From Octopus sinensis (taxonomy: Eukaryota), in NCBI RefSeq assembly GCF_006345805.1, contig NC_043021.1, forward strand, positions 22,010,001 to 22,074,000: a stretch of 64,000 nt of DNA. Direction: 5' to 3'. The first letter of the stretch is position 1; the number at the start of each line of letters is the position of its first letter. Below are positions 1 through 64,000 of the stretch, piece by piece. A program made the translations under genes and the position numbers. The notes under the pieces are model-generated. The model was not told the origin of the DNA. It made no database searches and saw only the letters and a program-made list of their open reading frames with translations.

Positions 1-2
1 CA

Positions 3-1130
3 CTAGGAGCTAGTATAAGAGTTACCCTAAAAGGCCACACATTTAAATTTAATAATAAAATATATGCCCAGGACGAGGGGGCAGCCATCGGTGTTAGTAT
101 CGCTGGTGATGTGGCCAACCTCTTCATGGTATGGTGGGACAGAAGGCTTAAAGAATGCCTACAGCAGAAATCCATACTTGTAAACATGTACTCTCGCTAT
201 GTTGATGATATCAATATAGTAGTAAAGGCACCCCCACAAGAGAGTAATGTTGATATAGTAATAGAAACTAATACTATGGAGAGCATCCAGCAAATAGCTA
301 ACTCCATCCACCAGAGTATTAAGGTCACAATAGACTACCCCACTAAACACCCCAACCATAGACTACCAGTACTAGACATATATATATAAAAAGAATTAAT
401 CAGTTCTCAGGTTACAGCCATAAAGAAAGGATCAGAGTATACAAAGGAGCCATGAAGAAATTTGATAATATATTATGTAATGATAGGAATGGGATTTGCC
501 CACTCTATAGGAACAAGTCATGGAACACTATAGAAAGGACAAAAAAGAAAATAGGGAAGGCCAACTCTTGGTATGATAGCCATAAATACCAGAGTGTCAT
601 GTTCGTTGACACCACCCCTGGAGGTGAACTGGCGTACCGCTTTAGAAGGACCCTAGATAAACTTAAACTAAGAATTAAGGTTGTTGAAAAGCCAGGCAAC
701 CTATCAGATCTATAATTGGTAGAACCTATCCTTTTAGTAGAACTCTCTGTACGGATAACTATTGCACTGTATGTAGATTTAGCCCACAAACAAACTGTAA
801 AGCCAGAAGTGTGGTCTATAGTATAAGATGTATAGAGGGACGATGCAGTAACAAGACAGTAACATACGTAGGGGAAACAGCAAGAAGCATTGGAGAGCGG
901 GTGAATGAACTTTGGAGACAACTCAAGGAAGGTAAAAGCTCATCGATTCTGTACCAACACGCCGAACAAGAACACGGGGGATCAATCAATAACATAGAGA
1001 TTAAGATATTGTCCACACATAGAACAGATGCAACAATTAGACAAATTACAGAAGCTACACATATAATAGAAAATAAACCTAGCCTGAATAGAAAACTAGA
1101 ATGGAGCAATAGCACACACCACAACATATG
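3..1130 (+). mobile_element. Penelope-like retroelement (Neptune-like), disrupted RT + Zn-finger linker + C-terminal GIY-YIG endonuclease; 5' part outside window
   Basis: Frame from nt 3 reads FKFNNKIYAQDEGAAIGVSIAGDVANLFM...RYVDD...DYPTKHPNHRLPVLD (PLE-type RT). It resumes after a deletion near 389 with FSGYSHKERIRVYKGAMKKF. After a frameshift near 698 it reads RTYPFSRTLCTDNYCTVC...NCKARSVVYSIRC...YVGETARSIGERVNE (Cys cluster + GIY-YIG). Confidence 0.9.
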
Positions 1131-1262
1131 ACGATAGTGGATCCTGCAAACATAATAAATACACAGATAATTAAAGAAATAGAAATGAATAACTATATAT
1201 ATGTATGTGTGTGTATATATATATATATATGTATGTGTGTATGTATGTGTGTATGTGTGTGT

Positions 1263-1480
1263 ATATCATCATCATCATCATCGTCGTTTAACGTCCGTTC
1301 TCCATGCTAGCATGGGTTGGACGGTTCGACCGGGGTTCTGGGAAGCCAGAAGGCTGCACCAGGCTCCAGTCTAATTTGGCAATGTTTCTACAGCTGGATG
1401 CCCTTCCTAACGCCAACCACTCCGTGAGTGTAGTGGGTGCTTTTTACGTGCCACCTGCACAGTTTTACGTGCCACCTGCA
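1263..1480 (-). mobile_element. 5'-truncated RTE LINE 3'UTR copy with (GAT)n tail
   Basis: Reverse complement of 23140-23341, which is contiguous with an RTE ORF; shares the same variants (ttctgggaagcc, tctaatttggca). Confidence 0.8.
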
Positions 1481-1559
1481 TATATAAATTTTTATTTATT
1501 TTTTTTTTCGATTAGATTTATTATTATTATTACTAATATTGTTGTTATACATACATACA

Positions 1560-2040
1560 AGCATATGTAATGATAATATGGGTGGATGTAAAAACATGAA
1601 CAAAATAGAACAAAAGCAACAACAACAAAAACAAAATACAATTACAAGAATGTATATAACCAGAAGATTCAAATATTACAGGCATCCCCCCACCACACAC
1701 AATAAATAAACCTAGACGCACATAGAGATATAAGCATGCGCAAATGAAGACATACAATAGAAATACAAAATGACTGACGGTTAGTAAGGAGAGACACAAG
1801 TAAGTGAGAAGAAAACAAAGGACCACTGATGCGGTCACAGGAGTGTGACGAAAGAACTTTGGCCGAAATAAGATTAAGATTAATGTAAAAAATAAATATC
1901 ACTGAAGCAAAATAACACCAAATATATAGTGCGTGTGTTTTTATTGGCTAAACTGGCAATATGACCATTCCGAAATATAACAATATCTGTTTCAACACAC
2001 GACTTCACATAAAAAATCTTGCACAACAAATATTTAAACG
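1560..2040 (+). repeat. Putative Penelope 3'UTR/pLTR containing a hammerhead-like motif
   Basis: A-rich sequence downstream of the PLE ORF in the same orientation; near-identical to 48394-49031 and ends at the same base (aaatatttaaacg) before (TA)n. Confidence 0.6.
1820..1864 (+). ncRNA. Hammerhead-like motif, variant core CUGAUGCG
   Basis: GGACCA-CTGATGCG-GTCACA ggag TGTGAC-GAAA-GAAC-TT-TGGCC: perfect 6-bp stem II, quasi-palindromic stem III, bulged stem I. Confidence 0.5.
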
Positions 2041-2084
2041 TAATAATATATATATATATATATATATATCTATATACATGTGTA

Positions 2085-2470
2085 TATTCAAAGGGCAAGA
2101 CCACTAGGTAGTCGGCCGTATGCTAGAAATAGATCATCAACGATGAAACTACAAAGAATGTTCTCTAGAGGAAAATTCAGCGGACACCGGAACAATTAGG
2201 CGGGCAAGACAGATGAAAATTATATAAAAAAACAGAATTACTCACAGACCGGCGGTTTCGTCTATTAACAAATGAATTACTTATATAATCCAATTGTCCG
2301 TAGATTCATCAGTGCGATCGTTCTCCAGGTAATGTAATTTGTAAAACTAACCACCAGTTTTCCGTACAAAAACAGACACGTGTTTAGTTTTACCGATTAC
2401 ATTAGGGATAATTTCAAATGTCTTAGTTCTGGCGTGCTAAATTAACAATGGTTTTAAATTGATATTAATT
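2085..2470 (-). mobile_element. Solo Penelope-type terminal repeat carrying a hammerhead
   Basis: Non-coding segment bounded by (TA)n tracts and containing the ribozyme at 2242-2317; boundaries approximate. Confidence 0.45.
2242..2317 (-). ncRNA. Type I hammerhead ribozyme with long stem II
   Basis: Minus strand TCGCA-CTGATGA-ATCTAC..ACAA-T-TGGATTA tataag TAATTCA-T-TTGT..TAGAC-GAAA-CC gcc GG-TC-TGTGA: intact core, GUC triplet, 5-bp stem I; first stem II pair is an A-C mismatch. Confidence 0.75.
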
Positions 2471-2501
2471 AAATTAATATTAAATTTATCTCCCTCATTA
2501 T

Positions 2502-2542
<41 letters not shown>

Positions 2543-2887
2543 GTGTTTGTATATATATATATATATATATATATGTTTTGCATGTGTGTGGTCTGTATGT
2601 AAGTACCAATGTATTATGGTGTATGTGTGTGTGTGTGTGTCTGTATGTGTTAGTGTGAGTGTTGGTGTATGTGTGTTCGTGTGTGAGCAGCCCCCTATTT
2701 GGTAGCAAGGTTGTAAAGGTAAGCATCTTGTTTTGTTCCATCATCCATTAAAACTTAAGAAAGTCTTGCAGATTTTTATTGTCCCAGATATCATGATTGT
2801 TTGTAGTATATGAACTAATGAGTTACATTCTGTCGTTAACAACCCAAATTCAACCATACTTTATATTTCAGGCAGGTTGCATCAATG

Positions 2888-2919
<32 letters not shown>

Positions 2920-2934
2920 TATAATAATAATAAT

Positions 2935-3930
2935 CCTTTCTATAATAGGCACAGGGCCTGAAATTTTTTTATGGGTGGTCGACAGTCGGTTACATCAACC
3001 CAAGTACTCAACTGGTACTTAATTTGTCGACCCCCCCCCCAAAAGGATGGAAGGTAAAGTCAACCTTGGCACAATTTGAACCCAGAACATAGCGATGGAT
3101 GAAATACCTGTTTCTTTACTACCAACAAGGGGATAAACACAGAGAGGACAAACAAGGACAGACAAACGGATTAAGTCAATTATATCGACCCCAGTACTGG
3201 CACTTATTTAATTGACCCCGAAAGGTTGAAAGTTGACCTTGGCGGAATTTGAACTCAGAATGTAGTGGCAGGTGAAATACCACTAAGCTTTATGCCCAGC
3301 TTGCTAAAAATTCTGCCAGCTCACAACCTTGATAATAATAATAATAATCTTTTCTACTGAAGTCACAAGGCCTGAAATTTGGAGGAATGGATTAAGTTGA
3401 TTACATCGACCCCAGTGTGTCACTGGTACTTATTTAAGTGACCCCGAAAGGATGAAAGGCAAATTCAACCTAGGCAGAATTTGAACTCAGAATGTAGCGG
3501 CAGTTGAAATACCTGTTTCTTTACTACCCACAAGGGGCTAAACACAGAGAGGACAAACAAGGACAGACAAATGGGTTAAGTCGATTATATCGACCTCAGT
3601 GCGTAACTGGTACTTACTTAATCGACCCCGAAAGAATGAAAGGCAAAGTCGACCTCGGCGGAATTTGAACTCAGAACGTAACAGCTGACCAAATACCTAT
3701 TTCTTTACTACCCACAAGGGGCTAAACACAGAGAGGACAAACAAGGACAGACAAATGGGTTAAGTCGATTATATCGACCTCAGTGTGTAACTGGTACTTA
3801 TTTAATTGACCCCGAAAGGATGAAAGGCAAATTCAACCTAGGCAGAATTTGAACTCAGAACGTAGTGGCAGACGAAATACCGCTAAGCACTTCTCCTGGC
3901 ATTCTAACAATTCTGCCAGCCCACCATCTG
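2935..3930 (-). mobile_element. Tandem multimer (about 5 units) of SINE family S2
   Basis: Repeated ...gaccccgaaaggatgaaaggcaaagtcgacctcggcggaatttgaactcagaacg... modules joined head to tail; same family at 17.1, 42.8, 46.3 and 55.8 kb. Confidence 0.75.
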
Positions 3931-3942
3931 AATAATAATAGA

Positions 3943-4283
3943 AACTGGAGCACTCAGAGAAGACAAACATCTGCCAAGGCAACACCAACATCCTCTCAAT
4001 GATTAACAATGATTAACTACTCTCACAAATGAGAATACTGAAAATGAACCTGACTGCTCCCAAAAATTAAGTACAAAAACAGGAAAAATAATCCAGAATC
4101 CTTGTTTGGTACCGGAACGATCCCAAAATCTAGTCAGTTCATGCCAGTCACGAGGCCAAACATCCCTGAAAGTTTCATCCGAATCCATCTTGCGGTTCTT
4201 GAGAAATCTTGTCCATGGACAAACAAACAAACAAATATGACTGAAAACAATACCTCTGCCTTTGCTAAGGTGGAGGTAATTAT
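3943..4283 (+). mobile_element. Non-autonomous Helentron/pearl-like element
   Basis: 5' subterminal motif catctgccaagg, internal (CAAA)n, 3' hairpin acctctgcctt-tgct-aaggtggaggt followed by an AT-rich end. Confidence 0.5.
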
Positions 4284-4379
4284 AATAATTGCTGTGAACA
4301 CTGCGAGTGTATCTTGGGCCCTGGGTTTGCAAGCTCCTCAGAAGGGATCCATACGTGTCCCTTTCCACTTGTATTTTAG

Positions 4380-5640
4380 TTATGCATGTATGTGTGTATA
4401 TAGGCATGTAATGTAGGTATTTATCTATATAGGTAGAAGTGTATGGTTGTATGTATGTATGTTTGTGTGTATGTACATGTATGTAGGTGTGTATCTGTAT
4501 ATGTAGAATATATAGGAATCTATGGTTGTATATACATATGTGTGTGTATGTTCATTCATTTAGGTATGTATGTGTGTATGTATGTGTATATATGTAGACA
4601 GGTGTGTATGAATAGGTGTATTTAGCTATGTATGTTTGTGTATATATGTAGGTAGGTGTGTATAAATAGGTGTATGGAGTTATATATGTAAGTTTGTATT
4701 TATATAAGTAGATATATATGATTGTATGTAGCTAAGTATGTGCATATATATGTATATATATATGTAGGAATGTGTGTATAAATAGGTGGGTTTGTATGTA
4801 TATATAAGTATGTGTGTACATATCTTTGTGTGTGTGTGTGTGTATTTCCTTTTTCCGTTGAGATTTATTTCAGTTCTTCAGAGAATCGAAGCCAGTCTCT
4901 AACAAAGTGCTGAGGCGATTTTATTTGATACAAGACAGTTCCAGAGATTCCTGTATATCAGTTTGTGTGTGCATACATACGTGTATATGTGTATGTTTTG
5001 AGTATATGTAGATATATGTGTGTGTGTATGTATGTGTACGTGCATATATATATATTTACTTATTCATAGGTATATGTGTATAGCTGTGCGTCTATATATA
5101 TATGTGTGTGCCTGTGTGTTTATTCACTGGTATCTGTGTCTGTGTATATATATGTATATATATGTGTGTGTGTGTTGTTCATTGGTACCTGTGTCTATGT
5201 ATCTATATGTATATATATGTGTGTGTGTGTGTGTGTTTATTTGTTCCTTGGTATCTGTGTCTATGTATGTATATGTATATATGTGTGTGTGTGTGATTTT
5301 ATTTGTTCATTGGTATATGTATATGTGTGTGTATTTGCATATATATATATATGTGTGTGTGTGTGTTTATTTGTTCCTTGGTATCTGTGTCTATGTATGT
5401 ATATGTATATATATGTGTGTGTGTGTATGTATTTGTTCATTTGTGTATGTATGAATGTCTATGCACCTTCATACTTCTACATATATATATATACATATGT
5501 TTATACGTGAGTACATATATATGGTGTATAGGTGTATTTCTATATGTATATATACATATATGTGTATATATTTATACTTGTTCGTATGTACGTGAATATA
5601 TATGTGTGTGGTTACATATTAGTATGTGCACGGATATTGG
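4380..5640. repeat. Compound (TA)/(TG) microsatellite and about 60-bp degenerate minisatellite
   Basis: Low-complexity TA/TG with recurrent ttgttccttggtatctgtgtctatgt units. Confidence 0.85.
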
Positions 5641-6249
5641 TTTATATCATGACTATTTAACACCTGCTCTAATCAGTGCCTAATTAAGGGTCAGGTATAT
5701 TTGACCCTGGAGGGGAATTTCATTCATGACAATATAGGTCCAGGTGTTTGGACACAATAAAATCCTTTAACAGTCAAGGTATACCTTGAAGCAAATTTCA
5801 TGCATACACAGGTAGATACACACATATACATGCATACACACACACACACTCAGTGACGTAAACACACATACATACATATTTATAGATATGCACTCACATA
5901 CGAAGCCTTATATATACTCATGCTTACATGCATAGAAAGACCTGTTGGTATTCAGCGTGGCACACATGAACACACACACACTTACACACATGTAGGTATA
6001 AACACACATACATACACACTGATACATACATACTTATACAGACACACACACTAATGTAGGCACACGTTACATTAACACTTATATAGTACTCCTCCTCACC
6101 CAACTATATGCACCACACACACACACACATGAACAGATGCAAATACAAAGAACATAGTTTGCAGATACATACACTACCACACAGACATGTACAATTATAC
6201 TCACAGTTACTATAAAATATATATGTGTGTGTGTAACGAATGCAAATGA

Positions 6250-6305
<56 letters not shown>

Positions 6306-6575
6306 ATATACAAAAAAGGGTGAAATATATTAATTTAATAAAATTAATAAATTTCACCTAGTAGATTTTTCGGTATGGAAAAGACCATATTTGGTAAGAA
6401 TTATATTAATTATGATAAAGGGTTAATTGCAACAAGTTGCTCAAAACCATTAGTTTTATTAGTAGGAGAAATAGTGATCTATTTGGCTGCTATTTCTAAT
6501 ATTTTCGGTATGTGGTTTTGAGTAACTTGTTGCATTTAACCCTTTATTATAATTAATATATATATATATATATAT

Positions 6576-6849
6576 AGGCACAGGAGTGGCTGTGTGGTAA
6601 GTAGCTTGTTTACCAACCACATAGTTCCGGATTCAGTCCCACTGCATGGCACCTTAAGCAAGTGTCTTCTACTATAGCCTCCGGGCCGACCAAAGCCTTG
6701 TGAGTGGATTTGGTTGACGGAAACTGGAAGAAGCCCATCGTATATATGCTCTTTTACTCTTTTACTTGTTTCAGTCATTTGACAGTGACCATGCTGGAGC
6801 ACTGCCTTTAGTTGAGCAAATCAACCTCAAGACTTTTTCTTTGTAAGCC
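6576..6849 (+). mobile_element. SINE family S1 (tRNA head + CORE-like, OR1/OR2-like) 5' half followed by an inverted 3' fragment
   Basis: ggagtggctgtgtggtaag (A box), ggattcagtcc (B box-like), ttaagcaagtgtcttc; family naming from recollection. Confidence 0.75.
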
Positions 6850-6949
6850 NNNNNNNNNNNNNNNNNNNNNNNNNNNNNNNNNNNNNNNNNNNNNNNNNNN
6901 NNNNNNNNNNNNNNNNNNNNNNNNNNNNNNNNNNNNNNNNNNNNNNNNN
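6850..6949. other. Assembly gap (100 N)
   Basis: Run of N. Confidence 1.
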
Positions 6950-7511
6950 GTAGTATCTACAAATTTCTAATTAGCACACAATAGATATGTTTTGCTTGCT
7001 TTATTTGCTTATGTACTTATTATTTTATATATTTAACATTATTCTAAAATGTGTGCGGACAACTGGTTTCCACTACATGTGCACATATTCAATGGTTGTG
7101 TATATATGTCTGTGTGTAGTATACATACATACATACATATATAAGATAATATATATATAATATATTTTTTTTTTATATATATATATATTTGATTTTTATT
7201 TTTTTTTTTTTTATTATTTTTTTATTTTTTTATTTATTCTTCTATCTAATTTAACACTGACTCCTTGACCACTCCCCCAAGTATGATATTTGCGCTATGC
7301 CTACCCCCAAAAAGTCCCCACCAACACCCCTTTAAACCTGCCTAAATGTATAAATGCCAATACAATTCTTGTTAACTAGCTTCCTGAAGATTTCTCTTGA
7401 TGAAAACAGTTCTAGTTGTAGAAGCTCCTTCTATATAATAATTAATTTTACTCTGCTATGTATTGAGTACCTTATTTACTGTGGTTAACCCCGAATCAAC
7501 CGGGACCTACA

Positions 7512-7543
<32 letters not shown>

Positions 7544-7594
7544 ACTATATATAGACACATGTTTATGTATATATAATATAGACACATATTTATG

Positions 7595-7642
<48 letters not shown>

Positions 7643-8822
7643 ATATATTCTATATCTATGTATGTGTATATACATATATATATGTTTTCCTGTGTGTATG
7701 GATGTGCATATGTATCTATATATATATATATATGTGTATGTATGTATACGTATGTGTATATATATGTGTTACGTTTGTGTGTATATATATTTATATATAT
7801 ATATATATGTATACATATATATGTATATATTTATGCATATATATATATATATGTATATTCGTATATATATATTTATATGTATATATGCATGTTTGTATGT
7901 ATATATATATATATATGTATGTATGTATCAAAATAAGCACCAAGGTTATCCAGAAGATATCCTTGTTGCTTATTTTGATTTTAATCACCTTACTTTGAAA
8001 TTGTATAGATAATAACGTACTAAATTCTGGTGCCTCAACTTAAGTACCATATTCAGCTGAATCTATATATATATTAATATCTCTATATATCTCTCTCTCT
8101 CTATATATATATGTATCTATATTTATGTATATATATATATCTATATTTATGTATATATGTATATATATATATATGTATGTATATTATATATATGTATATA
8201 ACTATGTATGTATGTCTGTATATATATATATGTATAATATATGTATGTATATACACCCATATATGTGTGTGTATGTATATGTGTACAATAATGTGCATAT
8301 TCATGTATGTGCACTTATATAGCTACACCTATGCACTTCTGAAGATGAGTTCACTGGTATATGTGTGTGTGTGTGTTTACAAGTCTGCATACGCACGTGC
8401 GCATACATGTGTGTGTGTCTGCGTAAAGATTTGTGCTTGTGAATGCATAATTAATAGATGGCAGAGTGAAGATAACCACAAGTCTTGGAATCCATTAGTT
8501 GTTAATCTCCTCGGAGGCTGCCCACTCACTAACTCTGTCTCTTAAATCTTTTCTCTCCGTCAACAAATGCATATACATCATTTCGATTGTATATGTTTAA
8601 CATATGCATGTGTCTGTGTGTATATACACAAACACACACTCACATACGCACACATATATATATATATATATACATATATGTATATATATATATATGTACA
8701 TGTGTGTCATTGATAAGTTTAAAAATTAAAACATACATCAATTTTCTGACCTCAGTCTATCAGAAGCCACATTGTTGTCTTTATATAACATATCCCCACA
8801 GAAGCAAACACTCATTATATAA

Positions 8823-8852
<30 letters not shown>

Positions 8853-8853
<1 letters not shown>

Positions 8854-9124
8854 CATCGTCGTCATCATCATCATCGTTTAACGTCCGTTTTCCATGCTAG
8901 CATGGGCTGGACGGTTCAACTGGGGTCTGGGAAGCCAAAAGGCTGCGCCAGGCCCAGTCTGATCTGGCAGTGTTTCTACAGCTGGATGCCCTTCCAACCA
9001 CTCCGAGAGTGTAGTGGGTGCTTTTTATGTGCCTCCTGCACAGGTGCCAGATGAGGCTGGCAAACGGCCACGATCGGATGGTGCTTTTTACGTGCCACCA
9101 GCGCGGGGGCCAGACGAGGCTGGC

Positions 9125-9157
<33 letters not shown>

Positions 9158-9640
9158 TGTTTACATATATCTGTGTGTGTGTGTAAATATGTGTATGTAT
9201 ACATATGTATTTATCATCATCATCATCATCGTTTAATGTCCGTTTTCTGTGCTAGCATGGGTTGGACGGTTTTGACTGAGGGCTGGCAACTAGATGGCTG
9301 CAGTCTCCAGGTTCCAGTCTTGATCTGAGAGAGTTTCTACAGCTGGATGCCGTTCCTAACGCCAACCACTCCGAGAGTGTAGTGGGTGCTTATATATATG
9401 TATGTGTGTGTGTATGTGTATCATCATCATTTAACGTCCGTTTTTCTATGCTGGCATAGATGGTTTGACTGAAAACTGGTATTCTGAGGGACCTGCACCA
9501 GTTTCCAGTCTGTGATTTGACAAGGTTTCTACAGCTGGACACCCTTCCTAATGCCAAACACTCTAAGAGCATAGTGGGTGCTTCTTACGGTCCACCAGCA
9601 CAGGGGCCAGTTATATGATACCACCATCATCGACAACTAT
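8853..9640 (-). mobile_element. Three adjacent truncated RTE 3'UTR copies
   Basis: Each starts with (cat)n cgtttaacgtccgtttt and contains gctggatgcc..cttcc..gtgtagtgggtgct. Confidence 0.8.
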
Positions 9641-9707
9641 GATCTCACTTTGATAGGTCTTCTGCAGCACACTATATGTATATATGTATATATGTCTCTT
9701 TCTTTCT

Positions 9708-10095
9708 CTCTTTTACTTGTTTCAGTCATTTGACTGTGGCCATGCTGGAGCACCGCCTTTAGTCGAGCAAATCGACCCCGGGACTTATTCTTTGTAAGCC
9801 CAGTACTTATTCTATCGGTCTCTTTTGCCGAACCGCTAAGTGACGGGGATGTAAACATACCAGCATCGGTTGTCAAGCAATGCTAGGGGGACAAACACAG
9901 ACACACAAACACACACATACATATACATATATGCGACAGGCTTCTTTCAGTTTCCGTCTACCAAATCCACTCACAGAGCATTGGTCGGCCCGGGGCTATA
10001 GCAGAAGACACTTGCCCAAGATGCCACCCAGTGGGACTGAACCCGGAACCATGTGGTTGGTTAGCAAGCTACTTACCACACAGCCACTCCTGCGT
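9708..10095 (-). mobile_element. SINE S1 full-length
   Basis: Reverse complement of the S1 consensus from tail ttttacttgtttcagtc to head cagccactcctgcg. Confidence 0.85.
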
Positions 10096-10159
10096 TTTTT
10101 TAATTATTTTTATGCGCCCTTTTCAAACCTTGCCAGGCTCATGGGCCTGGTTTCTCGGT

Positions 10160-10403
10160 TTCTATGGCGTATGTGTTCCTCCTAGCTGGACAGGACACCA
10201 GTCCATCACAGTGTTACTCAAGAAACAGGAAGAAAGACTGAAAGTTGGGGCAAAAGAGTACAACAGGGGTCGCCTCCACCCGCTGCCGGATCCTCATGGA
10301 GCTTTAGATGTTTTCACTCAATAAACACACACAACACCCAGTCTGGGAATCAAAACTGTGATCCTCCGACCGCGAGTTCGCTGCCCTGGTCCATTGCGCC
10401 TCC
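10160..10403 (-). mobile_element. tRNA-derived SINE family S3 variant
   Basis: Ends in ccattgcgcctcc; gtctgggaatc B-box region; head shared with 57817-58198. Confidence 0.65.
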
Positions 10404-10499
10404 GCATATATGTATGTATACATATGTATATTTGTATGCATATATAGACATATGCACATGTGTGCACACAAATACTCATATACTTAGGTGCTTTTGATG

Positions 10500-11140
10500 T
10501 AAATAAATGAAAGAAAGAAGAAATGAAATGAAAGAATGAAAAAGAAAGAAAGAAAGAAAAAGAAAGAAAGAAAGAAAGAAGAAAGACAGAATGAAGAACG
10601 AGAAAGCAGATAGAAGAGAAAGAAAGAAAGAAGAAAGAAAGAAAGAAAGACAGATGAAGAAAGAAAAGAAAGACAAAGAATGAAAGAAAGAAATGGAAAG
10701 AAAGACAGATAGGAAGAAAGAAAGAAGATAGGAAACGAAAGAAAGAAAGAATGAAAGAAAGACAACAGATAGAAGAAAGAAAGAAGATAAGAAAAGAAAA
10801 AAGAATGAAAGATAAGAAGATAAGAAAAGAAAAGACATAGGAAGAAAGAAAGAATGAAAGAAAGAAATGAAGAAAGAAAGAACAAATGAAAGAAAGAAAG
10901 GAAGAATGAAAGAAAGAAATGAAGAAAGAAAGTGAAGACACAATGGAGCAAGAAGGGAAATCAAGAAAAATCTTCGTTCCCAGAATATGAGAGAGGGAGA
11001 AAGGGAGAGGGGTGAAGAGATGAAAGGAAATAGAGAGAGTAGCAGGATAGGAAAAGAAGAAATGGGAGTGGAGAATGTAGAGTAAAGAGAGAGAAAGAGG
11101 GAGAGAGAGAGAGAGAGGAAAAGAGAGAGAGAGAGAGAAA
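10500..11140. repeat. (GAAA)n / (GA)n purine-rich simple repeat
   Basis: Direct inspection. Confidence 0.9.
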
Positions 11141-11244
11141 GCTGTGTAGTTTTTCTCTGTGAATCTCATACATATTCAAAAGGCAAATTTGTTGAGATTG
11201 AAATTGTGTGTGGTTGTTTGTATCAGATACACATCATTATTACC

Positions 11245-11845
11245 CCCCACCCCCTACCACCACTGCCCCACCCCCATCACCACTTCCACCACCCCATCAC
11301 CACTGCCATCACTACCAGCACCACCAGCACCACCACTGCCACCACCACTACCACCACCACCACCGCCACCACCACCACTGCCACCACCAGCACCACCACT
11401 GCCGCCGCCACTACCACCACCGCCACCACTACCACAACCACCACTGCCAAAACCAGCATCACCAGCACCACCACTGCCACCACCACTACCACCACCACCA
11501 CCGCCACCGCCACCACCACCACTGCCACCACCAGCACCACCACTGCCACCGCCACTACCACCACTGCCACCACCACCACTGCCACCACTACCACCACCAC
11601 CAGCACCACCAGCACCACCACTGCCACCACCACTACCACCACCACCACCGCCACCGCCACCACCACCACTGCCACCACCAGCACCACCACTGCCACCGCC
11701 ACTACCACCACCGCCACCACTACCACAACCACCACTGCCACCACCACTACCACTGCTGCCATCGCACCATCACCTCTACTACTACCGCTGCCACACAGAT
11801 GCTGCTTCCACTACCACTGGCTTTCGAGCTACCATCACAACCACT
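11245..11845. repeat. (ACC/ACT/GCC)n cryptic trinucleotide repeat
   Basis: Direct inspection; the Pro/Thr/His ORFs are frame artefacts. Confidence 0.9.
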
Positions 11846-12002
11846 ATTAATTCCAAGAGATTAAGAGGCACAGAGAGAGAGAGAGAGAGAGAGAGAGGAA
11901 GAAGGGAGGGATGTGAGATTGTTAGTTTAATAAGTTAGTTTAATTAAGAATATGGCTATGGGGAAAATAGCTGAAGGGAACATTCTGCATACTAAACAGC
12001 AG

Positions 12003-12091
12003 GTTCTTGTATACATGTGCGATAGAGCAAGTTGAAAAACTTTATCCAACTGAGATCATGCAAGCAATTAGTGGACACAACCTTCCTCAAG
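12003..12091 (+). CDS. Candidate internal coding exon A of an unidentified host gene: (R)FLYTCAIEQVEKLYPTEIMQAISGHNLPQ
   Basis: NAGNAG acceptor aaacagcag|, strong donor AAG|gtgagt, only one open frame (phase 2 to phase 1), unique non-repeat sequence. Confidence 0.55.
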
Positions 12092-12294
12092 GTGAGTTTA
12101 AAATCTGATAAAAATTAAAGAAGTGACAGAGCTAATTCCAATGTGATCGTTTGATTGAAATGTCTGGGGAAAAATCTGGTCTTGAACTCAACTGGACACG
12201 TACGTGTTTCAAGTGTTATTTTTAACTGCTCAGTGGAGCAGAGTTTACTCATCTGATATGATTAAAAGTCATGTTCTGTGCTTGAGGTGACCTA

Positions 12295-13092
12295 CTGAGT
12301 CGAGTAAAATCAAAATCAAATGGAGATTGCAGTTGTGGCCGATGCCAGTGCTGCTTGACCGACTCCCGTGCTGGTGGCACGCAAAAACTACTATGCAAGT
12401 GTGGGTCGTTGTCAGTGTCACTTGACTAGCTCCCCATGCCAGTGGCATGTAAAAAGCACCATGCCAGCCTCTCTGCGCTGACTGGTTCCTGTTCCAGTCG
12501 CGTGTAAAAGGCACCATCCGAACGTGGCTGATGCCAGTGCCGCCTGACTAGCTCCCATGTTGGTGGCACACAATAAGCACCATGCAAGTATAGGTCATTG
12601 TCAGTGCTACCTGATTGGCTCCCCATGCCGGTGGCACGTATAAAGCACCATTCGAGTGTGATCATTGCCAGCATCATCATACTGGCACATGTGCTGGTGG
12701 CACATGAAAAACAACCATCCAAACATGGTCAGTGCCAGCCTCTCTGCCCTGACTGGTTCCTGTGCCAGTAGCATGTAAAAGGCACCATCTGAACGTGGCT
12801 GATGCCAGTGCCGCCTGACTGGCTCCCATGCTGGTGGCACACAATAAGCACCATGCAAGCATAGGTCATTGTCAGTGCTGCCTGACTGGCTCCCCATGCC
12901 GGTGGCACATAAAAAGCACCCACTATACCTTCAGAGTGATTGGCGTTAGGAAGGGCATCCAGCTGTAGAAACACTGCCAGATCAGATTGGAGCCTGGTGC
13001 GGCCATCTGGCTTGCCGGTCCCCAGTCAAACCATCCAACCCATGCCAGCATGGTAAACAGACGTTAAAGGATAATGATGATGATGATGATGA
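12295..13092 (+). mobile_element. RTE 3'UTR copy with internal tandem modules
   Basis: Repeated ggtggcac..aaaagcacc modules, then ttggcgttaggaagggcatccagctgtagaaa and a (GAT)n tail. Confidence 0.8.
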
Positions 13093-13871
13093 TATTCAGT
13101 GGCCACTCCAGCACTCGAGCTGTTTGGACTTAGCCCAAGTATAATTTAGTGAAGTGAATGTGTATTTGGAAGTTGATTTCATTTCTGCCAACATGGACTT
13201 CAACTATGTAATTCCAGCCAATAACTTGGACTCCTTTTATTGAATCTGGTTGCAGTTCATTTATTTTTCTATCTAGCACTATGTTTTTCTCCATTTCTAA
13301 GTCAAGGGTAAAAATAAACCACTCCTGCAAAACACAACTGATCTTTATACACAGACTTTATACACAATAACTGCAATGAAATAACGACAGCAGAATGCAC
13401 AATAAATATCAATGATTTGATTGTCACCTATACTCTTGATAAAAGATGTCAGTTCCACTGCATAGCACCTTGAGCAAGTGTCTTCTGCTACAGCCTCCGG
13501 CTGCCCAATGTGGTTGGCATATGGAAGGGCACGCAGCCATAGTAACCATGCCAAAGCAGATATTGAACCTGGGGAGCTCTTCAGCTGCTCAGACCCTGTC
13601 AGACCACCCAGCCCATGCCAACGTGGAAAATGGACATTAAATGATGATGATCTGGAAATAGTCAGATGGAGCAAGTCCAGGAGAATAAGGATGATGATGC
13701 AAGACTTCCATATTTAGTGCCATAATCTTTTCCTGGTTTTCTTGGTAATATGTAGTCTCAAGAGTAACCCTTCCCCTTGAAGGGTACTTTTGTGGTGAAT
13801 TTTTCTAAAATCTTTCAAATGATGACAGCATACCATTGAATTAATTGCTCCATTTTTGTTTAACAGCTCAG

Positions 13872-14426
13872 TAACTGTGTGTTAAGAAGCTTGCTTCCAA
13901 ATCACATGGTTCCCGGTTCAGTTCCACTGTGTGGACCTTGGCCAAGTGTCTTCTAATAAAGCCTCAAGCTGACCAAAGTCTTGTGAGTGAATTTGATAGG
14001 TGCAAACTGGAAAAAACCCATCGTATTTATATATGTATTTATATATGTATTTATATATGTATTTATATATGTATTTATATATGTATTTATATATGTATTT
14101 ATATATGTATTTATATATGTATTTATATATGTATTTATATATGTATTTATATATGTATTTATATATGTATTTATATATGTATTTATATATGTATTTATAT
14201 ATATGTATTTATATATGTATTTATATATGTATTCATGTGTGTATGTGTCTGTTTACCTCCCACCATCACTTGAAAACTAATGTTGGAGTGGACATTCGCC
14301 ACCCCCGACTTGGTGGTTCAGCAAAAGAGATGAATAAAATAAGTACCAAGCATAAAAAAGTAAGTACTGGGGTTGATGCATTCAGCTTAAAATTCTTCAA
14401 GGCGGTGCCCCAGCATGGCCACAGTC
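13872..14426 (+). mobile_element. SINE S1 with its internal microsatellite expanded into a 12-bp (ATTTATATATGT)n array
   Basis: S1 head and tail flank about 16-17 copies of the 12-mer at 14030-14230. Confidence 0.75.
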
Positions 14427-14431
14427 TAATG

Positions 14432-14615
14432 CAGTGCTTTTCAAACTTTTTGCTGGAGCGGAACCCCAAGGAAACATTCCACTGGCTCGAGGAACCCCTG
14501 TGCAATAATTTAATAGTCTTATGCACAGGAGAATTAAAAATTACTGCCGATGTTAGCAGTTTTGTAACTTCTTGCGGAACCCATGGACTGTACTGGCGGA
14601 ACCCTGGTTGAAAAC
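14432..14615 (+). mobile_element. hAT (Charlie-like) MITE, right end eroded
   Basis: cagtgcttttcaaac...ggttgaaaac; same family as 60213-60431. Confidence 0.7.
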
Positions 14616-14849
14616 ATGTAAAAGATAAAAGTTGAACCATCGTTGATATGCCCAGGGATATTGGTTCATTGCTGAAGAGCCATTTTTGAATTCATACATT
14701 ATGCATTGTCTGCTATGGATGTGATCAAAGCTTAAATAAAAGCCTTTAGCATTCTGTTGACTGAAATGGCTGCAGTCGAATGAGAGAAATGAATAAAAGA
14801 TAGATGTGTGTGTGTGTGTGTGTGTGTGTGTGTTGTGTGTGTTTTGTAA

Positions 14850-15510
14850 GGGGCTTGCTTCTCAACCACTTGGTTCTGGGTTCAGTCCCACTGTGTGGCA
14901 CCTTGGGAAAGTGTTTTGTATTATAACCTCAGAGCTACCAAAGCCTTGTGAGTGGATTTAGTTGACGGAAACTGAAAGAAGCCTGTCATATGTGTGTGTA
15001 TGTCTTGTATGTGTGTGTATTGTGTGTGTGTGTGTGTGTGTGAGTGTGTGTGAGTGTGTATGAGTGTGTGTGTGAGTGTATGTATGTGTGTGAGTGTGTA
15101 TGAGTGTGTGTGTGAGTGTATGTGTGTGTGTGAGTGTGTATGAGTGTGTGTGTGAGTGTATGTGTGAGTGTGTGTGAGTGTATGTGTGTGTGTGAGTGTG
15201 TATGAGTGTGTGTGTGAGTGTATGTGTGTGTGTATGAGTGTGTGTGTGAGTGTGTGTGTGTGTGAGTTACTGTGTCCTTGCCTTGTTACCATATTTCTAT
15301 GGTAAATGAATGATAGCATGATGCAAGCAGTGTCCTTCTTTCCAAATCTTCTGTGTGAACATCCCTGGCCGTGGGGGAAAATTACCTGACTTGGATATAG
15401 GTGAGGGTTGGCGACAAGAAGGGCATCCGGCTGTAGAGAATCCGCTTGGACAAAATGTGTTCGATCCGTGAAGGCAGGGAAAAGCAGATGTTAAAATGAT
15501 GATGATGGTG
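14850..15510 (+). mobile_element. SINE with S1 head/core but an RTE-type (GAT)n tail
   Basis: gggttcagtcccactgtgtggcaccttggg head, (TG/AGTG)n, then gggttggcgacaagaagggcatccggctgtag...gatgttaaaatgatgatg. Confidence 0.6.
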
Positions 15511-16075
15511 ATGGTAGAAAGAGATGGAGAATGAGAGATAGAAGGGAGATAAAGAGGAGGGGGAGTAGGGGATGGCGACAGTGTTTCTTTTATTTTGTAG
15601 TCTTCGGAGTTAACATACCTGTTGGTTATCTTAGAAACTCCAGTGAGAGAGAGAAGGAGGAGGAGGGGGGGGTGAGAAGAGAAAGAGAGAAAGGGGGAAG
15701 AAGAGAGAGTGGTGGAAAGAGAGCAACAGATGTAGAAAGCAAGATAAGCTCTACAAATGGTGATGGTTGGAGTACTGATGGTGGTGGTGGTGGTGGTGGT
15801 GGTGGTGGTGGTGGTGGTGGTGGTGGTGGTGGTGGTGGTGGTGGTGCAGGAAGAGTTGATGCAAAGATGTGGTGGAAGCAGTGGGTTGCGGGGTAGTTGT
15901 AATGAAGTGATTGACTATGGTGCTGGTGGGGCAGTTATGGCCTGAGACTAAGTTGGTGGAGGTGGTGGCGGTAAAGGTGGTAATGGTGGTGGTAGGGTTC
16001 GTTATGGCATTAGATTAAGGTGGTAATGAGGGTTGGGCTAACAGCAGTGGGTGTGGCTTAGATAATCTTGATAGT

Positions 16076-16490
16076 ATAGGAGTGGCTGTGTGGTAAGTAG
16101 CTTGCTTACCAGCCACATGTTTCCGAGTTCAGTCCCACTGCGTGGCACCTTGGGCAGGTGTCTTCTACTATAGCCTCGGGCCGACCAAAGCCTTGTGAGT
16201 GGATTTGGTAGATGGAAACTGAAAGAAGCCCGTCGTATATATGTATGTGTGTGTGTGTGTGTGTGTTTGTGTGTGTGTATGTTTGTGTGTCTGTATTTGT
16301 CCTCTCTGCATTGCTTGACAACCGATGCTGGTGTGTTTGCATCCCAGTAACTTTGCAGTTCGGCAAAAGAGACTGAGAGAATAAGTACTAAGCTTACAAA
16401 GAATAAGTCCTGGGGTCGATTTGCTTGACTAAAAGCGGTGCTCCAGCATGGCCACAGTCAAATGACTGAAGCAAGTTAAAGAGTAAAAGA
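16076..16490 (+). mobile_element. SINE S1 full-length
   Basis: Matches the S1 consensus from head to tail. Confidence 0.85.
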
Positions 16491-17079
16491 GTGGTGTTGA
16501 TGTTTTCTGGTTGTAAAGCCAGTGGTGGTGGTGGTGGCAGCAATGGTGGTACTGGTGGTGATGTTGGTGATGGTGGTGGTGGCGGTGATGATGGTGGTGG
16601 TGGCGGATGTAGTTTATGTGCTAGTTGTAGTTCTGGTAGTAGATTGATACAGTGTTAAATTGATGGTGGTGGAGGTGGTTGTGGTTATCACTTTGTCAGT
16701 GCCAGATCAGATCCTAGTGGTAGAGCTACGATCAAAGGCACTCCAGCCATGACCATTACATGTTGTTCTTATGTGTAAGTAACCCAGCAACTCATTCCTA
16801 AACATGTTCTCTTTTCTAACAATGTAGGGTGTATTTCAATGGAGATTTGACTGCTATTTCTAGCATTTCGTGCAAGCATGTAGGAGCTCCTTCACTGATC
16901 TGTGTTGAATGTCCTTGTAGTAGAAGTAATGATACAGTCTGGTTTTAGGGGAAAGCTGGCTGCTATTTCTAGCATTTTGAGAGAGTATATGAAAGTTCCT
17001 TCATTTATGTGTTTTAGATGTCCTTGTAGTAGTAATAATGGTAAGGCATGATTAGAGGAGATTTGGTTGTTATTTCTTA

Positions 17080-17280
17080 TTTCTTTACTGCCCATAGAGG
17101 GGACAAACGGATTAAGTCGATTATATCGACCCCGGTGTGTAACTGGTACTTATTTAATTGATTCCGAAAGGATGAAAGGCAAAGTCGACCTCGGCAGAAT
17201 TTGAACCCAGAACGTAGCGGCAGATGAAATACCGCTGAGCATTTCGCCTGGTATGCTAACATTTCTGCCAGCTTGCGGCC
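17080..17280 (-). mobile_element. SINE S2
   Basis: ggacaaacggattaagtcgattatatcgacccc...aatttgaacccagaacg...ctgccagcttgc. Confidence 0.75.
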
Positions 17281-17855
17281 TTAAAATGAAGTGTTTTGCT
17301 CAAGAACACCACACGTTGCCTGGTCCAGGAATCGAAACCACAATCTTACAATCATGATGCTGACACTCTAACCACCAAGCCACGCGCCTCCACCTAAGTA
17401 GATTTGGTTGTTATTTCTTGCAAGTTGAGTGATCACACAGGCTTTTCTAGTGATGGTGGTGGTGGTGATGGTGGCGAAGGAAGTGCATGATTTGAGAGGG
17501 AAGGTGGGGGGGATTTGGTTGCTACTACTAGCAGCAGGCGGTAGCATGAACCGAGAGAGAGAGAGCAGGGTGTCTCAAAGAGTGTTAATAAAATTGTCTG
17601 ATAAAATGTAAATGGAACCAAAGAACATGTATTGTAATGTAATGCCAGGATTTAAGGAATTAGACATTGTCATCACTCACAGACACATCCACACACACTG
17701 ACCTCTCTCTCTCTCTCTCTCTTTCTATCTTTCACTTGCTCCCTGTCCTTCTTTTTTTCTGTTCCTCTAATTGTCGTTTTTCCTCTTCGCTTTTCTTTCG
17801 TCTATCTCTCGGAATATTTTATTGTCCTCTTTTGCTTTTTTGTTCCATTATTTTA

Positions 17856-18262
17856 TAGGCGCAGGAGTGGCTGTGTGGTAAGTAGCTTGCTAACCAACCA
17901 CATGATTCCGGGTTCGTCCACTGCGTGGCATCTTGGGCAAGTGTCTCTGCTATAGCCCGGGCCGACCAATGCCTTGTGAGTGATTTGGTAGACGGAAACT
18001 GAAGAAGCCTGTCGTATATATATATTTATATATATGTATGTGTGTGTGTGTTGTGTGTCTGTGTTGTCCCCCTAGCATTGCTTGACAACCGATGCTGGGT
18101 GGTTTACATCCCCGTCACTTAGCGGTTCGGCAAAAGAGACCGATAGAATAAGTACTGGGCTTACAAAGAATAGGTTCGGGGGTCGATTTGCTCGACTAAG
18201 GCGGTGCTCCAGCATGGCCGCAGTCAAATGACTGAAACAAGTAAAAGAGAGTGAAAGAGAGA
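17856..18262 (+). mobile_element. SINE S1 full-length
   Basis: Matches the S1 consensus. Confidence 0.85.
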
Positions 18263-18269
18263 TTTATAT

Positions 18270-18965
18270 CATCGTCGCCGTTGCCGTCGTCGTTTAACGT
18301 CCGTTTTCCAAGTTAGCATGGATTGAACGGAGGCTGCTCCAGGCTCCAATCTTGATCTAGCAGAGTTTCTACTGCTTGATGCCTTTCCTAGCACCAACCT
18401 CTCTGAGAGTGTAGTGGGTGCTTTTTACGTGCCACCGCCACAGGGGCCAGAGGAAGCTGGCAACAGCCACGATCAGTTGGTGCTATTTATGTGCTACCGG
18501 CACGGACGCCAGCCAAAGCAGCACTGGCATCGGCCACATTCGGATGGTGCTTTTTACGTGCCACCGCCACAGGGGCCAGAGGAAGCTGGCAACAGCCACG
18601 ATCAGTTGGTGCTATTTATGTGCTACCGGCACGGACGCCAGCCAAAGCAGCACTGGCATCGGCCACATTCGGATGGTGCTTTTTACGTGCCACCGACACA
18701 GGGGCCAGAGGAAGCTGGCAACAGCCACGATCAGTTGGTGCTATTTATGTGCTACCGGCACGGACGCCAGCCAAAGCAGCACTGGCATCGGCCACATTCG
18801 GATGGTGCTTTTTACGTGCCACCGACACAGGGGCCAGAGGAAGCTGGCAACAGCCACGATCAGTTGGTGCTATTTATGTGCTACCGGCACGGACGCCAGC
18901 CAAAGCAGCACTGGCATCGGCCACATTCGGATGGTGCTTTTTACGTGCCACCGACACAGGTATCA
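18270..18965 (-). mobile_element. RTE 3'UTR copy containing a 129-bp tandem array (4 units plus a partial, 18422-18960)
   Basis: tttttacgtgccacc recurs at 18422, 18551, 18680, 18809 and 18938 with near-identical units. Confidence 0.85.
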
Positions 18966-19233
18966 CAACTACTATTTCCATTTGATATTTATTTTGATGT
19001 TGATGTACTTGATTACAATGTGAGCTGCTAACCTCACTGCCATACCTGCATGTTATACGCTTACATTTTAATTGACGCTGGGTCTTCACAAGCATGACTC
19101 AAAGTTTCATATCAGTGAGGGGGGCCGGTGCGCATTGATGCCATCGAGAGGTAGGCCCCGAAATGGCGCGCATTCTCTCCTGATGACCCCATACACTTGC
19201 TAGCTTCCGGTATACGGAGCTTTTAACTGGTAG

Positions 19234-19364
19234 CACTTGCATGTGCAAGTTGTTTGCAAGACATCATGTATGAAGAAAAAGATGATGTTGAGATACTCAG
19301 TAATCGCAAGCATTTTGAACAGAACCGTATTCGTATATTGATTGTGAAAGTTTGCCTCTGGGAG
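19234..19364 (+). CDS. Candidate coding exon B: (A)LACASCLQDIMYEEKDDVEILSNRKHFEQNRIRILIVKVCLWE
   Basis: Open frame bounded by upstream TAA; acceptor ttttaactggtag| (weak), donor GAG|gtacta (moderate); phase 1 start joins exon A, phase 0 end joins exon C. Confidence 0.45.
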
Positions 19365-19664
19365 GTACTACAAAGTCTCATTAGATGTAATTAGTCTCAT
19401 TTGGAAAGGATGGTAAAATAAAATAATCCTTTGATAAAGGTTTGCCAGTTAAGGAATACGGTAATACTTTTGAAGATAACAGCATGGGAACCAATGACTG
19501 AGGAAAATATCAACATTTATACAGTAAATTTAGTAAGCATGAAACTTCAGTTTTAAAGGCAGTTTATAATCTGGTAACAGATTGGTATTATTATTATGCA
19601 ATATGGTAACTTGGTAAAATTGTTAGCACACCAGACAAAATGCCATCAAGCATTTTGGCTATAC

Positions 19665-20140
19665 TGCTTTACTTGTTTCAGTCCATTGACTGTGGCTATG
19701 CTGGAGCACCGCCTTTTAGTCGAGCAACTCGACCCCGGGACTTATTCTTTGTAAGCCTAGTACTTATACTATTGTTTTCTTTTGCCGAACCGCTAAGTGA
19801 CGGGATGTAAACACACCAGCATAGGTTGTGAAAGCAATGTTGGGAGACAAACACAGTTACATAAACATATACACACACACATACATACATGTGGCACGTT
19901 AAAAGCGCCAACTGATCGTGGCCGATGCCAGACACCCCTGGCGCCTGTGCAGGTGGCAAGTAAAAAGCACCCACTACACTTGTGGAGTGGTTGGCATTAG
20001 GAAGGGCATCCAGCTGTAGAAACACTGCCAGATCAGACTGGAGCCTGGTGCAGCCCCTGGCTTCCCAGACCCCGGTTGAACCATCCAACCCGTGCTAGCG
20101 TGGAAAACGGACGTTAAACAATGATGATGATGATGATGAT
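19665..20140. mobile_element. S1 3' half (-) followed by an RTE 3'UTR copy (+)
   Basis: Family motifs as above. Confidence 0.75.
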
Positions 20141-20342
20141 TACGGAGATGTACTTGCATAGCAAGTGATTTGATCTGAGATTGTGTGCTGGAACGTAAAC
20201 AATTGCAGCATGGAAGGTGTTTGTAAGCCATTTAAGAAACACACAAAAGCCGTTCAATTCACTTCAGCATTTAAGTTTAATTTGTCGAAATATTTTCATC
20301 GCTATAAGACCGCGACATGTTCACTGACAAAAATCCGTGCTG

Positions 20343-20376
<34 letters not shown>

Positions 20377-20649
20377 GCATACATATATATGATGGACTAC
20401 CATTATTACAAGAATCTAATGTACAAAAATGGTGAAGTTTGAAGTCATCTTAATGAAAACCATTTCTGCTCTGCACCTGCTATTGAGTACACTTTCTCCT
20501 GTTCCTAAACAGCAGCATCTATTCATTCATTCAGGTTTCAATTATCTCTTGTTGCTCTCTTTTCTACATGTGTATCGTGTGTATACATTTGGCATGTTTC
20601 TGGAAATTTATACATCAATATATATATAGGACTCCAATATATATATATG

Positions 20650-21005
20650 CCTAGGACTCCAAACCTGCCATCAAGATGTAGGACAAGATTCTGTGATAGC
20701 CTGGGCTTCCGAGGCCCACAGCTCTTCAATATCCTCCGAAGAACCTGAGAGACCTGCATGGGGGATACAGATGTCTTTAAAATGAAGCTGGATCTCTTCC
20801 TGTCAGGTGTCCCAAGATGAACCAACTTCACGGCGGAGGGGCAGATGAGGGGCAGCTGCATCGAACTCTCTCATGCACCAAATAGCAGTTGCTAGAAGCC
20901 TCCATATGAAGTGAAACCAAGTAGCAACACCAAATGGCGGTGCCCCAGCATGGCCACAGCTCATAAGCTGAAACTAGAATCAATCAATCAATCAATCAAT
21001 CAATC
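20650..21005 (+). mobile_element. CR1-type LINE 3' end (frameshifted)
   Basis: Reads ...CDSLGFRGPQLFNILP..LRDLHG..TDVFKMKLDLFLSGVP.EPT...AAASNSLMHQ across indels; 3'UTR ggcggtgccccagcatggccacagc..gctgaaac and (ATCA)n tail. Confidence 0.75.
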
Positions 21006-21311
21006 ATAGGCGTTGGAGTGGCTGTGTGGTAAGTAGCTTCCTTACGGACCACATGCTTCCAGGTTCAGTCCCACTGAGTGGCATCTTGGGCAAGTGTCTT
21101 CTACTATCACTTCAGGCTGACTAAAATCCTTGTCGGTGGATTTGATATACAGAAACTGAAAGAAGCCCGTCGTATATATGTATATATATATAAAAAATTA
21201 ATTAAGGGTAAAAATTGATATTAGTCAATTAAAACCAGTGGTCTAGCATATTAAAAAGAATTCGAAGATTAAAATATTTATATATACCAAGTCCTTAATT
21301 GGTGTATATAT

Positions 21312-23341
21312 ATGAAAGCTTTTGATAGGGTCCCCCGATCCCTTATCTGGTGGTCAATGAGGAAACTAGGGATAGATGAATGGCTGGTGAGGGACTGTGC
21401 AAGCCATGTACAGAGATGCCGTAAGTAAGGTTAGGGTTGGCAACATGTACACAGAAGAATTCAAAGTAGAGGTTGGGGGTCACCAGGGTTCAGTACTCAG
21501 CCCCCTCATATTTATCATAGTACTCCGGCAATTACGGAGGAATTCAAGACAGGCTGTCCCTGGGAGCTCCTCTACGCTGACGACCTTGCTCTTATTGCTG
21601 AGTCACTATCAGAACTGGAGGAGAAGTTCCAGGTGTGTGAAGGAGGGTTAGAATCAAGGGGCCTTAGAGTCAACCTAGCTAAAACCAAAGTACTAATAAG
21701 TAGAAAGGTAGTAGACATCCACAAATATCTTCAGGAAGATGCCCTGCTCGATCTGTAGAAAAGGTGTAGGTAGAAACTCTATAAGATGTACCCAGTGTAA
21801 GCTATGGACACATAAGAGGTGCAGCAATGTCAAAGGTAGGCTAACTGGGAAGATAGTTTTGTATGTGGCAGATGCTCGGGAGCATAACCTCCGAAAATCT
21901 GCAGAAAAACAACTTCCGTCACTTTCCAGGGGGAAAAACTAGAAGTAGTTGATAGCTTCCGTTATATAGGTGACCAAGTCAGTAGTGGGGGTGGGTGCGC
22001 TGAAAGTGTAACTGCTAGAATAAGAATAGCCTGGGCAAAGTTAGGGAGCTCTTACCTCTGCTGGTGACTAAAGGCCTCTCGCTCAGAGTAAAAGGCAGAC
22101 TGTATGATGCGTGTGTACGAACAGCCATGCTACATGGCAGCGAAACATGGGCTTGGACTGCTGAGGACATGGTAAGCTCGTGAGGAATGAAGCCAGTATG
22201 CTCCGATGGATGTGTAATGTCAGTGTACATACTCGACAGAGCGTTAGCACCTTGAGAGAAATGTTTGTACCTAAGAAGCATCAGTTGTGGTGTGCAAGAG
22301 AGACGATTGCGCTGGTATGGTCATGTGGCGAGAATGAGAATGGATGAAGATAGGTGTGTGAGAAAGTGCCAATCCCTAGCAGTTGAGGGAACCCGTGGAA
22401 GAGGTAGACCCAGGAAAACCTGGGACGAGGTGGTGAAGCACGACCTTCGAACTTTAGGCCTCACTGAGGAAATGACCAGAGACCGAGACCTTTGGAAATA
22501 TTCTGTACGTGAGAAGACCAGGCAGGACAAGTGAGCCCAGCCCACTTATGAATGCCTTTCCTCCTTTGGACACAAAGACCGGTTGAGGCAAGCGAAGTCG
22601 ATATAGAACCTCATCCGACGACAGACACCCATCCCAACCCCCCATGCTTGCGAAGACATGTGGGGCAAGCGAAATCGAAACCGAATTGAACCAGCCAGGA
22701 TCCCGGCCTGTTGGGTACGTAAAAAAGCACTACCGACTCGGGGCCGTGGCACGTAAAATACTCCAATGCGACCGTACGACAGGCACCATGCCAACCCCCT
22801 TTGCTTGTGAAGACATGTTGGGGCAAGCGAAATCGAAATCGAATTGAACCACAGGATCCTGGTCTGGTGGTACGTAAAAAGCACTATCCGACTCGTGCCG
22901 TGGCACGTAAAATACTCCAATGCGACCGTACGACAGGCACCCTTGCCAACCCCCTTTGCTTGTGAAGACATGTTGGGGCAAGCGAAATCGAATCGATTGA
23001 ACCAGCCAGGATCCCTGGTCTGGTGGTACGTAAAAAGCACTATCCGACTCGTGCCGATGCCAGCACCGCCTCGACTGGCTTCCGTGCCGGTGGCACATAA
23101 AATACCCCAATCTGACCGTGGCCGTTGCCAGCCCCGCTGGCCCTGTGCAGGTGGCACGTAAAAAGCACCCACTACACTCACGGAGTGGTTGGCGTTAGGA
23201 AGGGCATCCAGCTGTAGAAACATGCCAAATTAGACTGGAGCCTGGTGCAGCAGCCTTCTGGCTTCCCAGAACCCGGTCGAACGTCCAACCATGCTAGCAT
23301 GGAGAACGGACGTTAAACGACGATGATGATGATGATGATGA
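21312..23341 (+). mobile_element. RTE (BovB-like) LINE, 5'-truncated, frameshifted RT plus long modular 3'UTR and (GAT)n tail
   Basis: KAFDRVPRSLIWWSMRKLGIDEWLV..YRDAVSKVRVG..HQGSVLSP..LLYADDL..RGLRVNLAKTK..RRLRWYGHV..GRGRPRKTW..DRDLW; 3'UTR 22536-23341. Confidence 0.9.
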
Positions 23342-23684
23342 TATATGTATGTGTGTTTATATGTTTGTGTGTCTGTGTTTGTGTCCCCCCCCCAACATCT
23401 TTTATGTGTATGTGTGTGTGTGTTTTTCTGAAGTATCCTTTGGTTGAATGATATTCCTGTGAATTATTCTGCTAATCCGTCTGGTGAAAATTAAAGCAGC
23501 AAAATTATTTCCTTCCTGTAAAACTGCCTTTAATGATTTCATTATTCAATTTTGTATTGTGCCGCCGATACTTATGTCATTACGATGCAGATTACAAGAA
23601 CAGTATGTGTGTTATGTATATTATATATATATGTACATTTATACATATCATCATCATCATCATTGTTTAACATCTGCCTTCCAT

Positions 23685-23719
<35 letters not shown>

Positions 23720-23901
23720 ATATATATATATATAAATGTGACTTCGTGTGTACCGTTGGCAATTTTTTTTTCCTCTGTCTTTCCCTCTCTGGATCTTTCC
23801 TTCTCCTATGTTTCTGACATCCAATAATACTATATTTGTTCCACGTCCTCGCGTTGTGTTTTCTCTTTGTGTTTTCATGTTTGGATTAACCATATATATA
23901 T

Positions 23902-23932
<31 letters not shown>

Positions 23933-24485
23933 GTACAGATATTTATTTGTATATTACATGTTTTTATACATCATACATCATATATTAGTGCTTTCGTCCA
24001 TTCTAGTGGAGTTCAATTTGAAAACTCCACTAGAATGGATGAAAGTGCTAATATACGATATATGATTTATGATGTATAAAAACATGTAATATATAAATAA
24101 ATATCTGTATATATAAAACCATCTGAATTTCTGAGTACCTCATTTCTTCTAATATAAAATACCTGTACATCATCTCTAAACCTTCTAATATATATATATA
24201 TACATACAGATCAGTGCAAATGTACATATATCCACTCTCTCTCTCTATAAGATATATATATATATACATATATATATAAAATAGACGAGTGTATTTTTCC
24301 CTTGTTAACAATTAACACGGAAAAAATGTCTTATTGACGAGTTTCATTTCTTCACTTCCCTGAAGAGAAGATTACATTGTTTGACACCATTTTATTCCTT
24401 TGGAATAATATCAGTGAAATCTTCAAAACATGTGTCGGATGCAAAAGTATTTGAATTATACCTGTGTTAAACTCCATTTATTCAT

Positions 24486-24525
<40 letters not shown>

Positions 24526-24526
24526 C

Positions 24527-24955
24527 TTTTTTATCCTTTTACTTGTTTCAGTCATTTGACTGTGGCCATGCTGGATCACCACCTTTACTCGAGCACATCG
24601 ACCCCCAGGACTTATACTTTGTAAGCCTAGTACTTCTTCTATCAGTTTCTTTCGCCGAACCGCTAAGTTACAGGGACGTAACATACCAGCATTGGTTGTC
24701 AAGCAATGTTGGGGGGACAAACACAGGCACACAAACATATGCACCACCACATAAAAATATATATATATATATATATATATATACGACAGGCTTTCTTCAG
24801 TTTCCATCTACTAAATCCACAGATCCACTCACAAGGCTTTGGTCGGCCTGAGGCTGTAGTAGAAGACACTTGGCCATGGTGCCATGCAGTGGGACTGAAC
24901 CTGGAACCATGTAGTTCATAAGCAAGCTACTTACCACACAGTCACTCCTGCATCT
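24527..24955 (-). mobile_element. SINE S1 full-length
   Basis: Reverse complement of the S1 consensus. Confidence 0.8.
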
Positions 24956-26279
24956 ATAAGTATATATATGCATGAGTTATGTCAAGGAAGTGGCGCCTTG
25001 TAGCCATTTCTGGACACTCAGGAGTGATTACATTCATCTTCCATTTATTACCATTGTTGTACTTTTATGACCTGGTCACTGACACAATTCCACTCCACTA
25101 TAAACAATGTATATTTCTGTGTGTGTGTGTGTGTGTATTTGTATGATTCCTATCTATCTACCTCCATCTATTTATATATCTGTCTGTCTGTCTCTCTATT
25201 TATCTATCTGTCTATATACTTATCTATCTATATAACTATCTGTCTGTGTGTGTGTCTCTCTCTCGCTCCCTCTCTCTCTGTATCTATCTATCTATCTATC
25301 GATTTATCTACCTCTGTCTATATATCTATCCATTTATCTGTCTATCTATCTATATAACAATATGTCTGTCTGTCTGTCTCTTTCTCTCTCTCTGTCTTTT
25401 TCTGTCTATCTACTTATCTATCTCTATCTGTTTGTCTGTCTATTTAATCTCCCTCTCACTTAATATATGTGTTTGTGTGTATGCATATACACAGATATAT
25501 ATATATATATGCAGGTACATCTCCGTAATATATATATATATATATGTCTGTATATAAAATGAGATAGGGGTTGAAAATTCAACCCACCATGGGATAATAT
25601 ATATCCAATATACTGCTAATAGGTACCCAACAAAATTAATACATAGATGTTAAAATGTCAAACAATCAGTTCATCTATTGCATTATATGGGTAAAGGTAA
25701 TAATATTACCGTAAATTATATACAAAATTAGAGGAATGGAGAAATATACTTAAATCAGTAAAACATCAACTATCCGATGATACTCAATCCATACTTTAAT
25801 TACACCATTACATATGAGTAAGGCAATACATAAAATGAAATGAGATATACAGTAATAGTATATATGTCGTATATATATATACTATATATATATGTATATA
25901 TATATGTGTATATATATGTATATATATATATAATATATGTTATATATATATATATGTGTGTATATATATAGATGTGTGTATCATATCATATATATATATG
26001 TGTTATATATATGTATATATATATATGTATATATGTATATATATATATATATATGTATATATATGTAGATATATATATATATATATATATGTATGTATAT
26101 ATATATGTATATATATAGATATATTCAATGTGTCTGCTGACATTCCGTTCTGTATTTTTTTTTCTTCCTTCCTTTCTCCACCTAAACCAACCACCCACAC
26201 CACCCTCCTTCACCAGCAATGCAGAAATAATCATAGAGGAAAAGACAAATAGATAACACTGGAATTTAAACTATTTAAA

Positions 26280-26319
<40 letters not shown>

Positions 26320-26492
26320 GCATACATTAAAAAGACACACATAATGATAAAATAAAAAAAGCCAAACAAAAGCAGGCAATAATTACAAACAGATAAATTA
26401 TTAATTAAATTGTTAAGTTGGAGATAAATACTCTTGAAGATTAAAAACAAAATCATAAAACTCTTAAAACAAAATTATTAAAGAAAGAGAAA

Positions 26493-26532
<40 letters not shown>

Positions 26533-26619
26533 GGTAGAAATGGCATCGTTTTCATTATGGATTTAATGTTGCAAAGCTGCTCAGAAAATTTGGTAATGGT
26601 TAAATGAAGATTATGATGC

Positions 26620-27195
26620 TGATGGTGGTGGCAGTGGTGGTGGTGGTGGTGGTGATGGAGAATGCATGATGTTGATGATGATGATAATTGTGGTGTTGGT
26701 GGTGATGGTGGTGGTGGTGGTGGCTTTTATGAGGTTGGCAACAGCGGCAAAGCGATTATGAATGATGAGGATAATGAAGGTGGCGCTGGTAGTGGTGGTG
26801 GTGTTGGTGGTGATGCTGGTAGTGGTGGTGGTAGTGGAGGTGGTGGTGGTGGTGGTAGTGGGGGGGAGTTGTGGTGGTAGTGGTGGTGGTGGTTGCAGAG
26901 GTGGAAATTGTGGCAGTAATCATGATGATGGTGACGATGGTGATGATGGTGGTGGATAGTGGTAGTGATGGCGGTGGCGATGGTGGCGGCAGATGTGGTG
27001 GTAGCAAAGATGGTGGTGGTTGCGTGACATTGATGATGATGATGGTAATGTCAGGGGCTACATGATGATGATGATGGTGGTGGTGGTGGTGGTGATCATT
27101 GTAGTGTTAGTGGCTGTGTTGATGATGATGATGATGATGATGATGACGATGACGATGATGATGACGATGTTGATGATGATGATGATGATGATGTC
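26620..27195. repeat. (GGT/GAT)n trinucleotide repeat
   Basis: Direct inspection. Confidence 0.9.
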
Positions 27196-27504
27196 TTTAT
27201 AACGCTCTCAAATTAAAAATCCCGACACGAACAATTTCTCGATGCAAGGAAGGGAATGACATGAAAACCTCCAAAAGGATTACTGTGACTCTGACATCCA
27301 TCAGGGTACCTCCATACTACCCTACACAGTACCCTGGTAAAAAAAATCATACTGAGAAACAGCAATAACAGTAATAACAACACAAGCATCCAAGGCAACA
27401 ATAAGTACCAGAGTTGAAAATAAGAACCATGGGGTGCTTTGTTCGGCTAAACCCCTTCAAAGTAGTGCTCCAGCATGGCTACACACCAATGACTGAAGAT
27501 AGTA

Positions 27505-27937
27505 AATTATAAATTGGACATTTCTAATGCCATTTCAGAAACTTGGACGTTATCAAAGAAGCTTGAGAGGCGGTTGGATGGAACCTACACTCGCCTCCTT
27601 ATGATAGCTCAAAATCTCTCGTGGAAGCGTCATCCAACCAAAATGCAAATATATGGGAAACTACCACCTGTGTCATCTCTTGTGAAAGGTAAGAGAGTCC
27701 AGTTTGCTGGACATTGTTGTAGAGTTGAAAAAGAGGTAATTTCTACTCTTCTCCTCTGGAAGCCATCTACTCGCGATACCAGAGGGCGCACACTCTCCTA
27801 CCCTACTCTGATGTAATCTCCAGGGATACAGGCATCCAGCAACAGGACCTCCGTAATGCCATGATGGACCGTGAAGTCTGGCGTAGCATGGTAAATTCCA
27901 TTGTCTTGACCACGGTCAAACAGTGATGATGATGATC
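27505..27937 (+). mobile_element. Second RTE family, 3' fragment with (GAT)n tail
   Basis: SETWTLSKKLERRLDGTYTRLL..QNLSWKRHPTK..VQFAGHC..LLLWKP..GRTLSYP..DREVWR. Confidence 0.85.
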
Positions 27938-27939
27938 AT

Positions 27940-28170
27940 GTGGAGGTGCATAGCTTAGTGGTTAGAGAATTGGACTAATGATTCTCAATTCGTAGTTTCA
28001 ATTCCTGTACAAGGCAGTGCATTGTGTTCTTGAGCAAAACACTTCATTCCATGTTGCTCCAGTCTACTCAGCCGGCAGAAATGAGTAATTCTGCAATGGA
28101 CTGGCGTCTCATCCAGGTGGGGAGTATATATATGCTATGAAACCGGTTAACTGGTCCTCATGATTCAAGT
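27940..28170 (+). mobile_element. tRNA-derived SINE family S5
   Basis: tagcttagtggtta A box, gtttcaattcc B box, ttgagcaaaacacttca core, ggactggcgtctcatccagg; related copies at 59755-59980 (-), 32645-32897, 17285-17395 and 46150-46270. Confidence 0.6.
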
Positions 28171-28303
28171 GAGTCAAGAAGGTGACTCAATGCCATTTTG
28201 TATGTTGTTGCCATGTAGCATTGGTGACTCTACAATGCAAGTCTTCCCAATTAAGTATGAGCTCTCCCATCAGATGAAGCCATAGCATTATTTCCATTAT
28301 TTA

Positions 28304-28717
28304 CTCTTTTACTCTTTTACTTGCTTCAGTCATTTGACTGTGGCCATGCTGGAGCACAGTCTTTAGTCGAGTAAATCGACCCCAGGACTTATTCTTTGTA
28401 AGCCTAGTACTTATTCTTTGTAAGCCTAGTACTTATTCTATCAGTCTCTTTTGCCGAACCGCTAAGTTACGGGGACGTAAACACACCAGCATTGGTTGTC
28501 AAGCGATGTAGGGTGGGGGGACAAACACACACACAAATATATATATATATACATATATACGACGGGCTTCTTTCAGTTTCCGTCTACTAAATCCACTCAC
28601 AAGGCTTTAGTCGGCCCGAGGCTATAGTAGAAGACACTTGCCCAAAGTGCCACGCAGTGGGATTGAACCCAGAACCATGTGGTTGGTAAACAAGCTACTT
28701 ACCACACAGCCACTCCT
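28304..28717 (-). mobile_element. SINE S1 full-length with a 21-bp internal duplication
   Basis: ttattctttgtaagcctagtac is repeated twice. Confidence 0.85.
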
Positions 28718-29195
28718 TTTACATTTGCCAGATATTTGTCCTCATCTTGTTTGTTGTTAACACAGCATTTCGACTGATATACCCTCCAGCCTTCATCAGG
28801 TGTCTTGGGGAAATTTCGAACCTGGGTTCTCATTCCTAAGGTATTTTCCGATGTTATCGTAATCATCACCCCCCCCCCCATCATCATCATCATCATCATT
28901 ATTCTGTAAGGGCTTTCAGCAATTTGCTCTGGATTTCAGTAACAGGGTTAAAACGGCAACCTCTGAGCTACACTTTCTTCTTGTAGAAGAAATGGAAGTC
29001 TGCAGGTGCTAAATCTAGCAAATCGGGCAGAAGTGATTCCATGTTGTTTTTACTATTATTATTATTATTATTATTATATTATTATTATTATTATTATTCA
29101 GGTCACTGCCTGGAATCAAACTTGGAATCTTGGGGTTAGTAGCATGTGCTCTTAACCACTACGCCATGTGCCCATGGGCATATAGAACTGTAATA
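28718..29195 (-). mobile_element. tRNA-headed hammerhead element (family TH), interrupted by a mariner fragment
   Basis: Minus strand: gggcacatggcgtagtggttaagagc..gagtttgattccaggcagtgacc, (AAT)n, then a pLTR-like body with a hammerhead at 28759-28804. Confidence 0.7.
28759..28804 (-). ncRNA. Minimal type I hammerhead (decayed copy)
   Basis: GACAC-CTGATGA-A-GGCTG gagggtatat CAGTC-GAAA-TG-CT-GTGTT; U16.1>C and C15.2>T relative to the family consensus. Confidence 0.6.
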
Positions 29196-29237
29196 GCATT
29201 ACTTTGTTCTGACCTTCTAATGATGTTTTCTTTGCAG

Positions 29238-29387
29238 AGATATTGTGGGTGGGGTGTGGTTGACCATTGCCAACTCCAAATGGATGACCGTTGGCCTACA
29301 AATAATCTCATCTGCTCTTCAACATATCCTGTTTATAGTCTTGCTGGATGTCTGACACCCTCCTCACAAGAGGAGCAAACTACTCAA
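29238..29387 (+). CDS. Candidate coding exon C: RYCGWGVVDHCQLQMDDRWPTNNLICSSTYPVYSLAGCLTPSSQEEQTTQ (3' boundary uncertain)
   Basis: Strong acceptor gttttctttgcag|, phase 0 frame open for 85 codons; donor not resolved (CAA|gtagat shown). Confidence 0.4.
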
Positions 29388-29439
29388 GTAGATGAATTTG
29401 GTTTAGTTACCAATGATTTGACTATGGAACAAGTAGTAA

Positions 29440-30490
29440 TGGTTTATGAGGCAGTGTGTCAAGCAGCATCACTGTGTTTACTCTGCAAGTTGTGAAATTT
29501 GTGTTTTTGTGATCACGTGTATGCTGTAGTCGGTGATTCTTCATGGACAGGAACAAAAGTGCCAATGTGAAATTTTGCGTTGAATCTGGGAAATCTGTTA
29601 CATTGAGCACCGTGGCACATAAAAAGCACCATCTGATCGTGGCCATTTGCCAGCCTCACCTGGCCTCCGTGCCGGTGGCACGTAAAAAGCACCATCTGAT
29701 CATGGCCGTTTGCCAGCCTCGTCTGGCACCTGTGCCGGTGGCACGTAAAAAGCACCCACTACACTCATGGAGTGGTTGGCGTTAGGAAGGGCATCCAGCC
29801 GTAGAAACATTGCCAGATCAGACTGGGCCTGGTGCAGCCTCTGGCTTCCCAGACCCCAGTTGCACTGTCCAACCCATGCTATCATGGAAAGCGGATGCTA
29901 AACGATGATGATGATGATGATGAGCATGCTTTAGCAAACTTACGGTGATGAGGCAATGGGTCGTACGCAGTGTTCTAAGTGGCACAGGCACTTCAAAAGT
30001 GGGAAAACGTCCCTGGAAGACAATGAGCAGTTTTGAAAGACGTGCCACAAATATCACCTCCAGAACTGTGGTATTATGCATCGAGAATTTGTCCCCGAGG
30101 GCCAAATCATCAATTGAGAGTTAGTTCTACTGTAACGTTTTGAAGTGTTTGAAGTGAAGACATTTGGTGAAAGCAACCAGATCTGTGGAGTACAAAAACT
30201 GGTTTCTTCACCGAGCTCTTCTCACCAAAAGCAACATGGAATCACTTCTGCAGCTGCCTGATTTGCCAGATTTAGCACCTGCAGACTTCCATTTCTTCTT
30301 CAAGATGAAAGTGTAACTCAGAGGTTGCCGTTTTAACCCTGTTGCTGAGATCCAGAGCAAGTTGCAGATGGTACATACAGAAAATGACTTCCAGGCCAGA
30401 TTCCAAAAGTGGCAGCAACGCTGGAACCAGTGTTATTACTGCACAATGTGGCTATTTTGAAGAAGATAATGTTAAAACTTAGGTAAATAA
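29440..30490 (+). mobile_element. Degenerate mariner transposon interrupted by an RTE 3'UTR copy (about 29607-29924)
   Basis: SANVKFCVESGKS.. / YGDEAMGRTQCSKWHRHFKSGKTSLED / PDLAPADFHFFFKMK / FQKWQQRWNQC. Confidence 0.8.
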
Positions 30491-30491
30491 G

Positions 30492-30900
30492 TAGGCGCAG
30501 GAGTGGCTGTGTGGTAAGTAGCTTGTTTACCAACCACATGGTACCGGGTTCAGTCCCACTGCGTGGCATCTTGGGCAAGTGTCTTCTGCTATAGCCTCGG
30601 GCCGACCAAAGCCTTGTGAGTGGATTTGGTAGACGGAAACTGAAAGAAGCCCGTTGTATATATGTATGTATATATATGTATGTGTGTGTGTGTGTGTATG
30701 TTTGTGTTTGTCCCCCGAGCATTGCTTGACAACCGATGATGGTGTGTTTACGTCCCCGTCACTTAGCGGTTCGGCAAAAGAGACTGATAGAATAAGTACT
30801 GGGTTTACAAAGAATAAGTCCCGGGGTCGAGTTGCTCGACCAAAGGCGGTGCTCCAGCATGGCCGCAGTCAAAATGACTAAAAAGAGTAAAAGAGTAAAT
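30492..30900 (+). mobile_element. SINE S1 full-length
   Basis: Matches the S1 consensus. Confidence 0.85.
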
Positions 30901-32202
30901 AAGTTATCTTTTATTAAAGATAACCAGTCTAGAAGACACTTATTGATTAACACCTTGTACGAGGGAGCAGAAGCAGGTCTTGTTGGCTTGTAATGAGGTC
31001 CCTCGTCTGCCCCCATAATTTCATATGTAAGCAGTTTTTAAAACATAAACTCCAAACAGCACACTCCACTCGTTTCTATTTCCATGATGCTGAAGTTTAC
31101 AGTTTAAGTCATCCATTTTCATTCAATAGTCTTAAACCAGTTAAGAAAGCACCATTGCAAACTTGTTTTGTTACTTTATGTTTAAAGACTTCAATGTTGT
31201 TCTTTGATTTCGTTTGATAGATTTTAAGCTTGTTTAGAAAGCGTAACAACCAAACACACACGGTAACGACCAGAATAAACACTGCATAACTCTATTTCTG
31301 CTCCTCCACCTTCACGCCATTCCTCTTACTCCTCCTCCTCCTCCTCTTCTGTCTCTTCCACATCCTTCACATCATCATCTCCGTCCTCATCGTTATTTTT
31401 CCTCCTCCTCCTCATCACAGAATAATTCTGGATTTTATTTTTCCTCAAGAATTCACACATGAGGGGAGGGGGAAAAACGAAAATTATGTAAAATACATAA
31501 AAATGACATATCTTATGATTTTAACACATTCCCCACCACTATCACCACCACCACCAGCACCACCCGCACTATCACTGGCACCGGTGTCTTATTTTTTTTT
31601 TTCTTTTCCCCCCTCTTTTGTTTGTTTTTGTTTAATTCGATTCTTATAACATCCTGCAATACTAAACATTTTGGAATAAAATTCTTCAGAGATCCATGTT
31701 AGCTTTTAATTCCTAGAGTGTTGAGTAACAACGAAATTCTTTGTTCAATTCGATTGGAAAAAAAGAAAAGGAAAACAAAAAAAACAAAAAAAAAAAAAAA
31801 AACAAAAACAAAAAAAAACAAAAAATAATAACAAAAAAAGATACAATAAAACAAACAAAAAACCTCCCCGAAAAACATAGCAAAATCCAATCCAACTAAA
31901 ACAAAAAAGAAATAACAACTAACTTCACCGTCTGCGACACATAGACACATATACACACGTATATAAATGTGTGTGTGTGTGTGTTGTTTTATGTGGATTT
32001 CTGTTGCTAAACAACTTTACCGTTTCATATTTATCCGATATCTCAGTAGTTGGAAGCGGTAGAAAAGGGGTGGACTGGAGGGGTGCAGCCAGTCTGTTTG
32101 TGTTCTTGTTTGTTTTATTGGTTTTTAGCTGTTTGGAATATTTTTGCTGAATTTCAAATATAGCAGGTAGAAAGCTACACACCCATCTACACATATTTAC
32201 TC

Positions 32203-32233
<31 letters not shown>

Positions 32234-32595
32234 GACACACACACACACACACACACACAGACTCACATACTTGCAGAATACAAATGTAAAATATATACAT
32301 ATATATACATACATATATATATATATGTATATATATGATATTATTACATACAGACACACACATATACAAATATATTAATGCAAAAGTATGCATATAATTA
32401 TATAGATGAGCACACACACGGAAACATAAACATATATATATATATATATATATATAACGGGAAGCTTTATGAAAATAGACAAAAAAAGAAGGCAGGTGGA
32501 AAACAAACAAACAATTGTATTAATATATATATATATACACACATACATATAAGCTTATTATATGCATACATGCATTTATATCTATATATATATGC

Positions 32596-32645
<50 letters not shown>

Positions 32646-33468
32646 CTCGAGCAAGGCACTTTATTTCACGTTGCTCCAGTTCACTCAGCTGTAGAAATGA
32701 GTTGCGACGTCACTGGTGCCAAGCTGTATCGGCCCCTTTGTCTTTCCCTTGGATAACACTGGTGGCGTGGAGAGAGAAGGCTGGTATGCATGGGCGACTG
32801 CTGGCCTTCCATAAAAACAACCTTGCCCAGACTTGTGTCTAGGAGGGTAACTTTCTAGGTGCAATCCCATGGTCATTCATGACCGAAGGGGGTCTTTACC
32901 CCTTTATATATACATGCGATTATATTTTGCATGCATATATGGATGTGCATATCTTTGTGCGTCCTTCATTGGAGTTCTATCTTGGTGGAGTCTTGTTTTT
33001 GGCATTCAGGGAGGTAACGGATCTGTCACCCAAGTGCATATGGTTCATCGTATTTGATAACGAGGTGACAGCTACCATTAATGGTGTATATGGGCGTGGT
33101 TGTGTGTGTGTGTGTGTTTCTATATTATATGTATATACATATATCTGTGCATATATAAATCTATCTAGTATATATATATATATATATTTTTATTTAATTA
33201 TTTGTATGTGCATTTATGTAGATGTATTTTATTTAATTATTTGTATATGCATATATGTAGATGTATTTAAATGTGTGTGTATATATGAATGCAAGTAAAT
33301 ATAAATAAATATACCATGTGTGTAGGTATTCACACACTTGTATGCACACATTTACACATGCACACACACACACACACACACACATGCACACACACGTGTG
33401 TTGGCATATCTGGTTGATTGGATTGATGAATACATACATATATATATGTGTGTGTGTGTATATATATA

Positions 33469-33508
<40 letters not shown>

Positions 33509-33798
33509 TCTACTGTTGGTGTCTCTTAATCTTGTTACGTCACCCACAGATTGGCAACATAAACAAAGACTCCTTCCTTTTGTCTGTTGGTTAGCTTTTG
33601 CTGACGACACAGAAGTTCTTCCTCATCTTAGCTCTGTACATCCAAGTCTCAGGAAGTTTTTGTGTTGTTCATATCTTAATTCCAGTTACATTTAGTGCTT
33701 CCATATTTTTGGTACTTTCTGTCAGCTGACATCGTTTGGTTGATTTGCGGCTTTCGTGCCTTGCACAAATACTTCTCTGTATCTCCCCTCTCTCTCCA

Positions 33799-33833
<35 letters not shown>

Positions 33834-33842
33834 ATATATATC

Positions 33843-34142
33843 ATCGTGACCGACCAGGCTATCAGATGTTGTTATACATCGCTGGGCACAATGTACTTCA
33901 CATTGTTTTAGCCTTCAAATGTCGCCACCCCGCTGGCTAAGCGAGCAGGCCAACAGAAGAAAGAGTGAGAGAAAGTTGTGGCGAAAGAATAGAGCAGGGA
34001 TCGCCACCACCCCCTGCCGGAGCCCCGTGGAGCTTTGGGTGTTTTCGCTCAATAAACACACACAACACCCGGTCTGGGAATCGAAACCGCGATCCTACGA
34101 CCGCGAGTCCGCTGCCCTAACCACTTGGCCATTGCGCCTCCA
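33843..34142 (-). mobile_element. SINE S3 variant
   Basis: tRNA-like head ggaggcgcaatggccaagtggttagggcagcggactcgcggtcgtaggatcgcggtttcgattccc on the minus strand. Confidence 0.75.
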
Positions 34143-35147
34143 CATATATATATATATATATTATATATATATATATGTATATATATATGCATTTTGTGCA
34201 CTAATTATGAAATCATATGATCTGCGGCTGAATCTGTTTTTAAAAGGCTCGCTTCAAGAGTTGCATTCCCTCGTGTTTGGTACAATGTATTTATTATGGT
34301 AGTTTTGACTTTAAGAGTCCCTCGTAGCATGGGCATTTATGTATAGTAATGCCCTTTAATAAATATAAATATATTTAAAGGGAATAATTAATAATTTTTC
34401 CCTTATGATGTTTTTAATGCGAACTACTTGATAAATTCTTATAAAGATTTTATCCTAATTTTAAATATGTATATATATAATTTATATTCAAATGAATATG
34501 CTACTTAAGTTGAGGCACCATAATTAAGTATGGTATTATCCATGTTTTGGCATAGTTTTTATGGCTGGATGCCCTTCCTAACAGCAACTGCTAATTTTAG
34601 ATCACCTTGAAAATGTGTAATAAAGTATTTTCAGGAATATTAATTTCAATAATTTTTTTCTACATCTAAATATGTTAACATAACGGAAACGGTTGTTGGC
34701 TTTGTAAGGTGAATTCCACAATTAAAGATTTTGTTGTCTGCTACTCTGAATTTCTTGAAATTCTTCTAAATGATATTCGGATGGAATTGCCATACATGAG
34801 GGATTACCTTGGATGTGTTTTCTGCTTGCATCTATTGGTGTCTGATCATTGGATATAGAGAACCAAATTCATTTAGAAATGAGTGCTTTATTGATATCTC
34901 CCTGGATATTTTAATCCATTTTTTCTCTTCCTATATTATATATATATATATATATATACCTACTACCGACAAAACACCACCACATGGATTCTATTGAGAT
35001 CAGTAAGAAACAATTATGAACTTTTCTATTACGCTTAACTTTTTAAAATATTTTTGATAAGGTTCGTTTTTTCAAGAACCGAAACATGTAAAATTCCTAA
35101 GAAAATTAAAATTTATCTAATATAGTGGCGTTTGCAAACTTCTTTTT

Positions 35148-35187
<40 letters not shown>

Positions 35188-36055
35188 CAGGATGCAGTGG
35201 ATATATTGTCATCTAAATTATGCAAAAATGAAAATAACACTGACATCTCATTGTAACAGATATATTTGCCAAAATTACTTTAAAATATCTTGAAATACTA
35301 AACAGTAAATTTATTCAATAAAATTGCCATTGGCTTCAACCACAGCCTCCAGACGACTTTGGAATCTCCTGCAACCCTTCTAGAGGGTCTCCTTGTTTAA
35401 GTCGGTGAATGGTACTATAATCCTTGCCTTCAGTTTATCTTTGTTGTTACAAGGAGTTTTGTTGGACTCTCACTCAACTGCACCCCACACATCATAATGA
35501 AGGGGGTTGCAGTCTGGGGAGTTAGGTGACCAGATGTTAGGGGTGATGTAGTTAGTCATAGAAATTGCCTGACAGCTGTGACTGGATTCTCCTGCTTGTG
35601 TGGCATGATGCAGAGTCCTGTTGCCCAACATTAGGGTCTTCCAGCAGTCACCTTCTTGACCCAGAGCAGCACTACCTCCTTCAGGCATTTGATGTAGGCC
35701 TCCATGTTGAGTCTGAGGCCATGTGGGAAGATGAATGGAAGCATAATGTCACCATCACTAGTGATCACTCCAAACACCATGATGTTTAATGGATGTTTGA
35801 GTTTTATCCCTCCCAGTAAATGTCCTCAGATTGCACTGTCCTCAGATTAACACCCAAACACTCCAGTATGAATGCTAAGTGGTACAGCATATCGTTTCCA
35901 AATTTCTGGCTAAATGAATTGTCATGGTGTTGTTTTTCTCACTGACAGTGCCCTACTGACCCTACTATACTGTGTAGTTGATAAAATCAAAAACAAACAA
36001 TGTACATGAGCAAAATAAAAAATTAAAATGGTGACAACTTACTCATTGCATGCTG
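35188..36055 (-). mobile_element. Internally deleted Tc1/mariner-superfamily element (maT/DD37D-like) with TIRs and TA target duplication
   Basis: TIRs CAGGATGCAGTGGATATATTGTCATC / GGTGACAACTTACTCATTGCATGCTG flanked by TA; minus strand PNIWSPNSPDCNPLHYDVWGAVE..KTPCNNKDKLKAR. Confidence 0.85.
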
Positions 36056-36091
<36 letters not shown>

Positions 36092-36319
36092 TACATATAT
36101 ATACATACACACATATATATATACACACACGTATATACACACACACACATATATATGTATTTATATATTATTTAATGTTATAAATGTATATTAAATATTT
36201 AAAATTAACACTTTATATATATATTATATATATATATATACACACATACATACTGATGTGCATGCATATATATATATATATTATATATATATTATATATA
36301 TATATATATATGTTCTTGT

Positions 36320-36678
36320 TCTTTTACTTGTTTCAGTCATTTGACTGCGGCCATGCTGGAGCACAGCCTTTAGTCGAGCAAATCGACCCCAGAAATTATT
36401 CTTTCTAAGCCTTTCTATCGGTCACTTTTGCTGAACTGGGACATAAACACACCATCATCGGTTGTCAAGCAATGTTGCAGGAACAAACATATACACACAT
36501 ATACGTACATATATACGACGGGCTTCTTTCAGTGTCCGTCTACCAAATCCACTCACAAGGCTTTGGTTGGCCCGAGGCTACAGTAGAAGACACTTGCCCA
36601 AGGTGCCGTGCAGTGGGACTGAACCTGGAACCATGTGGCTGGTAAGCAAGCTACTTACCACACAGCCACTCCTACGCC
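36320..36678 (-). mobile_element. SINE S1
   Basis: Reverse complement of the S1 consensus. Confidence 0.8.
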
Positions 36679-36966
36679 TATAAATATATATATATACATA
36701 TATATATATTGGTAAAAATGGTAAGATAACAAAAGAAAGAAAGAGACCTCAATATTATTTAAGTAGAGGAATTTATCTGTATGCGTATGCACGTGGGTGT
36801 GTGGGTGCACATGTGTACGTATGAACAGGCGCGCTTACTCGTATACTATGAACTTTTTACCCCCTTAATTAGCGGTCATTCGAATAGCGCTTTTGTCTAC
36901 ATAGCATCAATAACACAGTAATTTCCCTTTGTATAACGGTTTTTTTGCATAGCGTTTTTCCGATGG

Positions 36967-37034
36967 CCAGATAACTGAAGAGATGATGGTGTGGATTTCC
37001 ACCTTGGCATCCGAAACTCAGAGTTTTATCTTGG
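36967..37034 (+). ncRNA. Type I hammerhead ribozyme
   Basis: CCAGATAA-CTGAAGA-GATG..GTGGA tt TCCAC..CATC C-GAAA-CTC a GAG-TT-TTATCTTGG: 8-bp stem I with one bulge, palindromic stem III, GUU triplet; base of stem II imperfect. Confidence 0.7.
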
Positions 37035-37127
37035 ATACCGAATAATTGTCACATATTGCATTTACAGATATATATATAGCATTATTAAATCTCAGAATGA
37101 GATGTAAACAGTAATCGCTCGACAATG

Positions 37128-37361
37128 TAAAGTATAATAGCCATCTCAATATGGCTAACCACAAAGGGGGGTGTTACTGTAGCTTTTTAGCCCCAGGAGA
37201 TCATCGTCTCCAGCTGGCTTTAGATGGCCTCCCTTTGCAAATACCTTAAGGGCACAGAAATTGTGTCTAAAGCCAGCTGGAGATGATGATCTCCTGGGGC
37301 TAAAAGCTACAGTAACGCCCCCCTTTGTGGTTAGCCATATTGAGATGGCTATTATACTTTA
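37128..37361. repeat. About 96-bp inverted repeat with a 41-bp spacer (MITE-like or inverted PLE end)
   Basis: Arms 37128-37224 and 37266-37361 are near-perfect reverse complements. Confidence 0.85.
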
Positions 37362-37819
37362 TATATATATATATATTATATATATATATATAAAGAAGAA
37401 AAAGGTAGCCAGAATTTGAATAAAGCTTATTCATTAGGTGTTTTCATTCCTTTCAGAGATTCATCATGAATGGTTCCTCATAGAAAATTCATACTTTTTA
37501 TATATATTTATTATATGTGACTTAGTTGGATAAAAACACATCTTGAATAACCACTCCCAAAGCATCCTCTTTTTGAACCCAATAAAACAAATTCAACTCC
37601 TGTTTTTTTTTCCCTCTCACCTCGTATATAAAAGGCGTGAGTTTCCTATAAGAAATCATTTGTGATGAATCCCTGAATAGGATGAATGTGCTAAATAAAT
37701 AGTTTTATCCAATTCTTAGCAACTTTCTTTATCTTTATATACAAAATCTGTACACCACTTCAAACATTCTATCTATCTGTCTGTCTGTCTATCTATCTGT
37801 GTGTGTATATGTGTGTATG

Positions 37820-38255
37820 ACGTGTTGAGGCAAGTGAAATCCGAATCGAAATCAAATTCAATGACTGGCATCCGTTGAGCGCCATACGAGCATGATCGTT
37901 GCCAGAGTGGCTAACTGGTGTTTGTGTCGGTGGCACGTAAAAAGCACCATTCGAGCGTGACCATTACCAGTGTCGCCTTACTGGCACTTGTGCCAGTGTG
38001 CAGGTGACATGTAAAAATAAAACATGATTTTTCTGTGACTGTTGCCAGTACCGCCTGACTGGCCTTTGTGCTGGTGGCCCGTAAGAGCACCCACTACACT
38101 CTTGGAGTGGTTGGTGTTAGGAAGGGCATCCAGCTGTAGAAACTCTGCCAAATCAAGATTGGAGCCTGGTGCAGCCATCTGGTTCGCCAGTCTTCGGTCA
38201 AATCGACCAACCCATGCTAGCATGAAAAGCAGACGTTAAACGATGATAATGATGA
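37820..38255 (+). mobile_element. RTE 3'UTR copy
   Basis: ggcaagtgaaatccgaatcgaaatc..ggtggcacgtaaaaagcacc..aggaagggcatccagctgtagaaa..(GAT)n. Confidence 0.8.
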
Positions 38256-38263
38256 TGATGCTG

Positions 38264-38312
<49 letters not shown>

Positions 38313-38924
38313 ACACACACATATATATATATATATGCATAGAAATAAGTATATGAGTCCTTTTTATATGCATATTCTTTCATATACATAAAGTGACATT
38401 TGTGTTTGTTGGTGCATGTAGCATGGCCATTCTTGTCTTTGTTAGCAAAGCATTATATAACCAAATATACCTTTCACATTGTTTTGTTTTAAATGAAACA
38501 ATATACAAACCAGCTATTGTTGTTTGAAAGATATTGCCTTACATTTCACACAACCCAAATGAACACACACAGTCAACCGTTCTTTAGCCTTTCAGGCCCC
38601 ATCTCAACAATCAAGGGCTATTTGTAGAACTCCTCATGTCTTCCTTTTAAATGGATTATACTCTCTGTAACCAGTTTTATACAGAGCCCACCATACCATC
38701 CCATCAAACTGCAGTATTATTTAGAAGTCTGTAAAGCCTCACAGGCAACACTTTTAAGAGTAAATTCAACCAGCATAGGAAGTCTTTCAGGTGATTAAGT
38801 GTTAGGATCCACACTAACTCTCTATCATCATATTTCTTGAAACTGAAGAATTGAAGTGTCGCAGATATTCCCATCACCTGCATCCTACAAGATATGGCAC
38901 ACTCATTCACACAAGGGGAGCAAG

Positions 38925-39226
38925 AAGATACATTATTTACATTATTTACATTTGACAGATATTTGTCCTTGTCTTGCTTGTTGTTAATACAACATTTCAG
39001 CTGATATACCCTCCAGCCTTCATCAGGTGTCTTGGAGAAATTTTGAACCTGGGTTCTCATTCCTAAGATATTTTTTGATATTATTATTATCATTATTATT
39101 ATTATTATTATCATTATTATTATTATTATTATTATTATTGTTACTATTATTCTGGTCACTGCCTGGAATCAAACTCGGAATCTTGGGGTTTGTAGCCTGT
39201 GCTCTTAACCACTATGCCATATGCCC
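38925..39226 (-). mobile_element. tRNA-headed hammerhead element TH, left inverted copy (hammerhead 38986-39031)
   Basis: GACAC-CTGATGA-A-GGCTG..CAGCT-GAAA-TG-TT-GTATT on the minus strand; (AAT)n spacer; tRNA head at 39145-39226. Confidence 0.75.
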
Positions 39227-39230
39227 ACAG

Positions 39231-39321
39231 GCATATGGCATAGTGGTTAAGAGCATATGGCATAGTGATTAAGAGCGCGGGCTACTAACCCCAAGATTCC
39301 GAGTTCGATTCCAAGCAGTGA

Positions 39322-39356
<35 letters not shown>

Positions 39357-39543
39357 TCATTGAAATATACCTTAGGAATGAGAACCCAGGTTCGTAATTT
39401 CCCCAAAACACTGAAGAAGGCTGGAGGGTATATCAGCTGAAACGTTGTCTTAACAACAAACGAGATGAGGACAGATATCCATCAAATGTAAATAATGTAA
39501 ATGATGTACATAATTCCTCATCCCTTAAATATAGAACTGTATG
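39231..39543 (+). mobile_element. tRNA-headed hammerhead element TH, right copy (hammerhead 39405-39451)
   Basis: gcatatggcatagtggttaagagc (duplicated 22 bp) gcgggctactaacccc..gagttcgattcc, (AAT)n, CTGAAGA-A-GGCTG..CAGCT-GAAA-CG-TT, ends aaatatagaactgta. Confidence 0.75.
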
Positions 39544-40020
39544 AGCAAGAAGATATTTTTAATTTTTAATGGTAAATCTTTCAGCATCACTTTTGCAATC
39601 AAGTCAAAGAAAAGAAAGGATGAAATATTCTGTTGAAAAATTGAAACATATGATTAGTATCCTTTATTCTCCTTGATTTCCATCAGCAAGGGTCTGGGAG
39701 TTTACTCCCTGATTTCTGCAAATTATTGAGGTCAAAGAGCCAGTGACATTTCTATTCATCGTGTTGTCATTTAGCGTTCAGGTCTTGATATGTTGAAAGA
39801 ATCACCTTAATGCGACTTACGAGGAGAATGGAAGTGCGCCATTGACTTTGTACAATTTTACTCTACTGTATGTGTTGAGTACTCTCTTTATCTGCACTTC
39901 TAAGCATGCGAATGCATGTGTATGCATTCATGACCTGACTGCAGGCACGCTCAAAACCATACATATATGCATGCAAACAAACATATGCAATCATAGTCAC
40001 ATACATACATACATACATAG

Positions 40021-40067
<47 letters not shown>

Positions 40068-40182
40068 GATGTATTGTACGGAGAGTTGTCTCCACTTTCA
40101 ACTTTTTACACATACTCAGACACATATTTAAGAATCACACACATACAGATTATCTATCTATCTATCTATATACTTTATTTAG

Positions 40183-40337
40183 AGCAGCAGAAAATTCAAC
40201 AAAACCTGTTACTCTGAGTTTCACGTTGCCGTTCATCGGACAGTTTTTGCTAGAATCAGACAGTTTTTTCTACCAAAAACTGTCCAATGAACGGCGTGAA
40301 ACTCAGAGTAACAGGTTTTGTTGAATTTTCTCCTGCT
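40183..40337. repeat. Inverted repeat whose arms each carry a minimal hammerhead (40206-40243 minus; 40280-40314 plus, decayed)
   Basis: Minus arm CTGT-CCGATGA-ACG gcaa CGT-GAAA-CTC a GAG-TA-ACAG. Confidence 0.7.
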
Positions 40338-40514
40338 TTAAATAAAGCATATTACTCTACCAGTGGTATTTGAATATTCTTTTTTCCACCTTGTTTCACA
40401 TTTACGTGTTTACTCTGGTATCTATCTATCTATCTATATCTATCTATCTATCTATATATATATACACATACAAGAACTTAAATATATACCAACATTTACA
40501 TCATTATCATCAAC

Positions 40515-41172
40515 ACTTCCTCTTCTTCTTCTTCTTCTTCTTCTTCTTCTTCTTCTCCTTCTTCTCTCTCTTCTTCTTCTTCTTCTTCTTCTTCTCTTTC
40601 TTCTCTTTCTTCTTCTTCTTCTTTCTCTTCTTCTTTTCTTCTTCTTCTTCATCTTCTTCATCTTCACATTCTTCTTCTTCTTCTCTTCTTCTTCTCTTTC
40701 TTCTCTTTCTTCTTCTTCTTCTTCTTCTCTTCTTCTTCTTCTTCTTCTTCTCTTTCTTCTTCTTCTTCTTCTTCTTCTCTTTCTTCTTCTTCTTCTTCTT
40801 CTTCTCTTTCTTCTTCTTCTTCATCTCTTTCTTCTACTTCTTCTTCTCTTTCTTCTTCTTCTTCTTCTCTTTCTTCTCTTTCTTCTTCTTCTCTTCTTCT
40901 TCTTCTTCTTCTTCTCTTCTTCTTCTTCTTCTTCTTCTTCTCTTTCTTCTTCTTCTTCTTCTTATTCTTCTTCTTCTTCTCCTTCTCTCTTTTCTGCTTC
41001 TTCTTCAGCCTCTTCTTCTTCTCTTTCTTCTTCTTCTTCTTCTTCTTCTTCTTTCTTCTTCTTCTTCTCTTCTCTTCTTCTTCTTCTTCTCTTCTTCTTC
41101 TTCTTCTTCTTCTTATTCTTTCTCTTCTTCTTCTTCTTCTTTTTCCGTGTCTCCTTCTTCTTCTCCTTCTTC
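40515..41172. repeat. (CTT)n trinucleotide repeat
   Basis: Direct inspection. Confidence 0.95.
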
Positions 41173-41575
41173 TGCTATCGCTACAAATCAAATTACACGG
41201 AGCCTTTATAATTAATTCATGCCAATATTGCTTTCGTACATACTGCAGGGGAAACCTATAACGATATTACAGCAGCGCAGCGATGCAGTGTAGATGCATT
41301 TGTAGATGGAGAGCAGGATGATGAGGAGGAGGTGGAGGAGGAAGAAGAAGGGTATTATGATGCTGGCATAAAAAGTTTATGAATTGAATTTTCCCAGCAT
41401 ATACACACACACACACATATATGTACATATGTATACATATATATATATATATATATATACATATGTATACATACATAAATATATATATGTGTGTGTGTGT
41501 ATATATATATATTTATATATATACGTACATATGTATACATACTTATATATATGTATATATATGTATATATATATA

Positions 41576-41617
<42 letters not shown>

Positions 41618-41811
41618 TATACATACAAATACATAAATATATACATATATATACATATATAATATATATATGCAGCACGGGTTTTTGTCAGTTAACAGGT
41701 CGCGAATATATATATATACATATACGCATATACATACTTATATATATGTGCATATATATATATATATATAATATATATACATATACGCATATACATACTT
41801 ATATATATATG

Positions 41812-41860
<49 letters not shown>

Positions 41861-42001
41861 TATATATATACATATACGCATATACATACTTATACATATG
41901 TGCATATATATATATAATATATATATACGTACATACGTATACATACATATACATATATACATACTTATATATATATGTATATATACATGAATGTGTGTGT
42001 G

Positions 42002-42036
<35 letters not shown>

Positions 42037-44682
42037 ATGTGTGTGTGTGTGTGTGTTGCACTGGAAAAATTTTTCCGTGAGCTGTAATCTCAGTGTTTCA
42101 ATTTCCCTCTCCTTGCAATGGCTTCCTGATCGATAGCAAATCGTAGATGGCAGAGAAGATTTGCGGAAAATAGTGTCAAAAAAGAATATTCTCGATTCAA
42201 ATCGATTGAAACTTATCAATTGGAGATTAGTACATATTTCTTTTTTTTTTTTGCATTTTGCTTGATTGGCAATTTTTTTGTTCCTTATTTATATTTATGT
42301 ATGCGTGTATGTGGATCAGTATTGCTTTTTTTTTATATCTCATATATTATTTTGTATTGCTTTTGCATACTTTTCAAGCATGTTGTGGTGTTGTTCTTGT
42401 TATCATTGTTGTTGTTGTTTAGCCATTAACTCTGCTCTAGTGAAGGCACATGGCTCAGTGGTTAGGGTGCGTGTTTGGGTTACAACCATAAGGTCATGAG
42501 TACATTACCTGACAACACACTGAGTCCTTAAGCAAGACGCTTCATTTCACATTACCCAGCTGGCAAAAATTAGTCGTACCTGTATTTCAAAGGTCCAGCT
42601 TTGTCTTGTACTGTGTCACTCTCAATCTTCTTGTGAAATATGCTAAGGGTGTGTCCATGTCCGGTAAGTACACCACCATCAAATCGCCAGAGGGAAAGTT
42701 CACCATCATCATTTCAGTTTCCTTTTTCAGAAAAATAGTTTTTAGCTATGAATCTTTTCCACTCTAGGCACAAGGCATGAAAATTCTGGGGAGGTGTGGG
42801 GGGCGGGGGGGGGGCAGTCGATTAGATCGACCCCAGTGCACAACTGGTACATTGACCCCCAAAAGGATGAAAAGCGGAATTTAAACTCAGAACGTAAAAA
42901 CAGACGAAATACTGCTAACATTTCTGCCTGCTGCTGCTGTTTCTTCTTCTTCTTCTCCCCTCTCCTCCTCCTCCTCCTCCTCCTCCTCCTCCTCATTCAA
43001 TCAGGACTCATGCCATTAGCCACAAAGAATAATCTCTAATTCGAGCCTACTCTAAGCTACTAAGAATGCGTGTGGCAACTTGAAGATCCACCCACCACAC
43101 ATGTTAGACTGGCGGTTGCACGGGTGCGAAAGCTACATTGTTATCCTCCTTCTGTAAACAGTGGCTTTTAAATGGGTGGAGAGCTAAACCATCCTGGGGT
43201 ACAGAGGATTCGCAATCTAGACTAGGGTCTGAAAGTTTACCACACCATAGTGGGTTACACCATGGTGCCTCTGCTTTGTGGCAGATGTAGGAAGAAAAAG
43301 TGAGAAGAAGTTGTGGTGAAAGAGTACAGCAGGGTTCACCCACCTCCTGCCAGAGCCTCATGGATCTTAGTTACCGAAGCTTCAATAGCAATTCAAAAGC
43401 AACAAGACCTGAGAGAGGGAAAGACAACCTTGGGTGAGAACAAGGGAGAAATGTCATTCACAGCCTATGCTCATTAGGATACGAATGATGAAGGGCTTAA
43501 GCCAGCCATGTGCCATCAGTAATTACTCAGGGTAGACAGTTGGGGACATTTATGTCGTAAAACTCACAAAGAAATAAGCAAAACACAGACGTGTCACTGA
43601 GTTGGAGGCAGAATTACTTCTGCCTTTATAGCATGTAAAGAAAACTTTGTTGTAGGAATGTACGCAGCATGTGTGCTACAGCAGTTCTATGCATGGCTTT
43701 GATACTGAGATTGACAGGTAGGGGCAAATTATGCCTAGGTAATTTCCAAAAAAAAATATTTTGTATTTTATACATAGTAATCATAGTAACCTTTATAATT
43801 TTATTGAATTAGGAACATATTTTGCCATAAAAGGAAAATATTACTATCAGTCTATTTTATTCAGAGTAGACACTGCTTACCTTGCCTACCCAGGTGGCAC
43901 GTCCCTGGCTTAAGTAGTAGTAATGGTGAGTAGACTACACCTGTAATTCAAATGTGGTTCCCTTCTGTCTACCCAGTTTTACTCACATGAATTGGATCAT
44001 TATTTTACGTCAGATATTATGGGTATGTTAAAAAAATTAGGATGATCTTTATAGGAATGTCTGTCAGCATAGGTTTACTAGACCTGGGTTTAGCTGGATA
44101 AAGCAAAGACAAATGTAGATACTTGCAGTATATTTGTGTGTGTGTGTGTTTTTGTGTGCGTGTGTGTGGTTGTGTTTGTGTGTATGTAGGGTAGGCATAT
44201 TTAATGGCAGTGTCAGGCAAAAAAAAAGAAAGAAGGTTGATCCGTGTTGGTCGGGAGAGATTGACAAAATATATATGGTTGCTGTTCAATTGGAATAAAT
44301 GTTCCGTTAATCAACATGCATCTTCCACCAAAACAAGCCGGCGGATAAAGGCAGAAATAGAAGGAGTCTTCCAGAAGGAAAGTTGATATTCTTTAAATAT
44401 TCTGGAAGTGGGGGAAATGGTAAAGATTGAATAGAGTGAGACTATGCCCCTTTGGGAAAGATAATGTCTCTGACAATTACAGGTGAGCTGGAAACAATGC
44501 CTGTATTTTAACCATTTCTAACTGGTCTTTATATTTAAATGAAGATTTATTTCGAGGGGGTCTTTTGTGAAAATACCTTGTAAAAAGTGATTGTTTCTTT
44601 TTTGCTATTGACTAATGAATTGCTTGGAGGGAATTCATCAAAAAATTTGAACTAATTCCATGCTAAATATTTTCGACAACAG

Positions 44683-44812
44683 GCATCTTTCATTGCTCAC
44701 AAAACGGTTGGCTTATTGGAATTCTTCTTCTCCTGTAATGCTTGGTCGATTTTCTCAAGGCACACAAAAACTAGATAAAGAAAAATCTGCCACTGAAGTA
44801 AACAATAAAACT
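44683..44812 (+). CDS. Weak candidate exon: (R)HLSLLTKRLAYWNSSSPVMLGRFSQGTQKLDKEKSATEVNNKT
   Basis: Acceptor ttttcgacaacag|, donor ACT|gtaagc, open frame in unique sequence; no homology recognised. Confidence 0.25.
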
Positions 44813-46756
44813 GTAAGCAAACTGTCAATTCCAACACTATAACTCAATCCGAGAAAACATTAGAATATATGGTAACGGTATACGGAAGGTGTGTGTGTTG
44901 CTAAAATGAACTATGGAAGGCCAAACTGACATGACAGATTGGTTTTCCGTACATCGCGTGGATAAAATCCTGTAGCTGAGAAGGAAAACACACTGGCTTC
45001 GAAGAAAAACTATAGGTGTGTTTCTTGTTTAAACATTATATACAAGCTGTTTGTACAGGAATCCGTTTGAAACCGATTGCTGTAAGACAAATGCGAGTTC
45101 AACGAGATTGTGAGTGATGAGTAAGCAGGTGGAAAGAAGTCTTTGAACAATAAATCATTGAATGAAATCACTCCAAGTCGACATTCAGCATGAGAAAAAC
45201 AACAACAACAGCTTCAGCTAGAATCTGCATATTTCACTGAATAAGAACTGAAAACCTCATTATTAGTGATAGTGAAATGTGCTAATTATTTCACCAACTC
45301 ATTTGCAGTAATGCGCACCTGCTTTGTGGCTATCTAAGTAAATACACAATTACTACGGAGAGGTATTACCCCCTCAGCCTATCACCATCGTTTTAACATC
45401 TTATTTTTCCATGATTGCATGGGTGAGAGGGCATTTGTTGTGGAGGGGGGTGTGTTTTTCTGTGGCTGAATGCCCTTCCTCTCAGCAACCCTCAACTGTT
45501 TCTGTGTAAGCTGATCTTTCCCCATGACCGGACATTTTTTCATGGAAGATTGGAAACAAAGGGCACTGGTCCCCTTGATATGACTGGTACCCTTTTTTAT
45601 CATATGATGCCATGATAAGGAGACAGTAACACACCCACACATATACATGCTTAAATATTTATATATTTTATCCCCATGTATATATGTATATCACCAACAG
45701 TATCATCATCATCATTTAACATCCCCCCTTCTTTCTGGCATGGGTTTGACAGTTTGACAGGAGCTGGCCAGGCAGAAACCTGCACCAGACTTCTGTATTT
45801 GATTTGGCAGGGATTTTACGGCTGGATGCCCTTCCTAATACCAACCAGCCCACAGAGTACTCGCACAGGTGAAGTCAGTTTTGACGTGGTTTTAACCACT
45901 GGACACCCTTCCAAATGCCAACCACTTAAGTGTAGACTGGGTGCTTTTTAAGTGGCACCTGCACTGGCAGGGTAACAAAGTAACTTTGCAAGACAAAGAG
46001 TCTTTGAGAGGGGAGGCGGCATCTTGTGTCAGATGATGAAGGGTTAGAGTGTGATAGGGAGACAGAAACTGGTGTCTTCCTGTAGAAGAAGTCCAGGGTT
46101 ACCCAGGGAAAGGCAATGTCAGTATTGCAAATCATTTCTACAGCTAAGTTAACTGGAGCAACGTGTAATAAAGTATCTTGCTCAAGAACACAACATGCAG
46201 CCCAGTCCAGGAATCGAACTCATAACCTCACAATCGTACGCACAACACTCTAACCACTGAGCCACACACCTTCAATTGTATATATATTTCTTTACTACTT
46301 GCAAGGGGCTAAACATAGAGGGGACAAACAAGGACAGACAAACAGATTAAGTCGATTACATCAACCCCAGTGCGAAGCTGGTACTTTATTTATTATTTGA
46401 ACTCAGAATGTAACGGCAGATGAAATACAACTATGCATTTCGCCCGGCGTGCTAATGTTTCTGCCAGCTCGCCACCCTTCAATTGTATTTATATAGGCAC
46501 AGGAGTGGCCGTGTGGTAAGTAGCTTCCTTACCAACCACATGGTTCCGAGTTCAGTCCCACTGCGTGGTACCTTGACAACCGATGCTGGTGTGTTTACGT
46601 CCCTGTAACCTAGTGGTTCAGCAAAGAGACTGATAGAATAAGTAGTAGGGTTCCAAAGAATAACTCCTGAGGTTGATTTGTGCAACTAAAGGTGGTGCTC
46701 CAGCATGGCCACAGTCAGATGACTGAAACAAGTAAAAGAGTATATATATATATAAA

Positions 46757-47138
46757 TACTAGCAGTATCGCCCGGTGTTGCTCGGGTTTGTTTCGACCCT
46801 CTGGAATTGGAATTTTTGAAACATAAAAATTTTGCATTATGTAGCTTGTTATTCTCTTCAAGTGAACATTTTTCTGGTTGAAATACACTGAAAAGTGGCG
46901 ACAAAGCAGTGAAAAAATCGTAAAAAATAGGGATTTTTATAGAAAAAAGCACCTTTTTGATGTAAATAATTTTTGGTGTTAACATGGTCCGATTTCTACG
47001 GAAGGAAGAGCAACCCTTCTTCTATCATACTCTCAAGTTTGGTCAACTTGCGCCGCAGGGTCTCGGAGGAGACAGTGTTAGTTGAAGGTTACCAAACCTG
47101 GCGCACACAGACAACTTTAGCTTTACATAGAGAGAGAT
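46757..47138 (+). mobile_element. Non-autonomous Helitron/Helentron-like element
   Basis: Starts tACTAGCAGTATCGCCCGGTGTTGCTCGGG, ends agctttacatagagagat; second copy at 55427-55790 (-). Confidence 0.6.
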
Positions 47139-47159
47139 AACACACACACACACACACAC

Positions 47160-47860
47160 ACATGTATGTATGTATGTATATACGTACATCTGTCCACTTC
47201 TTGCCATATTTTTATCGTTCACTTCCTACACACACACACTCACAGACACACACACACTCACAGACACACACACACACACACACACCTTCTTAGCTTACAA
47301 TTTCTTTCTTTCAACAATTGACAACTGAAGTACGCTCGCAAATTAATACTACGAAAACTTAGCGACGAGTAAAGCATTTGAAATGAGAGAGGGAAATCGT
47401 AAAATATTGAGTTTTCTTGAATTTTTACTTAATTGGGGGTGAAATTGAAAGAAATTTATATGCCATGACCCAATGGAATGTACTTCGAAAAATCATAGGT
47501 AAATTCCAATTGAAGAAATTGTGTGAGGAGTAAATCGTTATGTATTTATTTGTTTCTGTTTCCTGTGTATTTTTTGAGTAGTGGTTGAAGGTACACTTTC
47601 AAAGAGAAAGTAGGAGAAAGTGTGGTAATAGTCGGAGTGAAGCAGTTGAAATGAGAGAGGCAAATCGTAAAATATTTAGTTTTCTCGAATTTTTGCTTAA
47701 TTGGGGGTCAAATTGAAAAGAATTTATATGCCATGACCCAATCAAATCTACTTCGAAAAATCATAGGTAAATTCCAATTGAAGAAACTCTATATTGTACA
47801 ATTGTATTAAAAAGAAACATAGTCACAGGCAGAGAAAATCTGCCTTTTATCATAAGATAT
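47160..47860 (+). repeat. Unclassified element with an internal direct repeat of about 140 bp and a 3' hairpin
   Basis: tgaaatgagagagg..tccaattgaagaaa at about 47380 and 47648; terminal ggcag-agaaaat-ctgcc hairpin before (TA)n. Confidence 0.45.
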
Positions 47861-48116
47861 ATATATATATGTATACACACGTGGTGGTGGTAGTGGTGGT
47901 GGTAGTGGTGGTGGTGATTTCCTATTGCATGATGAGATGAGGATTCAGTTTTCTGACCAACTGAATTACCTGCTCCTTAATTTCCATGCAACATGTAGGA
48001 GGCCAAGCATTCTGCACATGCATGCAACCTTATGTTATCCTCAGAACGTGTATTTATGTTTTCACATATATGCGTAGGCAAAGTGCCTGTGTATGTATAA
48101 ATGTATATATGTGTAT

Positions 48117-48150
<34 letters not shown>

Positions 48151-48220
48151 ACACACACATATTTGCATGTGTGTGAGTTTGTGTGTGTACATGCATATGT
48201 ATATATATATATATATATAT

Positions 48221-49031
48221 TTCGGAATGGTCATATTGCCAGTTTAGCCAATAAAAACACACGCACTATATATTTGGTGTTATTTTGCTTCAGTGATATT
48301 TATTTTTTACATTAATCTTAATCTTATTTCGGCCAAAGTTCTTTCGTCACACTCCTGTGACCGCATCAGTGGTCCTTTGTTTTCTTCTCACTTATACAAA
48401 ATGGCTGACGGTTAGTAAGGAGAGACACAAGTAAGTGAGAAGAAAACAAAGGACCACTGATGCGGTCACAGGAGTGTGACGAAAGAACTTTGGCCGAAAT
48501 AAGATTAAGATTAATGTAAAAAATAAATATCACTGAAGCAAAATAACACCAAATATATAGTGCGTGTGTTTTTATTGGCTAAACTGGCAAAATGACCATT
48601 TACATAATAAGAAATTAAGAAAGAAGAAAGCAAAGGACCACTGATGCGGCACAGGAGTGTGACGAAAGAACTTTGGCCGAAATAAGATTAAGATTAATGT
48701 AAAAAAAAATATCACTGAAGCAAAATAACACCAAATATATAGTGCGTGTGTTTTTATTGGCTAAACTGGCAAATGACCATTTACATAATAAGAAATTAAG
48801 AAAGAGAAAGCAAAGGACCACTGATGCGGTCACAGGAGTGTGACGAAAGAACTTTGGCCGAAATAAGATTAGTAATGTAAAAAATAAATATCACTGAAGC
48901 AAAATAACACCAAATATATAGTGCGTGTGTTTTTATTGGCTAAACTGGCAATAGACCATTCCGAAATATAACAATATCTGTTTCAACACACGACTTCACA
49001 TAAAAAATCTTGCACAACAAATATTTAAACG
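48221..49031 (+). mobile_element. Penelope-type pLTR cluster: one inverted copy plus three tandem units of about 180 bp, each with the variant hammerhead
   Basis: Motif at 48331-48375 (-), 48451-48495, 48635-48678 and 48815-48859 (+); inversion junction near 48393; same 3' end as 2040. Confidence 0.75.
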
Positions 49032-49269
49032 TATATATATTCTATATATATACGTATATATATATATGTATATATATAATGCGTATACACAAATCTACCC
49101 ACAGACGTGTGCCTGCCTGCATGTGCCTGAATATACATCCATGCATTGTTCTCTCTAATGTATTCAATGCCTAATATTGGTTTTCCATGTTTCCGAATGC
49201 CATCTGCCAGATTAAAGGAATTTCACAAAGAACAACCAATTGCAAAATTTCTGTTAATTTCTTCATTAG

Positions 49270-49980
49270 ATTTATGGTGACGATGACAATGATGATAGTT
49301 GCGACATTGACAACAATGACGGCAACGGTCATAGTAATGGCTGTAGTAGTAGTAGTGGTAGTAGTAATGGTGTTGGTGGTAGTAGTAGTAATGGTGGTGG
49401 TAGTAGTAGTAGTAATGGTGGTAGCAGTAGTAATGGTGGTAGTGGTGGTGGTGGTAGTAGTAGTAGTAATGGTGGTGGTAGTAGTAGTAATGGTGGTAGT
49501 AGTGGTGGTAGTAGTAGTGGAGGTGGTGGTGATGGTGTTGTGGACAATAATGATGGTGACAGTGATACTAATGGCAGTTGTAGTAGTAGTAGTAGTAGTA
49601 GTGGTTGTAGTGGTGGTAGTAGTGGACAATAATGATGATGATGATGATGATGATGGTAGTGTTGCTTGTGGTGATGTGGACGTAGCATGGTGATGGTGAA
49701 AATTTATTATTGGCACCGCTGTGTGGCATTGGTGATACTCTTGGTGGTGGTGGTGTTGGTGATGGTTGTGTTGGCGGTGGCAGTGAATATGATTGGTTGT
49801 TTGGTGGCTATGGTGATAGTTGTGTTGTTGCTTTTAGTGGTGGTGTTGGTTGTGGTGGTGGTGGTGCTGCTGGTGATGGTGCAGATAGTAATGAACATCT
49901 TTGCTGGTGGTATGTCTGGTGCTTAAGAGCAGTAATGGTTGTCGATGGTGACGGATGGTGGTTTGCGTTGAGTGTTACGG
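49270..49980. repeat. (GTA/GTG/GAT)n trinucleotide repeat
   Basis: Direct inspection. Confidence 0.9.
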
Positions 49981-50611
49981 ATGGTTGGTCATAGTTTCAT
50001 TTATACGATATTTTCCGGCATACAAGTAAAATTTTTCAAACACTAAATTTACAGCCAAAGGAAATCAGATTGACTTTTACACCAAGACGACTTCGGAGGA
50101 TGAAAAATTCCATGTAAAATGCAGCAGAATTAGGAAAGATAGGGACAATATTAGAAAGTCTATACCACATGTTGACACTACAGGCTACATGTGTGTGTAT
50201 GTATATATATATATATATATATACACACATGCCAGCTTAATTTAATTCGTCCTTAGTCGAAAGACACCTGTTGTTATGTCCTGTTATTATTTTTATTGTA
50301 TTTGTTTAATGTCCGTTTTATTCCGTCCTTGTTTTTGTATACATTCGCTGCTCTCTTCCAAGGAATCTAATGCTCTTAGCTTAGTTTTTCCTTGGGGCTG
50401 GCCAGATTGGAGCAATCTCAAGTATAATCAGCCAAAATTATGAAGATAATCTGGTGCTTGACTGAGGAAAGAAAACATCAAATGACCCTTCCTTGTTTTC
50501 TTTGTATCGTCTGCCTGGATGTTTTGTTGTCCTATTTTTGTATCACCTAACTATCCAGATGTTTTGCGTTCTTGTCCCATTTTGTATTTTATATATATAT
50601 ATATATATACA

Positions 50612-51100
50612 TATCATCATCATCATCATCATCATCATTTAGCGTCCGCTTTCCATGCTAGCATGGGTTGGACGGTTCAACTGGGGTCTGGGATGCCAGA
50701 AGGCTGCATCAGGCCCAGTCTGATCTGGCAGTGTTTCTACGGCTGGATGCCCTTCCTAACGCCAACCACTCCGTGAGTGTAGTGGGTGCTTTTTACGTGC
50801 CACCCACTCAGGTGCCAGATGGGTCTGGCAAACGGCCACGGATGGATGGTGCTTTTTACGTGCCACCGGCACGGGGGCCAGCCAAGGCTGCCAACAGCCA
50901 CGAATGGATGGTGCTTTTTACGTGCCACCAGCACAGAGGCTAGTCGGGGCGGCGCTGGCAATGGCCACGATCGGACGGTTCGCTTACTTGTCACCGGCAC
51001 TGGTATCACAGCTGCAATTTCCATTGATATTGATCGATTTCGATTTTGGTTCTGCTTTCTGATATCTGATTTGATTTGATTTTGATTTTGATTTTGATTT
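50612..51100 (-). mobile_element. RTE 3'UTR copy
   Basis: Family motifs and (CAT)n. Confidence 0.8.
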
Positions 51101-51165
51101 ATATATATTTTGATTTATATATATATATATATGCACACATGCCGAGAGAGAGAGATACATACATA

Positions 51166-51455
51166 CAGGGTGTGGTGAATATATTGTCATCTAAGTTATG
51201 CAAAAATGAAAGTAACACTGACATCTCATTTTTACAGATATATTTACCAAAATTACATAAAAATATCTGGAAATACTAAAGAGTAAATTTATTCAATAAA
51301 ATCACTGTTCGCTTCAACCATGGCCTCCAGGTGACTTTGGAATCTCCTGCAACTCTTCTGGATGGTCTCCTTGTTTAAGTTGGTGAATGCTGCTATAATC
51401 CTTGCCTTCAGTTCATCTTTGGTGTTACAAGGAGTTTTCTTGGTCTCTTGCTTAA
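51166..51455 (-). mobile_element. Truncated copy of the 35188-36055 Tc1/mariner family
   Basis: TA + CAGGGTGTGGTGAATATATTGTCATC TIR; ETKKTPCNTKDELKARIIAAFTNLNKETIQKSCRRFQSHLEAMVEANSDFIE. Confidence 0.85.
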
Positions 51456-51589
51456 CTAGTGATGCTATACCTCCACTCATCAGTTCATTAAAAGAGACTG
51501 ATAAAATAATTACTAGGCTTATAAAGAGTAAGTCGTGGGGTTTATTTCTTCAATTAAAAAACCCTTTAAGGAAGTGCTCCAGCATGGCT

Positions 51590-51992
51590 GCAGTCTGGTG
51601 GCTGTGTGGTAAGTAGCTTGCTTACCAACCACATGGTTCCGGGTTCAGTCCCACTGCATGGCACCTTGGGCAAGTATGTTCTACTATAGCCGCGGGCTGA
51701 CCAAAGCCTTGTGAGTGGATTTGGTAGACGGAAACTGAAAGAAGCCCGTCGTATATATGTATATATATATATGTATGCGTGTGCATGCATGTTTGTGTGT
51801 CTGTATTTGTTCCCCTAGCATTGCTTGACAATCGATGCTGGTGTGTTTATGTCCCCGTCACTTAGCGGTTCGGCAAAAGAGACCGATAGAATAAGTACTG
51901 GGCTTAGAAAGAATAAGTCCCGGGGTCGATTTGCTTGATTAAAGGCGGTGCTCCAGCATGGCCACAGTCAGATGACTGAAATGAGTAAAAGA
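51590..51992 (+). mobile_element. SINE S1
   Basis: Matches the S1 consensus. Confidence 0.8.
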
Positions 51993-52234
51993 GTATATAT
52001 ATATATATATGTGTGTATGTGTGTAATATATATGTGTATGTGTGTGGTGGGGTATGTGTGTGTGTATGTGTTTATATGCATACGTTTGTGTTTGCCACCT
52101 CTTCCACTGCTTGACAACCAGTGTTGGTTTGTTTACATCGCTGCATCTTAATGGTTCGGCAAAAGAGACACATAGAATAAGTACCTGATTGAAAAAATAA
52201 GTTCTGGGGTCAATTTGTTCAACTAAAACCTTTA

Positions 52235-52314
52235 TGCGCCTCCACTGTTATACAAATATGATGTATGGGAGGAGAGAGAAGGCAAAAACGGAGGGCCAGT
52301 ATGAGGTAATACCT

Positions 52315-52354
<40 letters not shown>

Positions 52355-52516
52355 CAGACATACAAAAATTTCACGTTAGTAAGTGAGCTGTTGGTAACCA
52401 ATCGACCCTCACCACTCACCTCCTCCAGTACACATGCACACATGTTTAACATGCTAAAAGAAACAACCAAACTGCCCTCAGTTAGCATTCTGATGTCTTC
52501 TAAAACCAGTATGGCC
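52235..52516 (-). repeat. Inverted near-identical copy of 57551-57826, inserted in an S1 SINE tail
   Basis: Exonic part identical by eye from gttttagaagac onward; only a few differences in the intronic part. Confidence 0.9.
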
Positions 52517-52799
52517 TCATGCAGTCCAATACATGAAACAAGTAAAAGACAAAAAAATAAATAGAAATAAAAATCAGAAAGATAAAAGACTTCCAAATAC
52601 AGATTATCATTTTTCAATAATCTTAATCTCTCAACAGAATATCTTTATGAGATTTACAGATTGGATTTCATTTCTCAAATATTTAAAGAAGATCTAAGAA
52701 CCTTCAGTATTTCCCAACCTAAATCTTTAAATATTTACTGTTCAGAGAGAATCCTTCACAATTCTGTATTTATTCTATTTCTCTGATATTGAAAAGAAA

Positions 52800-52821
52800 T
52801 CATTATCATTATAATAATATA

Positions 52822-52867
<46 letters not shown>

Positions 52868-52899
52868 TAAATAATAATAATAATAATAATAATAATATA

Positions 52900-52936
<37 letters not shown>

Positions 52937-52983
52937 TAATAATATAAATAATAATAATAATATAATAATAATAATAATAATAA

Positions 52984-53020
<37 letters not shown>

Positions 53021-53140
53021 TAAAATAATATAATAATAATAATAATATAATAATAATAATATAAATAATAATAATAATATAATAATAATAATAATAATAA
53101 TAATATAAATAATAATAATAATAATATAATAATAATAATA
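52800..53140. repeat. (AAT)n microsatellite
   Basis: Direct inspection. Confidence 0.95.
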
Positions 53141-54460
53141 AAATGCCCTGATGCAGTACCAGGCAGAGGTTCTCATGGCTTCTGATCTTAACTGATTGGA
53201 AGTGTTATCATGTACATTGTTTTGTCTTGGTATAAAAGATGGGCTACAGCAAATATTCTGCTCAATACCACAGATTTGCTTGTCAGTTGTTTGACCTTAA
53301 CCAGTTCCAGTTGAGCATGTTAGTGGCTGACGATATGTGAATCTCTGATCACGAGCAGAAGTAGTGGGGGAGCATCATACCCATGTGTTGAGAGGGATTC
53401 TTTGGGGTTTGAATAATTCACCTCTGGAGACATGGGTAGGTTTTTCAACATCCTTAAACAACCCTTATTCAGGGACCGTTTGAGCAGGATGGGCTACTCA
53501 ACCTGAAGAAAATTCTAAATGGGCCCCACCTGCAAGGTCATGTGCTGTTTATTTTGATATGAGATCACCATGTCGCGCACATATGGTTGTGATGCATGTG
53601 CCTGGTGTGCCCTTATCAGACGGGTAGTCATGATGGGTATATTGGGCTTCATATATTTTACCCCAGTGTCACTTTGATGGCATGAACTGCTCTCTCACTC
53701 AATAATAATAATAATAATAATAATAATGATAATAAATGCCCTGATGCAGTACCAGGCAATGCCTCTCGTGGCTTCTGATCTTAACTGATTGAAAGTGTTA
53801 TCATGTACATTGTTTTGTCTTGGTATAAAAGATGGGCTACAGCAAATATTCTGCTCAATACCACAGATTTGCTTGTCACTTGTTTGACCTTAACCAGTTG
53901 ACCATGTCCCTTAGTGGCTGACGATATGTGCATCTCTGATCACGAGCAGAAATAGTGGAGGAGCATCATAGCCATGTGTTGAGAGGAATTCTTTGGGGTT
54001 TGAATAATGTACCTCTGGAATCATGGGTGTTTCGTTTAACATCCCTAAACAACCCTTATTCGGGGACCTTTTGAGTGGGATAGGCTTCTCGACCTGAAGA
54101 AAATTCTAACTGGGCCCCACCTGCAAGGTCATGTGTTGTTTATCTTGATATGAGATCACCATGTTGTGCACATATGGTTGTGATGCATATGCCCCGTGTA
54201 CCCTTATCAGACAGGTAGTCATCCTTTCGGGGTCAATAACTTAAGTACCAGTTGTGTACTGGGGTTAATGTAATTGACTTAATCCGTTTATCTGTCGTTG
54301 TTTGTCCCCTCTATGTTTAGCCCCTTGTGGGCAATAAATAAATAAGAATGGTTAGCATGCCAGGCAAAATGCTAAGCAGTATTTCATATGTAATGGGTAT
54401 AATGGGCTTTGTATATTTTATGCCAGTGTCACTTTGATGGCATGCACTGCTCTGTCAGTC
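53141..54460 (+). mobile_element. Two tandem copies of an unclassified element of about 560 bp embedded in (AAT)n (53141-53700; 53734-54460)
   Basis: Both start aaatgccctgatgcagtacc and end gcactgctctc..tc before (AAT)n; the second is interrupted at 54219-54391. Confidence 0.7.
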
Positions 54461-54556
54461 AATAATAATAATAACAGTAAAAATAATAATAATAATAGTA
54501 ATAATTATAATTATTATTATTATTTTTATTTTTATTATTATTATTATTATTATTAT

Positions 54557-54955
54557 TGTTGCCTTTGCACAGCTTCTAATGCTGAAGATGTACTACTACG
54601 ATGTCAGCTGTTCACAACCAGTGAACTAAAGAAACACCTCTTATTTTTCGAGCACCTTCTGGAGTGTTCGAGCAGTTCTAAGCAGTGCTGTTTTCTGCAA
54701 GTGCTCCACCCTTATTGCAGCCCCTACTTGTTCCTCATATTTCTCGAGATTTTTGCTCACTGTTCCTGAGGCTCTGACAATTATTGGTACTACTGCTACC
54801 TTTTTTTCATTGACCACAACTGCTTACCTTCCCAAGCTAACCTTTTCTTTCTTCCTTATCGCATACCTTGTTGTCAGCTGGGCATGCTATATCTATGATC
54901 CAGCACAGTTTGTTTTCTTTCTCAATTAAGACTATGTCCAGCTTCCTATGTCTGC
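54557..54955 (-). mobile_element. R4/Dong-clade non-LTR element 3' fragment (restriction-like endonuclease) abutting (TAA)n
   Basis: HRKLDIVLIEKENKLCWIIDIACPADNKVCDKEERK..VVPIIVRASGTVSKNLEKY..EHLQKTALLRTARTLQKVLEK*. Confidence 0.8.
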
Positions 54956-55033
54956 CATGTGCCTATGGCAAAAAAGGATATTGAGTAATTCTCAGTTGTA
55001 GATTACCTCCATAGTTTTGTTTTATTTATCCCT

Positions 55034-55426
55034 AGTGGCTGTGTGGTAAGTAGCTTGCTAACCAACCACATGGTTCCGGGTTCAGTCCCACTGCGTGGCA
55101 TCTTGGGCAAGTGTCTTCTGCTATAGCCTCAGGCCGACCAAAGCCTTGTGAGTGGATTTGGTAGACGGAAACTGAAAGAAGCCTGTCGTATATATGTATA
55201 TATATATAAGTGTGTGTGTATATGTTTGTGTGTCTGTGTTTGTCCCCCTAGCATTGCTTGACAACCGATGCTGGTGTGTTTACGTCCCCGTCACTTAGCG
55301 GTCGGCAAAAGAGACCGATAGAATAAGTACTGGGCTTACAAAGAATAAGTCCCGGGGTCGATTTGCTCGACTAAAGGTGGTGCTCCAGCATGGCCACAGT
55401 CAAATGACTGAAACAAGTAAAAGAGT
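55034..55426 (+). mobile_element. SINE S1
   Basis: Matches the S1 consensus. Confidence 0.85.
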
Positions 55427-55790
55427 ATATATATATATAAAGCTGAATTTGTCTAACACTATCTCCTCTGAGACCCTGTAGCACAAGTTGACCAACATTG
55501 AGCGTATGATAGAAGAAGGTTTGCTTTTCCTTCCGTAGAAGAAAAAATCAAAATCGGACCATGTTAGGACCAAAAATTGTTTACATCAAAAAGGTGATTT
55601 TTTCCTATGAAAATCCCTATTTTTTACGATTTTTTCACTGCTGTGTCGCCATTTTTTGGTGTATTTCAACCAGAAAAAGGTTCACTTAAGGAGAATAACA
55701 AGCTAAATAAAGCAAAATTTTTATTTTTCAAATATTCCAATTCTAAAGGGTCTAAACAAACCCGAGCAATGCTGGGTGATACTGCTAGTA
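55427..55790 (-). mobile_element. Helitron/Helentron-like non-autonomous element (copy of the 46757 family)
   Basis: Ends cccgagcaatgctgggtgatactgctagta. Confidence 0.6.
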
Positions 55791-55811
55791 TCTAATATAA
55801 TCAGCCATGCA

Positions 55812-56235
55812 AAGCAGTGAGCTGGCAGAATGAGTAGCACGCTGGGCAAAATGTTTGACGGTATTTCGTCTGCCATTACGTTGTGAGTTCAAATTCCATC
55901 AAGGTCAACTTTACCTTTCATCCTTTCGGGGTCAATAACTTAAGTACCAGTTGTGTACTGGGGTCGATGTAATTGACTTAATCCGTTTGTCTGTCGTTGT
56001 TTGTCCCCTCTATGTTTAGCCCCTTGTGGGCAATAAAGAAATAAGAATGGTTAGCATGCCAGGCAAAATGCTAAGCAGTATTTCATATGTCTTTATGTTC
56101 TGAGATCAAATTCTACTGAGGTCGACTTTACCTTTTGTCCTTTTGGAGTCAGTAAAATGAGTACCAGTTGAGCACTGGGGTTGATCTAATCGACTTGCTC
56201 CCTACCCAAAATTGCTGGCCTTGTGCCAAAATTTG
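55812..56235 (+). mobile_element. SINE S2 dimer
   Basis: gcagtgagctggcagaa..gagttcaaattcc..cctttcggggtc..; second unit starts near 56045. Confidence 0.75.
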
Positions 56236-56660
56236 AAACTTATATATTTGACCGTATTGGGTTTGATTTTAAACTGCATCCAGTTGCGGGGCTCCAGTTT
56301 GGGAGTTCCAGACTTGTGAGGATTGTGGAACCACCTCTTAGCCATTATGGACCCCAGCTCTACTCTGAACTGGAGTAGAAGCACCTGTTGGAATTCTAGC
56401 TGTGGGTTAATTAGCATGTCATGCAATTGCTTCCTGAAGGTGATAACACTCAGACACCCCAATGAACCCAGGGCAGAAGAGGTCCTTCACCTCTTTGGCT
56501 ACCCCTTTAGGAGAAGGTAACTCCATACAGATCCTATATCCTAATAACTGCAGCAAACCAGGACACCAGCACCCAGCTGTGCCTTGCTGAACCCTTTTTT
56601 GATAATGAGACAGTCTACCCCAGTTGATCCATAAACACCTGTTTCTTTTCTTTATTTCAG

Positions 56661-56729
56661 TATCTCTCGAGAATCCAGTGTGTCGTCAGGGTCTGCATCT
56701 CCACAGCACAGGTGTAAAAGAAAATCAAG
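56661..56729 (+). CDS. Candidate 69-nt exon F: (x)ISRESSVSSGSASPQHRCKRKS(S) in phase 2-2
   Basis: Very strong acceptor gtttcttttctttatttcag| and donor AAG|gtaagt; the phase 0 frame has a stop; phase 1 (SLENPVCRQGLHLHSTGVKENQ) is also open. Confidence 0.6.
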
Positions 56730-56814
56730 GTAAGTCTCAATTACTTCATTTCTTTTCGCTCTTCTCCTTTTTGACTCCACTCTTTCTTCTTTTTCTTTAT
56801 TTTCTCTGTTTGAA

Positions 56815-57337
56815 CTCGAGTCAATGCTTAGGTCAACTTGAGTCAATGTATTTGAATCAATGTATTTGAGTCAACATATTTGAGCCAAAGTATTTGAGTC
56901 AATGTGTTTGAGTCAACATATTTGAGTCAAAGTATTTGAGTCAATGTGTTTGAGTCAACATATTTGAACCAACGTATTTGAGTCAATGTGTTTGAGTCAA
57001 TATATCAGAATCATTGTATTTGAGTCAACATGTCTGAGTCAATGTATTTGAGTCAATTTGTTTGACTCAATGTATTTGAGCCAATGTATTTAAACTATCC
57101 ATTTGAGTCAACGTATTTGAGTCAACGCATTTGAATCAACGTATTTGAGTCAACATATTTGAGTCAACATATTTGAGTCAATGTGTTTGACTCAATGTGT
57201 TTATTTTTTGAGTCAACGTATTTGAACCAACGTATTTGAGTTGCCATATTTGAGTCATTGTATTTGAGTCAATGTATTTGAGTCATTGTATTTGAGTCAA
57301 TGTATTTTGATTCAATGTATTTGAGTCAATGTATTTG
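56815..57337. repeat. 14-bp tandem array (TTTGAGTCAATGTA)n, about 35 units
   Basis: Direct inspection; about 25 exact TGAGTCA/TGACTCA by manual count. Confidence 0.9.
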
Positions 57338-57485
57338 TTTGCTCAAAGCACTGACACAGAAGGATTAGACCTAGAACCTTGTAATTTGGATGAGATTATT
57401 GTGATCCTAAACTCAAATCCCCATATGAGAAGGGATATTGTTATTGTTTTTGTGACTACTTAGTGCTACGTCTACCTTGACCAAG

Positions 57486-57645
57486 TTACCCAGTGTTCAT
57501 TTGTGCTTTAGCTGAGACAAGTCCATCATTTTGTGCATTATATTCAATGGGGCCATTAGTTTTAGAAGACATCAGAATGCTAACTGAGGGCAGTTTGGTT
57601 GTTTCTTTTAGCATGTTAAACATGTGTGCATGTGTACTGGAGGAG
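57486..57645 (+). CDS. Candidate exon G: YPVFICALAETSPSFCALYSMGPLVLEDIRMLTEGSLVVSFSMLNMCACVLEE (alternative phase-2 acceptor at 57612)
   Basis: Strong donor GAG|gtgagt; frame open back to TGA at 57478; acceptors at 57485 and 57611 are both phase 2, compatible with exon F. Confidence 0.5.
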
Positions 57646-57816
57646 GTGAGTGGTGAGGGTCGATTGGTTACCAACAGCTCACTTACTTACGTGAAATTTC
57701 TGTCTGTATGTCTCTCTCTCTCTGTCTCTCTCTCTCTCTCTCAGTTAGGTATTACCTCATACTGGCCCTCCCTTTTTGCCTTCTCTCTCCTCCCATACAT
57801 CATATTTGTATAACAG

Positions 57817-58198
57817 TGGAGGCGCAATGGCCCAGTGGTTAGGGCAGCGGACTCGCGGTCATAGGATTGTGGTTTCGATTCCCAGACCGGGCGTTGTGAG
57901 TGTTTATTGAGCAAAAACACCTAAAGCTCCACGAGGCTCCGGCAGGGATGGTGGTGAACCCTGCTGTACTCTTTCACCACAACTTTCTCTCACTCTTACT
58001 TCCTGTTTCTGTTGTACCTGTATTTCAAAGGGCCAGCCTTGTCACTCTCTGTGTCACGCTGAATATCCCCGAGAACTACGTAAAAGGTACGCGTGTCTGT
58101 GGGGTGCTCAGCCACTTACACGTTAATTTCACGAGCAGGCTGTTCCGTTGATCGGATCAACCGGAACCCTCGTCGTCGTAACCGACGGAGTGCTTCCA
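57817..58198 (+). mobile_element. SINE S3 full-length (tRNA-derived)
   Basis: tggcccagtgg A box, ggtttcgattccc B box, 3' end gtcgtcgtaaccgacggagtgcttcca. Confidence 0.8.
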
Positions 58199-58344
58199 TA
58201 TCCATTTGTATAACACACACACACATACACAGAGGAATCTTAAGGGTATCCATCAATGGGGTAAAAGGAACTTTGTGTGTGTGTGTGTGTGAGGGAGTAA
58301 GGCAGAAATTATGTGTGAGAAAAAGAGTAACTATATGTACTTGC

Positions 58345-58618
58345 CTGTGTAGTGCCGCTGGACTGGCTCCTGTGCAGGTAGCAGGTAAAAACACCTTTAG
58401 AGTGTGGTCGTTGCCAGAAATGCCTGACTGGCCCTCATGCCGGTGGCACATAAAAAGCAACCATTACACTCTTGGAGTGGTTGGCATCCAGCTGTAGAAA
58501 CTTTGCCAGGTCATATTGAGCCTGGTGCAGCCATCTGGCTCACCAGTCCTCAGTCAAACCGTCCAACCCATGCCAGCATGGAAAGCGGACATTAAATGAC
58601 GATGATGATGATGATGAT
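58345..58618 (+). mobile_element. RTE 3'UTR copy
   Basis: Family motifs and (GAT)n. Confidence 0.75.
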
Positions 58619-59304
58619 ATATATGGCAAATGAAAGACAGAAGATAGAATATACCAGTAAGCTACCAGGGGTAAACCATTCCTTATTATTATTATCCATC
58701 CATCCATCCATCCATCCATCCATCCATCTATCTATCTATCTATCTACCTATATATATATATATGTATATGTTTAGTGCGTGTGTGTGCATGAGAAAGAGA
58801 ATTGAATGGACTTCGTGCTTGTGTGAACGGAATGTTTGTGCGAAAAAGTGAATGAGTATGTGTGTGTGTGTGTGTATGTATGTGTGAGAGAGTGAGAAAG
58901 AAAAGTAGAGTATATAATGGAGAGAGAGAGAGAGAGAAAGGCACTACGTTTTTGCTTAGTTGCGTTCTTCATTTACAATGCTTCAACCAAAGTTGATAAT
59001 ACTTGCCTATCCTCTTATCTTGAAGAAGAATGGTAAGATTCTTCAACTCTCCTCTCATGAAATCAACGATAAGAACTTTTCTACCAATCCTACAATGGAT
59101 TATTATATGTCTGTGTCAGTGTCGGATAAACATTTCACCTTAAAAAATAAAATTCTTAACCAAAGCAGGTGTTGATCTTGTAAAGAAAAAGTAATGCCGC
59201 TGGACATTACTGTCTTTGAGTCTGAGAACTTAAAGAACTGGTTATTCAGTTTTGATGGTTTATAAGTGACCACGATCACATTTCTCTTGTATAGTACCAC
59301 ATTA

Positions 59305-59660
59305 TCATCATCATCATCAGAGTCCATTTTCCATGCTGGCATGGGTCAGAAGGATCGACTGGAATTGGTAACCTGGAGAGCTCTACCAGGCTCCAGTAGT
59401 CTGGTTTGGCTTGATTTCTATGACTGGATGCCCTTCCAAATGCCAACCACTCCCAGAGTGTAGTGGATACCTTTTATGTGTCACCAGTATGGGTGCTTTT
59501 TATGTGTCACCAGCACAAGTGCCACATATGTGTCACTGGCACGAGTGCCTTTTATGTGTCACCAGCACAGGTGCCTTACAATTGTCCCCAGCACGAGTGC
59601 CTTTGATGTGTCCCCAGCACAGGTGCCTTATATGTGTCACTGACACGAGTGCCATTTATT
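59305..59660 (-). mobile_element. Diverged RTE 3'UTR copy with modules of about 30 bp
   Basis: (CAT)n, ctggatgcccttcc, repeated tttatgtgtcaccagcac. Confidence 0.65.
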
Positions 59661-59984
59661 ATTGCAGACCAAGAGTGGCTGATTGCTTTTGCTTCATCCT
59701 CCATGCATCTTTCCAGGTCTTCTTAGGCAAAGTTACCTTCTCGAGTCGCACTGACTCGTAGGGCCAGTTTCCTAGTTTCCCTGGCGTATATATGTCCCTC
59801 ACCTGGATGGGACACAAGTCCATCACAAGATTACTTACTTTTGCCAGCCAAGTGGACTGCAGCAACATGAAATGAAGTGTTTTGCTCAAGAACACAATGC
59901 ATCGCCCGGAGCAGGAATCGAAACCACGATCTTCCAATCATGAGTCCCACACCCTAACCACTAATCCATGCACCTCCACGGGTC

Positions 59985-60212
59985 TTCTTAATTCATCCAG
60001 CTACCTTCTTTCCTTCAGGTTGCTAATTTAACACTTGTCTTGCAATGCTGCCTGGAGGTCTCCTTAGAATGTGACCGATCCAACCCCCATTTCCTTTCCA
60101 GAATTTCTTGATTGATGGGAGCTTCGGCCATTCTGTTCTATGAATTGCTGTTTGAAATTTTGTCCGTCCTCCAAATTCTGAGGGTGTGGCACAGATATAT
60201 GTCAGTTTAGCC
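59985..60212 (-). mobile_element. RTE LINE 3' ORF fragment
   Basis: ..WIGHILRRPPGSIARQVLN(W).PEGKR.G on the minus strand. Confidence 0.65.
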
Positions 60213-60431
60213 CAGTGCTTTTCAAACTTTTTGCTGGAGCGGAACCCCAAGGAAACATTTCACTGGCTCGAGGAACCCCTGTGCAATAATTTAATAGTCT
60301 TATGCACACATATCTGCACAGGAGAATTAAAAATTACTGCCGATTTTAGCAGTTTTGTAACTTCTTGCAGAACCCCTGCACTGTACTGGCGGAACCCTAA
60401 GGTTCCGCGGAACCCTAGTTGAAAACCCCTG
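60213..60431 (+). mobile_element. hAT MITE with 8-bp target site duplication
   Basis: TIRs CAGTGCTTTTCAAAC / GTTGAAAACCCCTG; flanks gtttagcc / gttcagcc (7/8 match). Confidence 0.85.
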
Positions 60432-60682
60432 GTTCAGCCATTGATTTTAGTCCCTAATACTTGCTAATACCCAGGTATAGCAAACAGAAATAGCAAGTTA
60501 TTTGAGCTTTTGGTGAGAATGATGATCAGGGATAACCACAAATGGGATAAAGGGACACCCTCTCTCTTTAGGGGTGGGTGTGTGTGTGTGTGTGAGGAAG
60601 GCATTATGCATGTGTGTGTGGAATAGTGTGTGTGTGTGTGTGTATGAGGCAGTAAGATAGAGATGCCTGAGGATGGCACTAT

Positions 60683-60880
60683 ACTCTTTTTTTACTTGTT
60701 TCAGTCATTTGACTGCGGCCATGCTGGAGCACCACCTTTAATTGAGCAACTCGACCCTGGGACTTATTCTTTTGTAAGCCCAGTACTTATTCTATCGGTC
60801 TCTTTTGCCGAACCGCTAAGTAACGGGGACATAAACACACCAGCATCGGTTGTCAAGCAAAGCTAGGGGGACAAATACAG

Positions 60881-60939
<59 letters not shown>

Positions 60940-61100
60940 TACGACGGGCTTCTTTCAGTTTCCGTCTACCAAATCCACTCACAAGGCTTTGGTCGGCCTG
61001 AGGCTATAGTAGAAGACACTTGCTCAAGGTGCCACGCAGTGGGACTGAACCCGGAACCATGTGGTTCGTAAACAAGCTACTTACCACTCATCCACTCCTG
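60683..61100 (-). mobile_element. SINE S1
   Basis: Reverse complement of the S1 consensus. Confidence 0.85.
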
Positions 61101-61394
61101 CACATATATGTACATATGTATGTGTGTGTGTGTGTAAGGCAGTAAGACAGAGATTGAGTGTGAGAAAGGCCTTATGTACATGTGTGTGTGTATGTGTGTG
61201 TGTAATAGAGATCAAGATCAAGTGTGCATAAAGAGATTTTGTGTGTGAAAAAGAGAGCAATTCTGTGTGTGTGTGTGGAATTGTGTGTGTGTGTGTGTGA
61301 ATTGTGTGTATTAGAGAAACACAAATTGTGACGGGGTGGGGGATGAAAAATAAAAGCAAAAATAGAGAAAAAACAAAAATCTTGTTTGTTTTTA

Positions 61395-61543
61395 TTTCTC
61401 TCTCTTTCTCTCTCTCTTTCATACTGTCACTCCCTTCTACACATTTCTTGTATCTCCACCTCTCTCTCTCTCTCTCTTTCACTGTTTCAACCTCTCACCT
61501 CTTTCTCTCTGTTTCTCTCTCTCTATCTCACTGTTTCTGCCTC

Positions 61544-61583
<40 letters not shown>

Positions 61584-62175
61584 TTGTCTGTCTGTCTGTC
61601 TCTTTCTCACACTCTCTGCCTGCCTCTCGCCACTCTCTTTTATCTCTCTTTCTGTCTCTTTGTCTTACTCTCTCTGTCTTTCTTTCTCATTGTCTCTGCC
61701 CCTCACTCCTCTCTCTCTCTATCTCATTCTCTCTTTCCTTCTTTCTCCCTCTCTCTCTTATTGCCTCTTCCTCACATCTCTCTCTCTCTCTCTCTCTCTC
61801 TCTTTCGCTTTCTCATTATTTTTGCCAGTCACCTCTCTCACTCTCTTTCACTTTTTCTTTCTTTCTTTCTTTCTCTTTCTTTCTTTCTCTCTTTCTTTCT
61901 TTCTCTCTCTCTCTTTCTGTCTCTCTCTCACTTTTTCTTTCTTTTTTCTTTCTTTCTTTCTTTCTCTCTTTCTCTCTCTCTCTCTCTTTCTGTCTCTCTC
62001 TCACTTTTTCTTTCTTTTTTCTTTCTTTCTTTTTCTTTCTTTCTCTCTCTCTCTCTCTTTTTTCTGTCTGTCTCTTCTCTCTCTCTCTCTCACTTTGCCT
62101 CTCTCTCTCCTCCCACTCTCTCCTCCCGCTCTCTCCCCCTCTCTCTCCCCTTCTATCTCCTCCTTCTCCCCCCTC
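61395..62175. repeat. (CT)/(CTTT)n pyrimidine repeat
   Basis: Direct inspection. Confidence 0.9.
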
Positions 62176-62259
62176 CCTTCATTTCGCATTACATCTTTGA
62201 AGTGTCTAAAGATTATTTCACAGTCTGTGTTGATTAATTACAACATGTGAGGTTGTAAG

Positions 62260-62670
62260 GGGGTGGAGTGGAGGTTGTTGCCATGGTGGTAGTGGTGAGG
62301 CTAGTACTGGTAGTGGCGGTAGTGGTAATAGTAGCACTGGTGGTAGTAGTGATCGCTTTGGTTGCGGTGGTGATGGTGATGCTGGTTGTAGTGGTGGCAG
62401 TAGTAGTCGAAGTGGTAGTGGTGTTAGTTGCGGTGATGATGTTGGAGATGCTAGTTTGGGTGGCAGTAGTAATGGTGGTTAAAGTGGTACTTCCAGTCGT
62501 GGCAGTGATGGTAATAGTACCAGTTGTGGCACAGGTGGTGTTGATAGGACTGGTGGTGGTGGAGATGCTTGTTGTGGTGGTGGTGGTAGTAGTAGCAGTA
62601 GTGGCAGTAGTAGTAGTAGTAATAGGAGTAGTAGTAGTGGGAGTGGCAGTACCAGTTGTGGTGGTCATGG
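62260..62670. repeat. (GTA/GTG)n trinucleotide repeat
   Basis: Direct inspection. Confidence 0.9.
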
Positions 62671-62911
62671 TTAGGTTTTTTTTTTTATCTTTGACTTGTC
62701 CCAGTTATTAAATAGTGACCATGCTGGGGCACTGCGTTGAAGAATTTAGTTGGATGAATTGAGCCCAGCACTTTTCTTGAAAAGCCTGCTGCTTATTATA
62801 TCAGTCTCTTTTGGCACACTGCTAGGTTACAACAACACTGGGTGCCAAATGGTGGTGGACGACAAACATGGACACAAAATCACACATGTAGACACACACA
62901 CACGTGTGTGA

Positions 62912-62954
<43 letters not shown>

Positions 62955-63111
62955 ATACTCTTTTACTTGTTTCAGGACTTATTCTTTGTAAGCCTAGTAC
63001 TTATTCTATCGGTCTCTTTTGATGAACTGCTAAGTTACGGGGACGTAAACACATCACCATTGGTTGTCAAGTGATGTTGGGGGGGACAAGCACAGATGTA
63101 CAAACTCACAA

Positions 63112-63142
<31 letters not shown>

Positions 63143-63966
63143 CATATATACTATGGGCTTCTTTCAGTTTCCGTCTACCAAATCCCGAGACTATGGTAGA
63201 AGACACTTGCCCAAGGTGCCACGCAGTGGGACTGAACCTGGAACCATGTGGTTAGTAAGCAAGCTACTTCCCACGAAGTATAATGAAAGGAAATATTGTA
63301 GTTGTAGACGAGCTTTAATCCAAGTTGGTACGCAACCAAAATTCATTCTATAAGTTGTTCCAGAGTCTGATTTAGTCCAAAGACAAAAAACGAAAAACTC
63401 TTCCTGAAATAAAAATTAGATTCTTCCTCAGGCATTACATAATGTTAGACATCCCTTTGAAGGATTTTGGTCCTCACCTCTTTAGTATATATATATATAT
63501 ACATATACGAGCAAAATGACCCCCCCCGTCCAATGGACGGTGCTGAGTTACTCTTTACTCTTTTACTCTTTTACTTGTTTCAGTCATTTGACTGCGGCCA
63601 TGCTGGAGCACTGCCTTTAATCGAGCAACTCGACCCCGGGACTTATTCTTTTGTAAGCCCAGTACTTATTCTATCGGTCTCTTTTGCCGAACCGCTAAGT
63701 AACAGGGACATAAAACCTACCACATCGGTTGTCAAGCAATGCTAGGGGGACACAACACAGACACACAAACATACACACGCATATATATATATATATATAT
63801 ATATATACATTATATGACGGGCTTCTTTCAGTTTCCGTCTACCAAATCCACTCACAAGGCTTTGGTCGGCCCGAGGCTATAGTAGAAGGTGCCACACAGT
63901 GGGACTGAACCCGGAACCATGTTGTTGGTAAACAAGCTACTTACCACACAGCCACTCCTGCGCCTA
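62955..63966 (-). mobile_element. Two S1 SINE copies (about 62955-63275 and 63550-63966)
   Basis: Reverse complement of the S1 consensus with internal deletions. Confidence 0.8.
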
Positions 63967-64000
63967 TTGTGAAACATTTGAACCAAATTTTCTCAAAACA

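What the first reader, a model, noticed from the sequence alone, without database searches (positions are those of the whole stretch)
52235..57826. Inverted near-identical copy of a candidate coding exon 5 kb upstream: possible dsRNA/ADAR editing or splicing switch
Seen: 52235-52516 is the reverse complement of 57551-57826, covering most of candidate exon G (LVLEDIRMLTEGSLVVSFSMLNMCACVLEE), its GTGAGT donor and the downstream intron up to the first bases of a SINE. It replaced about 10 bp of an S1 SINE tail, with ATGGCC microhomology at one junction. Established: coleoid cephalopods have extensive ADAR A-to-I recoding that needs dsRNA, and long inverted repeats can sequester splice sites or promote back-splicing. 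Inference: the pre-mRNA could form a duplex of about 280 bp that covers exon G and loops out exon F, creating a new editing or exon-skipping substrate.
Basis: partly seen in the sequence, partly recalled or inferred. Interest (0 to 1): 0.7.

Follow-up and report, generated by a model that had tools for sequence, protein, structure and literature searches.

The report
Young inverted copy inside an old SINE
A 270-base stretch of repeat-rich, apparently non-coding DNA was copied backwards into an old SINE 5 kb upstream, most likely by DNA repair or replication template switching; it is an ordinary structural scar, and nothing shows it contains a real exon.

Summary
52235-52506 is the reverse complement of 57559-57826. 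The match reaches 52516/57551 if a shared ATGGCC is counted. BLAST gives 286 columns, 95.8% identity, E 1e-131. The core differs by four substitutions and one 4-bp indel.

The right arm is the source. It runs 11 nt into the head of an intact tRNA-like SINE. The left arm cleanly interrupts an old S1-type SINE fragment, and both halves of that SINE still flank it. There is no target-site duplication, terminal inverted repeat or poly-A tail, and the window holds only these two copies. The best reading is a young templated inverted insertion made by DNA repair or replication template switching.

The functional reading has no support:
- "Exon G" (57512-57645) is one of 17 motif-level pseudo-exons in the window.
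- Its ORF is one of 91 with at least 110 codons.
- It has no protein or Pfam relative, although a control search also failed, so this negative is weak.

A 6-kb + strand RNA would pair the arms in silico (270 of 282 nt), but transcription could not be tested. The window already holds 154 inverted pairs of at least 150 bp. Low interest.

The parts
57559..57826 (+). Right arm: the source (template) segment, 268 nt. Homology can be extended to 57551 through the shared GGCCAT.
   Evidence: It is the source because it is continuous with an intact SINE head on its outer side.
52235..52506 (-). Left arm: the derived, reverse-complement copy, 272 nt, inserted into an old SINE. Homology can be extended to 52516 through the shared ATGGCC.
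   Evidence: Both flanks are halves of one S1-type SINE.
52098..52234 (+). 5' part of the interrupted, 5'-truncated S1-type SINE fragment (3' domain). It is about 75-78% identical to other copies, so it is old.
   Evidence: 52105-52227 matches 14 or more other copies at 70-84%; alignment to the S1 copies.
52507..52587 (+). 3' part of the same S1-type SINE. It resumes at CAGTATGGCC (consensus CAGCATGGCC), in the same orientation as the 5' part.
   Evidence: 52506-52587 matches the tails of the 36-kb and 63-kb copies; the joined flanks, i.e. the empty site, align colinearly with the S1 consensus with about 3 nt missing.
57816..58007 (+). tRNA-like SINE whose first 11 nt (GTGGAGGCGCA) were copied into the left arm. 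This fixes the direction of copying.
   Evidence: alignment with copies at 34157-33952 and 10403-10227; motif positions. ARAGORN does not call it a tRNA.
57512..57645 (+). Only 57559-57645 (87 nt, 65%) lies in the duplicated segment. No evidence that it is an exon.
   Evidence: Coordinates. No homologues. One of 17 chance pseudo-exons in the window.
52319..52350 (.). (GA)16 microsatellite inside the left arm. Its partner in the right arm, (TC)n at 57711-57742, is interrupted by one G at 57724.
52507..52516 (.). Inner junction: CAGT followed by ATGGCC. ATGGCC is shared by the S1 tail and by the sequence next to the template (GGCCAT, 57551-57556), 2-4 nt beyond the breakpoint. Strict breakpoint microhomology is about 1 nt (C).
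   Evidence: read directly from the sequence.
52230..52239 (.). Outer junction CTTTA|TGCGC. TGC is shared with the S1 consensus (GG-TGC-TCCAG), and CTCCA recurs 6 nt inside the insert. The TTTA may be diverged SINE or filler.
51598..51995 (+). Full-length S1-type SINE directly upstream of the interrupted fragment, about 87-93% identical to at least 8 other copies. One of many SINEs that already give inverted pairs in this region.

Best explanation
The feature is a young, local, templated inverted insertion in repeat-rich, apparently non-coding DNA. A DNA break or stalled fork arose inside an old, 5'-truncated S1-type SINE at about 52234/52507. It was repaired by copying about 270 nt from a template 5 kb downstream (57559-57826) in the opposite orientation, then rejoining within a few bases of the starting point. 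This is the pattern of template switching with short or imperfect junction homology: MMBIR/FoSTeS-type switching, or synthesis-dependent 'filler DNA' repair.

Shown: the identity, the orientation, the direction of copying, the clean interruption of the SINE, and the absence of transposon hallmarks.

Inferred: the repair pathway, and the age. The age is about 1-3 million years if the published Octopus vulgaris repeat clock applies, which assumes the window really is from an octopus (not verified).

The pair most probably has no selected function. If a transcript spans both arms, they would form a long, near-perfect dsRNA. That dsRNA would be a promiscuous ADAR hyper-editing substrate like the many inverted SINE pairs nearby, not a site-selective recoding device.
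For: Identity and orientation: (E 1e-131; core divergence 4/268 = 1.5%).

Direction of copying: the left arm carries 11 nt of the head of a SINE that is intact only at the right locus.

Insertion into existing DNA: both halves of one S1 fragment flank the left arm in the same orientation, and the joined flanks align colinearly with eight S1 copies with only about 3 nt missing.

Relative dating: the host SINE is about 23% diverged from its family, while the insert is about 1.5% diverged from its template. PMC13282606 gives JC 0.065 = 18 My and JC 0.09 = 25 My.

Not a transposon: no target-site duplication, terminal inverted repeat or poly-A tail, and only two copies in 64 kb.

Short homologies at or near both junctions: TGC and CTCCA at one, C and ATGGCC at the other. 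An inverted insertion near its template with junction microhomology is the published MMB-TI signature (PMC8421209).

Non-coding context: no homologue or domain for any ORF in the arms or the loop, no Rfam family or tRNA, and 40-45% of the window is self-repeat or simple repeat.

dsRNA potential.

Such pairs are common here: 154 inverted pairs of at least 150 bp in the window, 43 of them within 10 kb of each other. In octopus, hyper-editing is very abundant and lies almost entirely in non-coding repeats (PMC5625713).
Against: Strict breakpoint microhomology is short (1-3 nt), and the longer shared motifs are offset from the breakpoints, so the pathway cannot be assigned firmly.

The template is 5 kb away. 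The yeast MMB-TI signature has templates within about 100 bp, so only the looser human-type definition fits.

Copy number outside this window is unknown, so a low-copy mobile or segmentally duplicated unit cannot be excluded.

The assembly could not be checked against reads.

The negative protein evidence is weak, because a control ORF from a Penelope-like element in the same window also found nothing.

Transcription status is unknown, so a function cannot be excluded.
Confidence: 0.7

Rival explanations
1. Exon G is a real coding exon of a + strand gene, and the upstream inverted copy acts as a new editing-complementary sequence or splice-site-sequestering arm. It would drive A-to-I recoding of exon G, exon skipping or back-splicing.
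For: The arms are predicted to pair in a common RNA. The segment contains a consensus AG|GTGAGT donor, a plausible acceptor, and an open frame across 57512-57645. ADARs need dsRNA, and coleoids edit heavily (PMC5625713).
Against: There is no homologue for the ORF in two very large protein libraries or in Pfam, and none for any loop ORF, although the control failed. The exon signal is at chance level: 17 comparable pseudo-exons and 91 ORFs of at least 110 codons. The frame runs on open for 165 nt past the 'donor'. A 270-bp near-perfect duplex would be hyper-edited promiscuously rather than site-selectively. Coleoid recoding sites are associated with local mRNA structures of tens to a few hundred nt (10.1101/2021.06.16.448723). 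[quoted passage not shown]
Confidence: 0.05
2. Assembly artefact. The left copy does not exist in the animal's genome, and a chimeric read or mis-join placed an inverted piece of the 57.6-kb region into the SINE.
For: The window is a scaffolded assembly (100-N gap at 6850-6949). The region is dense in SINEs and microsatellites. All four differences are transversions, which is slightly odd for evolutionary divergence.
Against: The copies are not identical: four substitutions, a 4-bp indel and a microsatellite variant. The insert has clean junctions inside a colinear SINE. It is short (270 bp) and internal, unlike typical palindromic long-read chimeras.
Confidence: 0.08
3. Both arms are copies of an uncharacterised low-copy mobile element, or part of one, that landed independently at the two sites in opposite orientations.
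For: About two thirds of octopus genomes is repeat, much of it unclassified (PMC13282606). Copy number outside the window could not be measured.
Against: The shared segment ends 11 nt inside another, well-defined SINE head. That is expected for a segmental copy and not for an element with its own termini. There is no target-site duplication, terminal inverted repeat or poly-A tail. There are only two copies in 64 kb, against at least 15 for the real SINE families.
Confidence: 0.06
4. The arms are the duplicated breakpoints of a 5-kb inversion made by staggered breaks.
For: Inverted duplications flanking a segment are the signature of staggered-break inversions (from my own knowledge of Drosophila inversions).
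Against: Tested and not met. That model needs one flank of the new copy to be the far end of the inverted segment. Here both flanks of the left arm are adjacent halves of the same SINE in the same orientation, and the right arm is continuous with its SINE.
Confidence: 0.01

Closest known systems
MMBIR/FoSTeS templated insertions (MMB-TI), and 'filler DNA' copied from nearby sequence during double-strand-break repair
   Same: The inserted piece is an inverted copy of a nearby template. Few or no target bases were lost. Short homologies lie at or near both junctions. There are no transposon hallmarks (signature described in PMC8421209).
   Different: The template is 5 kb away rather than within about 100 bp. 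The insert (about 270 bp) is longer than most described MMB-TIs. Strict breakpoint microhomology is only 1-3 nt. The pathway is inferred from the scar and was not observed.
Inverted Alu/SINE pairs as ADAR hyper-editing substrates
   Same: Two oppositely oriented, highly similar segments of a few hundred nt lie a few kb apart and would pair if co-transcribed (PMC5625713).
   Different: The arms are not copies of a dispersed repeat but a one-off segmental copy. They are more perfectly complementary (about 98%) than the SINE pairs in the window (mostly 75-93%). Transcription and editing are untested.
Hairpin-RNA (hpRNA) loci and proto-miRNA genes born by inverted duplication of a gene fragment
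   Same: An inverted duplication creates a long hairpin precursor with a perfect stem (hpRNA loci: PMC10317233 and PMC10292708).
   Different: Known hpRNAs have short loops and arms derived from a real target gene, and they yield siRNAs. Here the loop is 5 kb, the source is not a demonstrated gene, and no small-RNA data are available.
Exon/intron editing-complementary-sequence (ECS) duplexes, such as GluA2 Q/R (from my own knowledge)
   Different: ECS duplexes are short, imperfect and site-selective, and they involve proven exons. This one is long, near-perfect and involves an unsupported exon.

Membership tests
Templated inverted insertion (MMBIR/FoSTeS / filler-DNA type) | The insert is a copy of a sequence present elsewhere on the same chromosome segment | tested here: met
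   272 nt against 268 nt, four substitutions plus one 4-bp indel.
Templated inverted insertion (MMBIR/FoSTeS / filler-DNA type) | The insert interrupts otherwise colinear DNA, so an empty site can be reconstructed | tested here: met
   the joined flanks align with eight S1 copies, with about 3 nt missing.
Templated inverted insertion (MMBIR/FoSTeS / filler-DNA type) | Microhomology at both junctions | tested here: inconclusive
   1-3 nt at the strict breakpoints. The longer shared motifs (ATGGCC, CTCCA) are offset by 4-6 nt, and the host SINE is too diverged to fix its pre-insertion sequence.
Templated inverted insertion (MMBIR/FoSTeS / filler-DNA type) | Template close to the insertion (within 100 bp in the yeast-derived signature) | tested here: not met
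   The template is 5,052 nt away. Only the broader human-type definition fits (PMC8421209).
Transposable element insertion (SINE/MITE/other) | Target-site duplication, own termini (terminal inverted repeats or poly-A tail), multiple dispersed copies | tested here: not met
   No target-site duplication, terminal inverted repeat or poly-A tail at 52234/52507. One end lies inside another SINE's head. Only two copies in the window. The genome-wide count is not testable here.
Staggered-break inversion with duplicated breakpoints | The flanks of the new copy are non-adjacent in the ancestral arrangement | tested here: not met
   both flanks are adjacent halves of one SINE in the same orientation.
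ADAR hyper-editing substrate (inverted repeat pair in one transcript) | Long, near-perfect intramolecular complementarity | tested here: met
   (cofold -527 kcal/mol; net -388 after subtracting the self-folds). (270 of 282 nt paired arm to arm in the 6-kb MFE fold).
ADAR hyper-editing substrate (inverted repeat pair in one transcript) | Both arms in one RNA, with clustered A>G mismatches in RNA against DNA | not testable with these tools
   No transcriptome or cephalopod genome collection is reachable. Strand-composition skew is inconclusive.
   There is no positive evidence: no homologue, no Pfam domain, and a motif-plus-ORF signal at chance level. The database control failed, so absence is not proven.
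circRNA-promoting flanking inverted repeats | Real exon(s) between the arms, and back-splice junction reads | tested here: inconclusive
   No loop ORF has any homologue. Back-splice reads are not testable.
hpRNA / endo-siRNA locus | Hairpin transcript processed into 21-22-nt siRNAs | not testable with these tools
   No small-RNA data. No Rfam match.

The most novel reading that the evidence does not exclude
The 134-nt segment at 57512-57645 is a real, lineage-specific exon. A templated inverted insertion 1-3 million years ago then gave its pre-mRNA a ready-made 270-bp complementary arm. That would catch the birth of an editing-complementary sequence, or of an hpRNA-like hairpin against its own host gene, in a coleoid. 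It would show that DNA-repair template switching can create ADAR or RNAi substrates over exons in a single step.
Probability: 0.04. Interest if true: 0.6.

Novelty: new member of a known kind. Interest (0 to 1): 0.15.

Why it matters
As it stands, very little. It is one more small structural scar in a genome region that is about 40% repeat and already holds 154 inverted pairs capable of forming dsRNA.

It is a clean, datable example of a templated inverted insertion. The direction of copying is provable from the captured SINE head, and the empty site can be reconstructed. That could be useful as a marker of DNA-repair template switching in cephalopod germlines, and as a presence/absence character between closely related species.

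It would matter more only if the copied piece proved to be a real exon, or if the pair were shown to be transcribed and edited or diced.

Tried and rejected
1. Protein homology for the exon-G ORF (57481-57810): word-indexed search of 5.8 billion proteins, exhaustive HMMER against 1.84 billion representatives, and Pfam. All found nothing.

2. Composite of 17 ORFs from the loop and flanks, both strands, including a LINE-tail ORF: no hit at E <= 1.

3. Control for database coverage with a Penelope-like GIY-YIG ORF (688-1128): also no hit. The control therefore failed, and the negatives in items 1 and 2 are weak.

5. Rfam at a permissive threshold on 50-60 kb: only sub-threshold hits on TA/TG microsatellites. 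ARAGORN on the whole window: no tRNA.

6. Exact 32-mer from the arm in the metagenome and prokaryote genome collections: no match, as expected. No cephalopod genome collection is reachable, so orthologous sites and genome-wide copy number could not be checked.

7. Strand-composition skew as a proxy for transcription direction: overall G>C and T>A on the + strand, but the sign and size vary widely between 8-kb bins. Rejected as evidence.

8. Inversion-with-duplicated-breakpoints model: rejected by the colinear SINE flanks.

9. Retrocopy or RT template-switch origin: considered unlikely. There is no poly-A tail. The copy is unspliced and genomic-like. A reverse transcriptase would have had to return to the same SINE template within about 3 nt. 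The host SINE is far older than the insert.

10. PMC5499236 (Liscovitch-Brauer 2017) is not held in the library.


Full report
OBSERVATION

The reported inverted repeat exists at the reported coordinates. The repeat finder splits it at an indel into 52314-52506/57559-57751 (193 nt, 94%) and 52235-52360/57701-57826 (126 nt, 98%). BLAST joins these into one alignment: 52235-52520 against 57826-57547, 286 columns, 95.8% identity, E 1.8e-131.

A global alignment gives an unambiguous core of 52235-52506 = rc(57559-57826). The core has four substitutions (57688 T/A, 57700 C/A, 57724 G/C, 57772 C/G; all transversions) and one 4-bp indel (52363-52366). The 129 nt nearest the inner end (57559-57687), which hold the 'exon G' part and the GTGAGT, are identical. 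No third copy exists in the 64-kb window.

WHICH COPY IS THE ORIGINAL

The outer end of the right arm runs 11 nt (GTGGAGGCGCA, 57816-57826) into the head of a tRNA-like SINE. That SINE continues intact to about 58007 and has other copies at 34157-33952 and 10403-10227. The left arm carries the same 11 nt and then stops. So the left arm was copied from the right locus after that SINE had landed there.

WHAT THE LEFT COPY SITS IN

The sequence on both sides of the left arm belongs to one 5'-truncated S1-type SINE fragment. 52098-52234 matches the 3' domain of at least 14 other copies at 70-84%. 52507-52587 matches their tails.

Joining the two flanks in a script gives an 'empty site' that aligns colinearly with eight full-length S1 copies. 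Only about 3 nt are missing relative to the consensus, or up to 7 if the TTTA at 52231-52234 is filler.

The host SINE is about 23% diverged from its family, while the insert is about 1.5% diverged from its template. The insertion is therefore much younger than the SINE. With the Octopus vulgaris repeat clock (JC 0.065 = 18 My, JC 0.09 = 25 My; PMC13282606), a pairwise distance of 0.015-0.022 corresponds to roughly 2-3 My. This is an upper bound if some differences arose during error-prone synthesis. It fits the repeat content, but I could not verify it.

JUNCTIONS

- Outer junction: ...ACTAAAACCTTTA|TGCGCCTCCAC... TGC is shared with the S1 consensus (GGTGCTCCAG), and CTCCA recurs 6 nt inside the insert.
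- Inner junction: ...TCTAAAAC|CAGTATGGCCTCATG... in the left locus, against ...TCTAAAAC|TAATGGCCCCATT... in the reverse-complemented template.

The S1 consensus reads CTCCAGCATGGCC. The SINE therefore resumes right after AAAAC, with a strict microhomology of about 1 nt. There is no target-site duplication, no terminal inverted repeat and no poly-A tail.

MECHANISM OF ORIGIN (INFERRED)

The scar has four features: an inverted copy of a nearby template, dropped into a break with almost no loss of target sequence, short or imperfect homologies at both junctions, and no transposon features. This is the published signature of template-switch repair. [quoted passage not shown] Synthesis-dependent filler-DNA repair gives the same pattern.

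It departs from the narrow, yeast-derived definition in two ways: the template distance (5 kb against no more than 100 bp) and the insert length. I therefore file it as working like such an event, not as a proven product of one pathway.

I tested and rejected a staggered-break inversion, because the flanks of the left arm are adjacent SINE halves. I consider an RNA-mediated origin unlikely: there is no poly-A tail, and a reverse transcriptase would have had to return to the same template within about 3 nt.

An independent transposon insertion is unlikely, because one end of the unit lies inside another SINE. An assembly artefact is unlikely, because the copies differ and the junctions are clean. 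It cannot be excluded without reads.

IS 'EXON G' AN EXON?

The best exon model is 57512-57645 (134 nt; acceptor GCTTTAG|, donor |GTGAGT). Of this, 87 nt lie in the duplicated part.

Intrinsic signals are at chance level:
- The same crude criteria (GTRAGT donor, YAG acceptor with at least 10 of 15 pyrimidines, open frame, 50-300 nt) find 14 candidates on the + strand and 3 on the - strand. Several of them lie inside SINEs.
- The window has 91 stop-free stretches of at least 110 codons.
- AGGTGAGT occurs 2 times on the + strand and 1 time on the - strand, against about 0.9 expected per strand. The - strand instance is the left arm itself.
- The frame stays open for another 165 nt beyond the 'donor'.

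Extrinsic evidence is negative. There was no hit for the 110-aa ORF in the 5.8-billion-protein collection, none in an exhaustive HMMER scan of 1.84 billion representatives, and no Pfam domain. A composite of 17 ORFs from the loop and flanks, the place where an 'exon F' would lie, also found nothing.

A caveat applies. A control ORF from a Penelope-like element in the same window also found nothing. I therefore cannot show that cephalopod proteins are represented in these collections, and the negatives are weak.

Everything recognisable in the window is transposon debris. This includes RT and GIY-YIG fragments at 3-1128 and RT fragments at 21.4-22.3 kb (sub-threshold), plus mariner-like and LINE-tail ORFs seen by eye. 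About 40% of the window is self-repeat.

WOULD THE DUPLEX FORM?

In silico, yes. The two arms cofold at -527 kcal/mol (-388 net of their self-folds). In the minimum-free-energy fold of a hypothetical 5,992-nt + strand RNA (52035-58026), 270 of 282 left-arm nt pair with the right arm. The same holds for a - strand RNA.

Whether any RNA spans the region is unknown. No Rfam family matches, and composition skew is too heterogeneous to indicate a transcribed strand.

The pair is also not special in kind. The window contains 154 inverted pairs of at least 150 bp, 43 of them spaced 10 kb or less, mostly 400-bp S1 SINEs at 75-93%. These include 55034-55429/60680-61096 (89.7%), which lies next to the arms.

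Published work shows that octopus has the strongest hyper-editing signal of the animals surveyed. It also has an exceptionally high density of loci able to form long, near-perfect dsRNA, and this editing is overwhelmingly non-coding and repeat-borne, being extremely rare in coding sequence (PMC5625713). Coleoid recoding sites, in contrast, are associated with local mRNA structures of tens to a few hundred nt (10.1101/2021.06.16.448723).

If transcribed, this pair would therefore be expected to behave like another hyper-edited inverted repeat, not like a recoding or splice switch.

VERDICT

The functional inference is unsupported and a priori unlikely, but these tools cannot refute it.

The feature is an ordinary, young, templated inverted insertion, a new instance of a known kind. 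Interest is low (0.15). The most novel reading still open is a newly born complementary arm for a real lineage-specific exon. I give it a probability of about 0.04.

Noticed in passing
window 48226-49075 and 1763-2087: A tight hairpin-type structure: 48226-48394 and 48432-48600 are 169-nt inverted arms, 99% complementary, with only a 37-nt spacer. They are followed by two more direct copies of the same ~181-bp unit (48613-48781, 48805-49075). A further copy, 99-100% identical, lies 46 kb away at 1763-2087. This foldback-like satellite or MITE candidate is a far stronger intrinsic dsRNA or cruciform former than the 5-kb-spaced pair.
   Followed up: partly
window 57688-57772 (partners 52289-52377): All four internal substitutions between the arms are transversions, and all lie in the outer half of the repeat. 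The inner 129 nt are identical. There are too few to test. The pattern could reflect error-prone synthesis during copying, drift, or consensus errors.
   Followed up: no
window 53108-54495 and 55918-56090: Other recent local duplications lie inside the 5-kb loop. There is a ~593-bp tandem duplication (53108-53631 / 53701-54222, 90%). 53633-53735 matches 54393-54495 (88%). A 173-bp direct repeat, 54219-54391 / 55918-56090, is 97.7% identical. The interval seems prone to small rearrangements.
   Followed up: no
window 52811-53141 and 56838-57337: Long simple repeats lie close to each arm: (ATA)113 about 300 bp downstream of the left arm, and a 14-nt minisatellite (TTGAGTCAATGTAT, 36 copies) about 220 bp upstream of the right arm. 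Either is a plausible site of fork stalling, which fits a replication-based origin.
   Followed up: no
window 3-1128 (+), 21391-22344 (+), 27493-27923 (+), 35473-35825 (-), 13640-13804 (-), 54644-54823 (-): Decayed transposon ORFs. 3-1128 is a Penelope-like RT plus GIY-YIG fragment (Pfam RVT_1 and GIY-YIG, both below cut-off). 21391-22344 holds LINE RT fragments (RVT_1 E 1e-6). The others are mariner-like and LINE-tail pieces recognised by eye. No host-gene exon was recognised anywhere in the window.
   Followed up: partly
window 6850-6949: A run of exactly 100 N, i.e. a scaffold gap, abutting an S1 SINE copy. It shows the window comes from a scaffolded assembly.
   Followed up: no
window, whole: Motif-level pseudo-exons and GTRAGT donors are asymmetric between strands: 14 against 3 pseudo-exons and 54 against 35 donors, + against -. 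Unique sequence shows overall G>C and T>A on the + strand. The skew is very uneven along the window, so it is not usable as evidence of transcription.
   Followed up: partly
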